From Longimicrobiales bacterium (GTDB lineage: Bacteria > Gemmatimonadota > Gemmatimonadetes > Longimicrobiales > Gaopeijiaceae), in NCBI GenBank assembly GCA_965249725.1, contig OZ252251.1, positions 192,001 to 256,000 of the forward strand: a stretch of DNA of 64,000 bases, in the 5' to 3' direction. Made by a program: the position numbers and the translations under genes. The notes under the pieces are model-generated. The model was not told the origin of the DNA. It ran no database searches and was given only the letters and a program-made list of their open reading frames with translations. Shown here one piece after another: positions 1 through 64,000 of this stretch. The first letter of the stretch is position 1, and every line of letters begins with the position of its first letter.

Positions 1-1177
1 TAAGGCGACCATGGAGTTGTCGGCTCGCGGGGACGGCGTCCTCCGGTCGATCCTCGTTGGCGAGGGCGCGACGGCTCCCGTCGGAAGCGTGATCGCGGTG
101 ATCGCGGGGCCCGACGAGGACATTTCGGAGTTCACCGCGGGTGCGGCGAATCCGGAGCCTGCCCCTGAGGTGACGGAGTCCGCGCCAGCTCCTACAGAGA
201 CCGACGTGGCGGTTGTCGAGGCACCTGCGCCGCCGGCCCCCGAGCCGATGGCCGCTGAACCCGCCCCGACTTCCTCTGCCGAGGGCGGGAGGATCAAGGC
301 ATCACCGCTCGCGAAGCGGCTGGCCGCCGAGTCGGGCCTGGACCTCGCGGCCGTATCCGGCTCAGGTCCTGCCGGCCGTATCGTCAAGCGAGATATCGAG
401 GCGGCGATCACTGGGGGCGTGCCGCGGGCGTCGTCGTCGGCAGTGACGCACGCACCGGCGCTTGTCGCGTCGCGACCCGCTTCGGACGCCGACTACGAAG
501 ACGTCGCCCTCAGTCAGATGAGGAAGACCATCGCCCGGCGCCTCACCGAGTCCATCGGTCCGGTTCCGCACTTCTTCCTTACGATCGACGTCGACATGGC
601 GCGGGCTATCGAAGCTCGCCTCACCATCAACGCCATGCTGGAGCCCGAGGGGCGCAAGGTCTCACTGAACGACCTCATCATTCGCGCCACTGCGGCGGCT
701 CTGAAGCGCCATCCCGCTTGCAACGCCCACTGGCTGGGCGACTCCATCCGGCGTTTCAACCGCGTGCATGTGGGTGTGGCGGTCGCGGTGGAGGACGGGC
801 TGATTACCCCGATCGTACGTGATGCGGACGCCAAGGGTGTGGCTCAGATCGGTGCGGAGGTCCGGGAGATGGCTGGCCGTGCCCGGGAGAAGAAGCTCCT
901 GCCCGAGGAGTATACGGGGGCCACGTTCTCCATCTCGAACCTCGGCATGTTCGGCATCCACGAGTTCACTGCGGTGATCAATCCGCCCGAGGCCGGCATT
1001 CTGGCCATCGGTGGTGTGGAGGAGACGCCTGTCGTCGTGGACGGCCAGGTCGTGGTCGGGAGTCGGATGCGCGTTACGATGAGCTGCGATCACAGGGTGA
1101 TCGATGGGGCGACAGGCTCCGCCTTCCTGGCCACGCTGAAGGACATGCTGGAGGAGCCGGCGGCCATTCTGGTCTAG
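1..1177 (+). CDS. pdhC: Pyruvate dehydrogenase E2, dihydrolipoamide acetyltransferase (5'-truncated by window edge)
   Basis: Tail of lipoyl domain (KATME), Pro/Ala linker, E3-binding ASPLAKRLA...GSGPAGRI, catalytic DHRVIDG. Confidence 0.93.
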   Translation, partial: KATMELSARGDGVLRSILVGEGATAPVGSVIAVIAGPDEDISEFTAGAANPEPAPEVTESAPAPTETDVAVVEAPAPPAPEPMAAEPAPTSSAEGGRIKASPLAKRLAAESGLDLAAVSGSGPAGRIVKRDIEAAITGGVPRASSSAVTHAPALVASRPASDADYEDVALSQMRKTIARRLTESIGPVPHFFLTIDVDMARAIEARLTINAMLEPEGRKVSLNDLIIRATAAALKRHPACNAHWLGDSIRRFNRVHVGVAVAVEDGLITPIVRDADAKGVAQIGAEVREMAGRAREKKLLPEEYTGATFSISNLGMFGIHEFTAVINPPEAGILAIGGVEETPVVVDGQVVVGSRMRVTMSCDHRVIDGATGSAFLATLKDMLEEPAAILV

Positions 1178-1313
1178 GCGCGACCGCACCGAAGCCCGCC
1201 TGCGCGGGTGTGAGACCCTTCTTCTCTGGGGGGTGCGCCTCGCCACCGTGCTGCGTACCATTGCGTCTGCTGTCGGGCGGAGAGCCCGAAGCCGGCCGAT
1301 GGAGGTGATGAGC

Positions 1314-2780
1314 ATGCCGACCCTAAGTGACGTACCGATGTCGATTCCTGATGTCCCCCTCAAAGCACGATTTGCCCGGCGCCAACTGCCTGTGGTTCTT
1401 CTCGCCGCACTCGTGTTCGGAGCCAGTGCCGAATTGGTCGCGCAGACCAACCCCAGCGACCCGGGCCCGCATCCCGCCTATGCGGGGACACCGCAGAACA
1501 TGCCGCCGGGCATGAGGGGGACTCCCAACATCCACGTGCTCTCCCACATTCCGCTCGGTGGATTCGTCCGGGTGACGGACATCGAAATCGAGCAGGAGGA
1601 GTCTCGTCCGTTCGCCTATGTCGGGAAGCGCTGGCAACCCTCCGGTTTCGACGTGATCAGCCTCGAAGATCCCGAAAACGCCGAGGTCATCTACTCGTGG
1701 AGGATCGAGAACGCCGAGCTGCATCAGGGCTGGGGATCATCGGACGGCCGTTACTTCAAGCTCGATGGGCGCTACTACTACGTGCAGGGGACTTCGTACC
1801 GGCAGAGCGGTCCGGATGCGGATCTAGGAGCCATCGTGTTCGACGTCACCGGTCTCCCGGACGTTTCCACGGTCGAGGAGGTCGGCAGAATCCGCTCTCC
1901 GGACGGGATTCCCAGCGGGTTCCACAACATCTACATGTACAAACACTCCGACGGTCGGGTCTTGCTCTTCGCGACGACCCGCTCGCCACGGAATCTCCCG
2001 TACGGGGCGGTGATCTACGATATGGAACGGTTCCTGGCCGGCGACGCCGATTTCGGTCTGGTAGGGACGGTCCCCCTGCCCGAGCCGCGGGGCACGTCGG
2101 ACGGGTACCACGACATCTACGTGGGTTACCACCCGGCCAGCGGCCAGGATCGCTTCTACGGTCCCGGTCCCGAGGTCACCATGGACGGGGGCATGTACGT
2201 CTATGACGTGACGGACGTCACGAGCCCCCGTTTGCTCACGCAGATCGTGGGAGCCATGGGCCAAACGGGCGCACACACCTTCGTTCCCACGCCGGACGGG
2301 CGGTACGCCTTCAGCATGACCCTCGGTGAGAAGCCCATGCTCGTCTGGGATCTCAAGCAAGGGCTCGATGGAGCGGTGTCGAACATCACGAGGCCGATCG
2401 GGTCGTGGACCTCCACCTTTCCGAACACGCTCCACAACTTCGAGGTCCGCTGGCCCTACATCTTCATCGCCGGCTACGAGGAATCCCTGCAGGTAGTCAA
2501 CGTGCTCGATCCCACGAACCCGTTCACCTCGGGTTACTACCGGACATTCGTCGGACCCCATGAATCGCGCGGACCCGGTGGCGACAGCAACGGCGCCTGG
2601 GGTATCGACGTCCGGAATAGCGACGGGCTCATCGTTATCAGTGATGGCACGACCGGCTTCTGGGCCTTCAAGATGGACGGCTTCGAGGGCTGGAACGGAG
2701 ACGATTGGGGCGTGCCCAACGTGTCGAGCGCGCAGGACTGGGACAACGGGCCGACCGGTACGCGACGGCCCGTGAGCTAG
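1314..2780 (+). CDS. Secreted LVIVD-repeat beta-propeller protein
   Basis: GGAGGTG RBS at 1301-1307 before ATG 1314; hydrophobic signal-like stretch; repeated blades (FDVISLEDP, VFDVTGLP, VYDVTDV, VVNVLDP) with His motifs. Confidence 0.65.
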   Translation: MPTLSDVPMSIPDVPLKARFARRQLPVVLLAALVFGASAELVAQTNPSDPGPHPAYAGTPQNMPPGMRGTPNIHVLSHIPLGGFVRVTDIEIEQEESRPFAYVGKRWQPSGFDVISLEDPENAEVIYSWRIENAELHQGWGSSDGRYFKLDGRYYYVQGTSYRQSGPDADLGAIVFDVTGLPDVSTVEEVGRIRSPDGIPSGFHNIYMYKHSDGRVLLFATTRSPRNLPYGAVIYDMERFLAGDADFGLVGTVPLPEPRGTSDGYHDIYVGYHPASGQDRFYGPGPEVTMDGGMYVYDVTDVTSPRLLTQIVGAMGQTGAHTFVPTPDGRYAFSMTLGEKPMLVWDLKQGLDGAVSNITRPIGSWTSTFPNTLHNFEVRWPYIFIAGYEESLQVVNVLDPTNPFTSGYYRTFVGPHESRGPGGDSNGAWGIDVRNSDGLIVISDGTTGFWAFKMDGFEGWNGDDWGVPNVSSAQDWDNGPTGTRRPVS

Positions 2781-2834
2781 TGCACCGGGCCGGAAGAGAA
2801 GAACTCCCCCGACCACGCATCTGAGGAGAGTGAA

Positions 2835-4220
2835 TTGAACGACGCCGTCGCACGTGTTTTGAACATCAAGAAGGAGGAGTTGCCCCTCGCCCTCTTGGCA
2901 GTGGTCTTCTTCTTCTGCGTGCTGTGCGGCTACTACTTCCTTCGCCCAGTGCGCGACGCCATGGGCGTCTCCAGGGGGATGGATGAGCTCCGCTGGCTCT
3001 TCGTGGGAACTTCCTTCGTGTCTCTGGTGATCGTGCTCGCCTTTGGCGGCGTCGTGGCCAGGATGAACCGTAGGCGGTTCATACCGGTGGCCTACCTCTT
3101 CGTGATCGTGTGCTTGTTCGTGTTTTCCGGCATGCTCGTCGCGGACGCGGCCAGTGGTGGCGGCCTCATCGGAACCGACGCGGAGACGTCGGTTGCCCGC
3201 ATCGTCGGGTACGTCTTCTTCGTTTGGCTCAGCGCCATCAACCTGTTCGTCACCAGCGTCTTCTGGGCCTTCATGGTCGATATCTTCGACGTCGATCAGG
3301 GCAAGAGGATGTTCGCCTTCATCGGCATAGGGGGGACCCTTGGGGCGCTGGTCGGGGGCTGGGCCACGAACGCGATCAGCGGAATGACCGAGTCGGTCTA
3401 TCTACCTGCCGGCCTCATGCTGACGGGTTCGGTGCTCTTCGGGGCCGCGATCGTCGTGATGCTCGTATTGGACCGTAAGGCCGTCGCCTCCGACCACTCT
3501 CGACTGACGACCGGATCGACCTCTAGGACCGAGGGCAGCGAGGACTCCGCGCCGCAGGAGATCGGCGGGACGTTCTGGGAGGGAGCCAAGGCGGTCGCGA
3601 CCTCGCCGTATCTGTTGGGAATCGGGGGCTTCATCGTGCTGATGGCCGTTTCCAACACGATCATCTACTTCGCGCAGGCCAACGTCATTCTCGAGAACAC
3701 CGACACGTTCAGTCAGAGGGTGGCCGGCTTCGCACAGTTCGACATGTTGGCTCAGATAGCGACGCTGCTCACTCAGATCTTCGTGACCACCCAGGTCATC
3801 AAACGTGTCGGAGTGGGCTGGACGCTCGCGATTCTGCCGCTCGTGACCATGGCGGGCTTCGCCACCTTGGCCATCTGGCCCCTCTATGGTGTGATGGCGG
3901 TGTTTCAGGCGATCCACCGCGCCACCCGCTACGCCATCTCGAGGCCGGCCCGCGAGACCCTGTTCAGCGTCGTGTCGCCCGCCGAGAAGTACAAGGCGAA
4001 GCCGGTGGTGGACGTCTTCGTCTACCGTGGCGGCGACGTGGCCGGTGCCGGTGTCGACGGGATGTTCGCGGCACTCGGCATGACCCTCACTGCGGTGGCA
4101 GCGGCCACGGTGCCGGTCGCGGGGGCTTGGGCGATGCTTTGCATCGGGCTGGGCCGCGCTCAGCAGCGTCGGATGGATCCGGCCGATGATCCGGCCGAAC
4201 CGGACGAGGCCGACGCTTAG
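2835..4220 (+). CDS. MFS-fold NTP/NDP exchange (ATP/ADP translocase-like) transporter
   Basis: YYFLRPVRDAMG, FW..MVDIF...QGKRMF, RYAISRPARETLF, KYKAKPVVD..VYRGGD motifs; about 12 TM segments; GAGGAG RBS. Confidence 0.8.
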   Translation: MNDAVARVLNIKKEELPLALLAVVFFFCVLCGYYFLRPVRDAMGVSRGMDELRWLFVGTSFVSLVIVLAFGGVVARMNRRRFIPVAYLFVIVCLFVFSGMLVADAASGGGLIGTDAETSVARIVGYVFFVWLSAINLFVTSVFWAFMVDIFDVDQGKRMFAFIGIGGTLGALVGGWATNAISGMTESVYLPAGLMLTGSVLFGAAIVVMLVLDRKAVASDHSRLTTGSTSRTEGSEDSAPQEIGGTFWEGAKAVATSPYLLGIGGFIVLMAVSNTIIYFAQANVILENTDTFSQRVAGFAQFDMLAQIATLLTQIFVTTQVIKRVGVGWTLAILPLVTMAGFATLAIWPLYGVMAVFQAIHRATRYAISRPARETLFSVVSPAEKYKAKPVVDVFVYRGGDVAGAGVDGMFAALGMTLTAVAAATVPVAGAWAMLCIGLGRAQQRRMDPADDPAEPDEADA

Positions 4221-6010
4221 AAGCCGCCCCCTCCGCCCCCTCCGAAGCCACCCCCACTAAAGCCCCCTCCCCCGCTGAAGCCTGATCCTCCACTGCTTCT
4301 CGGCTGAGAGGTCATCACGCTCCCTACCCGCCCGGTCATACTGCCCAGGTCGGTCACGAAGATGGTCGGGCGGAAATGATGACCGGCCGGACCGGAATAC
4401 CAGTCCGGTGGCTCCTTGTACAGGTCCTCGAACGCGCGCGCCCACTTCTTCTCGACCTGCAGGGCCATGGCGTGGGGCAGGTATCGCTCGAACATGTCAG
4501 GTGAGTCGATCATGCGACGGAAGTGGTCCGACTCGACTCGATCGAGGAACTCCTGGAAGCCGAGGATATGCTCCAACTGCCGGGCGCCCTTTACGGTGCG
4601 GGCCGGCATGACGATGCCGAAGCCGACGACGGGGATCGCAGTCAGGATCGCCGCGGCGATACCCGCTCCCATGGGGAGCGACAGGGCATCACCGAAGAAG
4701 CCCAAGCCCATGATCATGAAGACACCGACGGCGATACCGCCGCCGACATAGGCGCCGATGACGCGGTCGGGGCGGTGGTGATAGAAGCCGAGGGCCAGTA
4801 GCCGGGAGTATATGCCGCTCTTGATGCCGTCCATGTGCTCGTAGAACTCGTTCTCCAGATCGTCGAGATCGACGGTCTTCCGGGAACCGCCCTTGAACAG
4901 GCCGCTCAAGAGGGCGTGCTCGTGAGGCTGCAATTCCGACCACTCGTCCAGCTCCCTGAGTAGCTGGAACGAATAAGTGTTGCTCTTGAGTGAACCCAAC
5001 AGGCCGGTCGGCTCCCGTTCCTCGATTTTGATGAACCCCCTCACCGCCAGATCGACGATCGACGCCGTGATGTCGCGCATATCAGGGCTGTTGTCGATGA
5101 GCGTGCCGATCTCGGCGGGTGTCATCCCCTCGGGTGGCTTGTATTGCGGCGCGACCGCCAATCGGGTGGGATCGCGTCCTCGAAGGCGCCAGAGCTGGAG
5201 CATGAAGACGAAGCTCATGATCGGAAACAGGAAGATCCAGTTGGCACCAAAGAAGCGGTTGACCTTCTCGGCGACCGTCGGGCGGGTGATGACACCCGGA
5301 TCCCAGGCCATGGAAACGGTCATCCCTTCACGCATAGAAAGGGGCTGAGTCGTCTCAAAATAGAATCCAGATTCTATTTTTCGTATCTGTGCGTTCGAGG
5401 ACGTTGAGCCGAAGCCTCCGGTGTAGACGCGGGCACGGAGCCCCGTCACCTCCGGTGGGACGACGATTCGGGCGCTGGCTGCGTAGATGGGAATCTCCCA
5501 CTCGTCTCCCGTGACGTTCCAGTAGAGTTCGTCGTGCCCCGACTCGAACTCGCTCTCCTCCGCGTCGATGAAACGGAGCGCATTCGGTGAGGAGTACTGG
5601 AGGTTGACGGTTCGGCTGACATCGACGGCGCCGGGCACCCAGATCTTGATCCTCTTGTAGTGGCGCTCGCGGCTCTCCTCGAACTGGAGTGACGTTCCGT
5701 CCTCCGCGGTAACGGAGTGCACGTCGAGCTCCAGGCGGAGATTGAAACCGCTCGGCGTCGTGTAGACGACCGGGATGTCCCGGTAGACGCCGTTCCAAGA
5801 GCCCGAGAAGCGGAAGCGGATCGCCTCGGAAACGTGTACCCGGCCGCTCTCCGCGACGGAAATCTCGGTATCGAAGCTCTCGATCTCGAGTTGCTTCGAC
5901 TGGGCCGAAAGACTGCTGCTGCCGGCCGTCAGTATGGCGATCGCCGCCAGCCAGACTCCCCCCCAGACTTCCCGCCAGACCTCCGGACGGCTCCTATGCG
6001 TGCGTATCAT
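4217..6010 (-). CDS. DUF2207 family membrane protein
   Basis: ELYWNVTG motif, TM segments, LPHAMAL..EKKWA, Gly-rich C-terminus GGGFGGGGGGGF; directly downstream of lemA. Confidence 0.88.
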   Translation of the reverse strand: MIRTHRSRPEVWREVWGGVWLAAIAILTAGSSSLSAQSKQLEIESFDTEISVAESGRVHVSEAIRFRFSGSWNGVYRDIPVVYTTPSGFNLRLELDVHSVTAEDGTSLQFEESRERHYKRIKIWVPGAVDVSRTVNLQYSSPNALRFIDAEESEFESGHDELYWNVTGDEWEIPIYAASARIVVPPEVTGLRARVYTGGFGSTSSNAQIRKIESGFYFETTQPLSMREGMTVSMAWDPGVITRPTVAEKVNRFFGANWIFLFPIMSFVFMLQLWRLRGRDPTRLAVAPQYKPPEGMTPAEIGTLIDNSPDMRDITASIVDLAVRGFIKIEEREPTGLLGSLKSNTYSFQLLRELDEWSELQPHEHALLSGLFKGGSRKTVDLDDLENEFYEHMDGIKSGIYSRLLALGFYHHRPDRVIGAYVGGGIAVGVFMIMGLGFFGDALSLPMGAGIAAAILTAIPVVGFGIVMPARTVKGARQLEHILGFQEFLDRVESDHFRRMIDSPDMFERYLPHAMALQVEKKWARAFEDLYKEPPDWYSGPAGHHFRPTIFVTDLGSMTGRVGSVMTSQPRSSGGSGFSGGGGFSGGGFGGGGGGGF

Positions 6011-6037
6011 GACTCCCCCGAGCCCATCAGAATTGTG

Positions 6038-6092
6038 CCGGACGCTTCAGCCACCGGATGCTTCAGCCACCGGACGCTTCAGCCGCCGGACG
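6038..6092. repeat. 16-bp tandem repeat CCGGA(C/T)GCTTCAGCC(A/G), 3 copies plus a partial
   Basis: Copies at 6038, 6054, 6070 and a partial at 6086; overlaps the lemA stop codon. Confidence 0.9.
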
Positions 6093-6651
6093 ACTCCCCG
6101 CTGCTGTCGTCGGCGAACTTGACCTGCGGCACGGCCTTTTCGGCCTCCGGGATCTCGAAGAACTCCCGCTCGGCGAAATTGAAGCTCTTTGCGACGATGT
6201 TCGACGGTACCGAGTGAATCTTCGTGTTGTAGTCGCGCACCACCGCATTGTAGTAACGACGCGCGTTCTGGAGGGAATCCTCGAGGTCGGCCAGCGTTCC
6301 CTGGAGGTCCTGGAACCCTCCGGCGGCCTTCAGGTCCGGATACGCTTCGGCTAGGGCGAACAACGACTTGAGGGCCCCGGTCAGCATTCCCTCGGCCTGC
6401 CCCTTCTGGGCGGGCCCCTGAGCGGACATGGCGGACGATCGCGCCTGCACCACTGCCTCGAGCGTCTTCTGCTCGTGGGTCGCATACCCCTTGACGGTCT
6501 CCACGACGTTCGGAATCAGGTCGTATCTGCGCTTGAGCTGGACATCGATGTCCGCCCACGCAGCGTCGGCCTGTTCTCTGAGTTTCACGAGGGAGTTGTA
6601 CAGCCCGACGCCACCGAGAACGACAGCGCCCACAACGATCAATTCCCACAT
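6079..6651 (-). CDS. lemA: LemA family protein
   Basis: N-terminal TM, YNSLV, IDVQLKRRYDLIPN, EAYPDLKA, RRYYN; GGAGG RBS. Confidence 0.95.
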   Translation of the reverse strand: MWELIVVGAVVLGGVGLYNSLVKLREQADAAWADIDVQLKRRYDLIPNVVETVKGYATHEQKTLEAVVQARSSAMSAQGPAQKGQAEGMLTGALKSLFALAEAYPDLKAAGGFQDLQGTLADLEDSLQNARRYYNAVVRDYNTKIHSVPSNIVAKSFNFAEREFFEIPEAEKAVPQVKFADDSSGESSGG

Positions 6652-6937
6652 TTGGACCCTCCTACCCGAGGAGTGAGGGGACGGGCGGAACCTGAAGCAG
6701 AATAGGCCTGCTCTGTCCCAACTGCAAAGGAATACGGTCCACGCCCCGTTCCTCTTCTCAGATCCCCTTCTGAGAGTCCCGGGGAGGGTTTACCAGCCCA
6801 AGCGCCCCGTCTAACTTCAGGGTCCACTCCCGGGGTCGTTCCAGAGGGCCGAATCCGGGCACGAACATGTGGAATCCTGACCAGCCCACTCGCGTGTCAG
6901 TCGGCGATCGGGCTCGTTCTTCGAGAGAGGGTAGGGC

Positions 6938-8341
6938 GTGTCAGAGAAGAGCTTCGACGTTCTCGTCATCGGTGCCGGCCCCGGTGGTTACGTGGCGGCC
7001 ATACGAGCGGGACAGTTGGGCCTGAGCGCGGCGTGCGTCGAGGAAGACAAGCTTGGCGGGGTCTGCCTGAACATCGGCTGTATTCCGACCAAGGCCCTAC
7101 TCACGAGTGCCGCACTCGTCAACGAGCTGAAGACGGCGGGATCTCACGGCATCACGTTCGATGAGGTCAACACGGCCCTGGGCCCGGCGCAGGAACGAAG
7201 CCAGGCCATCGCCGGTCAGTTGAGCAAGGGCGTGGCACACCTGTTCAAGAAGAACAAGGTGGCTCACATCGAGGGGCGTGGTCGCCTTCTGGGTGGCGGC
7301 AAGGTCGAGGTCGAGGGTCCGGACGGCTCTAAGGAGTCCTACTCGGCATCGCACATCATTCTCGCCACCGGATCGCGGCCGAGGGACATTCCCGTGCTGC
7401 CCATCGACGAAGAGCGCGTCTGGTCGTCGACCGGGGCGCTGTTCCAGACCGAAGCCCCGGAGTCGCTCGCCGTGGTCGGCGCCGGCGCCGTCGGCATGGA
7501 GTTCGCCGACGTCTTCAACGCCTACGGCACCAAGGTCACGGTGATCGAGGCGCTGGATCGAATTCTGCCGCTCGAGGACAAGGAGTCCTCGGCGACAGTG
7601 CAGCGGAGCTTCAAGAAGCGAGGGGTGGATTTCCACACCTCCGCGATGGTCGAGGCGGCCGAGATCGGCGAGAAATCGGTTCTCCTGACGTTCAAGGACA
7701 AGAAGGGTGAAGAGCAGACCCTGGCCGTACAGCACGTTCTCTCGGCGGTGGGTCGGGTACCGAACTCCTCGGACCTCGGTCTCGAGGCGGCCGGCGTTCA
7801 GCTCGACGAGCGCGGGTTCTTCGCGGTCGACGACTACCTGCAGACCAATGTTCCGGGTGTCTACGCGCTGGGCGACTGTGCGGGCAAGCAGCTCCTGGCC
7901 CACAAGGCCATGCACGAAGGCGTGATCTGTGTTGAGGCGATCGCCGGCGTGGGCCACGGCCCTGTCGACTACGGCAATGTCCCGAACTGTACCTACTGCC
8001 ATCCCGAAGTGGCCTCGATCGGGCTCACCGAGCAGCAGGCGCTCGACGAGGGCTATGAGATCGAGGTGGGCAAGTTCCCCTGGCTCGGCAACGGCCGGGC
8101 GTTGGCCGGAGGACACACCGAAGGCTTCGTGAAGGTGATCCGCGACAAGAAGTACTCGGAAATCCTGGGTGCCCACATCGTCGGACCCCACGCCACGGAG
8201 CTCATTGGAGAATTCGTCGTCGGGCGCCATCTCGAGTCTACCGTCGACGAGATGGACCGGGCGATGCATCCGCACCCGACCCTGTCCGAGGCCATTGCGG
8301 AAGGGGCCTTGGCGGCGCTGGGTCGACCGATCCACATTTAG
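6938..8341 (+). CDS. lpdA: Dihydrolipoyl dehydrogenase (E3)
   Basis: GAGPGGYVAA, redox disulfide GGVCLNIGCIPTK, HPHPTLSE. Confidence 0.96.
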   Translation: MSEKSFDVLVIGAGPGGYVAAIRAGQLGLSAACVEEDKLGGVCLNIGCIPTKALLTSAALVNELKTAGSHGITFDEVNTALGPAQERSQAIAGQLSKGVAHLFKKNKVAHIEGRGRLLGGGKVEVEGPDGSKESYSASHIILATGSRPRDIPVLPIDEERVWSSTGALFQTEAPESLAVVGAGAVGMEFADVFNAYGTKVTVIEALDRILPLEDKESSATVQRSFKKRGVDFHTSAMVEAAEIGEKSVLLTFKDKKGEEQTLAVQHVLSAVGRVPNSSDLGLEAAGVQLDERGFFAVDDYLQTNVPGVYALGDCAGKQLLAHKAMHEGVICVEAIAGVGHGPVDYGNVPNCTYCHPEVASIGLTEQQALDEGYEIEVGKFPWLGNGRALAGGHTEGFVKVIRDKKYSEILGAHIVGPHATELIGEFVVGRHLESTVDEMDRAMHPHPTLSEAIAEGALAALGRPIHI

Positions 8342-8481
8342 GAAGCACGATTGCAGGTAGGACGTAGGGCTTTTGGTAGGAAGCAGGACCTCTAGATCCC
8401 CGCCATCGACTGCTGCAGTTCAGCGAAACCGACAGGCCCCCCCAGGGGCAGGCAAGCCTACGGGAATAAGGAGGTGAGCAA

Positions 8482-8994
8482 ATGCCTCATACCGACGACG
8501 TGGAAGCGCCTCGAGCGTCCAATATCGACGCGCCGGCGCTTAGAGACTGGAGCAGCGAGGACGAGCGTGCGATGAGAGTGTGGATCGCCCTCGCACGCTG
8601 CTACGCCACTTTTTCCCGCTCCGTGACGTGTAGAGTCAGCGAGTACGGTGTCACCGCTCCGCAGTTCGGCATCCTCGAAGCTCTGTTGCACCTCGGACCG
8701 CTGTCCCTCGGCGAGCTCGCGGACAAGCTGTTGGTTACCGGCGGCAACGTTACCTACGTGATGAACCGTCTCGAGGAGCAGGGGCTGGTCTACCGTGACC
8801 GGTCAGCGCCAGATTGGCGGATCGTTCAAGCCAAGCTCACACCAGAGGGACGGCGCATCATTTCAGACGCCTTCCCGCAGCATGCGAGCTTCATCGGCGA
8901 GTTGACGGCCGAGCTGGATCCGGAGGAGCAAGAGACCCTGCGAGTGTTGCTCAAGAAGCTGGGGAAGGGACTCGCCTCGGCCGAGGACTGCTGA
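8482..8994 (+). CDS. MarR family transcriptional regulator
   Basis: Strong TAAGGAGGTG RBS; wHTH pattern QFGILEAL...LGELA...GNVTYVMNRLE..GLV...LTPEG. Confidence 0.9.
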   Translation: MPHTDDVEAPRASNIDAPALRDWSSEDERAMRVWIALARCYATFSRSVTCRVSEYGVTAPQFGILEALLHLGPLSLGELADKLLVTGGNVTYVMNRLEEQGLVYRDRSAPDWRIVQAKLTPEGRRIISDAFPQHASFIGELTAELDPEEQETLRVLLKKLGKGLASAEDC

Positions 8995-9014
8995 ACGGGC
9001 GGGGAGCCGGTGCC

Positions 9015-10247
9015 CTAGGAGCCTTCGCCCTCGGGAAGTGCGGTCTCCATCCCTCGGATCTGCATGATCCGCACGAGGGCTTCGCCGATCTTGTTGTTGG
9101 GGGTCGACGCGCCCGCGGTCATCCCGAGGTCGAAGGGCCCGTCCGGCAGCCAGTCCGTTTCCATTTGCTCTGGAGTGGCACCCCCCAGATCAGGCTTGTG
9201 GCGAATGGTGCCCTTTTCGACATCGATACAGGCCGCATCCTCGATGTGATACGTGGCGGTGAACTCCCTACAGAGATGTGCCAGGTGGTCGGTATTGGAG
9301 GAGTTGTACCCGCCGAGAACGATCATGACCTCGGGTGGCCCCTCTCCCATCATCATCTCGATAGCGTCCTGACGCTCCTGCGTGGCCGAGCAAATGGTCC
9401 CGAAGGAGCGGAAACACTGCTCGGCCTCCTCCTCGCCGCGGCCCTCGACCATCGCATCCCGGATCCGAGCACCGATCGCGAGTGACTCATTGGCGAGCAT
9501 GGTCGTCTGGTTCGCCACACCGATCTTGAGAAGGTCGACGTCGGGATCGAACCCATCAGACGTCTTCTTGGCGAAGTGTTCGATGAACGCCTCACGGGAA
9601 AGACGATCCGGCCGACCGGCGATGTAGTCACAGAGGATCTCGGACTCGGACATATCGCGCACGATGATGTAGGTGCCGCCGTCGTGCCGTCGCACCTGAG
9701 AGGCCGTCGCCCGGGACTCTTCGTGGTAGTGCTTTCCGTGAATCACGGCTGTGAATCCGTCCCTGGCGTAGCTTTCGACCCGCTTCCAGACCAGGAGCAC
9801 GGACCCGCATGTCGTGTCCACGAGCACACAGCCGATGTCTCGCAGGGTGCTGAAGTCACCCATGGTCACACCGAAGGCCGGCATGACGACGACGTCCTCC
9901 TCCGTCAGATGCGAGAAATCGAACGTGCCTGATGCGTCCGGCTGAATGAACTCCATCCCCATGTCGCGGATGCGCTGGTTCACGTGGGGATTGTGGATGA
10001 TCTCGCCGACCAGGTGAATGCGGCGGTCCGGGAACTTGTGCCGAGTCTCGTAGGCGTAGTCGATGGCCCGGTCGACGCCGTAGCAGAAGCCGAACTCCTC
10101 GGCCAGCCGCACCGTCACGTCGCCCATGACCTTGGTGTTGCCGCCGCTGCGGATGCTCTGCACGAGTGCCGAGTGGTACTCGGAATCGATAAGGGGTTGT
10201 ACCTCGGCCTTGAGGCCGAATCCCTTACGAAAATACGTCCCTTCCAT
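9015..10247 (-). CDS. ispH: 4-hydroxy-3-methylbut-2-enyl diphosphate reductase
   Basis: Three cluster Cys (FGFCYGV, DTTCGSV, TICSATQERQ), IIHNP, NQTT, SSNT, TAGASTP. Confidence 0.95.
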   Translation of the reverse strand: MEGTYFRKGFGLKAEVQPLIDSEYHSALVQSIRSGGNTKVMGDVTVRLAEEFGFCYGVDRAIDYAYETRHKFPDRRIHLVGEIIHNPHVNQRIRDMGMEFIQPDASGTFDFSHLTEEDVVVMPAFGVTMGDFSTLRDIGCVLVDTTCGSVLLVWKRVESYARDGFTAVIHGKHYHEESRATASQVRRHDGGTYIIVRDMSESEILCDYIAGRPDRLSREAFIEHFAKKTSDGFDPDVDLLKIGVANQTTMLANESLAIGARIRDAMVEGRGEEEAEQCFRSFGTICSATQERQDAIEMMMGEGPPEVMIVLGGYNSSNTDHLAHLCREFTATYHIEDAACIDVEKGTIRHKPDLGGATPEQMETDWLPDGPFDLGMTAGASTPNNKIGEALVRIMQIRGMETALPEGEGS

Positions 10248-10358
10248 GAGCCTCCAGCTCCGGGCACGGCGACTGCGGCCTCATCGATGCCGCGGGACCA
10301 AAACTAATGGTCCGCCCGCTTCAGGCGAAGCTATGGGCCACAGGGAGGCGACGGGAGG

Positions 10359-11540
10359 CTAGCCCAGCTCGAGCACCTCGGCGAACACGTCCGTGGCGAG
10401 CGTCATCTCTGCCTGGGTTCCCATGGTGATGCGGGCGTGATTGGGCAGGAGCGGGTTCACATCACCGATCTGTACCCCTCGCTCGAGACAACCGGCCCGG
10501 AACTCCAGGGCAGAGCGGCCGACGTCGACCAGGATGAAGTTCGCCTGTGAGTCGGTGTCTTCGAAGCCCGCGTCATGGAAGAACTGCCGGGTGTAGTCCC
10601 GCACGGCGGCGTTTCGGGCTTGTTCCTGCATGACCGGTCCGAGCCCACGCTCGAGCGCGGCCACCACTCCGACCCTGCCGGGCAGGTTCATGGAGCGATC
10701 CGGGCCACGCAGTTCGGTCCACTTGGCCACGGTGTCCGCGTGTGCGACCGCGAAACCGATGCGCAGGCCCGCCAGTCCGTATGCCTTCGAGAAGGTCCGG
10801 GTCACCATGACGTTTGGGTTCTCTACGGCGATGGGGATCGCGCTCTCGTGATCCGGGTCGGTCACATAGTGGTGATAGGCCTCATCGACCAGCACCATCG
10901 TGCCCGGCGAGCGGCGGTGTACGCGCTCGATGAAGTCCCGGGTGTTCGAGTCCGAAGTTATGGTCGCGGTCGGGTTGTTCGGATTGCAGTGGACGACGAG
11001 TCCGGCCCCGTCGCACGCGTCGATCATGGCGTCGAGGTCGCTCCGGTGATTGCCATCGAGTGGGACTCGTCGCACCTCGGCTCCGAGGAAGGCCGCGTAT
11101 GCCGCCGCCGACTCGAAGGTGGGGTGCGGGCTCACAACCGGCCGGTCCGCCGATGTGTAGAGGTCGGCGGCAAGGCGCAGGACCTCGGAAGAGCCGGTTC
11201 CGAGGCGGACGTTGTTCTCGGCCACTCCGTGAGCCTCGGCGACCGCGGCCCGCGTCTCGTTCACCTGCGCGAACATGTACCGAGCGGCCCCCGCGCCGTC
11301 CGGACCGAGGATCCCCCGCATGGCAGCAAGGACGTGCTCGCCGGGCCCGAGAGGATTCTCGTTGCTGCTGAGAATGATGTTGCTCGTCTGGGGGAGGGCG
11401 AAGGGGTCGGTCGTACGCCCGTCGTGCAAAGCGCTCGCCCAGGCCTCGTGTCCTCTCGCCGAGATGTAAGCCGCACCGAGGCCCATGGTCGTGACGAAGG
11501 ACCGTCGCGAAACCGGGGCGCCCCGCCTCCGGCCACTCAT
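10359..11540 (-). CDS. HisC-like class I/II PLP aminotransferase with Tat signal peptide
   Basis: SRRSFV twin-arginine motif, SSNENPLGP, CNPNNPT, DEAY, TFSKAYGLAGLRIG. Confidence 0.85.
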   Translation of the reverse strand: MSGRRRGAPVSRRSFVTTMGLGAAYISARGHEAWASALHDGRTTDPFALPQTSNIILSSNENPLGPGEHVLAAMRGILGPDGAGAARYMFAQVNETRAAVAEAHGVAENNVRLGTGSSEVLRLAADLYTSADRPVVSPHPTFESAAAYAAFLGAEVRRVPLDGNHRSDLDAMIDACDGAGLVVHCNPNNPTATITSDSNTRDFIERVHRRSPGTMVLVDEAYHHYVTDPDHESAIPIAVENPNVMVTRTFSKAYGLAGLRIGFAVAHADTVAKWTELRGPDRSMNLPGRVGVVAALERGLGPVMQEQARNAAVRDYTRQFFHDAGFEDTDSQANFILVDVGRSALEFRAGCLERGVQIGDVNPLLPNHARITMGTQAEMTLATDVFAEVLELG

Positions 11541-12757
11541 TCTGGGGCCTCCGGTGAGGCGTCGGAAGGCCCTTCGGTGGGCGCCTCGGCGGGCTCCTCC
11601 GTTGAAGCATCGGAAGGCGCCTCGGCGGGCGTCTCGGCGGGCGCCTCCGGTGACGTATCGGCGGGTGCATCGACGCCGAGCACGTCGGCGAAGACCCTAC
11701 ACGCCCGACGCATCTCGTCCATGGTCCCGAAGGAGATCCGGCAGTGCGTCTTCTCCATGGGGGGGAAGTCGCGAGCCACCAGCACGTGCCGCTCGGCGCA
11801 GGCCGCTCGGAAGGAGGCCGCGGGACGCCCCAGTTCCACGAACATGAAGTTGGCCTGCGACTCGGGCACGCGGAAACCCGATCGTTCGAAGAAGTCGGTG
11901 ACGTAGTTGCGGACATCGGCGTTGCGGGCACGCTCGCGCTCGATGTGCCCCGGGTCTTGCAGCGAGGCGACCGCGGCTGCCATCACCAACACGTTGGTGT
12001 TGGCCGACATCTGGTTCAGGCGCATGGTCTCCATCGTGTCCACGTGCCCGACCCCGTATCCGAGCCGTAGTCCCGCCATGCCGTAGGCCTTCGAGAACGT
12101 ACGAGCGACCACCACGTTGGGGCGCTGCGTTGCGAACGGAATCGCGGTTCGGTGAGCCGGATCGGTCACGTAGTCGTGGTACGCCTCGTCGACCAGAATC
12201 ACCGTCTCGGGCGAGCCCCGGTGCACCTCGGTGACGAATTGCTCGATCGCCGTGGCGGGATGCAGCGTGGCCGTCGGGTTGTTCGGGTTGCACAGGTAGA
12301 CCAGGCCAGCGCCCTGGGCCGCCTCGACCATGGCGGCGAGGTCGAGCCTCAGGTCGGCGTCGAGCGGCACCGCACGCCACGGGTAGCCGAACTGCTCGGC
12401 GGCCACGATCGGGGCGTCGAAGGAAAGCCCACTCGTGATCACGGACCGGTCCGGACTAGCGAACATCCGCACGGCGCTGCGCAGGATCTCGCTCGAGCCC
12501 AACCCGAGCGCGATGTGTTCAGGGGTGGTCTCGTAGTGGGCGGCTAGGGACGAGAGCAGATCGACGTGGCTCGGGCTGCTGTTGAACGGGTAGCGACCCG
12601 CCTGATCGAACATATCGACCACCGCACCCATGGCCGTCGGGCCGGGACCGAGTGGGTTCTCGTTCCCGTCGATCTTGATGTCTCCGGGCGCCGGAGCCGA
12701 CCTCTGGTCTTCGGGGGTAGGCCGTGCGGTCAAAAGGGCCCGTCTCGATACGAGCAT
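11537..12757 (-). CDS. HisC-like class I/II PLP aminotransferase with Pro/Ala/Glu-rich tail
   Basis: GNENPLGP, CNPNNPT, DEAY, TFSKAYGMAGLRLG; GGAGG RBS; ATGA overlap with downstream paralog. Confidence 0.85.
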   Translation of the reverse strand: MLVSRRALLTARPTPEDQRSAPAPGDIKIDGNENPLGPGPTAMGAVVDMFDQAGRYPFNSSPSHVDLLSSLAAHYETTPEHIALGLGSSEILRSAVRMFASPDRSVITSGLSFDAPIVAAEQFGYPWRAVPLDADLRLDLAAMVEAAQGAGLVYLCNPNNPTATLHPATAIEQFVTEVHRGSPETVILVDEAYHDYVTDPAHRTAIPFATQRPNVVVARTFSKAYGMAGLRLGYGVGHVDTMETMRLNQMSANTNVLVMAAAVASLQDPGHIERERARNADVRNYVTDFFERSGFRVPESQANFMFVELGRPAASFRAACAERHVLVARDFPPMEKTHCRISFGTMDEMRRACRVFADVLGVDAPADTSPEAPAETPAEAPSDASTEEPAEAPTEGPSDASPEAPE

Positions 12758-12777
12758 GTTCCCTCCAGGTGCATCGT

Positions 12778-12813
12778 GCTGCGGACTCGGCTGCGGACTC
12801 GGCTGCGGAGTCG
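12778..12813. repeat. 12-bp tandem repeat GCTGCGGA(C/G)TCG x3
   Basis: Read directly in the intergenic region. Confidence 0.85.
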
Positions 12814-12917
12814 ACGAACGAGGTGCCGTCCAGGTTTGATCTAGGGCGGGGACAAGTCAAGTGCGGACGGCCGTAGGTGCGAGGACCAGCACGGAGGGCA
12901 CGGTGTACGCACGGGTC

Positions 12918-13394
12918 ATGAACGTTCTCGCCACACTCGCCCTCCTCTTCGTCATCGTCCCGCTACTCGAGCTCGCTCTGTTGATCGAGGTGGGGCAGAT
13001 CGTCGGTTTCTTGCCCACGATGGCGTTGGTGGTGTTCACGGGGGTGACGGGCGCCTGGTTGGCCCGTCTCGAGGGGCTGAGAACGCTTTGGAAGCTCCGT
13101 GAGGACCTGGCCCGCGGCAAGCTGCCCGGCCAGGCGATTATGGACGGGATGAGCATACTCGTGGGTGGCGCACTCCTCCTCACGCCCGGGATTCTGACCG
13201 ACTTCGTCGGATTCAGCCTGCTCTTTCCCTTCACTCGCCGTGCCATCCAACGCCGGGTACGGAAGCGCCTGGAGCAGAGCATTCAAGAGGGCGCGATCCA
13301 AATGACCGTTATGGATGGTCGGGGATGGTCACCCCCTCCGCAGGAGAGCGCTCCCTGGGAGAAGCCGGAGAACGAGCTGAACCGGGGGGATTAG
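12918..13394 (+). CDS. fxsA: FxsA family membrane protein
   Basis: FVIVPLLELALLIEVG, GGALLLTPGILTD; start taken at ATG 12918. Confidence 0.9.
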   Translation: MNVLATLALLFVIVPLLELALLIEVGQIVGFLPTMALVVFTGVTGAWLARLEGLRTLWKLREDLARGKLPGQAIMDGMSILVGGALLLTPGILTDFVGFSLLFPFTRRAIQRRVRKRLEQSIQEGAIQMTVMDGRGWSPPPQESAPWEKPENELNRGD

Positions 13395-13439
13395 GCGCCA
13401 CCCCTTGAGCGGGCTGTCCGGACCAGTAGTTTCCGAACC

Positions 13440-14510
13440 ATGAATGAACCCACCCCTTTTCTCGAGAGCCTTCTCGATGCACCCGGGCCCTCGGGCTTCG
13501 AAGTCCTCCCGGCTCGTGTATGGCGAGCCGAAGCCGAGACGTTCGCGGATACGGTCACCACTGATGTGAGTGGCAACACCCTCGCGCTCGTGAACCCCGA
13601 CGGTAGGCCGAGCGTGATGATGGCAGGGCATATCGACGAGATCGGCCTCCAGATCACCCACATCGACGAGAAGGGCATCCTATATATCGCCGGTATCGGC
13701 GGATGGGATCCTCAGGTCTTGGTCGGACAGCGCGTTCGGATTCTGGGGCGGTCCGGCGAGGTGCCAGGCGTTGTGGGGAAGAAGGCGATCCACCTCATCA
13801 AGCCCGAGGAACGCACGAAGGCGTCGGAGATGGGCCAGCTCTGGATCGACGTGGGGGTGACGTCGGCCGACGAGGCCGCCGCCTTGGGGCTGCGGGTGGG
13901 TGATCCGCTCGTGATCGATGCTCAGATGGTACGGCTTGCCGGAGACCGAGTGGCCAGTCGCGCCATCGACAACCGCATCGGTGCATACGTGGTGCTCGAG
14001 GCGCTGCGAATGCTCTCCAAGTCGTCACCTACCGCGTCGGCCGTGGCGGTGGCCACGGTCCAAGAGGAGATCGGTGGCAAGTCCGGGGGCGGAGCCCAGA
14101 GCAGCGCCTTCCACATCGATCCCGATGTGGCGCTCGTCGTGGACGTGACGTTCAGCACCGACGTACCGGACGTCGAGAAGAAGGAGCTCGGGGACCACAA
14201 TCTCGGTGGCGGACCCGTGCTCAGCCGGGGCTCCGCGGCGCATCCCATGGTGTTCGACCGCCTGGTAGAGGTGGCCGAGGCCGAGGGGATTCCCTACACG
14301 ATCCAGGCTCAGCCCAAGTACACGAGTACGGATGCGGACTCCATCTACCTGAGTCGGGGCGGGGTTCCCACGGGTCTCGTATCGGTCCCCAACCGCTACA
14401 TGCACTCGCCCAACGAGGTCGTGAGTCTCGCGGACCTCGACAGCACGGCGCGTCTGTTGGCGGCCTTTGTGCAGGGGCTCGACGGCGACACGGACTTCAC
14501 TCCGCTCTAA
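13440..14510 (+). CDS. M42 family metallopeptidase
   Basis: GPSGFE, GHIDEIG, AIDNRIG, VQEEIG, VDVT, TDAD, RYMHSPNE. Confidence 0.92.
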   Translation: MNEPTPFLESLLDAPGPSGFEVLPARVWRAEAETFADTVTTDVSGNTLALVNPDGRPSVMMAGHIDEIGLQITHIDEKGILYIAGIGGWDPQVLVGQRVRILGRSGEVPGVVGKKAIHLIKPEERTKASEMGQLWIDVGVTSADEAAALGLRVGDPLVIDAQMVRLAGDRVASRAIDNRIGAYVVLEALRMLSKSSPTASAVAVATVQEEIGGKSGGGAQSSAFHIDPDVALVVDVTFSTDVPDVEKKELGDHNLGGGPVLSRGSAAHPMVFDRLVEVAEAEGIPYTIQAQPKYTSTDADSIYLSRGGVPTGLVSVPNRYMHSPNEVVSLADLDSTARLLAAFVQGLDGDTDFTPL

Positions 14511-14556
14511 GGCTGAGGTCCGCCCGAATAGGGCCTCCGCACCCCCCCCGGGCGCC

Positions 14557-14585
14557 TTGACCCTCAGAGGGCTCTCTTCTACCCT
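14557..14585 (+). promoter_or_regulatory. Putative sigma70 promoter (TTGACC-N17-TACCCT)
   Basis: Consensus-like hexamers with 17-nt spacing upstream of the GAF gene. Confidence 0.4.
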
Positions 14586-14651
14586 TCCGGTCCAGCAAGG
14601 ACGCTGGAAACCTGGGGATTTCCCCGTGAAACAGAACTGGAACCGAAGCGC

Positions 14652-15122
14652 ATGCTAGAAGTGAATGAACTGGTAGGCGAACTGCAGAGCCTGAGAGACG
14701 ATGGCTTCCTCTCGGACGCTCTTCTTCGCCATGCCGTGAAGGGCATCGGAGCGGCCGACGAGCGATTCGACTGGGTGGGTGTCTACCTGCTGAACACCGA
14801 AGAGAACGTCCTCTGGCTGCACAACTACGTCGGCAAGCCGACCACGCATGCCAAGATCCCGGTGGGCGAGGGAATCTGTGGCACCGCGGTGGCGACGGGC
14901 GAAAACGTCAACGTGCCCGACGTGAAGGCAGTGGATCACTACATCGCGTGTGATCCGCGAGTGAAGTCGGAAATGGTCGTGCTCATTCGGGCCGGTGACG
15001 ACATCCTCGGCCAGATCGACTTGGACAGCAGGACCGCCGCGGCTTTCACGGACGATGACGACACGGCGGTACAGTTGGTAGCGGACAAGTTGGCGGAGCA
15101 GCTGGCTGCGGAGCGCCGCTAA
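14652..15122 (+). CDS. GAF-domain protein, free methionine-R-sulfoxide reductase-like
   Basis: DWVGVYL, IPVGEGICGTA, HYIACD, SEMVV, IDLDS. Confidence 0.75.
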   Translation: MLEVNELVGELQSLRDDGFLSDALLRHAVKGIGAADERFDWVGVYLLNTEENVLWLHNYVGKPTTHAKIPVGEGICGTAVATGENVNVPDVKAVDHYIACDPRVKSEMVVLIRAGDDILGQIDLDSRTAAAFTDDDDTAVQLVADKLAEQLAAERR

Positions 15123-15131
15123 TAAACGCCC

Positions 15132-15857
15132 GTGAGGCCCCGCTGCGTCGTAGCTGACAACCCGGGCCCGTTCACGCTAGACGGGACCCGTACTTATCTG
15201 GTAGGTCACGAGCGCGTGGCCATCATCGATCCCGGCCCTTATGTGGATAGCCACGTAAGGGCCGTCGTGCGTGCTGTAGGTGATGCCGAGCAGGTTTGGG
15301 TGCTGCTCACGCATGGGCATGCCGACCATTCGGGGGCCGCCGAGGCGGTGGCAAGCGAGCTGGGGGCGGAGATCCTCGGTGTGGGCGTGCCGGGCGCTCG
15401 GGCACTGGGTGACTCCGAGGTGGTCGAGACCGATCAGGGTCGCATTGCCAGCGTCGATACGCCGGGGCACAGTCGGGAGCACGTCACCTTCCACTGGATC
15501 GAAGCCGAGGCGGGGTTTCCGGGGGATGTCGTCCTGGGCCTGGGTGAGACCACGTGGGTAGGTGAGTACGAGGGGTGTGTGGCTCACTATCTCGACTCGC
15601 TCGAACGGCTGCGGGCCCTGGGGCTCCGGACGCTCTATCCGGGGCATGGGCCAGCGATCGAAGCCCCCGGGGCGACGCTCGATGCGTTCGAGGCTCATCG
15701 ACGGGAGCGGATCAGGCAGGTGCGCGAGCTGTTGGATGTGCGACCTGGGGCCACCACCGACGAGTTGGTGGCCGAGGTGTACGGGAGCGCGATCCCGGCG
15801 GGGTTGGAGGGTGCGGCGCTGAAGAGCATGCAGGCGATCCGGGAGTTCCTGGGCTAG
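15132..15857 (+). CDS. MBL-fold metallo-hydrolase
   Basis: NPGPFTLDGT, THGHADH, TPGHS, PGHG. Confidence 0.88.
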   Translation: MRPRCVVADNPGPFTLDGTRTYLVGHERVAIIDPGPYVDSHVRAVVRAVGDAEQVWVLLTHGHADHSGAAEAVASELGAEILGVGVPGARALGDSEVVETDQGRIASVDTPGHSREHVTFHWIEAEAGFPGDVVLGLGETTWVGEYEGCVAHYLDSLERLRALGLRTLYPGHGPAIEAPGATLDAFEAHRRERIRQVRELLDVRPGATTDELVAEVYGSAIPAGLEGAALKSMQAIREFLG

Positions 15858-16008
15858 CGACCGGGGGTCGCCCAATCAAAGAGCCGGGCGTCGCAATCAC
15901 AACGCCTGTCTTAAGCCGAGTGCGCGGCTTACTCTGGTTTCCTACGCTGGAGATGCAGCTCGGCGCCAGCGAAAGAGCCGTCAATCCACCGACAACACGG
16001 GGGCGCAG

Positions 16009-17412
16009 TTGCCTCTAGGCCAGTCACTCGAAAAGCAGCTCAAGGCCATCGTCGGAGATGACTGGGTCATCTCCGATCCGGGTCGTCTCTTGGCCTACGA
16101 GTCGGACGGCCTTACCGCCTATCGGATGCCGCCCGTGGCTGTGGTCCTTCCGAAGGACACGGACGAAGTCACCCGTGTTCTACAGCTCCTCTCCAAAGAA
16201 GGTGTGCCCGTTGTGCCCCGCGGGGCGGGCACCGGCCTTTCCGGAGGCGCGCTCGCTGGAGAAAGCTCCGTGATCATCGGCACGGCCCGCATGAACCGGA
16301 TACTCGAGGTCGACGCCGAGAACCGCTTGGCCCTCGTTCAGCCGGGCGTCATCAACGCACACCTCACGGAGGCCGCGGCCCCCCACGGCTTGTACTACGC
16401 CCCCGACCCGTCCTCCCAGAGCGCCTGCACGCTCGGCGGCAACGTGGCGGAGAACTCGGGTGGGCCGCACTGCCTCAAGTACGGAGTCACCTCACGTTAT
16501 GTGACGGGCCTCACGATCGTGACCTATGAAGGACAGGTCTCCCGAATCGGGGGCTTCGGACGGGAGTCCGGCAGCTACGATCTGGTAGGCCTGTTCGTGG
16601 GTTCCGAGGGGTGCTTTGGCATCGCCACCGAGATCGAGGTCCGCCTTCTCCCGAAGCCGGAATCCGTTCGGACGCTCCTGGGGATCTTCGACAGTGTCGA
16701 GGAGGCCGGACGGGCCGTGACCCGAATCATCGCCGACGGATTGCTGCCGGCGGCGTTGGAGATCGTCGACGGGGCCACCATCCGGGCCGTCGAGGCCAGC
16801 GTGTACGCAGGTGGATACCCGGTCGACGCCGAAGCGGCGCTCGTCATCGAGTTCGATGGGGTGGAAGCCGGGCTGGCGGCCGACGTCGAGCGGTCGGTCG
16901 TCCACTGTCGAGAGGCCGGGGCGAGCGAGGTCCGTACTGCCGAGTCCGAAAAGGAGCGTTTGGCCCTCTGGCAGGGTCGAAAGAAGGCCTTCGGGGCCAT
17001 GGGACGTGTCGCCACGGATCTGCTCGTTCAGGATGCCACCGTCCCGAGGAGCCTACTGCCCGAGGTGCTTGGGGCGATCTCGGAGATCGGCGAACGGCAC
17101 GACCTGAAGATCGCCAACGTGTTCCACGCCGGGGACGGAAATCTCCACCCGAACATCCTCTTCGACCGAAACGACGCGGACGAGCTCGATCGCGTCGAAC
17201 AGGCCTCGAAGGAGATCATGGCCCTGTGCGTCGAGGCGGGAGGCACGATCACCGGAGAGCACGGGGTGGGCCTGGACAAGCGACGCTACATGTCGCTGGT
17301 GCACAGCCCGGACGAGCTGGAGGCGATGCGTCGGGTGAAGTCGGTGTTCGACCCCACCGGGAACATGAACCCGGGCAAGGTGCTCCCCGAATCGTTCGAG
17401 GCCGTGCCTTGA
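16009..17412 (+). CDS. glcD: Glycolate oxidase FAD-linked subunit
   Basis: PRGAGTGLSGG, PDPSS, ENSGGPHCLKYG, GSEG, FHAGDGNLHP, GEHGVG, MNPGK. Confidence 0.9.
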   Translation: MPLGQSLEKQLKAIVGDDWVISDPGRLLAYESDGLTAYRMPPVAVVLPKDTDEVTRVLQLLSKEGVPVVPRGAGTGLSGGALAGESSVIIGTARMNRILEVDAENRLALVQPGVINAHLTEAAAPHGLYYAPDPSSQSACTLGGNVAENSGGPHCLKYGVTSRYVTGLTIVTYEGQVSRIGGFGRESGSYDLVGLFVGSEGCFGIATEIEVRLLPKPESVRTLLGIFDSVEEAGRAVTRIIADGLLPAALEIVDGATIRAVEASVYAGGYPVDAEAALVIEFDGVEAGLAADVERSVVHCREAGASEVRTAESEKERLALWQGRKKAFGAMGRVATDLLVQDATVPRSLLPEVLGAISEIGERHDLKIANVFHAGDGNLHPNILFDRNDADELDRVEQASKEIMALCVEAGGTITGEHGVGLDKRRYMSLVHSPDELEAMRRVKSVFDPTGNMNPGKVLPESFEAVP

Positions 17413-18722
17413 ACCCGATCGCAGCCCTTCTCTCTAGCCAACTGCCCGAGGGCCAGGTGGTGGAGGGTTTCCGGGCCGAGACCTGGGCCGTATGCGACCG
17501 CGTCCCCCACGCGGTCGTCTTTCCCGAGGACGAGTACGAAGTGGCCAAGGTCCTTGGTATGGCCAGCGCCGAGGGGTGGCAGTGCGTGCCCAGCGGCAAG
17601 GGGACGTGGCTCCGAAGCGGGCAGCCGCCGGACGGAGTAGACGTCGTGCTCAGTACGACTCGGATGGACCGGGTGCTCGCCCATCAACCCGACGATCTGT
17701 TCATTCAGGCCGAGGCCGGTATCGGTCTGGATCTCTTGTCCCGGCGTGTTCTCGAGGGACGGCAGTGGCTCCCGCTCGACCCGCCGGGTGCGACGCGGGG
17801 GACGCTCGGGGCTACGGTCAGCACCGGGTCCGCCGGACCGCTCCAGGCCGGATTCGGCACCCCGAGAGACCACATCCTGGGGGCGACGTTGGTCACGGGA
17901 GACGGACGGGTCCTGCGTCTGGGTGGGAAGGTCGTCAAGAACGTCGCTGGCTTCGATCTTCTCAAGTTGGCCATCGGTAGTTGGGGTACGCTCGGGGTCG
18001 TCACGTCGGTGACGAGTCGGCTTCACCCCATGCCCGAGCTGGACCGAACCCTGTTGTTTCAGAGTTCCGACGTGGTTTCGGCCGCCCGGCTGGCCCGTGC
18101 CATCGCGGGATCTCCGGTGGCGCTCGCGGCGGTGGAGGTGTTGTCTCCCGGAGAGTGGGAGGGCGGCGATCAAGGCACCGTCCCACTGGTCGCGGTTCGG
18201 ATCATGGAGTCGCCCGCGGCGGCCGCGGTCGTGGACGCCACCGTGTGCGAGCGAGCGGACGAGTCCCCGATCATGCGCCTCGACGGGCAGGACTCCCATG
18301 CGATCTTCGAGAACGTCCGCGCCATGGAGGACGGGGCGGAACTGGTTCTTCGACTGAGTCTTCTTCCGTCCAGGTTGGCCGACCTCGTTGAGATGGCCCT
18401 GCCGCTGGGGGAGCTCGCCGATCCCGACGTCGGGTGGGGCATGCGCATGGCGGCCCATGTCCAGAGCGGTGTGCTTCGCCTCATGATCGCTCGTGTGCAT
18501 CGCCGAGAAGGATGGCTGGAGAGCGCGGTCGCCGCCCTGGCCGGTCTCCGCCTTTCTCTCGAGTCCGAGGGCGGGAGTGTCGTGATATCACAAGGGCCGA
18601 TCGAGGTCGTGCAAAGCATGGGCGCCTGGGGGGAGGCCGGTTCGGCCATGGATCTCATGCGAGGGCTTCAGAGGGAGTTCGATCCGGCATCGATCCTCAC
18701 CCCCGGCAGGTTGATCTCGTGA
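17409..18722 (+). CDS. glcE: Glycolate oxidase FAD-binding subunit
   Basis: TTG start overlapping glcD stop; LPLDPP, GGKVVKNVAGFDL, GSWGTLG, FDP..ILTPGR. Confidence 0.85.
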   Translation: MNPIAALLSSQLPEGQVVEGFRAETWAVCDRVPHAVVFPEDEYEVAKVLGMASAEGWQCVPSGKGTWLRSGQPPDGVDVVLSTTRMDRVLAHQPDDLFIQAEAGIGLDLLSRRVLEGRQWLPLDPPGATRGTLGATVSTGSAGPLQAGFGTPRDHILGATLVTGDGRVLRLGGKVVKNVAGFDLLKLAIGSWGTLGVVTSVTSRLHPMPELDRTLLFQSSDVVSAARLARAIAGSPVALAAVEVLSPGEWEGGDQGTVPLVAVRIMESPAAAAVVDATVCERADESPIMRLDGQDSHAIFENVRAMEDGAELVLRLSLLPSRLADLVEMALPLGELADPDVGWGMRMAAHVQSGVLRLMIARVHRREGWLESAVAALAGLRLSLESEGGSVVISQGPIEVVQSMGAWGEAGSAMDLMRGLQREFDPASILTPGRLIS

Positions 18723-20065
18723 CCGCGGTGGTGACTGGGCTTGCGACCGCCTTGAAGGCGCAGGAGGACCGCCTTCTCCCTTGCGTCCACTGTGGGTTCT
18801 GTCTGCCTGCGTGTCCCACCTACGTTCGGCTGGGAGACGAGAACGACTCGCCTCGTGGAAGGCTGCATCTGATGCGCGCCGTGGTCGAGGGAAGGCTCCC
18901 CGCCGCATCGGACGCGTTTCAGACTCACATCGACCGTTGTCTGGGGTGTCGGGCGTGTGAGCCGGTGTGCCCCTCGGGGGTCGAGTACGGCCTTCTGCTC
19001 GAGAGCGCTCGGGCGGCGGCCTTCGAGGCGCGCAAACCCAGGTTCTCCACGCGCGCACTCTTGGCTCTCTTCCGGCAGGGCGCTCTGCTACGCTGGAGCA
19101 TGGGGTTGGCGCGGATGGCTCGCGGTCTCGGGCTGGCGTGGATCGGGGCCAAGCTCGCTCCCAGGCCCCGGGCGTTCCACCCGGTGCGGTTCGGACTCGC
19201 GATGCTGGCGGCGAGCCGAGGATCGAGCCTGCGGGCCATGTCTCCGGCACTCCCGGCCTCCCCCACGCCAGTCCCGGCGGACGGCGTAGAGGCTGTCCCG
19301 GAGGTCCCCGAGCGTGAGCGCCCCATTCGCGTGGCCCTGCTCACCGGGTGTGTCCAGGCGGGTCTGTTCGGCCGCGTGAACGACGCCACGGAGCGCGTGC
19401 TGCGGGCCAACGGGTTCGAGGTCGTCACCATGCAGCGCCAGCAGTGCTGTGGAGCCTTGCACGCTCACGGGGGTGACGCCGAGAGCGCTCGCAAGCTGGC
19501 TCGGGCCAACGTCGATGCCTTCGTGCTCTCCAAGATCGACTTCGTGGCCGTGAACGCGGCGGGGTGCGGCACGGCGATGAAGGAGTATGGACACCTCCTG
19601 AGTGACGACCCGAAGTACGCCGACTCGGCGGCCCAGCTCGCGGCGGCCACGCGTGACGTCTCCGAGGTACTGGCCGAGGTCGGGATACGCCGTGGTGCTT
19701 CCGTGCCCCTTCGGGCCACGTACGATGCCGCCTGCCACCTCTGCCACGCGCAGCGCCTGGTAGAAGCGCCTCGTGCGATGCTCGACGCGATTCCCGATCT
19801 GGATCTCGTGCCGCTGCCCGGCGAGGACGAGTGCTGCGGTGGAGCGGGCATCTACGGGATGACCCACCCGGAGCTGGGCGGGCGGATCGGGTCGGACAAA
19901 GTGTCCGCGGTGGTGGAAACGGGAGCCGACGTGGTGACGACCGCCAACCCGGGCTGCATCATGCAGATCGGTGCCGGTCTGATGCTCCGGGGCTCCCGCA
20001 TCAAGGCCCTCCATCCGGTGGAGCTTCTCGACGAGAGCTACGAGCGAGCCGGTTTCTATCGATGA
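18719..20065 (+). CDS. glcF: Glycolate oxidase iron-sulfur subunit
   Basis: GTG start overlapping glcE stop; CVHCGFCLPACP, CLGCRACEPVCP, two CCG domains. Confidence 0.9.
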   Translation: MTAVVTGLATALKAQEDRLLPCVHCGFCLPACPTYVRLGDENDSPRGRLHLMRAVVEGRLPAASDAFQTHIDRCLGCRACEPVCPSGVEYGLLLESARAAAFEARKPRFSTRALLALFRQGALLRWSMGLARMARGLGLAWIGAKLAPRPRAFHPVRFGLAMLAASRGSSLRAMSPALPASPTPVPADGVEAVPEVPERERPIRVALLTGCVQAGLFGRVNDATERVLRANGFEVVTMQRQQCCGALHAHGGDAESARKLARANVDAFVLSKIDFVAVNAAGCGTAMKEYGHLLSDDPKYADSAAQLAAATRDVSEVLAEVGIRRGASVPLRATYDAACHLCHAQRLVEAPRAMLDAIPDLDLVPLPGEDECCGGAGIYGMTHPELGGRIGSDKVSAVVETGADVVTTANPGCIMQIGAGLMLRGSRIKALHPVELLDESYERAGFYR

Positions 20066-20096
20066 TGAGACCAGCCGTGAAGGAGTGGAGGCGCGT

Positions 20097-21269
20097 ATGA
20101 CGGATCCGATCGCCGGACGGATCGTGGATTTCATGTCGAATCATCGCACCGAGATGCTCGCGTTGTTGACCGACATGGCCATGCTCGAGTCGCCGTCCCT
20201 CGTTCCCGAGACCCAGCTGCCGGTACAGAACCTCGTGGAGCAGGCCCTCGCAGACTGTGGGTTCGAGGCGACCCGCTTTCCGGGTGAACGGACGGGGGGA
20301 CACATCGTCCTCACTCCTCGTGGCTACGAGGAGGGCCAGCGACCGATACAGGCTCTCCTCGGGCATACGGACACGGTGTGGCCTCTCGGTACCCTGAAGA
20401 GGATGCCCGTGGAGATCGATGAGGAGGGGGGCGTGGTTCGCGGCCCCGGCGTCTTCGACATGAAGGGGGGCGTCGTCCAGATGGTGTTCGCTCTCCGGGT
20501 ACTCGCCGAGCTGGGTCTACGACCCGAGGTGATACCCGTCGTCTTTCTGAACTCGGACGAAGAGATCGGCAGTCCCGAGTCACACGCGCCCATAGAACGC
20601 CTGGCCAAGACCGCGAGCCGGGTGCTGGTGATGGAGCCCGCACTCAGCCCCGACGGCCGGATCAAGACCACGCGCCGCGGCGTCGGGCAGTTCCGCATTC
20701 AGGTGGTCGGCAAGGCCTCGCACTCCGGCCTCGCTCCTGAAGAAGGGGCCAGCGCCATCCAAGAGATGTCCCATGTGATCCAGTTCCTCCATGGACTCAC
20801 CGACTGGGACAAGGGCATCGCCATGAATGTGGGCACCGTGTCCGGGGGGACTCGGGGCAACGTGGTGGCCGCCGAGTGTCGAGGCGAGTTGGACGTTCGC
20901 GTGACGACGATCGAGGACGCCCGCGCGGTGGAGGAGGCGATCCGGGGCCTGGCCGCCAGGACGCCAGGGACCCGAGTGGAGATCGAAGGCGCAGTCGATC
21001 GGGCCCCCATGGAGGCGACACCCCGCAATCGTGCACTTTGGGAGGCGGTACGGGGATGTGGGCTCGAGATGGGAGTGGAGTTGGTTCAGGGACTCTCGGG
21101 AGGTGCGTCGGACGGCAACATCACCAGCCTCCACACGGCCACGGTGGATGGGATGGGCGCCGTGGGTGACGGTGCCCACGCGGACCACGAGTACCTGGAG
21201 ATCGACAAGCTGCTTGAGCGGACGGCTCTGCTCGCGCTCACACTCCTGGTTCCCGCGCTGGACGGATAG
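20097..21269 (+). CDS. M20 family metallopeptidase (carboxypeptidase G2-like; candidate N-succinyl-amino acid desuccinylase)
   Basis: GHTDTVW, GPGVFDMKGG, SDEEIGS, MEP, GGASDGN, GAHADHE; GGAGG RBS before ATG 20097. Confidence 0.85.
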   Translation: MTDPIAGRIVDFMSNHRTEMLALLTDMAMLESPSLVPETQLPVQNLVEQALADCGFEATRFPGERTGGHIVLTPRGYEEGQRPIQALLGHTDTVWPLGTLKRMPVEIDEEGGVVRGPGVFDMKGGVVQMVFALRVLAELGLRPEVIPVVFLNSDEEIGSPESHAPIERLAKTASRVLVMEPALSPDGRIKTTRRGVGQFRIQVVGKASHSGLAPEEGASAIQEMSHVIQFLHGLTDWDKGIAMNVGTVSGGTRGNVVAAECRGELDVRVTTIEDARAVEEAIRGLAARTPGTRVEIEGAVDRAPMEATPRNRALWEAVRGCGLEMGVELVQGLSGGASDGNITSLHTATVDGMGAVGDGAHADHEYLEIDKLLERTALLALTLLVPALDG

Positions 21270-21315
21270 CGTCTTCGGCTCCACATCTCAGCGGACATAA
21301 GGAGTATCCTTGTGT

Positions 21316-21409
21316 GTTGGCTATGCAACCACTTATATTGGTCGTGCAACTTCTTGAGAGATGGAAATCAGAAAGGTGTAGGTACAACTTACTTTGTTGC
21401 TAATGCAAT
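21316..21409. promoter_or_regulatory. Four palindromic operator-like boxes, consensus GTTG-N6-CAAC
   Basis: GTTGGCTATGCAAC 21316, ATTGGTCGTGCAAC 21337, GGTGTAGGTACAAC 21375, GTTGCTAATGCAAT 21396 in an AT-rich patch upstream of a MarR gene. Confidence 0.7.
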
Positions 21410-21420
21410 AAGAGGTGGCC

Positions 21421-21954
<534 letters not shown>

Positions 21955-21976
21955 GGCCTCGGGGGCCCGCCCCGAA

Positions 21977-22896
21977 CTAGCGGGGCCGCTCGATAAAGCT
22001 CACGAGGGCTTGCAGAAAGTAGGCACGCGGCGTCTCCAGAAAGGCCGCGTGATCCCCGCCCGGGACGACCACCCACTCGCGATCGGCCGTGGCAACCTGT
22101 GAGAGAAGGCCGCCTGCGCTTCCGTCGGGGCAAAGGGATCGTGCTCGCCCTGGATGAGGAGTGTGGGGACGATCACCTTGGCCGGATCCAGCTCGTTCCA
22201 TTCGTGGAGTCGCCGCCAGTCCACCCTGACGGGATCGGCCTCCAGCGCTCACCTCACGTATTCGTCGATGGCCGCCTGGCTGATCGTCCCGGGAAGAATG
22301 AAGTCGCTGGCGGCCGCTTCGGCGGTGGTGGGCTGCGCGGGTGGAGCCGGTGGATCGTCGGCGACCGCGAGCTCCGCCCCGGGAGACCAGGGATATCCGA
22401 ACAGGACCACCCCGGAAACCAGCTCAGGCCAGCGCTGGATGGTGAGTTGAGACACCATGGCTCCGTACGACCACCCGAAGAGCATGGGCCGCTCCCGCCG
22501 CCCGGTGCGTTCCCAGACGCGCTGGAGGACGGCCCTTAGGTCGCGGGCCGCCCGGTCGGGAGTCAACCAGCCCGTCTCGTCCCGCGGGGTGGCACCGTAC
22601 CCTCTCAGGTCGACGGCGAACGTTGCATAACCGGCGGCGATCAGCCCGTCCATGAGTGAGAGGTCCTCACCCGGCACCTGAAGATCGAAGTCCGGGAGTC
22701 CGCTCCACGTGCGCCCGTGGACCAGAACCACCACGCCCTTCGGGCTCGGACCCGCCTTCTCCCAGATGGCGATCGGATGACCACCCACCTCGGCGGTCCG
22801 GCGAATGGGTTCCTGGCTCTGGACGGACGCCGGGAGCAGCGTCAGGACCAACGCGAGGATCACAGACGAGTCGAACAGCCGGACCGAGGTAGTCAC
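21977..22896 (-). pseudogene. Secreted alpha/beta hydrolase with internal stop and frameshift
   Basis: VHGRTWS, DLRGYG, GWSYG nucleophile; in-frame TGA at 22249-22251; reading continues (PTLLIQGEHDP), then shifts frame near 22105 into VPGGDHAAFLE. Confidence 0.8.
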
Positions 22897-23029
22897 GACT
22901 CCTCCTTCAGGATGAGAACGCCGGCCTCGGGACAAGAGGTGGCTCGGCGGCAAGCTGGTCTCGCGCACCCGGCCGCCGCAAGTTGCCCCGAGCGAAACGC
23001 ACACGTCACGTCCAAAGGAGCCGCACGCG

Positions 23030-23860
23030 ATGGGGTCCGAGTTCACGATCCGCCCCTTCGAGACAATAGAGGAGTTCCGCGACTGCGTGCGTTTTCAGGA
23101 GGAGACCTGGGGCATGGGTTTCTCCGAGCGTGTCGCCGTAGCCATCCTCAAGGTGAGCCAGCGCTTGGGGGGTATCGCTTCGGGAGCCTACGACGAGAGC
23201 GGAGACCTGGCCGGGTTCGTCTACGGAATGACCGGGGTGGACGGCAGCGAGGTCATCCATTGGTCGGATATGCTCGCGGTCCGGCCCGGCCTTCAGAACA
23301 CCGGCTTGGGCGCTCGACTGAAGGCGTACCAGCGGGAGACGCTCCTGGCGCAGGGCATCACGAGGATGCACTGGACCTTCGATCCGCTGGAGTCCAAGAA
23401 CGCCCACCTCAACCTGAACAAGCTCGGTGCGGTGGCGAGCGAGTACGTCCAGGACATATACGGCCAGACCGACTCGCACCTCCACGCGGGCATCGGAACC
23501 GACCGGTTCGTCCCGACTTGGTGGATGGACTCGGAGCGGGTGGTGCAACGCCTGGTCGAGGGCCGTTCGGGCCCGGAGGTCGGGGGGGATGAGGGCGCTG
23601 TTCTGGCCTTCGCGGTGGTCGAGGAGGGCAGCCTGCTGCTCCCGGGCGAACCGGACCTCGCGCTCGATGCGCCCCGTATCCTCACGCCGATCCCCTCATC
23701 GATCCAGGACTTGAAGGCCGAGTCGCTAGAGGCGGCCGTGCGGTGGCGTCAGGCCACCCGGGCCGTATTGTCCGGCTACATCGAGCGGGGATACGAGGTG
23801 AGAGAGCTCTACCGCCGCGAAACCCATTCCGAGTACCTGCTGGTGTCGACCCACGAGTGA
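23030..23860 (+). CDS. GNAT-family acyltransferase (candidate D-amino acid N-succinyltransferase)
   Basis: WSDMLAVRP..QNTGLG..LK..QR, WTFDPL..KNAHLNLNKLGA, TDRF; AAGGAG RBS; adjacent to NSAR/OSBS gene. Confidence 0.8.
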   Translation: MGSEFTIRPFETIEEFRDCVRFQEETWGMGFSERVAVAILKVSQRLGGIASGAYDESGDLAGFVYGMTGVDGSEVIHWSDMLAVRPGLQNTGLGARLKAYQRETLLAQGITRMHWTFDPLESKNAHLNLNKLGAVASEYVQDIYGQTDSHLHAGIGTDRFVPTWWMDSERVVQRLVEGRSGPEVGGDEGAVLAFAVVEEGSLLLPGEPDLALDAPRILTPIPSSIQDLKAESLEAAVRWRQATRAVLSGYIERGYEVRELYRRETHSEYLLVSTHE

Positions 23861-23870
23861 GAGGAACCCT

Positions 23871-24971
23871 GTGAAGATAGATCGCATCGAGTTACGAGAG
23901 ATCCGCATGCAGCTCACCGAGCCGTTCGAGATATCGAGCGGCGTGGCCTACGACCGGCGGATCATGCTCCTCGCGTTGACGTGCGACGGCGTCACCGGTT
24001 GGGGCGAGTGCGTGGCGGGCGAGCACCCGGACTACTCGTACGAGACCATCCACACTGCGTGGCCGACCCTTACCGGACTGATTCTCCCGAAGATCCTGGG
24101 AGCCGAGGCGGAGACGGCCACGGGCCTGATCGATCCCATTCGGTGGATCCGTGGCCACAACATGGCCAAGGCCAGCGTCGAGATGGCCGCCAACGACCTC
24201 GAGGCCAAGCTGAAGGGGGTGCGCCTCGCAGATCAGGTCGGGGGGGCGCGCGAGGCGGTGAAGGTCGGGGTGAGCATCGGTCTTCAGCCCGACGACGAAG
24301 CGCTACATCGCAAGGTGGGCGACTTCATGGAACAGGGGTACTCGCGCATCAAGATCAAGATCAAGCCGGGACGCGACGTCGAGATGCTGACCGGCCTGCG
24401 GGAGCGTTTCCCGGACGTCCCGATGATGGTCGACGCGAACTCGGCGTACACGTTGGAGGACGCCCCGAGGTTGAAGGTGCTGGACGGTCTCGACCTCATG
24501 ATGATCGAGCAGCCGCTGGCCTACGACGACTACCGGGACCACGCTCGCCTGCAGGAGATGCTCGAATCACCGGTTTGCCTGGACGAGTCCATCCGATCGG
24601 TGCGTGATGCGGAGTTGGCGATCGAGATCGGCGCTTGTCGGATCATCAACATCAAGCCGGGGCGGGTAGGGGGCTTCGAGTCGTCCAAGGCGATTCACGA
24701 TGTGTGTCTGGCGAACGATATGCCCGTCTGGTGCGGCGGAATGCTCGAGTCCGGTGTGGGGCGCGCACACAACGTGGCACTCGCCACGCTTCCAGGATTC
24801 ACGCTTCCGGGAGACATCTCTTCGAGCCGTCGCTACTGGCACGAGGACGTCGTCGACCCCGAGTTCGTCATGGTGGATGGCGAAATGCATGTCCCCTCAG
24901 GGCCGGGCATCGGCGTCGAGATGAGGACGGATCTGGTCGAGGAACGAACGGTCCGGAAGGAGACGTTCTGA
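23871..24971 (+). CDS. menC: o-succinylbenzoate synthase / N-succinylamino acid racemase (enolase superfamily)
   Basis: KIKIK, VDANSAY, IEQP, LDES, INIKPGRVGG, WCGGMLE, PGDIS. Confidence 0.85.
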   Translation: MKIDRIELREIRMQLTEPFEISSGVAYDRRIMLLALTCDGVTGWGECVAGEHPDYSYETIHTAWPTLTGLILPKILGAEAETATGLIDPIRWIRGHNMAKASVEMAANDLEAKLKGVRLADQVGGAREAVKVGVSIGLQPDDEALHRKVGDFMEQGYSRIKIKIKPGRDVEMLTGLRERFPDVPMMVDANSAYTLEDAPRLKVLDGLDLMMIEQPLAYDDYRDHARLQEMLESPVCLDESIRSVRDAELAIEIGACRIINIKPGRVGGFESSKAIHDVCLANDMPVWCGGMLESGVGRAHNVALATLPGFTLPGDISSSRRYWHEDVVDPEFVMVDGEMHVPSGPGIGVEMRTDLVEERTVRKETF

Positions 24972-25083
24972 GCGGCATCAGGGATCCTCTCATGGACCCC
25001 GCGGCGCCGGATACGCGTATTGAGGGGAGAGGGACAGCCGGAGGTTAGGGGCAAGAGAGCCTACAACCGAGGGGGAGGCAGCC

Positions 25084-25803
25084 ATGATCATGCCCACGAT
25101 TCGTGCCTCACTGAGTCGTCGGGACGAGCGGCAGCTAGCGGCGCTCATCGGCCGTGACGACGCTGAGACTTCCGACGCAGCGCACCGCCGCCTCGACCAA
25201 CACGGGGTCGACAGCCTTCTGGATGATCCCCGGGTCCTGAACGGCCTCCTCACCGACCCCGAGGTTTCCGTCCCTCCCACCATCGTCTTCTACGTGCTGG
25301 TGCGGCAGGCCCTGCTGGAGGGGGGTATCGACGACCGCGGCACAGCCGACTATGTCGCATCGTTGGTCGCCGCGTTCGGACGTGCTCGCAGGGCGTATCG
25401 GATCTCGGCGGAGGATGGCGGCGAGTTCCACTACATGACGGACATGATTTCCGAGATGCGGACCGCCGGAGGGCGACGACGCTTCCTCCTGCGGGTGCAC
25501 CTTGGGGACTACGCTCTCTGGATGTCCGGGCTCTTCCCCGATTACCTGGAGGCACGGACTCGACGCAAGGGTGCTCCGCCGATCACGTACTTCGAGGAGC
25601 TGGGGGCCGACGGCTATCGGCGCGCGTCCGAGAGCCGAGAGGCCGAGGCACTGGGCATGAAGGCCGTGTTGCGCGGGATCTCCGACCGCTTCAAGGGGGT
25701 GCGCGTGGCGCTCAACCGGATCTCCGATCGCCACTTCTGGCCAAACGGTGGTGACCCGGTCGGTCGGCTGCTGCGAGAGGTGTCAGGCCAGCTAGAGGGC
25801 TGA
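25084..25803 (+). CDS. Hypothetical protein
   Basis: GGAGG RBS, 239-aa ORF with host-like codon usage (HLGDYALWMSGLFP); no function recognised. Confidence 0.7.
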   Translation: MIMPTIRASLSRRDERQLAALIGRDDAETSDAAHRRLDQHGVDSLLDDPRVLNGLLTDPEVSVPPTIVFYVLVRQALLEGGIDDRGTADYVASLVAAFGRARRAYRISAEDGGEFHYMTDMISEMRTAGGRRRFLLRVHLGDYALWMSGLFPDYLEARTRRKGAPPITYFEELGADGYRRASESREAEALGMKAVLRGISDRFKGVRVALNRISDRHFWPNGGDPVGRLLREVSGQLEG

Positions 25804-25838
25804 GGCCGGCTAGAGGGCTGAGGCCCGCCGGAGGGCCG
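25785..25838. repeat. 18-bp tandem repeat x3 (AGGCC(A/G)GCTAGAGGGCTG; third copy degenerate)
   Basis: Copies at 25785, 25803, 25821 spanning two convergent stop codons. Confidence 0.8.
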
Positions 25839-27597
25839 GGACCGGGCGGAGGCACGCAGGACAGAAGCGCCACCCGCGCCTCACTTGGCCCCCACACCGG
25901 CACAGTTCCCTCACATGCGTACCGCAGTGCGGGCATCCCAGAGCGTCCGTCGGGATCTCCCCGTCACAGCGAGAGCAGGGCACCACGGCTCCGGGGTCGG
26001 TTTGAATCACACGAGCGACCTCATGCGGAGTGGTCAGGCCTTCTGAGACCTTCCGGCGCGCGTCTTCCGAGAGAGAGGCCATCCCGCTTTCCACGGCCAG
26101 GCGGCGGAGCGTTGCCGTCGAAGCTCCCCGAATGATCTCGTCACGCATGTAGTCGTTGACCGCGAGCACCTGGAAAACACCGGTTCGCCCCGAGTAGCCG
26201 TCGGGGCAGCGGCCGCACCCGTCGACCGGCCTTCCGCGGCAGGCGGTGCAGAGGGTGCGAACCAGTCGTTGAGCGACCACCCCGGTAAGCCCCCCCGCGA
26301 CGAGGTAGGGGGGGACGCCCATGTGGAGCAGCCGGGTGATGGCCCCCGGGGCGTCGGTAGTGTGAATGGTGGAAAGGACGAGATGACCGGTGACCGCCGC
26401 CGCCATCGCGATCTCCGCCGTTTCGCGGTCGCGGATCTCTCCGATCATCACTACGTCGGGGTCCTGACGCAGGATCGCTCGAAGGGCGGCCGGAAAGGTC
26501 ATGCCGGCCAACGGTCGGACCTGAACCTGGTTGACCCCGGGCACGCGGTACTCCACCGGATCCTCCACAGTGACCACGTTCAGACCCTCTTGATTGAGCT
26601 CCGCCAGGGCGGCGAAGAGGCTGCTGCTCTTCCCACTGCCCGTCGGGCCCGCCGCGAGGATCACGCCTTGGCCCGCCGCACCCAGTCTACGGATCAGCTT
26701 CAGGTCTCGGTGGGCGAATCCCAACGCGTCGAGATTCCGTGGGGCCTGCAGCGGGTCGAGGAGTCGGAGGACGATCTTCTCCCCTTCGACAGTGGGGAGG
26801 GTCGAGACCCGCACCCGTAACGACCCACCAGCATGTGCGAAGCCGAACCCCCCGTCCTGCGGTCGCCGTTTGACCGAGATGTCCATGCCCGAGATGACTT
26901 TGATGCGCGAGGCCACGGGACCGAGGCTCGATCCGGGCAGGCTGAGCGAGCGCCTGAGCAGACCGTCGACCCGCCAGCGCACGACGAGTTGCCCCCCGGA
27001 AGGCTCCAGGTGAATGTCGCTGGCACCGAGCGAGGCCGCCTGATGGAGGACGTGGTTCACCAAACGCACGACCGGAGCCGATTCCGCGGCCGCTTCTGTG
27101 GCCCCTGCTGTGACCGTTGCCACGGTCACGTCGACGTCTGGCAGGCCCTCGACGAGATCCGCGAGTTCCTCGCCGTAGGACGTACGAATGGCTTCGGCCA
27201 ACGCGGAAGGGGCGGCCACTACGGCCTCCACGTGACGGCCCGTGCTGAAGCGGGCTTCGTCCAACGTGACTCGGTCCAAGGGGTCGGAAATAGCCAGGCG
27301 CAGAGTGCGGTTGCCCGCCGACAGCGGTAGGACCTGATGCGCACGGGCGAAGGGGGCCGCGATGAGGTCGAGCGCCTCGCGGTCGGGGGTCAGAGGTCCT
27401 TCCGCGAATGGGAGCTTTAGCTGGTTGGCCAATGTTCGAGCGACGGCCACGTCGTCGACGTATCCCCGCGAGACGAGGATGTCCCCTAGGCGTCCACTCG
27501 TGCGGTCCTGCTCGGTGAGACCGGCCTCCAGATCGCGGGCGCTGAGGCTTCCCGAGTCCACGAGGAGCGTACCGAGTGGCGTGGGTCGTGTGGCCAT
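25810..27597 (-). CDS. GspE/PilB-family secretion ATPase with MshEN-like N-terminus and C-terminal zinc ribbons
   Basis: GPTGSGKS, EDPVE, LRQDPD, GEIRD, STIHT; RLGDIL motif; terminal CxxC pairs. Confidence 0.9.
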   Translation of the reverse strand: MATRPTPLGTLLVDSGSLSARDLEAGLTEQDRTSGRLGDILVSRGYVDDVAVARTLANQLKLPFAEGPLTPDREALDLIAAPFARAHQVLPLSAGNRTLRLAISDPLDRVTLDEARFSTGRHVEAVVAAPSALAEAIRTSYGEELADLVEGLPDVDVTVATVTAGATEAAAESAPVVRLVNHVLHQAASLGASDIHLEPSGGQLVVRWRVDGLLRRSLSLPGSSLGPVASRIKVISGMDISVKRRPQDGGFGFAHAGGSLRVRVSTLPTVEGEKIVLRLLDPLQAPRNLDALGFAHRDLKLIRRLGAAGQGVILAAGPTGSGKSSSLFAALAELNQEGLNVVTVEDPVEYRVPGVNQVQVRPLAGMTFPAALRAILRQDPDVVMIGEIRDRETAEIAMAAAVTGHLVLSTIHTTDAPGAITRLLHMGVPPYLVAGGLTGVVAQRLVRTLCTACRGRPVDGCGRCPDGYSGRTGVFQVLAVNDYMRDEIIRGASTATLRRLAVESGMASLSEDARRKVSEGLTTPHEVARVIQTDPGAVVPCSRCDGEIPTDALGCPHCGTHVRELCRCGGQVRRGWRFCPACLRPVPALRRASAL

Positions 27598-27651
27598 GCC
27601 GGAGTGTGGCGCCCGGGGCGGGGCGTTCGAATGGCCGGTGCGGCCCTTGGG

Positions 27652-28544
27652 TCAGGAATCCAGCAGGTCCAAGACCAGGGGCGCCACGTCCAGAATGGAC
27701 GAGGGAGTCCTCTCCGCTTCGGCCGCCGGTCCGGCCAGCAGGCCCAGCACGGGGTTTCGCGTGTGGCCTCCGGTGAGGTCTTCGAGGTTTCCGTGGTCAC
27801 TGGCCACAACCAGCGAGTCCCCCTCAGGGAGGCCATCCACTACGGCGGACAGGAACTCATCGACCCTTTCGAGGGCCGCAACGGCCTCTTTGGCGCTTCC
27901 CTGGTGGCCGGCGTAGTCGGTGGTGTAATGGGCGTAGAAGGTGAGGTCGACGGATGCAGCGATCCGGGCCAGGTTGGCTCCGGCTTCACCCGGAGTGATC
28001 CGAGGCACCTCGTCGTGTCCCAATTTGTCCCTCCACCCTCCGTTTACGATCTCGCTCGAGACGGCATCGCCGGAAGCCAGTTCCGCAGCGTGCCGGTTCA
28101 GGAGGCCCGCGGCGTTGGCCGCCAGAGGTGGGGCGGCCGGGAACCGCGATCCGTGCCCCTCGAGGTACCCGTCCGGGTAGGCGTTGGCGAAGGCCGCGGA
28201 GTGGCCGGCCTCCAACGCCCGGCTGAGGACGTTCTTTTCGAGGAGAAGCGGGCGAAGGCGGACGGGCGCCCACGGACCGAAGTGACGCCCGAAAGCGGTG
28301 GCCGCGTTCTCGCCGGTCAGCAGGGCAATCTGGCCGGTGCCACTCTGTGGCGTTCCCGCGACGCCCAGGTTCGCATCCAAGGGGAGGGCCCGGGCCCGGG
28401 GACCCGTGACTTCAGGTTCGTCTAGGGTCGGTACCCGCCCAGCAGCCTCTCCAGGCCGGGCAGTTCTGCCTGAAGGAAGGGGTTGAGGTCGGGCTCCGAC
28501 GGTCCGATGCCGACCCCGTCGAGGAAGATGAAGAGGACGGACAC
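27652..28544 (-). pseudogene. Alkaline-phosphatase-superfamily metalloenzyme (phosphoglycerate mutase-like), frameshifted near 28440
   Basis: GTG 28544 gives VSVLFIFLDGVGIG...NPF, which hits TAG; the body (PQSGTGQ, TDYAGH, SDHGNLE, HTRNPV) is in another frame; one extra G in a G run restores it. Confidence 0.75.
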
Positions 28545-28550
28545 GCTGGG

Positions 28551-28736
28551 TCAGCGGGAACGTCGGAGGGCCTCGATCAAGCTCCGGGGCTGGTTGCGTT
28601 GCGGCGCTTCCGTGTTGAACAGGGAGCGCACAAGGGAATCGGGCCGGGAGAGATCGAAGGTCAGGAAAATGCCGAACAGGACGACGGCCAGGACAATCAG
28701 GACCCGCCCGACGTCTCTATTGCGTCCCGCCGACAC
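28551..28736 (-). CDS. Small single-TM hypothetical protein
   Basis: 61 aa with one hydrophobic helix, packed within 5-6 bp of co-oriented neighbours. Confidence 0.6.
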   Translation of the reverse strand: MSAGRNRDVGRVLIVLAVVLFGIFLTFDLSRPDSLVRSLFNTEAPQRNQPRSLIEALRRSR

Positions 28737-28741
28737 GTCAT

Positions 28742-29338
28742 CTACACCAGAGTAGAAAGACCGCTCTCTTCAGGGGGAGTCACATCGACAGGCCGTACGT
28801 CCATGGTGACCTGCACGGCGACGTGGCCCATGTCTGCGCGGTCTCGCAGTGCGTCTCGAATCCTCGGCTCGACCTTCTTGTACGCAGCGACCACCCCGTC
28901 CCGGATCTCGAGGCGAAGCACCTTGAGCGCGTTGACGTCGGGGCGGCTCGTCTTGGTCTCCTTCTTGGCTTCCACGAGTCGCTCGGGGAAGATCTCGAAA
29001 GGAGCCATGCCCACGTCGTCGGGGCGGGGCGAGTCGATGTATTGAATCGCGATCGAGACATCTCCGCGGGCGTGATGGGTGGGAATGTCACCCACGGCGC
29101 GGAAGTGCGAAGCCAGCTTGCCGAGCTCCACGTTGGCGGCGGCCTTCGTGTAGGCGCTCTCGACGATGGCGAAAATCCGTCTCATCCGCTCGGGCGTGGT
29201 AGCATCGATGTCGGGAATCTCCGTCTGGAGCTCTCTCCCGATGGCGTGCCGATCCTGGCCTGCGTGACCCTCCTCTTCCCGGGTGCGCTGCCGATCGATG
29301 TTCTCCAGGATGCGATCAGGGTTCGTCCGAAGGCTCAT
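28742..29338 (-). CDS. Hypothetical protein
   Basis: Purine-rich RBS before ATG 29338 (MSLRTNPDRILENID); host-like codon usage. Confidence 0.7.
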   Translation of the reverse strand: MSLRTNPDRILENIDRQRTREEEGHAGQDRHAIGRELQTEIPDIDATTPERMRRIFAIVESAYTKAAANVELGKLASHFRAVGDIPTHHARGDVSIAIQYIDSPRPDDVGMAPFEIFPERLVEAKKETKTSRPDVNALKVLRLEIRDGVVAAYKKVEPRIRDALRDRADMGHVAVQVTMDVRPVDVTPPEESGLSTLV

Positions 29339-29569
29339 CTTCTCTTCTCCATCATCACGGGCCTGCCCGTGGTACGTGTCTCTTGAGTCATCAACGATAA
29401 CCCGTGCGGTCGGCGGAGGCCAAGAGGACCCAAGTGACTCGGCCTTCACGAATTAGCGACTTTTCGAGAGACGAAGATTCCCTCGGCTCTGGTCGTAGAG
29501 TAGACTGATCGACGTGCAGCGATCCCTCGGCCGATCTGTTCGGGGGCCATACATCAAGAGGAGAAGTCG

Positions 29570-30409
29570 ATGCGAGTCAGAATGCTCCCGTTGGGTGGTG
29601 CGGCGTTGGTGGCCGCGTGTGGTGGAGGTGCGGCGCTAGGGGGCGGAGCCGACGTGATGACGTATGGGGTTCCCGGTGGCGGCCCGCTTTCCTACGCGCG
29701 GACCGATTCGATGAGCTTGACGATTCAGGCGCCGGGAATGGGATCCTTCACGACCCGTGTGGATCAGGACATGACGCTGGGTGTCGCCTTCGCGCCGTCG
29801 GCTCCCGGTGTGCGCGTGACGGCAACGGTGGAGCGGCTTGCGGCTCGAATGACGAATCCCATGGGCGCTCCGGCCACTTTGTCCGAGGCCGACGTCGAGG
29901 GCGAGTTCGTGTTCACCGTGGATGGCCGAGGGAACGCTGATTTGATCGACATTCCGGAGGTGTCGGGAGCCTCGGGGCCGATCTTCAATGCGACGTCGCT
30001 CGCTTATGATCTGCTGCCCAAACTGCCGCCGCGGGGGGCCGTCCCGGGGAGCAGTTGGGTGGATACCACGACCTATGCGGGCGTCGACGCTACCGGATCC
30101 ATCGAAGTCACCTGGGCGGGCACTTACACTCTGGTGGGCGATACGGTTGCGGACGGACGGCTTATGAAGCTCGTAAGAACGAGTGCCGAGGTCTCGATCG
30201 ACATCGAGGCGTCTGTGTCGGGGATGAGCTTGACGCAGGGCATGTCGGGACCTGAGACCGGCTTCTATCTGTGGGATCCCTCCCGGGGTGCTCTGTTCTT
30301 GCAGGTGCTGGACCGTGATCTGGAGGGCACGGTGAAGGTCGCTGCCGTGCCGTCACCGATGAAACTGACCGCGAAGCAGCGGAAGACCATGAAGATGGCC
30401 GGCGGTTGA
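29570..30409 (+). CDS. Hypothetical lipoprotein
   Basis: GAGGAG RBS; lipobox LVAAC; beta-rich body. Confidence 0.7.
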   Translation: MRVRMLPLGGAALVAACGGGAALGGGADVMTYGVPGGGPLSYARTDSMSLTIQAPGMGSFTTRVDQDMTLGVAFAPSAPGVRVTATVERLAARMTNPMGAPATLSEADVEGEFVFTVDGRGNADLIDIPEVSGASGPIFNATSLAYDLLPKLPPRGAVPGSSWVDTTTYAGVDATGSIEVTWAGTYTLVGDTVADGRLMKLVRTSAEVSIDIEASVSGMSLTQGMSGPETGFYLWDPSRGALFLQVLDRDLEGTVKVAAVPSPMKLTAKQRKTMKMAGG

Positions 30410-30425
30410 GCGGCCCCGAGACCCT

Positions 30426-31115
30426 ATGAGCATGGACGAGACTCCAGAGGCGGCGGCGGCGTTTCCGGGTCTGCTCAACCGCTTTGTACAGGTCTTCGTG
30501 TCTCCGGGTGCCCTGTTCGATCGGCTCGTCGAGCGGCCCGTATGGGGCGGGGCCATGGCTCTGGGGGCTGGTTTGGTGTTGTTGGGTGTGGCCTTCTTGC
30601 CGCCCGAACTCTATCTGGCTGAGGTCCGGCAGAGCTTTCTCGAGAGGGGACAGCCCGTTCCGCCCGGCATCGACAACAGCGTGGGGCTCATCCGCTTCGG
30701 CGGCGCGGCGGCGGCGGTCGTCTCCTGGGGGGTCCTCATGGCGGCCTTCGCCGGCCTGGTTACGTTCGTGTTCGCGTTCATCATGGGTGACGAGGGCACC
30801 TACCGTCAGTATCTGGCCGTGTTGGTGCACGCCCAACTCATCGCCGCCGTGTCCGGTCTGGTCGTATTGCCCCTTAAGGTCATGGCCGGTGACCTCAGGT
30901 TGCTGCTCTCTCTCGGCACCTTCGCCTTCTTCTTGGAGGACGGTTACGTCTTTCGCTTTCTGAGCCTGCTGGACTTGTTCAGTCTTTGGGGCTGGATGGT
31001 GGTGGGGATCGGTGCGGCCAAGATCGGCCGCCGAGAGGCCTGGGTCCCGGCTGCATTAGGCCTGCTCGTCATTCCCGTCGGCCTAGCGGCGCTCATCGCG
31101 ATCTTCAACGGGTGA
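30426..31115 (+). CDS. Yip1-family membrane protein
   Basis: VFVSPGALFDRL..RP motif, about 5 TM segments, LDLFSLW. Confidence 0.75.
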   Translation: MSMDETPEAAAAFPGLLNRFVQVFVSPGALFDRLVERPVWGGAMALGAGLVLLGVAFLPPELYLAEVRQSFLERGQPVPPGIDNSVGLIRFGGAAAAVVSWGVLMAAFAGLVTFVFAFIMGDEGTYRQYLAVLVHAQLIAAVSGLVVLPLKVMAGDLRLLLSLGTFAFFLEDGYVFRFLSLLDLFSLWGWMVVGIGAAKIGRREAWVPAALGLLVIPVGLAALIAIFNG

Positions 31116-32953
31116 CGGACGCTAGGCAGAGCTTGGCGCGCCGAGCCATCGTTGCCGTGGCGGCGGCGGCAGCACTCTTCCACCTCTACGCCGCCGGATT
31201 CTCTCCGTTCACCGCGCTCGTGCAACGACCGGTGCACCTGGCGTTTATGGCCGCTCTGGGATTCCTCGGGGTCGGCATCCGCTCCTCGGGAGCGTCCCGG
31301 GAGGGACGCCCGAGGCGACGGTTCCAGGCGGCGATCTCGTGGGTCTTGGGGACCACGGTCGTGGCCTCCTGTATCTATCTCGTCACGCAGCATGAAGTGC
31401 TCGTGCTGCGATCGGGTGCTCCCACGCCGGTGGATCTGATCGGGGGCATCGTGACCATCGTGGTCATCCTCGAGCTCGCCCGCCGCTTCAACGGGTGGGG
31501 GCTGGTCGCGGTCTGTGTGATGGCGTTGGTCTATGCCGTAACGGGGCCCTACCTGCCCGGCGTACTCGCCCACAGGGGATACGGCTTGACCCGTCTCGTG
31601 GAGCACCTCTACCTGTCCACGGAAGGGATCTGGGGGATTCCGCTGGGCGTCTCCGCCGATTTCGTCTACCTCTTCGTTCTCTTCGGGGCGGTGCTCGATG
31701 TGGCCGGTGGAGGAGTCCTGCTCATAAGCCTCGCCGACCGCGTCGCCGGGAATACCCGAGGTGGTCCCGCCAAGACGGCGGCCGTCGCGAGTGCCATCAT
31801 GGGGTCTCTGTCCGGGAGCGCCGTAGCCAACGTCGTGACCACGGGGACCTTCACCATTCCGCTCATGAAGCGCTCCGGCTTCAAGCCGTTCTTTGCCGGA
31901 GCGATCGAAGCGGCCGCCAGCACCGGAGGCCAGCTCATGCCTCCCATCATGGGGGCCGGAGCCTTCATTCTGGCCACTTGGACGAGCATTCCGTACACCA
32001 AGGTGGCGTTGGCGGCAGCCGTCCCGGCCGCCCTCTACTACGTGGCCCTCCTAATGGCCATCCACTTCCGCGCCGGCAAGATGGGGCTCGAACCGTCCGG
32101 GGGCGTCGGAGCGGAGCCGGTGTTGTCGCGCATCCACCTTCTGACGCCGCTCGTGGTCATCATCGCGGTACTGGTGCTTGGACGCTCTCCCATGCGGGCT
32201 GCGTTCTGGGGTGTCGTGTCGGCCTGGGCGGTGACGTGGCTCCGAAGAGACACCCGCCTCGGAACGGAGCCGTTGAAGAGAGCGCTGGAGTCGGGTGCGA
32301 GAGGGTCCGTGCAGGTGGCTGTGGCCTGCGCCGCCGCGGGCATCGTGGTCGGCGTGGCTTCGCTCACGGGCATCGGCCTGCGTATGTCGGAGCTGATCGT
32401 CACCCTCTCGAGGGGGAACCTACTCGGTGCCTTGGGACTCACTGCCGTCGGCTCGATCGTGCTGGGCATGGGTCTTCCGACGACCGCGGCATATGTCGTC
32501 CTGGCCGCGCTCGGGGCACCGGCTCTGACTCAACTCGGCGTCCCGCTCTTGTCGGCCCACCTCTTCATCTTCTACTTCGGCTGTATCTCGAACGTCACGC
32601 CGCCCGTTTTCCTCGCGGCATACGCCGCAGCGGGCATCGCCGATGCACCCGCCATGAAGACGGCGGTCACGGCCATGCTCCTCGCGGGGGCGGGGTTCAT
32701 CGTGCCGTTCATGTTCGTGTACGTGCCGGAGCTCCTTCTCGAAGGCACGTGGTGGGCGATCGCCCAGGCGTTCGTCACGGCCACAGCCGGAGTGACGGCT
32801 CTCGCCGCGGCGGGAGTGGGTTTCGGACGCCGAGATCTGGTCCTCTGGGAGAGGATCGTTCTCGGCGTAGCCGCGTTTGCCCTCATGATGCCGGGGCTGG
32901 CCAGCGACGGGGTTGGGGTGCTGGCTCTGGCCGTTATCCTCTCGAGGAAGTAG
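31112..32953 (+). CDS. TRAP transporter fused permease (4TM/12TM, TAXI type)
   Basis: GTG overlapping upstream stop; GGPAK, SGSAVANV..TGTFTIPLMK, ASTGGQLMPPIMGA, GMGLPTTAAY, VTPPV. Confidence 0.92.
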   Translation: MTDARQSLARRAIVAVAAAAALFHLYAAGFSPFTALVQRPVHLAFMAALGFLGVGIRSSGASREGRPRRRFQAAISWVLGTTVVASCIYLVTQHEVLVLRSGAPTPVDLIGGIVTIVVILELARRFNGWGLVAVCVMALVYAVTGPYLPGVLAHRGYGLTRLVEHLYLSTEGIWGIPLGVSADFVYLFVLFGAVLDVAGGGVLLISLADRVAGNTRGGPAKTAAVASAIMGSLSGSAVANVVTTGTFTIPLMKRSGFKPFFAGAIEAAASTGGQLMPPIMGAGAFILATWTSIPYTKVALAAAVPAALYYVALLMAIHFRAGKMGLEPSGGVGAEPVLSRIHLLTPLVVIIAVLVLGRSPMRAAFWGVVSAWAVTWLRRDTRLGTEPLKRALESGARGSVQVAVACAAAGIVVGVASLTGIGLRMSELIVTLSRGNLLGALGLTAVGSIVLGMGLPTTAAYVVLAALGAPALTQLGVPLLSAHLFIFYFGCISNVTPPVFLAAYAAAGIADAPAMKTAVTAMLLAGAGFIVPFMFVYVPELLLEGTWWAIAQAFVTATAGVTALAAAGVGFGRRDLVLWERIVLGVAAFALMMPGLASDGVGVLALAVILSRK

Positions 32954-33013
32954 CTATTGTCCCGTTACCATGGGGACAACGGGACTACAGATCTGGGGGA
33001 CAGTATCGAGTCG

Positions 33014-33976
33014 ATGAAGCGCATTATGAGCGGAAGCCCGGCCCGTGGCATGCTGTTCGGCACTCTGGTCCTGCTCGGGGTGGCGTGCGGAGGCGAGGGC
33101 GCCGGCGCACGCCGGTTCTTGAGCATCGGAACGGCAGGAACGGGGGGCATCTACTATCCGCTCGGGGGGGCCATGGCCAGCCTCATGTCGCTCGCGGACT
33201 CGACCCGGACGTACACCGCCGAGGTCACCGGCGGAGCGGTGGAGAATATCAACCGGATCCGGGCGGGACAGATCGATCTCGCGTTCTCAACCGCCAATTC
33301 GATCTACGAAGCGTACTTCGGCAGCCCGGACTTCGGCGACCCCATGGAGGACCTGCGGATCGTTGCGCCGCTCTACCCGAACTTCACGCACATTCTCGTC
33401 TCCGCCGATTCCGAGGCACGATCGGTCGAGGACTTCAGGGGCCTCAAGGTCTCGGTGGGTGCGCCGGGAAGCGGAACGGAGCAGATGTCGCGGCGGGTCC
33501 TCGAGGTACACGGCCTGACCTACGACGACGTGGACGTACGGTACCTGACCTTCAACGAGTCCGCCGGGGCGCTGAAGGACCGCGCGATCGATGCCGCGAT
33601 CATCAGCGTGGGGTATCCCGCCGCGGCCATTCTCGAGGCGACCACCACAGGTGGGGTACGCCTGCTTCCGATGGCCGGCGACCGCATTCAGGAGCTCATG
33701 GATCTCTATCCGTACTTCGCTGCGGGCGAGATTCCCGCTGGTGTATATCCCGGTGTGGACGAGACCCTCCAGACGGCGGTGCTGCTCAATTGGGTCGTCG
33801 CACCCGAGAGGCTGGCGAACGACGTCGTGATGAGCGTGCTGCACGTTCTGACCGAGGAGCGCGACGCCATCGAGCGAGTCCATAACATGGCCCGCCAGAT
33901 CGATCTCGACTTCCTGCAGAATCCCCCCATTCCCCTACATCGGGGCACGGAGCAATGGTGGATCGAGGGGCGCTGA
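33014..33976 (+). CDS. TAXI-family TRAP solute-binding protein
   Basis: SIGTAGTGGIYYPLG, TGGAVEN, GAPGSGTE, IPLHRG; lipobox-like LGVAC; start uncertain (32957-33050). Confidence 0.9.
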   Translation: MKRIMSGSPARGMLFGTLVLLGVACGGEGAGARRFLSIGTAGTGGIYYPLGGAMASLMSLADSTRTYTAEVTGGAVENINRIRAGQIDLAFSTANSIYEAYFGSPDFGDPMEDLRIVAPLYPNFTHILVSADSEARSVEDFRGLKVSVGAPGSGTEQMSRRVLEVHGLTYDDVDVRYLTFNESAGALKDRAIDAAIISVGYPAAAILEATTTGGVRLLPMAGDRIQELMDLYPYFAAGEIPAGVYPGVDETLQTAVLLNWVVAPERLANDVVMSVLHVLTEERDAIERVHNMARQIDLDFLQNPPIPLHRGTEQWWIEGR

Positions 33977-35124
33977 GCTGTCAGAGGGAGGCCTTCAGCC
34001 TTCCCGACGGGTCCCACTACCTCAACTGCGCTTACTTCGGCCCGCTGCCGAAGGTCACGGAAGAGGCCGGGATCACCGGAGTCCGTCAGAAGCGGGCCCC
34101 CATGCTGGTGCATCCTCCCGACTTCTTCACGAACAGTGATCGAGTGCGCGAACTCTTCGCTCGTTTGGTCCACGCGTCCGATCCAAACTCGATCGCGATC
34201 ATCCCCTCGGCCTCGTACGGCGTTGCGGTAGCGGCTCGCAACATCCCTGTGGAGCGGGGGCAGAACATCGTCCTGCTGGATGAGGCATTCCCCGGCAACG
34301 TCTATGCTTGGCGGCGGAAAGCCGAGGAGGCGGGGGCCCACATCCGGACCATCGCTCCACCCGACACGGCATGTCGCGGGGCCGCGTGGAACGAGCGCCT
34401 GCTCGATGCGATCGACGCGGACACCGCCGTGGTCACGGCGCCTCACGTGCACTGGACCGACGGCACCGTCTTCGATCTCGTGGCGATCGGTGCCCGTGCG
34501 AGGGAGGTGGGCGCCGCCCTCATCGTAGACGGCACGCAGTCGGTGGGGGCCATGCCCTTCGATGTGCAGGAGGTTCAACCGGACGCCCTCATCGTCGCCG
34601 CGTATAAGTGGCTTCTCGGACCCTATTCGACCGGGGCGGCCTACTTCGGCCCACGCTTCGAGGGCGGAGTCCCCCTCGAAGAGACCTGGATCGGTCGCGA
34701 ACGGAGTGACGACTTCCAACACCTGGTGGAGTACGAGTCGACGTATCAGCCGGGTGCCATCCGCTACGACGTCGGGGAGAGATCTAACTTCATTCTCGTC
34801 CCCATGCTGGTCGCGTCCCTGGGCCTGGTCCTGGAGTGGACCCCGGCCGGGGTGCAGGACTACTGCCGGCGTCTCAGCGAACCACTCATCCGCGAATCGA
34901 TGGCCCTCGGGTTCTCGCTTGAGGAAGACGCGTGGCGGGGGGAGCACCTCTTCGGCATGCGCATGCCCGAGGGACTCGAGCTGGCCGCCCTCGAGGCGGA
35001 GCTGGAGGCTCGCAACATCTTCGTATCGCTGAGGGGGAGCGCACTGAGGGTGTCGCCTCACCTGTACAACGACGAGGACGACGTGGGGGCTCTCATCGAC
35101 GCACTGAAGGCGGCGGTCGCCTAA
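33955..35124 (+). CDS. Class V PLP-dependent aminotransferase / lyase
   Basis: YLNCAY, VHWTDG, VDGTQSVG, AAYKWLLGPY, LRVSPHLYN. Confidence 0.88.
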   Translation: MVDRGALSCQREAFSLPDGSHYLNCAYFGPLPKVTEEAGITGVRQKRAPMLVHPPDFFTNSDRVRELFARLVHASDPNSIAIIPSASYGVAVAARNIPVERGQNIVLLDEAFPGNVYAWRRKAEEAGAHIRTIAPPDTACRGAAWNERLLDAIDADTAVVTAPHVHWTDGTVFDLVAIGARAREVGAALIVDGTQSVGAMPFDVQEVQPDALIVAAYKWLLGPYSTGAAYFGPRFEGGVPLEETWIGRERSDDFQHLVEYESTYQPGAIRYDVGERSNFILVPMLVASLGLVLEWTPAGVQDYCRRLSEPLIRESMALGFSLEEDAWRGEHLFGMRMPEGLELAALEAELEARNIFVSLRGSALRVSPHLYNDEDDVGALIDALKAAVA

Positions 35125-35164
35125 AGGCCCTGTCGCTTGGACGAGGCGGCAGCCTAGCGGCCGC

Positions 35165-35635
35165 TTAGTTGACCCTCACGCCGGGCGGATCGAAGACCAC
35201 TTTCGCCTGGGCTCCCACACCGATGCCCTTCTCGGCGAACCAACCCTTCCGCACCTCGAGAGCGAACATCGCGGGGGCGGCGCTGCCGTGGAGATCCTCG
35301 GCCTGGGCCTCCATCTGCTGGATATCGACGATGCGGAAGTTCACGTCCAGGTAGGCGATGTCCAGCGCGATGTAGGTGTCCTTCATCCAGAATGAGCGAG
35401 GCGCCTCGCTCTCGAAGACGAAGAGCATGCCGGTGCCGTCCGGGACGGCGTCTCGGAACTGCAGTCCTCCGGCGCGCTCGGAGGGTGTGTCCATCACCTC
35501 GGCCAGAACCGTGTCGGCTCCGAAGACGATGACGGCCACGTCCGGCCGTGCCTCGAAGGCTCCGGGTGACAGGGTCGGCGATGTCGGGAGGATCCCCCAA
35601 GCCGCCGCCCCGCAGATGATCGCGAATGCCCTCAT
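35165..35635 (-). CDS. DUF192 family protein
   Basis: GLQFR, GMLFVF, FWMKDTYIALDIAY, ALEV..GWF. Confidence 0.88.
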   Translation of the reverse strand: MRAFAIICGAAAWGILPTSPTLSPGAFEARPDVAVIVFGADTVLAEVMDTPSERAGGLQFRDAVPDGTGMLFVFESEAPRSFWMKDTYIALDIAYLDVNFRIVDIQQMEAQAEDLHGSAAPAMFALEVRKGWFAEKGIGVGAQAKVVFDPPGVRVN

Positions 35636-35749
35636 TTCACTCCAATGAATGAGACTCCCCAAGCAAGGCCAATAATGGTAGGTTTTCGGACTGCATACCA
35701 ACCCGCTGAGCGGTCGCATTCAATACCGGTGCTCAACAAAGGCGTTCCA

Positions 35750-36007
35750 ATGGTCGATCCTGCGCTGCTGGAGATTCTGGTCTGCCCGGAAACGCGCCAA
35801 CCAGTGCGCCCCGCGGAGGCCGGCCTTCTGGAACGGCTCAACGAGGCCATTGGGGCCGGTGATGTGACCAACCGGGGCGGAGATGCAGTCGAAGATCCGG
35901 TAAACGAGGGCTTGATCCGAGAGGACGGGAAAGTGCTGTATCCGGTCCGTGAAGACATTCCGATCATGCTCATCGACGAAGCGATCGAGGTCGATCACTT
36001 GGGTTGA
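35750..36007 (+). CDS. Trm112-family protein
   Basis: LLEILVCPET...YPVREDIPIMLIDEA. Confidence 0.88.
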   Translation: MVDPALLEILVCPETRQPVRPAEAGLLERLNEAIGAGDVTNRGGDAVEDPVNEGLIREDGKVLYPVREDIPIMLIDEAIEVDHLG

Positions 36008-36057
36008 CGCTCTACCGCACGACGAAAACTGAGTACGAGCTAGCTAAGACTATACAT

Positions 36058-37209
36058 ATGAAGGTCCAAACATCGGCGCTGCGGGGGCTGCGGGCTACCT
36101 TGTTCAGCCCTAGGGCCGGGTATGCGCTCGGCCTGATCGCACTGGTTCTGGTTGCCGCCTGCCAAGGCGAGTACCCCCAGAACAGCCTCGACCCGAAGAC
36201 GGACTTCGCGGAGACGATCCACTCGCTTTATGTGAACGTCTTCTGGTGGACCATGGTCATTCTGGCGGTGGTCTGGTCGGTGCTCGCGTACATCGTGATC
36301 CGGTTCCGCGAGAACCCCGACCGGCCTGCTCCCAGGCAGATCCACGGCCATCTCGGCATGGAGATCGCCTGGACCATCGGCCCGGCCATTATCGTCGTGG
36401 CCATCGCGATCCCCACCATTCAGGCTGTCTTCCGGACCCAGACGCCGCCGCCCGCCGAAGACAACGCCCTAGTGGTGGAGGTGGTAGGGCATCAGTACTG
36501 GTGGGAGTACCGATATCCGGACCTCGGCGTATCGACCGCGAACGAGCTGCACCTCCCGGTGGGAAGGCCCATTACCCTGAAGATGTGGTCGGTGGACGTC
36601 ATCCACTCCTTCTGGGTGCCACAGCTGGGCGGCAAGCGGGACGTGAACCCGCTCCGCCGGGTCCCCGAGGGGCAGGAAGCCCGATACACCTGGTTGTACT
36701 TCACCATCAACGAAGAGGGCACGTTCCTGGGGCAGTGCGCCGAGTTCTGTGGTGAGGCGCATTCACTCATGCGTACTCGAGTCGTGGCGGAGTCCGAGGC
36801 CGAGTTCGACGATTGGGTCGATACGTGGCAGACGCCCGGACCCACTGCGGCCGCACCCGCGTTGGACCCTGAGACCGGGCAGCCGGCTCCCGCCGAAGAC
36901 CCGCAGATTGCGTTGGGCCGGACCGCTTTCTTCTCCACGACGTGCATCGCTTGTCACGCGGTCCAAGGCACGCCGGCCCAGGGCGTGATCGGGCCGAACC
37001 TGACGCGCCTCGGCGGCCGGAGCACCATCGGTGCGGGGCTTCTCGAGAACACCCGGGCCAATCTCGTGCGCTGGATCGCGACGCCACACGAGGTGAAGCC
37101 CGGGGTCCGTATGCCGGGTGCCCAGGTCGGCGGAGGAGGATTTCCTCCGACCAATCTGTCGGACGAGCAGGTCCAGGCGATCGCCACTTACTTGGGGAGC
37201 CTCCGATGA
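36058..37209 (+). CDS. ctaC: Cytochrome c oxidase subunit II with fused cytochrome c (caa3 type)
   Basis: Lipobox LVAAC, EIAWT, DVIHSFW, CuA CAEFCGEAHSLM, heme c CIACH...GPNLT...MP. Confidence 0.94.
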   Translation: MKVQTSALRGLRATLFSPRAGYALGLIALVLVAACQGEYPQNSLDPKTDFAETIHSLYVNVFWWTMVILAVVWSVLAYIVIRFRENPDRPAPRQIHGHLGMEIAWTIGPAIIVVAIAIPTIQAVFRTQTPPPAEDNALVVEVVGHQYWWEYRYPDLGVSTANELHLPVGRPITLKMWSVDVIHSFWVPQLGGKRDVNPLRRVPEGQEARYTWLYFTINEEGTFLGQCAEFCGEAHSLMRTRVVAESEAEFDDWVDTWQTPGPTAAAPALDPETGQPAPAEDPQIALGRTAFFSTTCIACHAVQGTPAQGVIGPNLTRLGGRSTIGAGLLENTRANLVRWIATPHEVKPGVRMPGAQVGGGGFPPTNLSDEQVQAIATYLGSLR

Positions 37210-39041
37210 GCGGCCACGGCTCGCACGACACGGGTCTGTGGAGTTGGATCACCACCGTCGATCACAAGCGGATCGGCGTCATGTACTTCATAGCCTCTCT
37301 GGTCTTCCTGGTCATCGGCGGCATCGAAGCGTTGATCATCCGGATCCAGCTGTGGGCTCCGGACGGCGACTTCGTCACCGCGGAGACATACAACCAGCTG
37401 TTCACCATGCACGGAACCACCATGATCTTCCTGGTGGCCATGCCCCTCGCTGTGGCGTTCTTCAACTATGTGGTGCCGCTGCAGATCGGAGCCCGGGACG
37501 TCGCTTTTCCACGAATGAACGCTTTGTCGTTCTGGATCTTCCTGCTCGGCGGGATCTTCCTGAACTCGAGCTGGTTGTTCGGGATGGCTCCGAACACCAG
37601 TTGGGTCGGGTATGCCAACCTCACGTCCAGTCAGTTCTCCCCGGGTAACAACGTCGACTTCTGGGTGCTCGGCCTCTCGATTCTGGGTGTGAGCTCGATC
37701 ATGGGTGGTGTGAATTTCATCACCACCATCGTCAACCTCAGGGCGCCGGGCATGAAGCTGATGCGCATGCCGCTCCTGACGTGGATGACGCTGGTCACCA
37801 GCTTCATCATCGTGACGGCCCTGCCGGTCATCGCGGTGGCGCTGATTCTCCTGCTCTTCGATCGGTTCTTCGGGGCGAACTTCTACGTGCCCACCGCGGG
37901 CGGTGATCCGGTTCTCTGGCAGCACCTGTTCTGGCTGTTCGGGCACCCCGAGGTCTACCTGCTGATCCTTCCGTCGTTCGGGATCATCTCCGACGTCATT
38001 CCGACCTTCTCGCGCAAACCGCTGTTCGGCTATCCCGTGGTCGTGTACGCCGGAATCCTGATCGGATTCATCGGCTGGGGCGTGTGGAGCCATCACATGT
38101 TCACGACGGGTCTCGGCCCCATCGCCGACGCCTTCTTCGTCGCCTCCACCATGATCATCGCAATCCCCACCGGCGTGAAGATCTTCAATTGGCTCGCGAC
38201 CATGTGGGGCGGTCAGATCCGATTTACGACCCCGATGCTCTATTGCATCGGTCTCATCGCCATATTCACGTTGGGTGGGTTGAGCGGGATCATGCACGCC
38301 TCGGCCCCTGTCGACCTGCAGCAGCACGATACCTACTTCGTGGTCGCGCACTTCCACTACGTGGTGGCCGGTGGAGTGCTGGCGGGCATGTTCGCGGGGA
38401 TCCACTACTGGTTCCCCAAGGTGACCGGACGGATGATGAGCGTCGCCTTGGGCAGGTTGAGCTTCTGGACCTACTTCATCGGGTTCAACCTCACGTTCTT
38501 CCCGATGCACATGAGCGGCATGTACGGCATGCCTCGCCGCACCTGGACCTACGCGGCCGAGCTCAACATTCAGGGGTTCAATCAGCTCTCCACCATCGGA
38601 GCGTTCGTGTTCGCGTTCAGCGCCCTGGTCATGGTCTGGAACATCGTCTGGAGCGCCCTCAGGGGAGCCGAGGCTGGGCCGAACCCGTGGGGGGCCTCGA
38701 CGCTGGAGTGGGCCATTCCGTCGCCGCCGCACCACTACAACTTCCCGGTGCTCCCGACCATCCGGAGCAGGGAGCCGCTGTGGCACGACGGGGAGAGGGA
38801 AGAGCTAGAGGCAGCCGTCAATGTGATCCCCGATGTCGAACCGCTCATGCCGAACGGGTCCTACTGGCCCATCCTGACGGCTCTGGGCGTGGCGGGTACT
38901 TGGGGATTGCTGCTGACCGATATCTGGTGGACCCCGTTGCTCGGGTTGGCCTACACCATGTTCTGTGTTTTCAAATGGGCGTTCGAAGATCCGTTCGCAT
39001 CGCCGGACGCGCCAACAAGGGATGATTCGATAGATGGCTGA
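37206..39041 (+). CDS. ctaD: Cytochrome c oxidase subunit I (A1 type)
   Basis: ATG overlapping ctaC stop; DHKRIG, TMHGT, GHPEVY, WSHHMF, VAHFHY, GMPRR. Confidence 0.96.
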   Translation: MSGHGSHDTGLWSWITTVDHKRIGVMYFIASLVFLVIGGIEALIIRIQLWAPDGDFVTAETYNQLFTMHGTTMIFLVAMPLAVAFFNYVVPLQIGARDVAFPRMNALSFWIFLLGGIFLNSSWLFGMAPNTSWVGYANLTSSQFSPGNNVDFWVLGLSILGVSSIMGGVNFITTIVNLRAPGMKLMRMPLLTWMTLVTSFIIVTALPVIAVALILLLFDRFFGANFYVPTAGGDPVLWQHLFWLFGHPEVYLLILPSFGIISDVIPTFSRKPLFGYPVVVYAGILIGFIGWGVWSHHMFTTGLGPIADAFFVASTMIIAIPTGVKIFNWLATMWGGQIRFTTPMLYCIGLIAIFTLGGLSGIMHASAPVDLQQHDTYFVVAHFHYVVAGGVLAGMFAGIHYWFPKVTGRMMSVALGRLSFWTYFIGFNLTFFPMHMSGMYGMPRRTWTYAAELNIQGFNQLSTIGAFVFAFSALVMVWNIVWSALRGAEAGPNPWGASTLEWAIPSPPHHYNFPVLPTIRSREPLWHDGEREELEAAVNVIPDVEPLMPNGSYWPILTALGVAGTWGLLLTDIWWTPLLGLAYTMFCVFKWAFEDPFASPDAPTRDDSIDG

Positions 39042-39627
39042 GGCGGTTGCCGCACAGGAGCACCACTACACCTCCACCGGCTTGGACAGCTGGAAGGTCG
39101 GCTTCTGGGCGTTCATGGGGTCGGAGTGTCTGTTCTTCGGAACGCTGATCACGACCTACATGGTGTACAAGGGAGCCAGCGTGACCGGCCCCTACCCGGA
39201 AGAGATCCTCAACATCCCGCTCACGAGTATCAGCACATTCGTGCTGCTCATGAGCTCGACGTCCATGGTGTTGGCATTGGACGCCGTGCGGCGGGGCAAC
39301 AAGAGGGCCACCCTCGGCTGGCTCGCCGGTGTGATCGTCCTGGGCTCCATCTTCCTGGGCTTCCAGGTCTACGAGTTCAACCACTTCGTACACGAGGGGC
39401 TTACGATCCAGCAGAACGTGTTCGGGTCGTCGTTCTTCGTGCTGACGGGTTTTCACGGGGCGCACGTCACGGTCGGCGTCATCTGGATGGCGACCCTGTT
39501 CGTACGAGGGCTTCAGGACAAGCTGCCGCCGGCCAAGGCACTCCAGGTCGAAATCGCGGGGCTGTACTGGCACTTCGTCGACATCGTCTGGATCGTGATC
39601 TTCACCCTCATCTACCTCATTCAGTAG
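39034..39627 (+). CDS. ctaE: Cytochrome c oxidase subunit III
   Basis: FMGSECLFF, TGFHGAHV, GLYWHFVDIVW. Confidence 0.94.
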   Translation: MAEAVAAQEHHYTSTGLDSWKVGFWAFMGSECLFFGTLITTYMVYKGASVTGPYPEEILNIPLTSISTFVLLMSSTSMVLALDAVRRGNKRATLGWLAGVIVLGSIFLGFQVYEFNHFVHEGLTIQQNVFGSSFFVLTGFHGAHVTVGVIWMATLFVRGLQDKLPPAKALQVEIAGLYWHFVDIVWIVIFTLIYLIQ

Positions 39628-39674
39628 AATGAGCTCAGTAGAATCAGCGGTCTGTTGTGAGCAGAGAGAGAGAC

Positions 39675-40010
39675 ATGAGTAGCGCTGAAGCCACGGCAAA
39701 CACAGAGCACGAAGGCGGACACGCCTCCGCCGGCTTCTACTGGATGATCGCAGGGATCCTCACGGTCATCACGGGAGTCGAGGTGGCCATCTTCTACATC
39801 GAGGCTCTCGCACCCGTTCTGGTTCCGGTCCTACTGGTCCTGTCCACGGTCAAGTTCGCGATGGTCGTCATGTTCTTCATGCACCTGAAGTCAGACAGCA
39901 AGGTCTTCACGGTGCTCTTCCTGGCGGGACTCTCCTTGGCGGTGTTCGTGGTAGTGATGATGATCATCCTCTACCAGTTCCTGCCGCAGTTCGACCTGAT
40001 CGGGGCTTAG
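39675..40010 (+). CDS. ctaF: Cytochrome c oxidase subunit IV family protein
   Basis: LTVITGVEV, KFAMVVMFFMHLK; three TM segments. Confidence 0.85.
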   Translation: MSSAEATANTEHEGGHASAGFYWMIAGILTVITGVEVAIFYIEALAPVLVPVLLVLSTVKFAMVVMFFMHLKSDSKVFTVLFLAGLSLAVFVVVMMIILYQFLPQFDLIGA

Positions 40011-40017
40011 ACCGCGC

Positions 40018-41295
40018 CTATCTCCCGGTTCCTTGGACGAGGAATCGGTTGGCGAAGAAGAGAACGTAGCCGCCGAGCAACGCGATGAGTGACCACATCA
40101 GGTGACTTCCTTCCGCGGAGACGAGAAGCCAAACGCAGATGAGCAATGCCGTCGCCGCCATGAGGTGGCCGGCCGGCGCACGGTACTGAATCTCTTCCGG
40201 CCTCTTCCGGTGTCGCAGGATCAGCAGCGCGATGCAGCTCATGATGTACTGGCCGATCCTCGCGATCGATGAGAGCACGGCCAGGACGACATACGTATTT
40301 CCGATCGTTAGGGCGTACGTCAGCGCGAAGCTCACCAGAACGGCGACGTGGGGAATATGCGCCTTGGACGACACACGCTTGAATACGGGCGGCAGATGTC
40401 CTTCCAGGGACATCGCATAGAGGTAACGCGGCGTGGCCAATGCGCAGCTCATGTTGACGCCGATGACGGAGAGCAGGATGCCGATGGCGATGAAGCGGCC
40501 GGCAGGGCCCATGAACGACAGAGCCGCGTCGGAAACAGGGCTCTCGGAGAGCGCGGCGTTCGGATAAACCCCGATCAGGACGACGAACACCGACAGAAGT
40601 AGAGCTCCACTCGTCAGGACGACGATGAACAGTGCTCGGGGGATGTTCTGTTTCGGATCCCGAGCCTCCCCGGCGACGACCGTCATCATCTCGAAGCCGA
40701 CCACGGCGAAGAAGATCACGAGCGTGGTTTCGCCGAGCCTCCCGACTCCTTGGGGCGCGAACGGGGTGAACTCCCCTGGGTCGATGTGAAACGCTCCCCA
40801 CCCGAGGAACACGAGCAAGGGGATGACCTTGAGCACCAGTACGACGTCCATCACCCTCGAGTTGGATGCCACATTCCCCAGGTTGAGCGCGAGAAGAAAC
40901 GCCAGGAATCCCGCGATCAGCACGGGTTCGGAGCCGCCCAGGGCCGGGAAGGCGGAGACCGCCGAGGTCGCGAAGATCACGACGAGCGCCGCGTTGGACG
41001 ACACTCTCGCCAGGTAGCCCAGCCACCCAACACCGAACGCGGCTGCGGGACCGAGGGTGGCGTGGGTGTAGAGAATCGGACCACCGGTCTCACTGAACTG
41101 GCTGCTCAACTCCGCGAAGCAGAACACGAGCAGCGCTGCGACCAAGAGGGCGGCCAGCACAGCGAGTACGGAGGCTGGCCCCATGATGGCCATGGCCTCG
41201 CCCGGGAGGAAGAAGATCCCCGAGCCGATCATGATATTGAAGCCGAAGCCAAGAAGTCCGATGAACGTCAGACTTCGTGACAGTCTCTCGCTCAC
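40018..41295 (-). CDS. APC-family amino acid permease
   Basis: MIGSGIFFLPG, FAELSS..ETGG, GFE....AGE..DPK.NIPRA. Confidence 0.9.
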   Translation of the reverse strand: MSERLSRSLTFIGLLGFGFNIMIGSGIFFLPGEAMAIMGPASVLAVLAALLVAALLVFCFAELSSQFSETGGPILYTHATLGPAAAFGVGWLGYLARVSSNAALVVIFATSAVSAFPALGGSEPVLIAGFLAFLLALNLGNVASNSRVMDVVLVLKVIPLLVFLGWGAFHIDPGEFTPFAPQGVGRLGETTLVIFFAVVGFEMMTVVAGEARDPKQNIPRALFIVVLTSGALLLSVFVVLIGVYPNAALSESPVSDAALSFMGPAGRFIAIGILLSVIGVNMSCALATPRYLYAMSLEGHLPPVFKRVSSKAHIPHVAVLVSFALTYALTIGNTYVVLAVLSSIARIGQYIMSCIALLILRHRKRPEEIQYRAPAGHLMAATALLICVWLLVSAEGSHLMWSLIALLGGYVLFFANRFLVQGTGR

Positions 41296-41380
41296 AGCAC
41301 GCCTCAGCCTCTAGACGTCATGCCAAGATCTGACGGCTCGAGTCCGGTAGAAACAAGCCCCACGCGTGCCTCACTGAGGC

Positions 41381-44032
41381 TCAGTTGGGCACCCGCTCCT
41401 TCAACTCCTCGAACCAATTCACGACTAGGATCGCATCAGGAGGTGCGTTGTCCGTCGGGTCGTCGCGCTGAAACGCCCTCGCCATGAGGAATTGGCGCTC
41501 ACCGGAACCGACGTCGTACGGGACCGCGATGTCCGAGGTGACCATGGTCACGCCTAGCTCGAAGAGTACCGTCCGGGCACCGACTCTGAACGCGGAGCTG
41601 GTCTCGACCGCGGCCGCCAGCATCTCCCGACTGCTGTTCATGAAGAAGATCTCGGCGCCGTCCTTGGACCAGCGAGGACTGAAGCCGCCATCCGTGGAGA
41701 CCTGCCAACGTCCCGACTCGACATCCGCGAAGGGACGAACGAAGACCTCGTGTGTGCCTGTCTCGTTGGACGTATAAGCGAGCCAACGACCATCGGGCGA
41801 CAGGGCCGGCGCTCTCTCGTCATAGTCCCCAACCAGCAGCGGGGTCGTCTCGCTGTCCGCGCCGGGGCGGATGGCGAAGATATCTCGACCGCCCAACTGA
41901 CCCCCAATGCCCGCCGTGCGAACGACGAGCCACTGCCCATCGGCGCTCCACTCCACCTCCGCAATCGTACGCTCAAGATCGAGCAGGAGCTCGACGTTAC
42001 CCGTACCGTCCGCCCGTTTTTGGTACACGTCCAGGTTCTCGCCTCGGCTCGAGATGAACGTCACGGTCTCCGGGTTCGGTCCCCAAACGGGCTTGCGGTC
42101 CCCCGCCTCGTCGAAGGTGAGTCGCGACCGCGGGCCTCCATCGAGCTCCTTCACCCAGATGTCGGTGCCTGCCTCGGTGCGCTCGCGCAGCGCGACGCGT
42201 GATTCGTCGGGGGATAGCCGCCAACCGGAATTGGCGCCCCCGTGGTCGAAGGACCAGCCCGCCTGGACCGGCGTCGCCACTCCGGATCGAGTCAGCCACA
42301 CCAACTCCTGTTGCCCTCCGCTGCCGGTACCTGTCGTGTAAAAGAGTTTACCGGTATCGGAGATGTCGTAGCCCAACACGTTGTCGACCATCGCCACGAC
42401 AGGCCCGGTCAGCTCCATGGCCTCCGGGTCGAAAGGAGCTGCCATCAAGGTCCCGTCGAGAACGAAGACAAGGTGGCCGGTCGGAGTGTACCACGGCTGC
42501 TCTCCGGCTGTGACCAGCGTCGATTCTCCGGTGGAGAGGTCCAGGTTGTGCACGAAGTCGGATCCGTCGGCCAAGACCCAGTCAATCGCATGTTCCCCAT
42601 CCGGCATCACCTGGATCACCCCGTGGACTTCGTCCGACGGGACCGTGGCCACCGCCTCCCACTCTCCACCCCCGGGAGGAACCCGCACCAATGTGCTGTC
42701 CACACCGGCGTACACATACCCGTCCGTTGTCCATCGTGGGAAGTTGGCGCGTCCAAGTGTCCGCATTGGGCCGCCACCGAGGGGGGCCACCTTGATCTCG
42801 CCCCCCTGTGAGAAGACGATCTCGGTCCCGTCGGGTGAGAATGACGGGTCGTTGTGCAGGTCGGCATTGCGCACCGCTTGGGCCACGACGTCGTCCCAAC
42901 GTCGAATCAAGAGTTGAGGAACGGTTCCATCTCCGGGTGGTCCTCGATACGCCAACATCGAGCCGTCACGAGAGAGCTTGAACGAGCGGTAGCCGGTGTT
43001 GACCATTTCCTGGCTGGGGCGGAACGGCGACTCGTATCGCGCCACGTGTAGTAGCGGTCGCTCTGGAGCGCGCTGGAGTGTCCATCCGAGTCCGAGCGTG
43101 GCTAGTGCCGCCGCCGCCGTCATTGCGACCGAAAGCGGATTCCAAAGGCCTCCCGAGCCCCCCCCGTGCATCGCCCCGACCCCATGACGGAAGCCGGCGT
43201 CCGCCAGCGCACGGGCGAACGACTGTGCATCGGTGAAGCGATCCGCCGGAAGCTTCTCAAGCGCCTTTTGCAGCGCAGCGTCTACGTTGGCGGGTATCGA
43301 CTTGCGCAGCGACGTCGCGGAGACGGGAGCGCCCTGGATGATCTTACCGAGCACCGCCTGGGCCGTGTTGCCGACGTAGGGCGGTTCCCCGACCAGCATC
43401 TCGTAGAGCACCGCCGCAAGCCCGTAGATATCGCTCGCCGCACCGATCGACTGGTCGCCGGTAGCCTGCTCGGGACTCATGTAGTAGGGCGTGCCCACCG
43501 AGAGGCCGGTCTCGGTCAAACGGCTCCCACCGGCCGCACCGACCGCCAACGCGATCCCGAAGTCCGCGACCAGTGGCTCACCCCTGCTCAGGAGAATGTT
43601 GGCCGGCTTGATGTCGCGGTGGACGATCCCCGCATCGTGCGCCGTCTGAAGCGCGTTGGCCACCGCCGCGGCGATCCTGACCGCCTCGTCGACCGGGAGC
43701 TGCTTGTCTCGGTCGATTCTCTCCTGGAGCGTCTCGCCTTCTACGTACGGCATTACATAGAAGAGAAAGCGGTCCGCCTCTCCTGAATCGAAGAGCGGCA
43801 GGATATGCGGATGCTGCAGATTCGCGGTCGTCTTGATCTCGGCGAGGAAGCGCTCCGCTCCGACGACGGCCGCCAGCTCGGGCTTGAGGACCTTCAGCGC
43901 GACCTTCCGCTCGTGCCTGAGGTCGTCCGCCAGGTAGACGTTCGCCATCCCGCCTTCGCCGAGCTCACGCTCGATGGAATATCGGCCCTCCAGGGCGGCA
44001 TTGAGACGAACGACGGGATCAGACAAGGGCAC
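41381..44032 (-). CDS. Ser/Thr protein kinase with TM and TolB/PD40-like propeller repeats
   Basis: GEGGMANVY, VALK, HRDIKPAN, DFG, GTPYYMSPE; SPDG repeats; VNWFEELK terminus. Confidence 0.93.
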   Translation of the reverse strand: MPLSDPVVRLNAALEGRYSIERELGEGGMANVYLADDLRHERKVALKVLKPELAAVVGAERFLAEIKTTANLQHPHILPLFDSGEADRFLFYVMPYVEGETLQERIDRDKQLPVDEAVRIAAAVANALQTAHDAGIVHRDIKPANILLSRGEPLVADFGIALAVGAAGGSRLTETGLSVGTPYYMSPEQATGDQSIGAASDIYGLAAVLYEMLVGEPPYVGNTAQAVLGKIIQGAPVSATSLRKSIPANVDAALQKALEKLPADRFTDAQSFARALADAGFRHGVGAMHGGGSGGLWNPLSVAMTAAAALATLGLGWTLQRAPERPLLHVARYESPFRPSQEMVNTGYRSFKLSRDGSMLAYRGPPGDGTVPQLLIRRWDDVVAQAVRNADLHNDPSFSPDGTEIVFSQGGEIKVAPLGGGPMRTLGRANFPRWTTDGYVYAGVDSTLVRVPPGGGEWEAVATVPSDEVHGVIQVMPDGEHAIDWVLADGSDFVHNLDLSTGESTLVTAGEQPWYTPTGHLVFVLDGTLMAAPFDPEAMELTGPVVAMVDNVLGYDISDTGKLFYTTGTGSGGQQELVWLTRSGVATPVQAGWSFDHGGANSGWRLSPDESRVALRERTEAGTDIWVKELDGGPRSRLTFDEAGDRKPVWGPNPETVTFISSRGENLDVYQKRADGTGNVELLLDLERTIAEVEWSADGQWLVVRTAGIGGQLGGRDIFAIRPGADSETTPLLVGDYDERAPALSPDGRWLAYTSNETGTHEVFVRPFADVESGRWQVSTDGGFSPRWSKDGAEIFFMNSSREMLAAAVETSSAFRVGARTVLFELGVTMVTSDIAVPYDVGSGERQFLMARAFQRDDPTDNAPPDAILVVNWFEELKERVPN

Positions 44033-44117
44033 CTCGCGACCAAATGAAGCAACGGATCATGATACGGCGTGGGAGGTTTTCGCACAGCCCGTCACCTTCC
44101 CTCCACTTCCGTTCCCA

Positions 44118-44146
44118 TTGACGGAGACCCAAGCCGCGTATATCGT
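44118..44146 (+). promoter_or_regulatory. Putative sigma70 promoter for met operon (TTGACG-N17-TATCGT)
   Basis: Ends about 8 nt before the riboswitch P1. Confidence 0.6.
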
Positions 44147-44152
44147 CGTGGC

Positions 44153-44272
44153 CATCATCAAGACCGGCTGAGGGGCAGGCCCTTTGAAGCCGGGGCAACC
44201 TTCGGGGAACTACGCAGTCTCCGAAACAGGTGCCAAGTCCTGCGGGAACTTCGGTTCTCCGACAGATGAACT
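44153..44272 (+). ncRNA. SAM-I (S-box) riboswitch
   Basis: P1 TCATC...GATGA; ATCAAGA, GAGGG..GGCCC..TGAA kink-turn region, GGCAACC, GGTGCCAA.TCC; upstream of Met biosynthesis genes. Confidence 0.93.
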
Positions 44273-44372
44273 CGCGTCCGTTTCCGACCTTCCTGGTCGA
44301 GCTTTCGGGTCCGTCAGAATCATCCGCCGGCGCTCCTCGTTCCCCGCCGCCATGGAACTGGAGCGAACAGCG

Positions 44373-45431
44373 ATGACTGAGCAGATCGGAATCGGCGTCT
44401 CGGGGGACCGCGTGTCTACGCCCGCCCTGGACGCATACCGGACGACGGGCTCGTCGCCCACGGTACACCTTCTCGGACCTGGACGTGTGGGTCGAGCCTT
44501 CTTGGACCTGCTCCGCCGGACGGGCCACACGGTGGCCGGTGTGACGGACAGCAGCGGGACCGTCACGGCGTCGGACAGCGTGGACTGTGAGCGGGTCATC
44601 GCTGCCAAGGAAGCCGGGGAAACACTCGCTTCCGCCCTGGGTGCCAGCCCCCTGTCCCTCGCCGATGCGCTCGCGGAGGTCGACGCGGATGTAGTAGTCG
44701 ACACCACCGCCACCGACTTCGGTCGGCCCGAGTGGGCCGAGACTCTCGACGAGAGCGTTGTACGGCGCGGAAGGGGACTGCTTCTGGCGGCCAAGGACGC
44801 TGCGGCCTCCCACGTGGATCGTTGGAGCGATCCCGCCCTGGACGGACGGGTGGGCATCAACGCGGTCCTGGGCGGCGCGGGACGACAGTTGCTCGATTCC
44901 GTCAGCGAACTCCGAGGTGACTGGGTCGAGGCCGCCTTCGTCGGCAGTGCCTCCACCACGGCCATTATCGAGGTCCTGGAGGCTGGAGGTTCCTTCGAGG
45001 AGGGCCTGGCGGCGGCGGATAGGCAGGGCTTTCTGGAGTCCGACCCGGAGTTGGACCTGAAGGGCGTGGACGCCGCGGTGAAGCTCTCGGTGGTCGAGGC
45101 CGCGTTGACCGGCCGGCCGGCCGTCTTGGTCGTGGCTCAGGACCTGCGCGACGTGGATCCGGTGATCGTCCGGGAGCGGGTCGGTGAGGGCCTGACCACT
45201 CGCCTCGTGGGAGAGGTCAGGCGTGACGGTGCCAGCACGCTGAGCTACAAAGCCGTGCCCAAGGGGAGCACGCTCGACGTCGGCTGTGACGAGGTGGCGT
45301 ACACGTATCGCCTGACCAGTGGCGAGGTCTGTACACATCGGGGCAAGGGACTGGGTCCGGGACCCACGGCCGAGGCCGTCGTCGTCGATCTCGAAGCGCG
45401 GTTCCCCGTGAGTGTGGGGAGGCCGTCATGA
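44373..45431 (+). CDS. hom: Homoserine dehydrogenase (divergent, no ACT domain)
   Basis: GPGRVG, VVVDTT, AAKD, ESDPELDLKGVDAAVKL, GKGLGPGPTA.AVV.D; operon context. Confidence 0.78.
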   Translation: MTEQIGIGVSGDRVSTPALDAYRTTGSSPTVHLLGPGRVGRAFLDLLRRTGHTVAGVTDSSGTVTASDSVDCERVIAAKEAGETLASALGASPLSLADALAEVDADVVVDTTATDFGRPEWAETLDESVVRRGRGLLLAAKDAAASHVDRWSDPALDGRVGINAVLGGAGRQLLDSVSELRGDWVEAAFVGSASTTAIIEVLEAGGSFEEGLAAADRQGFLESDPELDLKGVDAAVKLSVVEAALTGRPAVLVVAQDLRDVDPVIVRERVGEGLTTRLVGEVRRDGASTLSYKAVPKGSTLDVGCDEVAYTYRLTSGEVCTHRGKGLGPGPTAEAVVVDLEARFPVSVGRPS

Positions 45432-46420
45432 AGACCGTGACCGCTCAGCCGTTCGGCACCGTGACCCTGGAGGACGCTTCCGCCGGCGACACGGTGGCCT
45501 ACGCCTCCTATGGTGCGGAGGACGCTCCTGCCGTCTTCGTGCTCGGGGGCATTTCGGCGCACCGCTTTGTGTGCGGAAACCCCGACGGGCACCCCGACGG
45601 AGGCGACGGATGGTGGCCGGGCGTGGTGGGTCCGGGCGTCGGCCTCGATCCCGAGCGTTACCGCATCTTGAGCATCGACTGGCTCGGGGGTGCCGGAGAT
45701 TCGACCGGGCCCGGGACCAACGGTTCGGGCCCGCCCGTCGTGACTACGCAGGACCAGGCCCACGCGATCGCCCGTGTTCTCGATCACCTCGAGATCGAGC
45801 AGCTCCACGGATTCGTGGGGGCCTCCTACGGCGGAATGGTGGGGTTGGCCCTGGGTGTGCTCTACCCGGAGCGAGTCCGACGGCTTCTCGTGCTCTGCGC
45901 GGCGCACCGAGCGCACCCCATGGCCGTGGGGCTTCGGGTGCTGCAGCGCCGTATCGTGGGGTTGGCAGCCGCATCCGGCCGGGAGACCGAAGGGCTCGCG
46001 CTTGCCAGGGCCCTCGCGATGACGACCTACAGGACCCCGGAGGAGTTCGAGCAGCGATTCGCGTCGTCACCCAACTGGGTTGAAGGATCCCCGCGCTTCG
46101 CTGTGGAGGACTATCTCGAGTACCAGGGCGAACGCTTCAGCCAACGCTTCGACGCAACCGCCTTCAGAGTGCTCACGCAGTCCCTCGACATCCACCGGGT
46201 GGAGCCCGAGGACGTTCTGGTCCCCACGACCGCGATGTCGGTCGACTCCGATACGCTCGTGCCACCGTGGTTGGTGGCCGAGCTGGTGCGCAGGCTGCCC
46301 AGTTCGGGCAGGGCCGTGCGGATCGCATCGAACTTCGGGCACGACGCATTCCTCAAGGAGCACCAGGCCGTGAGCCGGCTGATCCTCAATGTTCTGGAAG
46401 GGGAGGCCCAGCATGGCTGA
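45428..46420 (+). CDS. metX: Homoserine O-acyltransferase, MetX family (GGISA type; probably succinyl)
   Basis: GGISAHR, GWW, GASYGGMV, AMTTYR, FGHDAFLKE. Confidence 0.88.
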   Translation: MKTVTAQPFGTVTLEDASAGDTVAYASYGAEDAPAVFVLGGISAHRFVCGNPDGHPDGGDGWWPGVVGPGVGLDPERYRILSIDWLGGAGDSTGPGTNGSGPPVVTTQDQAHAIARVLDHLEIEQLHGFVGASYGGMVGLALGVLYPERVRRLLVLCAAHRAHPMAVGLRVLQRRIVGLAAASGRETEGLALARALAMTTYRTPEEFEQRFASSPNWVEGSPRFAVEDYLEYQGERFSQRFDATAFRVLTQSLDIHRVEPEDVLVPTTAMSVDSDTLVPPWLVAELVRRLPSSGRAVRIASNFGHDAFLKEHQAVSRLILNVLEGEAQHG

Positions 46421-47717
46421 CCGTCGAGCCGAGACCCGTGCGGTACGAGCCGGAGTGGCGGTCAACCGCGAGCACGGGTCCGTGATCCCACCCATCCACC
46501 TCTCCTCGACGTTCGCGTTCGAGGGCCTGGGCGTGCAGCGGCAGTATGACTACACCCGCTCGGGGAATCCGACGAGGGACATCCTGGGGCAGGCGCTGGC
46601 CGATCTGGAGGGTGGCCAAGACGCTGTGGTCACCGCGTCGGGTATGGCGGCGGTCACGTCCGTCCTGCAGCTGCTCGGACCGGACGACCTGATCGTCGCG
46701 CCTCATGATTGTTACGGCGGGACCCACCGTCTCCTGACCAGCTTCGCTCGCAAGGGCCAGTTCCGCCTGCAGCTCGTGGATCAGACGGACTCCGGCGCTC
46801 TGGACGAAGCCCTCGCGGCCGAACCACGCATGATCTGGGTGGAGACCCCCAGCAACCCGCTGCTGCGTGTGGTGGACATTGCCGACATCGCGGAGCGTGC
46901 ACGCGCAGTGGACGCCCTGGTGGTCGTCGACAACACCTTCCTCTCACCGGTCTTCCAACGTCCCATCGAATGGGGCGCGGATCTGGTCGTGCACTCCACG
47001 ACCAAGTACCTGAACGGGCACTCCGACGTGGTTGGCGGGGCGGTCGTCGCGCGGACACCGGAGTTGGCGGAGGAGGTCGCGTGGTGGGCCAACGCACTGG
47101 GTGTGACCGGCTCGCCGTTCGACTCGTTCCTGACCATGCGGGGCATCCGGACCCTGCACGCCCGCATGCAGATGCACGAATCAAACGCAGCTGCGGTCGT
47201 CGATGCCCTGAAGCAGCACCCCTCGGTGAAGCGCGTGTACCACCCCAGCCTCGAGGACCATTCGGGACACCACATCGCGCTGTCCCAGCAGTCCGGGTTC
47301 GGGGGCATGGTCAGCTTCGAGCTGGAAGGAGGAGAGGACCAGGTGAGGGCCTTCCTCGACGGCTTGGAGCTGTTCACGCTGGCGGAGTCCCTGGGTGGCG
47401 TCGAGAGCTTGGTGTGCCACCCGGCGACCATGACGCATGCGGCCATGGATGATGAGGCGCGCCTTGTTGCCGGAATCGGTGCCAGCTTGCTGCGTCTTTC
47501 GGTCGGAATCGAGGCAGGAGAGGATCTCGTACGCGATCTGACCCAGGCGCTCGACCGAACGATAGAGGCCCAGCCCGTGGTGTTTGCCGCTTCGGCGGCG
47601 GCCTCGGCGGCGCTCCGGACTGCGGTGGCGAAGGACCCCCGTGACACGCACTGGGTACGGAGGCGCGAACCGAGCCCCGTCCCGAGCCCTGTGCATATCC
47701 TACCCGATCGTGCGTGA
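46413..47717 (+). CDS. metB: Cystathionine gamma-synthase
   Basis: YDYTRSGNPTR, ETPSNP, VDNTFLSP, HSTTKYLNGHSD, LAESLGGVESL, LRLSVGIE; GGAGG RBS. Confidence 0.93.
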   Translation: MADRRAETRAVRAGVAVNREHGSVIPPIHLSSTFAFEGLGVQRQYDYTRSGNPTRDILGQALADLEGGQDAVVTASGMAAVTSVLQLLGPDDLIVAPHDCYGGTHRLLTSFARKGQFRLQLVDQTDSGALDEALAAEPRMIWVETPSNPLLRVVDIADIAERARAVDALVVVDNTFLSPVFQRPIEWGADLVVHSTTKYLNGHSDVVGGAVVARTPELAEEVAWWANALGVTGSPFDSFLTMRGIRTLHARMQMHESNAAAVVDALKQHPSVKRVYHPSLEDHSGHHIALSQQSGFGGMVSFELEGGEDQVRAFLDGLELFTLAESLGGVESLVCHPATMTHAAMDDEARLVAGIGASLLRLSVGIEAGEDLVRDLTQALDRTIEAQPVVFAASAAASAALRTAVAKDPRDTHWVRRREPSPVPSPVHILPDRA

Positions 47718-48604
47718 CGCTTTCTTCGACACCGAGCCCAGCCACACTTAGCGCGCCATTCGACGACTTCTCGATCTTCGGATTCGAGGTGCACGTCAGT
47801 GTGCTGGCCGGCTGTGTGTTCCTGGCGGCCGTCTACCTGGCGGCCGTGGGCCCGGCCCGGAGGCGCTTCGGGTGGTCTGACACGGGGGCGGGACCGTGGA
47901 GAGTGGCGGCCTTCTTGGGCGGCGTAGGCATCGTGTTCTTCTCGCTGAACGGGCCGCTCCACCACCTGAGTGACGAGTACCTGTTTGCTGCCCACATGGT
48001 GCAGCACATGCTGCTCATGCTCATCATGCCGCCGCTGCTCATCATGGGGGTTCCACCGTGGTTGATCAGCAAGGCACTAGAGCGATCGGCGGTCCTGAAG
48101 GTGGCCCGCCTGTTGACGCATCCCGTGCTCGCGTTCGCCGCGTACAATGTGGTCTTCATCGGGTGGCATCTGCCTCCTATGTACAACGCCGCCCTGGCCA
48201 ACCACGACATCCACATCGTCCAGCACCTCATGTTCATCTCCGTAGCCACGATGATGTGGTGGCCCGTGATCAACCCGGTCGAGGAGTTGGAGAGGATTCC
48301 CACCGGGCCGTTGCTGATGATGTACGTGTTCGCGTTCGGCATTCCGTCGACGGCAGTGTCTGCGTTCATCACGATGTCGGACGAGCTGCTCTATCCTCTC
48401 TATGAGCTGGCTCCTCGCGTCACGGCGCTCACGGCCATGGAGGATCAGCGTCTCGGAGGCCTGATCATGTGGATTCCGGGAATGCTGATTTTCTGGGTCG
48501 CCATCTCGGTCGTCTTCTTTCGCTGGACCAAGGACGAGTACCGAGGCTGGAAGACAGAGGCCGCGGAGGGTCCCGGCTCGGAAGAGCCAGAGTGGCGACC
48601 CTGA
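47714..48604 (+). CDS. ctaG: Cytochrome c oxidase assembly factor, caa3-type CtaG
   Basis: YLFAAHMVQHMLL, WHLP.MY, HIVQHL, DQRLGGLIMWIPG. Confidence 0.9.
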   Translation: MTLSSTPSPATLSAPFDDFSIFGFEVHVSVLAGCVFLAAVYLAAVGPARRRFGWSDTGAGPWRVAAFLGGVGIVFFSLNGPLHHLSDEYLFAAHMVQHMLLMLIMPPLLIMGVPPWLISKALERSAVLKVARLLTHPVLAFAAYNVVFIGWHLPPMYNAALANHDIHIVQHLMFISVATMMWWPVINPVEELERIPTGPLLMMYVFAFGIPSTAVSAFITMSDELLYPLYELAPRVTALTAMEDQRLGGLIMWIPGMLIFWVAISVVFFRWTKDEYRGWKTEAAEGPGSEEPEWRP

Positions 48605-48611
48605 TCGCGGC

Positions 48612-49032
48612 TCAGCCCGAAGTGTCGAAGCTCACGATCTGAGGTACGTGATCCTCGGCCTCGAGGAAGCGCAGCAATCCCTCCGGAGCGATCGACGTGG
48701 TCATGCTGTTGTCGAGAGGGTGGACGTTCAGGGCCTCGCTCGTCCTCAGTTCCGAGTCAATGGCCACCTGCACGGCCTGCGATGTGTCGTTGATGACGGC
48801 CAGCGGCGTGACGGCGCCGGGAATGACACCGAGGTAGCCCATCAGCCGCTCGCTGCTGCCGAACGACAGTCGTCCGGAGCCGATGAGGGAGCCTACCTCT
48901 CCCTTGAGGTCCAAACGGCGGCTTTCGGGTGTCACCAGGAGCCACATCTTCCCCTTCTTGTTACGCAGGAAGAGGTTCTTGACGTGGGCTCCGACGATGG
49001 GACCGCGGTGAGTTTTGGCTTCTTCGACGGTG
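48612..49032 (-). pseudogene. ProX/PrdX (YbaK-like) aminoacyl-tRNA editing gene, 3' part
   Basis: TVEEAK...HVKNLFLRNKKG, LSFGS, LGVIPGAVTP, NVHPLDN; cut by the IS element. Confidence 0.9.
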
Positions 49033-49097
49033 GGTAGTGGGTCATTTTGAATTGTTTAGGCCCTGCGCGGCGAGCTTGGCCCCGTTAGGTTTCAAGT

Positions 49098-49364
49098 ATG
49101 CCGAAAAAGAAGTCCATCGCGAAGACCAAGCTCCGACCCGACATGAACGAGACGGCGCACCGCGTTATGCTGGAGGCGACTGGGCAGGCCTCGAAGACAA
49201 AGCCACCGGACGAGCGGGTTGACGAAGAGAAGAACCCGGAAGCCGTGAAGCGCGGGTCTAAGGGCGGGCTGCAGGGAGGGCACCGGCGCGCAGAAGAACT
49301 CTCACCGGAGGAACGAAGCGAAATAGCAAAGGGAGCTGCGATCAGTCGCTGGCAGGAGCATTAG
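49098..49364 (+). CDS. Small basic KGG-motif protein of the IS element
   Basis: PDMNETA..V...TG, KNPEAVKRGSKGGLQGG..RAEELSPEERSEIAK.AA..RW. Confidence 0.75.
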   Translation: MPKKKSIAKTKLRPDMNETAHRVMLEATGQASKTKPPDERVDEEKNPEAVKRGSKGGLQGGHRRAEELSPEERSEIAKGAAISRWQEH

Positions 49365-49367
49365 CCC

Positions 49368-49553
49368 CTAGGCAAGGGCCTCTCTAATGGCCCGCATCTG
49401 CTCAATAGCCTTCTCAACACGTTCGATCTGCTGGCGCTTCACGTCATAGCTCGGATGTTCGGCAGACTCGTAAGCAAGCTTCGTATACTGGAGCGATTCG
49501 AGAATTAGTGGCATATCGAGGCCTCCCAGCGCATCCTGAATAGTGTCACTCAT
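49368..49553 (-). CDS. Small helical hypothetical protein (IS cargo, 61 aa)
   Basis: GGAGAGGA RBS; ATG overlaps the end of the upstream ORF; MSDTIQDALGG...MRAIREALA. Confidence 0.6.
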   Translation of the reverse strand: MSDTIQDALGGLDMPLILESLQYTKLAYESAEHPSYDVKRQQIERVEKAIEQMRAIREALA

Positions 49554-50094
49554 CGTCCTCTCCCCGAGCGAGCCGAAGGTACTCTGCCTCATTCTCACGC
49601 TTGATGCTCGCGACCAGGGCGCGGCGCTGCTTAGTCCGGCGGATGAAGTAGTCACACGAAGCTCGAAGGTCTTTTGGCACCTGGCCCTTCGCAATCGCCC
49701 ACATGACTTCGCTAGTGTTCGCCATCGAGTGCGCCCGCTCAAGCTCAATCTCTTCCTTCCAACGCAGCCCCAAGAGGGGGTTTGCCGTGAACTTGAGACC
49801 GTAACCATACACACTGGCAAAATACAGAATGAACTCATCGGCGATCTCAACTCGCTTCTCGTAGAATAAGCGGCGGTGACTGCCAGGGTCAGAGGAGAAA
49901 TCGAGTCCTCTGGGGAAGCTCTCGCATATGGTCCGCTTGGACAGCTCTTGGAACGACAACTCAATGACCTCGCCGTCCTCCAGTCCCGTCATTCCGGCCA
50001 CCGAGGGCCGCAACTGCACCGCGATGGGTTGAAGAAGTTCCTCCCTCATCACTTCCCACGCGGTGCGATTCCGCTTGGTGCCATCTCCGCTCAT
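49546..50094 (-). CDS. Hypothetical protein (IS cargo)
   Basis: About 182-aa ORF between two co-oriented cargo genes; alternative GTG start at 50112. Confidence 0.6.
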   Translation of the reverse strand: MSGDGTKRNRTAWEVMREELLQPIAVQLRPSVAGMTGLEDGEVIELSFQELSKRTICESFPRGLDFSSDPGSHRRLFYEKRVEIADEFILYFASVYGYGLKFTANPLLGLRWKEEIELERAHSMANTSEVMWAIAKGQVPKDLRASCDYFIRRTKQRRALVASIKRENEAEYLRLARGEDDE

Positions 50095-50123
50095 AACATC
50101 CCCGCTGTGCACAGGCCAACGTC

Positions 50124-51050
50124 TTAGTCAGGCGACTTCGCGGACTCCTCAAGCTCTGCAGGCTTCGTGGGCAGCGTGAGCTTTGCTTTTCTCGCCAATG
50201 CCTGTAAGGCCTGGCCTGCTTCGTACACGATGCCTGCAAGCTGGAACGCAACTCGTGGCCCCAGGTGGCGAGCGTGCTGTGCGTGCCCTAGTCTGGAGAT
50301 CGAATCGATGAATACCCGCCCCTTTCGAATCGTCTCCATTGCAGCCTCATCGGCCGCTCGTTTTGCACGCTCCTGGGCGTCATATCCGTAATCCACCTTG
50401 GCTTGGCGGACATCCTTACGGATCTCTGACGCGGCACGGTCCGCGCTGATTCGATCCGTCCTAAACTCACTACGCACACGCTTGAGCTTTCTGGTCAGCT
50501 CTAAGGCCTGATCGGAAGAGATCAGCCCTTTCTCTTCGGCCTGGTTAATTTCCGCTTCACCACGTGCAGGATCGGTCACAAACGCAGCTCGCTGATAGGT
50601 CGTTGCGCTCATCCCGGCTGCTGCTGCTGCCAACCTCCTCGGCTTTAGGTCTTCTGGAGTGGTGGGCGCCTTTCCATGTTGCGTCGCTAGACCAACCAGG
50701 TCATCCTGCGTGACTTCCCCTCGGTCCAGAAGATCGTGGTAAGCGTCGGCCTCCTTCTGGCGGACAAACATTGACTTCACCGAGCGATAGGCGTTGGCGA
50801 GCAAGATGTGGCGCCTTATATCCTCTTTGTCTGTTTCACCAACTACCCGCACCTCGATGTCTGTCCAACCAAGTCTCTTCGCAGCAGTCCATCGCCTCGC
50901 ACCTGAAAGGATTTGGTCATGCTGGTCGATCTCAATTGGGTATTTCAACCCGAACTGCTCTAGGCTCTCAGCCAGTCCATTATCAGGCTGACCGTAAACC
51001 TCGGTGTTGAAAGGGTGAACGCGCAGTTGTTTCACGGACCGAACTGGCAT
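50124..51050 (-). CDS. ParB/Srx N-terminal-domain protein (IS cargo)
   Basis: LRVHPFN..VYG, LAESL..FGL.YPI.ID...ILSGARRW.AAK.LG; HTH-like AAAAGMSATTYQRA. Confidence 0.8.
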   Translation of the reverse strand: MPVRSVKQLRVHPFNTEVYGQPDNGLAESLEQFGLKYPIEIDQHDQILSGARRWTAAKRLGWTDIEVRVVGETDKEDIRRHILLANAYRSVKSMFVRQKEADAYHDLLDRGEVTQDDLVGLATQHGKAPTTPEDLKPRRLAAAAAGMSATTYQRAAFVTDPARGEAEINQAEEKGLISSDQALELTRKLKRVRSEFRTDRISADRAASEIRKDVRQAKVDYGYDAQERAKRAADEAAMETIRKGRVFIDSISRLGHAQHARHLGPRVAFQLAGIVYEAGQALQALARKAKLTLPTKPAELEESAKSPD

Positions 51051-51167
51051 CAGTGATTTCCGTCATGTTGAGGGGAATCATTGGAGTGTGGAACATAAAT
51101 CTAAAAACGATGCGGGGGGACCGCAACGGTCCCCCCCAAGTCGTTGTACCATATAGCATTCCCCCCC

Positions 51168-51196
51168 TTGACAATGCTTGAGCACTTGACTAGTTT
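51168..51196 (+). promoter_or_regulatory. Putative transposase promoter (TTGACA-N17-TAGTTT), likely leaderless
   Basis: Perfect -35, TAnnnT -10 ending 5 nt before ATG 51202, no SD sequence. Confidence 0.55.
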
Positions 51197-51201
51197 CCAT
51201 C

Positions 51202-52067
51202 ATGAACAGACTCTCAGACGCCAAGCGCGCAGCAATCCTCCGGTGCCTAACCGAAGGCAATTCCATCCGGTCCACGGCCCGCATTACGGGCACCGTGAAA
51301 GCCACCGTCCTAAAGCTGTTGGTCGAGGCAGGCGAGTTCTGCTCGAACTATCAGGACCAGGTTTTGCGGGATCTGGACTGCAAGCGCATCGAAGCCGACG
51401 AAATTTGGGCCTTCATTGGAGCCAAGCAGAGGAACGCGAAGAAGGCCGGGGACGGCGACATTTGGACGTTCACCGCCATTGATCCCGATTCCAAGTTGAT
51501 GGTCGCGTGGTTCGTTGGTGACAGAAGCCCCGAGAGCGCCACCATGTTCATGGGGGATCTGGCGTCACGGGTCTCAGGGAAGATCCAGCTAACGACGGAC
51601 GGCCACGGGATGTACCTGACCGCCGTTCGTGCGGCCTTCGACTTCCGCAACATCGACTACGCTCAGGTGGTGAAGCAATTCGGCCAGCCGGGCTCCACCG
51701 AGGAACAACGGCGCTACTCACCAGCGACACGCACTGGAGCCAAGAAAATCAGGAAGATCGGAAACCCCAACCCGGACCTGATCTCAACATCCATATCGTG
51801 GAGCGCAGCAACCTCCAGCTTCGGATGTCTTCGCGACGCTTCACCCGTTTGACGAGCGGATTCAGCCGGAAGGCCGAGAATCATGCGCACGCGGTCAGCC
51901 TCACCTTCATGGCGTACAATTTCTGCACGCCTCACGGAACGCTCACAAAGGGGCGTGGTGGCCTCAAGACCACTCCAGCGATGGCCGCTGGCATTACTAA
52001 TCGTCCGTGGCATATCGAGGACATCCTGGCCCTTATGGAATCCTACCGCGTTGGAAATTCAAAATGA
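51202..52067 (+). pseudogene. IS1-family DDE transposase, frameshifted near 51795
   Basis: HTH EGNSIRSTARITG, IEADEIW, WTFTAID, LTTDG, ISTS / VERSNL..R...RRFTRLT.GFS.K.ENH, YNF, TPAMAAG; stop lies inside the right IR. Confidence 0.9.
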
Positions 52068-52076
52068 CCCACTACC

Positions 52077-52197
52077 CGACGGTGAAGACGGGGCGGTGGT
52101 GTTGTGTCTGTACAGGGATGCCCAGCTCGGCGAGCCGCCGAAAGACGTCGTCCGGTGTCGCCGGTGGCGATCCGTCGATGAGTCGGCCGGGTTCCAT
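52077..52197 (-). pseudogene. ProX/PrdX editing gene, 5' part (40 codons)
   Basis: MEPGR...PATPDDVFRRLAELGI...HHRPVFTV joins in frame to the 48612-49025 part once the IS and one TSD copy are removed. Confidence 0.9.
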
Positions 52198-52283
52198 CAG
52201 TTGCTCGCCCCTCTCATGGCACTGCCCCGGTACCCGGTGGATCACTAGATTGATGCCTCATCGATTCACCCGCGGAGAAGCAC

Positions 52284-52484
52284 GTGTCCATCGTATCCTT
52301 CCATCGAATCCTCATCGCGGTGGCGATCCTCTTTTGTGCCGGCTACGGCGGGTATGAACTCGTGGGCTTCTCCAGAGAAGGCGGCACTGGAGCCCTGGTG
52401 CTCGGGGGCGTCTTTCTGATTCTCGCCGTAGCTCTCTCATACTACCTCTGGCGCCTCAACCGCTTTCTTGGCTACGAGGAATAG
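52284..52484 (+). CDS. Small two-TM hypothetical protein
   Basis: GGAG RBS, FHRILI motif, two hydrophobic helices. Confidence 0.65.
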   Translation: MSIVSFHRILIAVAILFCAGYGGYELVGFSREGGTGALVLGGVFLILAVALSYYLWRLNRFLGYEE

Positions 52485-52487
52485 GCG

Positions 52488-55400
52488 TCACTCGTCATTT
52501 CCGCCGGGCGGCGGAGGTGGCGTCGACTCCTCGGGCTTAGGCGCCCCGGCCGGCGTCCGCTCCCAGTAGAATGGCATCCGCTCTCGGGGACGGTTCCCGA
52601 TCTCATTCATGTCCTCGTCAAAGAGTCGCCCGTTGACCATGACCATGTTCACGGATTCGGAGTTTCGGATCGAATCCACCGGGTTCTCGTTCAAGACGAC
52701 CAGATCGGCCAACTTGCCGACCTCGAGCGAGCCGACGTCGCCGTCCAGGCCGAGATAGCGGGCCCCGTTCAGCGTACCCACTCGTAGCGCCTCCACCTCG
52801 GTCATTCCGCCCTGCACGAACATCCAGAGCTCCCAATGTGCCCCAAGACCCTGCATCTGCCCGTGGGCGCCCAACGTGACCAATCCACCCGCGTCTTGGA
52901 TGGCCTTGGCCCCTCGGGCGATGGCGACATGGTTGAAGTCGTCGTCTCCGGCCGCCATGACCCGCCGACGCGAGCGTGGGTCGACCACGTCGCGGGGGAC
53001 GAAGCGGAGCAGCCGCTCATTCGCCCAGACGTTGGTGCGCTCGTACCAGTAGTTCTCTCCTGTGAGCCCCCCGTAGCCGACGACCAGGGTGGGCGTGTAC
53101 CCGGTGGAGCTCTGTCCGAAGAGTTGGGCCAGATCGTCGTAGACCACCGGCACCGGTAGGGAATGCTCCACTCCGGTGTGGCCGTCGAGGACCATGGTCA
53201 TGTTGTTATAGACCAGCGATCCGCCTTCGGGCACGACCATCATCTCGAGCTGGCGGCCCGCCTTGATGATCCGCTGCCGAGCGTCGCGTCGCCGCTGGTT
53301 GTAGCTCTTCACGCTGAATGCGCCGACAGCCTTCATGCGAGCCACATGCCGCGAGGCGTCCTCGCCACTGGTGACCAACGCTCTGCCCGCCGTCTCCGCC
53401 CCGTACAGGATGGCGCCCGTCGAGAAGAGGCGCGGCCCGACCTTCTCGCCGGCCCTGATCATCTCCGAATTGGTGAACACGGTGGCGGTGTTGCTCGAGG
53501 GGTCGTGCGACGTCGTGACCCCGTAAGCGAGGTTCGCCAGGAAGGACCAGTTGGTCTCCGCGGTTATCCCGCCTGAGGCCCCCCGCACGTGGGCGTGCAC
53601 GTCGACGATTCCCGGTATGATCGTCTTGCCCGTGACGTCCACCCGGAGGGCGTCCGTGGGCACGGCGACTCTGTTGGTGGGGCCCAGGGCCGTGATCCGA
53701 TTACCGGTCACGACGATGGTGCCCCTCTCGATCACTCCGCCATCCTCTCCCGAATCGGCTCCGAGTGGGATGATGCGTGCGTCGACCAGGGCGACCACAC
53801 CCGACGGGACATCACTGGCGAGGGAGAACCCGATTTCGAGGCCGCCGCCCTCGGGATCGGCCGGCCCACCGGAGCCGCCGCGCACGAAGGTGAACGTCTC
53901 CCTGAGGTCCCGTGTGAAGTACTCGGGCCCCAGGCTCCAGTGGAGAGATCGTCCATCCCCCGACCAGTGCAGGTAGTCCCCCGTGTTCTCGGACACCTGG
54001 GCTACGGGAAAACCCTCTTGGCCGGGGCCGAGCGTGACCGTTCGTCCGGAGCGGGGGAAGGTCGCAAGGTAGGTGCGGAACCGCTCCGTGAACGCGACCC
54101 AGTTCCCGTCGGGCGACGGGATGATCTGCGTGGCGTTGTCCGACCTGAAGTGGACCACCTCGTCCCCGCCGTGAACGTCGACACTGAGGAGTACCCGGTC
54201 TCCATTCGCCGTGTCGTTGAGGAAGATTCGCTCCCCCGTGGGATCGAACATGGGCCTGGTTCCGCTCCGACGGACTCGGCGGGGTTCCTCCGACCCATCG
54301 ACCGGGACGATGAAAATGCCCGGATTCTCGCCATGCGTCGGGCCGCGGACCTGGTCTCCTCCGGTGGACCGGTACACCAGCCAGAGGCCGTCGGGCGAGA
54401 AGGAGGGCTCGGTGTAGTGGCCGGGGGTCGTCACGGCGTCTCGCCCCCCACTCCCGTCCGAACGCACGACCCTGACGCGGCCCTTGTCTGCATCGGTCCA
54501 GGTGGCGTAGGCGATCCACTCGTCGTCGGGTGAGAACGAAGGAGCGAATTCGATCGCGTCGGCTCGTGTCAGCCGCCGGGGAGTCTCCAGGGGCAGCTCC
54601 TTGAGGTATAACTTGCCGATCGCCGAATAGGCCACGGACCGACCGCCCGGAGAGGTGGTGACGTCGCGCAGCATGCGCACGTCGAAGTTCTCGGGAGCGA
54701 CCTCTTGCTGGAATCGAAGTCCCTGGTGGACGGTCTGATCCACCTGGGCGGTGAACGGAATGATGTTGGCCTCGCCGGTGGACGTATCCACCCGCCAGAT
54801 CTTGCCCTGCCCCCAGATGACGATCGCGCTTCCGTCGGGCGTCCAGTCGTACTGGGTGTAGACGCCATGGATCGCCCAGGCCTCCTGCATGTCGCGGTCG
54901 AGCCCGTCGAAGAGTGGCCACTCCTCTCCTGTCTCGAGGTCGTGCAGGAACAACACGGACTGGAGGCGGACCCGTTTGATGAAGGCCAGCTTGGTGCCGT
55001 CGGGCGAGGGCCTCGGGGTGATGGACCCTCCGGGCCGGCGCGCCACGGCCCTCTCCTCGCCCGTGGTGAGGTCACGGCGGTAGATGGAGTAGATGTTCTG
55101 GTAGACGTTCTTGTCGTACTGGAAGAGCTGGCCCGGGTAGACATTGCGGCTGTAGTAGAGGAAGCGCCCATCCGCCGAGGCGACCGGCTCTCCCTGGTCC
55201 TTCTGCCACCCGTCCCGCTCGGTCACCTGCAGGCCCGCTCCTCCGCTCACGTGGTACATCCACACTTCACCGGCTCCGAGTGACCGCGTGTCGACGAAGT
55301 GTTTTCGGACGTAGACGTACTGACCGTCCGCGCTCCACGCGGGGCTGTTCACCTCCCGATCCCCCTCTTCGGACACCTGGCGGGGGTTCGATCCGTCCGG

Positions 55401-55796
55401 ATCAATGAGCCACATGTTGAAGTTGCCGTCCCGATCGCTGATGAACGCGATGCTCGATCCATCGGGACTGAAGCGGGGCTGCATATCGAACGCCTGTCCC
55501 GACGAAATGCGCGTAGACAGGCCGCCCGTAATCGGCATGACGTAGAGATCGCCGAGCAGGTCGAACACCAGCGACCGGCCATCCGGGCTGACGTCGACGT
55601 TCATCCAGGTCCCCTCGTCCGTCTCGAACGAGACCTGGGTCGCGGGGCCCAGGGACTGGTCGACGTTCCAGGGGACCTGCTCGGCAGGGGCTGCAGTCGC
55701 GGCGCCTGCCACTGTGGCGTCTTGGGCCGAGATCGACCCTGCCGCCGGGAGGGCCACAAGCGTGGTGGCGATCAAGATCGACATCGACTGGGTCAT
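52488..55796 (-). CDS. Secreted TolB-propeller / amidohydrolase fusion protein
   Basis: Signal peptide; EGTWMNVDVSPDG and PD40 repeats; PGIVDVHAH, GVEHS, GAHGQ, GKLADLVVL; AGAGGA RBS. Confidence 0.9.
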   Translation of the reverse strand: MTQSMSILIATTLVALPAAGSISAQDATVAGAATAAPAEQVPWNVDQSLGPATQVSFETDEGTWMNVDVSPDGRSLVFDLLGDLYVMPITGGLSTRISSGQAFDMQPRFSPDGSSIAFISDRDGNFNMWLIDPDGSNPRQVSEEGDREVNSPAWSADGQYVYVRKHFVDTRSLGAGEVWMYHVSGGAGLQVTERDGWQKDQGEPVASADGRFLYYSRNVYPGQLFQYDKNVYQNIYSIYRRDLTTGEERAVARRPGGSITPRPSPDGTKLAFIKRVRLQSVLFLHDLETGEEWPLFDGLDRDMQEAWAIHGVYTQYDWTPDGSAIVIWGQGKIWRVDTSTGEANIIPFTAQVDQTVHQGLRFQQEVAPENFDVRMLRDVTTSPGGRSVAYSAIGKLYLKELPLETPRRLTRADAIEFAPSFSPDDEWIAYATWTDADKGRVRVVRSDGSGGRDAVTTPGHYTEPSFSPDGLWLVYRSTGGDQVRGPTHGENPGIFIVPVDGSEEPRRVRRSGTRPMFDPTGERIFLNDTANGDRVLLSVDVHGGDEVVHFRSDNATQIIPSPDGNWVAFTERFRTYLATFPRSGRTVTLGPGQEGFPVAQVSENTGDYLHWSGDGRSLHWSLGPEYFTRDLRETFTFVRGGSGGPADPEGGGLEIGFSLASDVPSGVVALVDARIIPLGADSGEDGGVIERGTIVVTGNRITALGPTNRVAVPTDALRVDVTGKTIIPGIVDVHAHVRGASGGITAETNWSFLANLAYGVTTSHDPSSNTATVFTNSEMIRAGEKVGPRLFSTGAILYGAETAGRALVTSGEDASRHVARMKAVGAFSVKSYNQRRRDARQRIIKAGRQLEMMVVPEGGSLVYNNMTMVLDGHTGVEHSLPVPVVYDDLAQLFGQSSTGYTPTLVVGYGGLTGENYWYERTNVWANERLLRFVPRDVVDPRSRRRVMAAGDDDFNHVAIARGAKAIQDAGGLVTLGAHGQMQGLGAHWELWMFVQGGMTEVEALRVGTLNGARYLGLDGDVGSLEVGKLADLVVLNENPVDSIRNSESVNMVMVNGRLFDEDMNEIGNRPRERMPFYWERTPAGAPKPEESTPPPPPGGNDE

Positions 55797-55868
55797 GATA
55801 TCCTCTGCAAGCCCACAGGGAGCACTTTCATTGACGTTCGCGCAATTGTAACCCACTCCGAAGGTACC

Positions 55869-55898
55869 AAAAACGCCCCGGGCGAGTGCCCGGGGCGT
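55869..55898 (-). terminator. Intrinsic terminator of the second oxidase operon
   Basis: On the minus strand: ACGCCCCGGGC-ACTC-GCCCGGGGCGT followed by TTTT. Confidence 0.75.
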
Positions 55899-55925
55899 AG
55901 GAGTCTCTCGGCACGCTCGATCGTG

Positions 55926-56888
55926 CTAGTCCGTCTTGTCCAACGGTCTCTCCGAAAGGACTTTCCGGAGCTTCGGGTGCTTGATCCACAGGTACCATCC
56001 CATGGAGACCGACGCCAACAGATTCCCGACTGCGATCGCCCACCATGCGAGGGGTCCGAGTAGGAACTCGGCTGCCAGCGCCATAAGCCCCATGAAGAAC
56101 GCCTCGAAGGCCACGAAGAGCATCACCCCGGCCAGGATCAGAGGCGGTGTGTCCTCGGCGTAGCAGGCGATGACGGCCGCCACGAAGCCCGTTCCGATAA
56201 AGGCGCCGAAATGAACGATGCTGTAGCCCAGCACGGTGGCGCTCGACACGTTCACGGCACTCAGGTCGGTGGACCCTAGGAAGAGCGCGGAGCCCAAGGC
56301 TCCCGGTGTGAAGAACGGCTGCCCTCGCCCCATATCGATGATCAGGAACCAAATGGCGACGACCCCGGCTCCGATGAGCCCCGAGACCAACCCCTCCTTG
56401 ATGATCCGGTGCTGTCCCAGAACGGACCACCAGGACACCGGCGGCGTCGCTCCGGTCAGGTGGAGGAAGCCCATCAGGACGACCCCTGCGATGAGATTGC
56501 CGGCCAGTACCGCGGGCCAGCCGAGCTCTCCGACCACATCCACCCCAGTGATCGACACGCTCGTGTAGAAGACCATGTCGAACAGGGCGAATCCGAGAAC
56601 CAGCCCGAGAAAGACGTTGGGGGCCGTGTAGATCTTCGACAGTGTCCACGACACCAGAAGCCCTACCCCGATGAACGCCGCGTAGTGGATGAACGTGTAG
56701 AGAAGGACCGGCCCCAGGCTGCTGCCGATGTCACCGGTACCGAGGAGGGCGCCGGCCAGGAACGCGGGCGTCCGGAACGGCTCCCCCTGCGAGCCGTCGA
56801 TGACCAAGAACCAGAAGGCGAGGGCCGTGGCGCCGAGGAGTCCGGCCACGACCCCCCGGGGGATCACACCCTTGAATCGCGGCGTCAT
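55926..56888 (-). CDS. Polytopic membrane protein with internal duplication
   Basis: Two homologous halves (G...GL.GA...A.WFL.ID...G.PF.TP..L..AL). Confidence 0.8.
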   Translation of the reverse strand: MTPRFKGVIPRGVVAGLLGATALAFWFLVIDGSQGEPFRTPAFLAGALLGTGDIGSSLGPVLLYTFIHYAAFIGVGLLVSWTLSKIYTAPNVFLGLVLGFALFDMVFYTSVSITGVDVVGELGWPAVLAGNLIAGVVLMGFLHLTGATPPVSWWSVLGQHRIIKEGLVSGLIGAGVVAIWFLIIDMGRGQPFFTPGALGSALFLGSTDLSAVNVSSATVLGYSIVHFGAFIGTGFVAAVIACYAEDTPPLILAGVMLFVAFEAFFMGLMALAAEFLLGPLAWWAIAVGNLLASVSMGWYLWIKHPKLRKVLSERPLDKTD

Positions 56889-57040
56889 GGCGTCTTGCTC
56901 GGCGGAGACGATTCGGCCAGCAGGCGGTCCTTCTTGAACTCCTTGTAGAAGAAGACGAAGAACGCCACGCCCACGGAGACGGGCACGACGGCCATCAGCA
57001 AGCCGCCTAGGAACATCCCGAGTCGCAGTCCCTCGTTCAA
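56885..57040 (-). CDS. Small single-TM protein (51 aa), absent from the ORF track
   Basis: TTG start 2 nt after subunit IV stop, GGAG RBS, ATGA overlap with next gene; MNEGLRLGMFLGGLLMAVVPVSVGVAFFVFFYKEFKK... Confidence 0.7.
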   Translation of the reverse strand: MNEGLRLGMFLGGLLMAVVPVSVGVAFFVFFYKEFKKDRLLAESSPPSKTP

Positions 57041-57041
57041 T

Positions 57042-57308
57042 CTAGAACTCCGTTATGACGGCCAGGACCAGGATTGCGGCCAGCGGAAGCGGTGAAACCG
57101 CCAACACCCAAAGGCGCCGAGGCTCGTAGCGGAGATGCATGTAGTACATGGCCACCAGCACGGCCTTCCAAAGGGCCATGATGATCAATCCCGAGGCCAA
57201 CCAGAGCTTGGGCAGGTCCATGAAGGCGTACCCGACCTCGCCCAAGGTCAGCACGAGGAGGACGAACCAGATCAGGACATAACGCGGCGGTTCAGCATGC
57301 TCTGACAT
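57042..57308 (-). CDS. Cytochrome c oxidase subunit IV family protein
   Basis: Y..IW..LLVLT..EV, KAVLVAMYYMHLRYE; GGAGGA RBS. Confidence 0.85.
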   Translation of the reverse strand: MSEHAEPPRYVLIWFVLLVLTLGEVGYAFMDLPKLWLASGLIIMALWKAVLVAMYYMHLRYEPRRLWVLAVSPLPLAAILVLAVITEF

Positions 57309-57317
57309 TATTCCTCC

Positions 57318-57974
57318 TCAGATCAGGTAGACGATGGTGAAGAGAATGATCCACACCAAGTCCACGAAGTGCCAATAGAGACCTATCACCTCGACGCCCT
57401 GATGATCCTCCTTGGTATATCCTCCACGGAGCGCTTTTACATATACGAAAATCAGGGCGAGTACGCCAAGGGTGACGTGTGCGCCGTGAAAGCCCGTCAT
57501 GGCGTAGAAGGTCGCCCCGTACAGGGGCCCACCGAGCGACGGACCCTCGTGCGGGTTACCGCGGCCCACGGCGTGGTAGGCGTCCACCGCGGGAAGGAAT
57601 CCCTCGCCGGATAGCGCGAGGTACTCGATGGCCTGGATCCCTACGAAAGACGCCCCGATGATGATCGTCGCCAATAGCCAGAGCTTGAGACCCTTCTGGT
57701 CTCCGTGCTCAACGGCCGCGAACGCCTTCACCATCGTCACCGAGGAACAGATCAGGAAGAAGGTGTTCAAGGCGGTGAGGGGCACGTTAAGCACGACTCC
57801 CGGGTCCGCCCAATGCTCGGGATGTGCGAAGCGCAGGATGATGTACGACCCGATCAGCGAAGTGAAGAACATCACCTCGCTGAGCAGGAACACCCACATG
57901 CCCAGTTTCTTGTTGTAGACCTTCATGCCGGGCATGGGCCTACGGTCCATCGTCGCGGTTGCAGCGTGGCTCAC
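57318..57974 (-). CDS. coxC: Cytochrome c oxidase subunit III
   Basis: KLGMWVFLLSEVMFF, TGFHGAHV, GLYWHFVDLVW. Confidence 0.93.
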   Translation of the reverse strand: MSHAATATMDRRPMPGMKVYNKKLGMWVFLLSEVMFFTSLIGSYIILRFAHPEHWADPGVVLNVPLTALNTFFLICSSVTMVKAFAAVEHGDQKGLKLWLLATIIIGASFVGIQAIEYLALSGEGFLPAVDAYHAVGRGNPHEGPSLGGPLYGATFYAMTGFHGAHVTLGVLALIFVYVKALRGGYTKEDHQGVEVIGLYWHFVDLVWIILFTIVYLI

Positions 57975-57977
57975 AGG

Positions 57978-59768
57978 TCAGTCTCCTGGCACGGGTTCAA
58001 GCGTGGGCGCTTCGACGCTCTGTCCACCTGAATCACTCGTGGGTGGCGGTTCGTCTTGCGGATAGAAGTCCGACTCCCGACTGGGATCGCTGTACTCGTA
58101 GGGCCCACGGTAGACGATCGGCATCTGCGGGAAATTTCCGTGGGGTGGCGGCGACGGAACGGTCCACTCGAGCGTGGTGCTCTTCCACGGATTATTGCCG
58201 GCCTCCCTGCCCTTCTTCAGGCTCCACAGGAAGTTGAAGGCGAAGATGGCCTGGGCGCCGGCGAAGATGAACATGTTGATGGTGATGAACGTGTTGGTCG
58301 GCTGCAGAGCCTGCAGGAACTCGTACTGGTTGGGGTCGTAGATCCGGCGCATCATCCCTTGGACCCCCAGGTTGTGCATGGGGAAGAACGTCAGGTTGTA
58401 GAAGATGAACGAAAGAACCCAGTGTACCTTGCCCCACCCCTCGTGCATCAGTCGGCCGAACATCTTCGGATACCAGAAGGTGATGCCGGCGAAGAGCCCG
58501 AAAAGGGAGCCGCCCACCAGTACGTAGTGGAGGTGTGCCACGATGAAGTACGTGTCGTGGATGTAGATGTCGACTGGCGCGACGGCCATGAAGATGCCCG
58601 ACAACCCGCCGATGATGAACAACGACACGAAGGAAATGGCGTGAAGGAGAGGCGTATCGATGTGGATGTTCCCTCGCCACAGGGTGCCGAGCCAGTTGAA
58701 CGTCTTGATGGCCGACGGCACGGCGATCACCACCGTGGTCGCCATGAACGTCATTCCCAGCATGGGGTTCATGCCGCTCTGGAACATGTGATGGCCCCAG
58801 ACGATCCACCCCAGGAAGGCGATCGACGCCAGGGCGAGTACCATGGCGTGGTATCCGAAAATAGGCTTCCGTGACCTGCAGGCGATGACGTCGGACACGA
58901 TGCCCATGGCCGGGAGAATCAGGATGTAGACCTCGGGGTGGCCGAAGAACCAGAAAATGTGCTGCCAAAGGAGCGGCTCTCCGCTGCCCTCCAGGCGGAA
59001 GAAGGCCGTGCCGATGGTCTGGTCGAACAGCAGAAGGATCAGTCCGCCGGTCAGGATCGGTACCGCCAGCAGGAGCAACCAGGCCGTGACGAAGAGAGAC
59101 CAGGTCGCCAGGGGAATCCGGAACCAGGTCATCCCCGGAGCCCGCATGTTGATCACGGTGGAGACGTAGTTGATGGCGCCCGTAATGGACGAGAACCCCA
59201 CGATGATGAGGCTGACGAGCCAGAGGATCTGGCCCATGTAGACGCCGGTCCACTCACCCGACGTGCTCAACGGCGCGTAGGACGTCCAACCGGCTCCAGC
59301 CGCTCCGCCTTCAACGAAGAAGCTGGCCAGCATGATCACACCGGCAACCGGGGTGATCCAGAACGACAACATGTTGAGGCGTGGGAACGCCATGTCCTCC
59401 GCGCCGATCTGAAGTGGAATCAGCAAGTTGCCGAAGACGCCCGCCAACATCGGCATGAGCGCGAAGAACACCATGAACGTGGCGTGCATCGTCACCAGCG
59501 AGTTGTAGAACTCGGGGAGAATGATGCCGCCGGGCGCCATGGCTTCGGGTAGGAGGTTGCCCAAGGGCATCGGCTGGCTCGGGAACCCGAGCTGCCAGCG
59601 CACCATTCCCGCCAGAATGCCACCCACCAGCAGGAAGAACAGTGAAAGGAACAGGAACTGCCGCGCGATCATCTTGTGATCGGTAGAGAACACGTAGGTC
59701 TTGATGAATCCGAGGTCGTGGTGCTCCTCGTGACCAGTGTGCGTTTCGGCCGTCGCAGTCGTGCTCAT
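57978..59768 (-). CDS. coxA: Cytochrome c oxidase subunit I (A1 type), second copy
   Basis: STDHKMI, TMHAT, DMAFPRLN, GHPEVY, WGHHMF, VAHLHY, GMMRR; ATG overlapping subunit II stop. Confidence 0.95.
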   Translation of the reverse strand: MSTTATAETHTGHEEHHDLGFIKTYVFSTDHKMIARQFLFLSLFFLLVGGILAGMVRWQLGFPSQPMPLGNLLPEAMAPGGIILPEFYNSLVTMHATFMVFFALMPMLAGVFGNLLIPLQIGAEDMAFPRLNMLSFWITPVAGVIMLASFFVEGGAAGAGWTSYAPLSTSGEWTGVYMGQILWLVSLIIVGFSSITGAINYVSTVINMRAPGMTWFRIPLATWSLFVTAWLLLLAVPILTGGLILLLFDQTIGTAFFRLEGSGEPLLWQHIFWFFGHPEVYILILPAMGIVSDVIACRSRKPIFGYHAMVLALASIAFLGWIVWGHHMFQSGMNPMLGMTFMATTVVIAVPSAIKTFNWLGTLWRGNIHIDTPLLHAISFVSLFIIGGLSGIFMAVAPVDIYIHDTYFIVAHLHYVLVGGSLFGLFAGITFWYPKMFGRLMHEGWGKVHWVLSFIFYNLTFFPMHNLGVQGMMRRIYDPNQYEFLQALQPTNTFITINMFIFAGAQAIFAFNFLWSLKKGREAGNNPWKSTTLEWTVPSPPPHGNFPQMPIVYRGPYEYSDPSRESDFYPQDEPPPTSDSGGQSVEAPTLEPVPGD

Positions 59769-60457
59769 CGGTCGTCCTCCCCGGTGGCTTGCTGGCCAGC
59801 GAGCCAGGCTTGGAAGTCGGCCTGCGAATGGACCGTGATCGACCCCTTCATGCGGTAGTGCCCCAGCCCACACAACTCCGCGCAGGCGAGTGTGAACTCA
59901 CCCGTCCGGGTGGCTTCGAACCAGACCGGGGTGTTCATGCCGGGAACGGCGTCCTGCTTTACGCGGAACTCGGGAAGGAAGAAGGAGTGGATCACGTCTT
60001 CCGCTTGGAGATTCACTCGGACCGCTCGATCTACCGGAATGTGAAGTGCGTTCCGGGAGACGAAATCGTCTCCGGTGCCGAGTCGGCCGTCGGCCCCGGG
60101 GTACGTGGCGTTCCACTCGAACTGCTTCGCGAAGACATCGATCTCATAGGCGTCGGCGGGAATGCTCGCCGGATCCCGGATCTCGTCCCAGAGCCCCTTG
60201 GAGTAGATGGCCAGCCCCATCACGATGACGAATGGGGTAATGGTCCAAATGACCTCGGCCTTGTTGCTCCCGTGGATGTAAGCGGCCTTTCGGCCCTCTT
60301 TGTGGCGGTATTTCACCAGAAACACCACCAACGTGATCTCCGTTATGAAGAACACGATGCCCGTAATCCACAGGATCACGTAGTAGAGGTTGTCCAGGGC
60401 CGGTCCGAAAGTGGACACGGTCTCTGGCATGAGCCACGAAAAGTTCATCCGATTCAC
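59765..60457 (-). CDS. coxB: Cytochrome c oxidase subunit II without cytochrome c domain
   Basis: EVIWT, DVIHSF, KQDAVPG, CuA CAELCGLGHYRM; start 60457 or 60448. Confidence 0.93.
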   Translation of the reverse strand: MNRMNFSWLMPETVSTFGPALDNLYYVILWITGIVFFITEITLVVFLVKYRHKEGRKAAYIHGSNKAEVIWTITPFVIVMGLAIYSKGLWDEIRDPASIPADAYEIDVFAKQFEWNATYPGADGRLGTGDDFVSRNALHIPVDRAVRVNLQAEDVIHSFFLPEFRVKQDAVPGMNTPVWFEATRTGEFTLACAELCGLGHYRMKGSITVHSQADFQAWLAGQQATGEDDR

Positions 60458-60540
60458 TCTCCCGAGCGGGGATCGATCATACCAACACGACGAACTGGGT
60501 CCGCCGACCGCGAGCGAGCGACGGACCCAGCATGTTCGTT

Positions 60541-61389
60541 CTAGTCTTTATCGCCGGCTACCGTGTGATCATGTAGATCCACGGGCTCACCGAGCGGCAC
60601 GACGGCTCCGGCCATCGACGCGCTGAAAGTGAACGTGACCTCGGCGGTCTCGCCGGTGGCCACGGTTACGTTTTGAGTCTGCGTGCCGTAGCGCTCGTGC
60701 CAGGCCTCGACCACGTAGTCACCCGGGGGCAGCGTGGACAGGTCGAAGCTGCCATCCGAGCCGGAAACCGAGTGGTAGGGGTGGGGCAGCACTCCGATGT
60801 AGGCGGTCATCCAGCCGTGAACGTCGCAACGCACCGGAACCATGACCTCGGCCGTACCGAAGCTCCTGGTGCTCTCCATGGTCGTGGGCTGGCTGGTGTT
60901 GAAGCCCCGCTGCTCGGTGGGCGACGCGTTGATGTTGTGCAGCAAGCCATCGCTGTTCCGGATGGTGATGTCCTGGTCGGTCATGACGCCCAATACGTGG
61001 GGCAGATACGTGCAGCCATCCTGGTCGAGCAGGGCCGGGCCGGGCGTCGGAAACTGCAGGCTCTCCAGACCCTCCTTCACATAGACGAACACATTCGCGA
61101 GCATACCGCCGCTCACGGACACTTCCTCGGCCATGGGCGTCGAGGAGTGTTTGTCCGCACACACCTGCTCGGCACCCATGTCGATGGCGTCCATGGCGGG
61201 CGCGTCCCCCTCGAAGACGATAGATCCGGCGATGTTACCGGCCGTAGCTGCGTCCACCGGGTTCTCGACCGAAGCGGCTGCGCCACCCCCTGAGCTGCTA
61301 CCGCCACCGTCACCACCACCACATCCCATGGCCAATAAGGCCACCAGCGCGGGCGTGAACACCCGACGCAGTTCAATTCGATCCGTCAT
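60541..61389 (-). CDS. Lipoprotein with cupredoxin-like core and carboxypeptidase-regulatory-like domain
   Basis: Lipobox LAMGC; DQDGCTYLPHV, NSDGLLHNIN, CDVHGWM, LPPGDY.VEAWHE; GGAGG RBS. Confidence 0.75.
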   Translation of the reverse strand: MTDRIELRRVFTPALVALLAMGCGGGDGGGSSSGGGAAASVENPVDAATAGNIAGSIVFEGDAPAMDAIDMGAEQVCADKHSSTPMAEEVSVSGGMLANVFVYVKEGLESLQFPTPGPALLDQDGCTYLPHVLGVMTDQDITIRNSDGLLHNINASPTEQRGFNTSQPTTMESTRSFGTAEVMVPVRCDVHGWMTAYIGVLPHPYHSVSGSDGSFDLSTLPPGDYVVEAWHERYGTQTQNVTVATGETAEVTFTFSASMAGAVVPLGEPVDLHDHTVAGDKD

Positions 61390-61430
61390 ACTGCCTCCAT
61401 ACCTGTGATTGGTTCAGTTCAAGCCTTAGT

Positions 61431-63176
61431 TCAGTCTTCTACGATCTCGCCCTCTTCTTCGCGCTTCTGTGCTCTGCCCACCACGAGGATGCCGAGTCCG
61501 GCCGTGAGCACCATGGCCACGGCCGGGGCGATGTACACCGTGTTGGGTAGAGCGTCTTGGAGGAACAGGAAGTACCAGGAGCTCACGGAACCCTGCGTGC
61601 CTGATTCACCGTTGTCCCCATCCCACGCGAAGAACGCCACGGGTATGGGCTGCCCCGTGACGAAGTCCAGGTCGCCCTCGTCCTCGGTAATCAAAGAGCG
61701 GGTGAACATAACCTGCCACTGGCCGTTCACGTGAGAGGCGTGTAAGCCGAGGTCCTGTCCGTCGGACGGATAGCTCTCCGTACCGAGGCCTCTGGCTTCA
61801 CCCTCCATGGCCGTTCCACGGTCGCTCTGCCATTGCCAGAGATAGACGGGGCGACGGTTGTCACCTCTCATGAAGTACGGTCGGTCCATGCCCTGAGGCA
61901 TCTGCATGGGGAATTGGACGAGGAGCTGATCCGGCGTGGGGCCGGGCTCGCGTGGATCGCCCTCGACGGGGGCCATGAACGAGACGACCTGCGATTTCCA
62001 GTCGGCCCACTCGGGATCCGGGCTCAGGTTGGGGTCGCTCCATCGTACCCGTACTGCGACTTCCTGGCCGTCGTGGATGGCTTGCACCCACACGCCGTCG
62101 ACCCGGGGATCGAACCACCGGGGCTTCACAATGATCTGACCTGCCAGCGGGATGTACGCTGGATCGGCGGAGTCCCACAACGGATCGTCCACGGTGATGG
62201 GGAGCGCCGCGTCCTCCAGGAGCTCGGCCCTCACCACCTCCTCGATCCCCGGGGCTTCTTCGGGAGAGAGGCTGCGCACGTAGTGCGCGAGTGCCCAGAG
62301 CTGGTCGTCCGTGATGACCTCGGCGTCGATCAGGTCCGAGAAGTTGGGCATGGGCGTTCCATCGAGACCCGTCCGGAGGCGGGCATAGATGTCCTCGACG
62401 TCGCCTCCGCCGTTGAACAACCAGTTCTCGGTGAGGTCGGCCGCCCGGACCGGAAAGTCGTTGTCGTCGGCGAGCGTCGGTGAAGACTGTCCCTCGCCTC
62501 GCCCCTGGTCGCCATGACACTTCCAGCACTCGATGGCGTCGTATTGGGCTCTACCTTCCACGAGCACTTCCTCGGACACTTTGGTCGGTTTCCCGAACGC
62601 CAACGCCTCCGGAACCTCGTCCGGCGAAAAGAACCGGGAGAAGGTCTTCAGGTACTGCACCAACGCCTCTCGCTCGTTCTGTGATAGCAGGTCTTCCCAC
62701 CCCGGCATCGTCGTCCCGGGCATCCCCCGATTGATCACTTTCAGCATGTCGTCGTCCGTCGGAAGCTCTCCACTCGCTGTGGTCCGGATCTGGTATAACG
62801 CCTGGCTGAAGTCCCGAGGCCGCGGCAACATGATCGCCGCCCCATCCCCAGCCCCCAGACCGTCCACCCCATGACACCCCGCGCACCACTTCTCATAGGT
62901 GACCTGCCCGAGATCTTCCTGCCCCTCCAACCGCCCCGCCCCCAGCCAGAAAAAAAGGATGAGCACCGATGTGACCGCCACCACCTTGGTGAACCGCCTG
63001 ATCAACGGATCCGTCCCCCGATGTGCTCCAGGGACCGCTGCGGCGTTTCCCTCGGAACGAAGTTCAATCGAAGATTGCTTGAGTGCAGAGGAAAACCCGC
63101 AAAAGGTCCCGACTTCGCGGGACGAGGATCCGACCCACCCGCGCCGCTGCACCAAGTACTCCGCGAAGCGCCCCAT
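61431..63176 (-). CDS. Diheme cytochrome c fused to an ethylbenzene-dehydrogenase-gamma-like (DOMON-like) domain, C-terminal TM anchor
   Basis: CAGCH, PRPRDF, GTTMPGW; CWKCH, GTPMP; W.D, GQWQV.F.RSL, AFFAWDG..GE; start 63176 (ATG) or 63005 (TTG). Confidence 0.78.
   Translation of the reverse strand: MGRFAEYLVQRRGWVGSSSREVGTFCGFSSALKQSSIELRSEGNAAAVPGAHRGTDPLIRRFTKVVAVTSVLILFFWLGAGRLEGQEDLGQVTYEKWCAGCHGVDGLGAGDGAAIMLPRPRDFSQALYQIRTTASGELPTDDDMLKVINRGMPGTTMPGWEDLLSQNEREALVQYLKTFSRFFSPDEVPEALAFGKPTKVSEEVLVEGRAQYDAIECWKCHGDQGRGEGQSSPTLADDNDFPVRAADLTENWLFNGGGDVEDIYARLRTGLDGTPMPNFSDLIDAEVITDDQLWALAHYVRSLSPEEAPGIEEVVRAELLEDAALPITVDDPLWDSADPAYIPLAGQIIVKPRWFDPRVDGVWVQAIHDGQEVAVRVRWSDPNLSPDPEWADWKSQVVSFMAPVEGDPREPGPTPDQLLVQFPMQMPQGMDRPYFMRGDNRRPVYLWQWQSDRGTAMEGEARGLGTESYPSDGQDLGLHASHVNGQWQVMFTRSLITEDEGDLDFVTGQPIPVAFFAWDGDNGESGTQGSVSSWYFLFLQDALPNTVYIAPAVAMVLTAGLGILVVGRAQKREEEGEIVED
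63006..63132. repeat. 127-nt imperfect palindrome (long rod-like hairpin)
   Basis: Nested arms CGGATCC/GGATCCG, GTCCC/GGGAC, GGGACC/GGTCCC, TGCGG/CCGCA, GTTTCCCTC/GAGGAAAAC. Confidence 0.8.
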
Positions 63177-63973
63177 CAGTGCTCCTCCCCCCCTTCAGCC
63201 TCTTCCCACGTACGAGGCTCATGCCCAGTCTGCTCATACAAGAACATGATCACCGACCATATCTCGTCCGCGGTGAGAAAGTCCTCCCACGCGGGCATGG
63301 CCGAATTCCAGGGGGCGCCTTCGTTGGGAAGGCCGGGGCCGCCCTTCGCGATCCGCCAGAAGACGAAGCTCTCGGTGAGCTGGGCGATGGTACCGATGTC
63401 CTCGAAGTTCGCCGGGGCCGGGGTGAACGCGGCGGCGTAATGACCCTGCCCGTTCAGCCCGTCGCCATGACAACCGAGGCAGTTCTGATAGTAGACACGC
63501 TTGCCTTCCTCGTAGTGGTCCTCGAGCGAGCCCAAGGAACGCAGAGGGTTCTCCAGCCCTGAAAGCACCATGGTCTCGCCCTGAAAGTCGATCTGTCCGG
63601 GAGGAGCCGGATGGACGGACCGGAGGCCGATCGGGGCCCCCACCGACGGACGAACCCGGTTGTATGTGCCGAAAGCCACCACGAGCGGGATGGCCACCAT
63701 GAACAGCCCGCGAACCGTTTTCCTCCGTGGATCCACCAGGGTCCGGTGGATAGGTGCCTTGAACTCCGTCCAACGCTCTTCGTTGTCGCTGACCCACAGC
63801 AGGATGCCGACCGCGGCGGTCAGCATGTACTGAAATATGACGGAACTGGGGACCGGGGCGCTCGCAATCCCGACCAGGGGCGGGAAGTACACGATGCCGT
63901 AGTTCAAGACCAGATACGACAGGATCATGACCACGGCCGCCTGGCCGAACGGATGCTTGAAATGCTTGCCCAT
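63176..63973 (-). CDS. Membrane-anchored monoheme cytochrome c
   Basis: Three N-terminal TM helices, CLGCHGD, PAPANF, FWRIAKGG, SAMPAWE; GGAGG RBS. Confidence 0.85.
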   Translation of the reverse strand: MGKHFKHPFGQAAVVMILSYLVLNYGIVYFPPLVGIASAPVPSSVIFQYMLTAAVGILLWVSDNEERWTEFKAPIHRTLVDPRRKTVRGLFMVAIPLVVAFGTYNRVRPSVGAPIGLRSVHPAPPGQIDFQGETMVLSGLENPLRSLGSLEDHYEEGKRVYYQNCLGCHGDGLNGQGHYAAAFTPAPANFEDIGTIAQLTESFVFWRIAKGGPGLPNEGAPWNSAMPAWEDFLTADEIWSVIMFLYEQTGHEPRTWEEAEGGEEH

Positions 63974-64000
63974 GCGCGTTCCGCCTCCCCTTACTGTTGG

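Follow-up and report, generated by a model that had tools for sequence, protein, structure and literature searches.

A probable IS1-type transporter insertion sequence carrying a ParB-fold gene cassette interrupts a tRNA-editing gene in an uncultured Longimicrobiales bacterium

Structure and insertion site of the element

Positions 49033-52076 of the window, by which we mean the whole stretch of 64,000 nucleotides analysed, are occupied by an element of 3,044 bp. Its left (49033..49053, plus strand) and right (52056..52076, minus strand) ends are inverted repeats, GGTAGTGGGTCATTTTGAATT, with a match between the ends of exactly 21 nt, and the element is flanked by a target-site duplication, CGACGGTG, at 49025..49032 and 52077..52084 (plus strand). 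Members of the IS1 family have ends reading GGnnnTG and target duplications of 8-9 bp; both ends of this element start with GGTAGTG. Within these boundaries, a small basic gene (49098..49364, plus strand) is followed by three antisense open reading frames, c3 (49368-49553), c2 (49546-50094) and c1 (50124-51050), and by a transposase at the right end whose TGA stop (52065-52067) lies inside the right repeat. A preliminary description made from the sequence had proposed the element's length, its perfect 21-bp repeats and 8-bp duplication, the three-gene antisense cargo and the terminal transposase, and direct checking bore out each of these. The GC content of the element was 57% compared to 64% for the genome, and third-position GC was 0.59-0.71 in the cargo compared to 0.81-0.82 in two host genes.

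The preliminary description overlooked that the insertion splits a host tRNA-editing (tRNA-proofreading) gene on the minus strand. The C-terminal part (48612..49032) encodes an aminoacyl-tRNA editing domain (YbaK/ProX-like; PF04073, E 6e-24) and the N-terminal part (52077..52245) begins at an uncertain start codon, either 52245 or 52197; deleting the element and one duplication restores an uninterrupted frame. A tblastn search of the genome (G000, E 0.01) for a second copy of the split gene returned the self-match only. The empty site was recovered in four of four runs from four studies, in each of which one contig bridged the site, skipping 3,052 bp (3,044 + 8), with a single copy of the duplication, and in X5, X6, and X10 the flanks showed 0-1 differences across some 1.45 kb. 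Because an empty site with near-identical flanks exists in four other samples from four studies, we consider the insertion real and recent. In the likely source sample both junctions were spanned: contigs from X1, X2, and X4 crossed the left one with 0 differences, and the right one was bridged in X3. Apart from a truncated right end and a single fused-end relic, no further copy of the element was found in G000 (95.8% complete). The locus is a clear-cut example of a tRNA-editing gene knocked out recently, and polymorphically, in an uncultured bacterium.

The transposase

The transposase occupies two frames on the plus strand. The first (51202..51852) encodes a helix-turn-helix (HTH) and the first two catalytic aspartates (D66, D133), and the second (51798..52067) encodes the third catalytic residue, in an ERSNL motif, and the C-terminus; the D, D, and E motifs align. 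The best model for the window transposase (E 5e-14 for the first frame) and for 4/4 intact siblings was NF033558, in every case below its cut-off of 100 bits (53 bits for the window, 52-73 for the siblings), and one intact sibling (L123) exceeded the cut-off of Pfam PF03400. The first frame departs from the correct one near 51795, and the division into two frames is due to 2 extra bases near 51792-51796, missing in relatives and upstream of the codon for the third catalytic residue, a frameshift absent from the preliminary description.

Classical IS1 elements of the IS1A subgroup have an N-terminal zinc finger and produce their transposase from InsA and InsB by a programmed -1 frameshift. No zinc-finger motif was found before the HTH of the window transposase, and this absence together with the retained HTH fits, we presume, the ISMhu11 subgroup, with its single-frame members. 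A possible transposase promoter (TTGACA, 17 nt, TAGTTT; 51168..51196, plus strand) was spotted by eye 5 nt before the ATG; a consensus scan for promoters called 0 sites.

A recurrent chassis with exchangeable cargo

Relatives were screened with an 18-bp end motif, which occurred in 22/200 genomes of the family (reversed control, 2/200) and in 25/400 genomes of the phylum (control, 5/400). Ten of 55 fetched loci, representing 9 distinct elements, had both inverted repeats, a transposase and the small basic gene. The chassis proved widespread, complete siblings with unrelated cargo comprising nine distinct elements in the host phylum, along with three on alphaproteobacterial plasmids; 3/4 plasmid relatives were annotated as 'IS1 family transposase'. 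The small basic gene encodes 88 aa (pI 9.6) with a degenerate KGG motif, has a relative annotated as 'histone H1', and had homologues in 10/10 complete sibling loci (5 of 10 within the search profile) and 4/4 plasmid loci. No Pfam or NCBIfam model matched the protein, so that of the small KGG gene claimed at the left end the reading frame stands and the name reflects a motif only.

Tabulating the cargo across elements with this chassis, as had been proposed, revealed unrelated genes from sibling to sibling, including restriction-modification, RosmerTA, PIN and HigA-like types. Exchange was seen among L106, L109, and L111, with transposase regions 84-88% identical and no cargo in common. Cargo occupied three positions across the siblings, lying also to the left of the KGG gene in L121, L123, L143, L149, and L151 and behind the transposase in L140; the idea of a fixed chassis therefore held, with its repeats, small basic gene and transposase recurring around swapped cargo, but there is no single fixed slot. 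Target duplications of siblings were 8 bp in 7 loci, 9 bp in L140 and 7 bp in L123 (by eye), and none was found at L105. PADLOC was positive for 2/5 siblings, finding RosmerTA in L111 and L123 and a type II restriction-modification system in L123; the cargo of L109 is a PIN protein and that of L149 a HigA-like HTH protein with an IrrE peptidase. The expectation that such elements often hold conflict or defence genes is thus met by several siblings, but the window cargo matches no known system. The end motif of this chassis picks out small elements with exact boundaries, and because their passengers are often conflict genes it provides a ready-made screen in which unfamiliar passengers are candidate new systems.

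Fused-end relics of 27-36 bp with the duplication on both sides numbered 11, roughly matching the tally of complete elements (11 loci, the window element included); they look like slippage deletions between the inverted repeats. As a separate observation, the cargo region was mostly without cover in X5, X6, X7, and X10, and low-depth joints in X5, X7, and X10 led from the interior of the KGG gene to where the transposase begins; these joints may represent cargo-poor relatives.

Our literature search found no description of a chassis with the small basic gene, nor any paper naming ISMhu11, tISSce1, tISNisp5, tISOba3 or ISMha11. The element is very probably an IS1-type transporter insertion sequence, a class that is already known; it is the cargo that is new.

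The cargo genes

The product of c1 (50124..51050, minus strand; 308 aa, model pLDDT 79) has a ParB N-terminal domain of the CTPase fold (PF02195, TIGR00180), a predicted HTH and a helical C-terminal half. The candidate HTH is a helix pair at residues 137-159 of the model, without a Pfam HTH match. Alignment with Bacillus subtilis Spo0J, and also with Noc, revealed GARR in place of GERR and ANAYR in place of ENLQR, so that both catalytic glutamate positions are alanine. Glutamate was missing at both sites in 14/14 members of the c1 family, in all of which G50, R52, R53, N86, and R89 of the nucleotide-binding Boxes II-III were invariant. Among other ParB-like matches the first glutamate was lost in 17/32 distinct motif pairs, and its loss is thus common. 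ParB mutants E78Q and E111Q were reported to bind CTP without hydrolysing it (PMC8494293), and E102A of Caulobacter crescentus to be clamp-locked (PMC8367383). As the Caulobacter E135A mutant is described as closing prematurely and entrapping DNA poorly (PMC8367383), loss of both glutamates may not yield a DNA-loaded clamp, and the nucleotide specificity of the ParB fold is reported not to be predictable from sequence (10.1101/2025.10.10.680097). From its residues, c1 is rather likely to be a hydrolysis-poor clamp with a predicted NTP-dependent closure. It would be a natural test of what ParB-fold proteins do without CTP hydrolysis, hitherto studied mainly with engineered mutants. No parA was found within the element or among the open reading frames adjacent to c1 in the related locus L001, part of which was scanned against families; with parA absent and the glutamates of GERR and ENLQR missing, we rejected ParABS partitioning. 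The gene is rare: c1 was found in 0/300 other genomes of the order, in no viral contigs and in no phage records, and of the close homologues retrieved 2 of 77 in a metagenome scan and 0/26 in a GTDB scan were true family loci. A further locus, L002, has c1 without c2, with c1 cut off after about residue 266.

The product of c2 (49546..50094, minus strand) belongs to no family, with 30 clusters at 50% identity, a wider distribution than that of the close c1 family. Its start is probably the ATG at 50094, giving 182 aa as called in P0032, which the preliminary description missed. Ahead of a long C-terminal helix, a winged-helix-like N-terminal half is weakly predicted in a model with pLDDT 57, on the strength of its secondary structure and of weak Foldseek matches (E above 2). 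Fold searches returned nothing under E 2.3 with Foldseek, a best Z of 5.7 for terminal helices only with VIA, and a best score of 0.78 in the Atlas search, a lead only; PDB sequences gave no match under E 0.5. No Pfam or PHROG family was common to more than one of 34 c2 members, and there was no likeness to the cargo protein of L149. G, W, Y, T, and R make up most of the conserved columns. No c2 was found among 400 genomes of the phylum, in viral contigs or on plasmids. The third gene, c3 (49368..49553, minus strand), whose start overlaps the end of c2, encodes an acidic protein of 61 aa (pI 4.8) of no family, with two homologues (79% and 66%) on contigs equal in size to c1-bearing ones.

The three genes recur together on other contigs at 66-91% identity, a co-occurrence mostly inferred from contig records of equal size. 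In L001, c1 and c2 are adjacent and oriented head-on to an endolysin, next to prophage lysis genes and with no insertion sequence. The leader of the cargo operon in the window contains a 23-bp GC palindrome with 10-bp arms (51114..51136) that looks like a terminator on the minus strand, recurs nowhere else in G000 when up to 4 mismatches are allowed, and is a candidate for an attenuator or a loading site. The window, L001, and L002 have palindromes upstream of c1 whose sequences differ from one another, so a conserved loading site is unsupported. Two other contig branches in the source sample diverge at the start codon of c2 (50095) and inside c2 (49871); two loose ends from the assembly of this sample were sought in G000 and were not present there.

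Possible functions of the cassette

In our main reading, to which we give a probability of roughly 0.7, an IS1-type transporter insertion sequence with a frameshifted transposase splits a tRNA-editing gene, and its three-gene cassette is likely a clamp-plus-partner regulator. A DDE transposase would have cut at both inverted repeats, the element then entering its target at a staggered break of 8 bp, and the cassette may have been acquired from a phage-type accessory pool. Dimers of c1 would close around DNA upon nucleotide binding and, hydrolysing poorly, remain on it and spread; its partner c2, bound at specific sites, would halt the clamp or put it to use at target promoters, in the manner of KorA with KorB and BisC with BisD, and c3 would be a small modulator. 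Clamp-plus-partner regulators are known from mobile elements (PMC13768133), and by analogy we propose the specific KorB/BisD-like role only tentatively, the odds being somewhat against it. A bolder version, which we regard as distinctly unlikely, is a portable hydrolysis-dead ParB clamp with a locking partner that would load and spread without recycling, silencing or blocking other replicons (prophages, plasmids, host ParABS) wherever the element is inserted. If this is true, a clamp-type regulator or defence system would be described on an insertion sequence for the first time, and the cross-phylum chassis would be a shuttle for conflict genes.

Alternatively, the cargo could be a toxin-antitoxin or abortive-infection defence in which c2 or a locked c1 is toxic and, until infection occurs, is restrained by c3 or by the hairpin in the leader. 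The conflict genes of siblings L109, L111, L123, and L149, the head-on arrangement with an endolysin in L001 and the small, acidic, c2-coupled c3 would suit such a role, and the contig branches at and within c2 would fit selection against c2, but the branches are known only from unitig depth and from loose ends that are short. PADLOC 2.0, moreover, gave no match for KGG, c2 or c3 and only a weak one for c1, which hit the ParB portion of an MTase model at E 0.003, the conserved columns of c2 hold no acidic or histidine catalytic set, and c3 is missing from L001. We judge a defence function fairly unlikely.

The cassette might also be a neutral hitch-hiker, captured phage accessory genes of no benefit to host or element that are decaying along with the insertion sequence. 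The broken transposase, the disrupted host gene, the truncated variants and the rarity of the cassette in genomes of the order and phylum would agree with this; however, the three cargo frames are intact and coupled, and recurrence of the trio at 66-91% identity implies purifying selection somewhere, not necessarily on the window element. Decay of this sort is, in our estimation, unlikely.

For the transposase, the overlap of its two frames and the -1 frameshift of classical IS1 raise the possibility that programmed frameshifting joins them and that the element is autonomous. We rejected this as very improbable: the site has no slippery run, 7/10 complete sibling loci have a single unbroken frame, the three broken ones (L105, L121, L149) are each interrupted at a different place, and contigs without the 2 bases occur among relatives in 8/8 runs, one such contig having 7 further differences over 490 nt. 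As the extra bases would put the third catalytic residue out of frame with the other two, leaving no active enzyme, this copy is quite probably non-autonomous and therefore likely mobile only through the enzyme of a relative; the proposal of a transporter insertion sequence survives for the element's type, passengers and recurring chassis, but not for autonomy of this copy. That assembly created the element as a chimera from another community member, for which a complex source sample with many related elements and the lack of a single contig across the whole element might argue, is so remote that we rejected it, as the exact duplication agrees with the empty allele in four other samples and both junctions were bridged. 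A composite transposon was also rejected.

Comparison with known systems

The element resembles the IS1 family in its DDE transposase, for which NF033558/PF03400 was the best model, its GGnnnTG ends and the 8-9-bp duplications of its group. It is about four times as long as IS1A of Escherichia coli, and its group differs from classical IS1 in lacking the N-terminal zinc finger and the InsA/InsB programmed frameshift, and from the family in having an extra conserved small basic gene and a transposase below the NCBIfam cut-off, which in the window copy is frameshifted. Transporter insertion sequences (tIS) are not known to carry cargo of this type. As characterised in the literature (PMC3129680, PMC7986276), these carry one transposase, one inverted repeat pair and passengers unrelated to transposition, all of which apply here. 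The fused-end relics, 27-36 bp with flanking duplications, are similar to products reported for nearly precise excision of Tn10 (PMC12524634); those described here belong to an IS1-type group and are inferred from genome sequences.

For the cassette, the closest likeness is to KorB with KorA or TrbA (RK2), BisD with BisC (ICEclc) and VirB (pINV), which are described as ParB folds of mobile elements (PMC13768133); as with these, the element has no ParA and co-encodes a predicted DNA-binding protein. In contrast to KorB, BisD and VirB, c1 is carried on a 3-kb insertion sequence that brings no remote genes for it to regulate, and c1 lacks both catalytic glutamates, and c2 has no sequence match to solved structures. 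With canonical ParB/Spo0J and Noc, c1 shares the ParB_N fold, the GxRR motif, the Box III asparagine and arginine and a helical region thereafter, but it has no N-terminal extension ahead of the fold and the element has no parA. Its equivalents of E78 and E111 are alanine, resembling engineered hydrolysis-dead ParB mutants (PMC8494293), and the same source reports that PadC is also without both catalytic glutamates (PMC8494293).

Boundaries and insertion of the element

The cargo-carrying element lies at 49033-52076, and the precise bounds drawn for it in the preliminary description were confirmed: it is 3,044 bp long, its ends are identical over exactly 21 nt, and CGACGGTG flanks it on the left and right. 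Its GC content is 57% against 64% for the genome, and a copy count, left to be made in that description, found it once in the host genome. The gene that it interrupts is encoded on the minus strand and contains an aminoacyl-tRNA editing domain (PF04073, E 6e-24); this gene has no paralogue detectable by tblastn in the host genome and regained an unbroken frame when the element and one duplication were removed in silico. Among the 4 runs of the likely source sample, 3 had contigs with 0 differences across the left junction and 1 had such a contig across the right (31-letter rule), these runs representing a single sample and not independent support. The empty site, seen as contigs joining 49024 to 52077 with 3,052 bp skipped, was present in 4 of 4 runs from four studies, picked among 18 low-share holders, and its flanks in three of them (X5, X6, and X10) showed 0-1 letter differences across about 1.45 kb. 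Because an empty site with near-identical flanks occurs in independent runs, the insertion can be taken as genuine and recent, and the site as polymorphic. Upstream of the insertion, a three-gene run at 44184-47717 resembles, by eye, homoserine dehydrogenase, homoserine acyltransferase, and cystathionine gamma-synthase.

The transposase is divided between two frames, the first (51202-51852) encoding an HTH together with two of the three catalytic residues, the aspartates D66 and D133, and the second (51798-52067) an ERSNL motif that includes the third catalytic residue, with no slippery run at the site of the break. The transposase is broken, and the element is very probably non-autonomous. 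Forms lacking 2 bases at 51792-51796 were present among related contigs in 8 of 8 runs, one of them with just 7 further differences in 490 nt. In run X1 of the likely source sample, about 52 of 125 depth units belonged to the form carrying the 2 extra bases, well over the 13-16 at the locus flanks, and identical right ends continued into 2-3 other flanks in source-sample contigs; since contig depth does not equal copy number, this gives only a hint that frameshifted copies spread in trans.

Chassis relatives and cargo exchange

Among 200 further genomes of the family, 22 contained an 18-nt end pattern (2 of 200 for the reversed pattern as control), and a degenerate pattern matched in 25 of 400 phylum genomes, G526 included (control, 5 of 400). 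All matches save those in G329, G442, G011, and G526 were inspected, 55 loci in total, and ten of these, representing nine distinct elements of 2.2-6.1 kb, combined an IR at each end with a transposase and the small basic KGG gene; the others were lone ends, fragments, or relics. Exact 8- or 9-bp duplications flanked 8 of the 10 complete loci, with a 7-bp one by eye at L123 and none at L105, and the transposase was a single unbroken frame in 7 of 10. The KGG profile was built with five of the ten loci, and the gene was confirmed independently in four elements outside it (L140, L143, L149, and L151). The nearest transposase is that of L149 (61%). Plasmid records with a close transposase carried the small basic gene in 4 of 4 cases and IRs with an 8-bp duplication in 3 of 4 (Mesorhizobium, 3,370 bp; Hoeflea, 4,224 bp; Acidiphilium, 2,634 bp), so that the recurring chassis anticipated earlier was borne out by nine siblings and three plasmid elements.

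Tabulating the cargo of the nine siblings, as had been proposed, revealed differing contents: a ClpP-like SDH protease (L105 and L106), a PIN protein plus partner (L109), RmrT/RmrA (L111), P63C (L121), a C5 methylase, Eco29kI-type nuclease, Vsr, and RmrT/RmrA (L123), membrane proteins and a proteasome-like gene (L140), DUF3800 (L143), a HigA-like HTH with an IrrE peptidase (L149), and small unknowns (L151). PADLOC gave a match in 2 of the 5 siblings scanned. L106, L109, and L111 are 84-88% identical across some 0.92 kb at their transposase ends and have no cargo in common, so that passengers are exchanged more quickly than the chassis diverges. The proposal of a fixed chassis with a variable cargo slot thus held for the chassis and its exchangeable cargo; a single fixed slot did not, since cargo is also found to the left of the KGG gene or beyond the transposase.

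Several other features of these loci were observed. In the 6.1-kb sibling L123:436-6538, the small basic gene has cargo on both sides, namely a complete type II RM set that includes Vsr, and a RosmerTA pair; the proteasome-subunit-like gene of L140 (3008-4054, weak PF00227 match) lies within the element behind the transposase; and the P63C-domain protein of L121 (1377-2411), antisense to the chassis KGG gene, itself begins with a KGG-type segment. L105 and L106 are two copies of one element in genome G338 with a common flank at one side, only L106 having a matched duplication and intact transposase, a pattern suggesting IS-mediated rearrangement. L120, L133, L138, and L139, from three genomes, one holding two, share a lone end and the 12-nt flank TCGATCGTGTAG, and L118 and L119 have flanks of the GATGATCG type, possibly reflecting a preferred target or an old shared insertion. 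In the host genome, what is left of the right end of a related element lies at C2:403930-406400 (65% identity in the transposase C-terminus, end almost as in L105/L106); an IS3-like element truncates it, and an IS1595-like element comes next (labels by eye). Two further elements of the host genome, C3:1681760-1685815 (4.1 kb), which may also carry passengers, and C3:1749787-1751744 (2.0 kb), likewise have perfect IRs of 21 bp and are flanked by 8-bp repeats.

Eleven relics, palindromes of 27-36 bp made of two fused ends, were found at 10 of the 55 loci (L110, L113, L116, L128, L130, L136, L145, L146, L153, and L157) and at C3:853362-853388 of the host genome, about as frequent as complete elements. 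Flanking repeats of at least 7/8, or 9/9, accompany 9 of 11, and runs X2 and X5 also contained low-depth fused-end joints (49051 to 52056). We infer that the relics are in-place deletions, resembling the nearly precise excision of Tn10 by slippage as outlined in PMC12524634; they could conceivably also be mobile as minis.

Cargo genes and their predicted function

The cargo comprises three minus-strand genes: c1 (50124-51050; 308 aa), with a ParB N-terminal domain and 13 close relatives at 50-88%; c2 (49546-50094; 182 aa from the ATG at 50094), with 8 close relatives and a wider family of 30 clusters (50% identity); and c3 (49368-49553; 61 aa), with 2 relatives and a start overlapping the c2 end. 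Relatives of c1 and c2 lie on equal-sized contigs in 8 cases, and those of c3 share a contig size of 323,684 bp with c1 and c2 and of 1,275,570 bp with c1, both indirect signs of co-occurrence. The sole fully seen c1-c2 context, L001, has the order XRE repressor, two unknown genes, and c1-c2, with an endolysin facing the pair; neither IS ends, transposase, nor c3 was found there. At L002 a truncated c1 lies downstream of IS remnants without c2. Because of the L001 context, the absence of the cassette from the 300 order and 400 phylum genomes searched, and a third-position GC of 0.59-0.71 (chassis, 0.73-0.77; two host genes, 0.81-0.82), the cassette is a rare foreign module not bound to its IS chassis.

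Aligned with B. subtilis Spo0J, c1 has GARR in place of GERR and ANAYR in place of ENLQR. All 14 family members lack both catalytic glutamates and retain G50, R52, R53, N86, and R89. Mutants E78Q and E111Q bind CTP, close the gate without hydrolysis, and spread more widely (PMC8494293), and E102A is clamp-locked while E135A closes early and entraps DNA poorly (PMC8367383). Because both glutamates are missing while nucleotide-site residues are kept, and given these mutants, the prediction for c1 is a clamp with poor hydrolysis, although 10.1101/2025.10.10.680097 holds the nucleotide of ParB-fold proteins not to be predictable. The Ala/Ala pair occurred in none of 101 other ParB-like loci from our scans; in this set, biased by the search pattern and with 14 motif pairs failing to align at the second site, 17 of 32 distinct pairs had no first glutamate, and at least one pair, that of L007, seemingly had neither. 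The double loss thus seems a family trait and not unique to it. A GC palindrome upstream of c1 in 3 of 3 loci seen differs in sequence among them and may therefore be a terminator instead of a loading site.

In the c1 model (pLDDT 79), residues 137-159 contain two paired helices and the C-terminal helices are long; the poor c2 model (pLDDT 57) has helices, a β-hairpin, and a 36-residue terminal helix. Foldseek returned no significant row for c2; several top rows were winged-helix proteins. Together, c1 and c2 would act as a clamp-plus-partner regulator, to which we assign a probability of roughly 0.35-0.4; such regulators occur on plasmids and ICEs (PMC13768133).

In source-sample contigs (X1-X4), one branch diverges from the element precisely at the start codon of c2 (50095) and another within c2 (49871), with depth steps of 13, 36, and 53 and loose ends, suggesting other near-identical copies in the sample that lack the left end and some or all of c2; the two 30-nt loose ends are not in the host genome. 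Loss of c2 from other copies, if it took place, would be consistent with a cost. A toxic or abortive defence module is a somewhat less likely reading of the cargo than the clamp-plus-partner role, and neutral carriage is slightly less likely again.

Relation to known elements

By its transposase, ends, and duplication, the element belongs to the IS1 family, possibly within the ISMhu11 subgroup, and works like that family, as a transporter IS. A literature search covering sources other than primary IS papers found no description of the chassis. The cargo is the uncharacterised, though testable, part. The element is different from classical IS1 and is a further transporter IS, a known kind whose concept is set out in PMC3129680 and PMC7986276.
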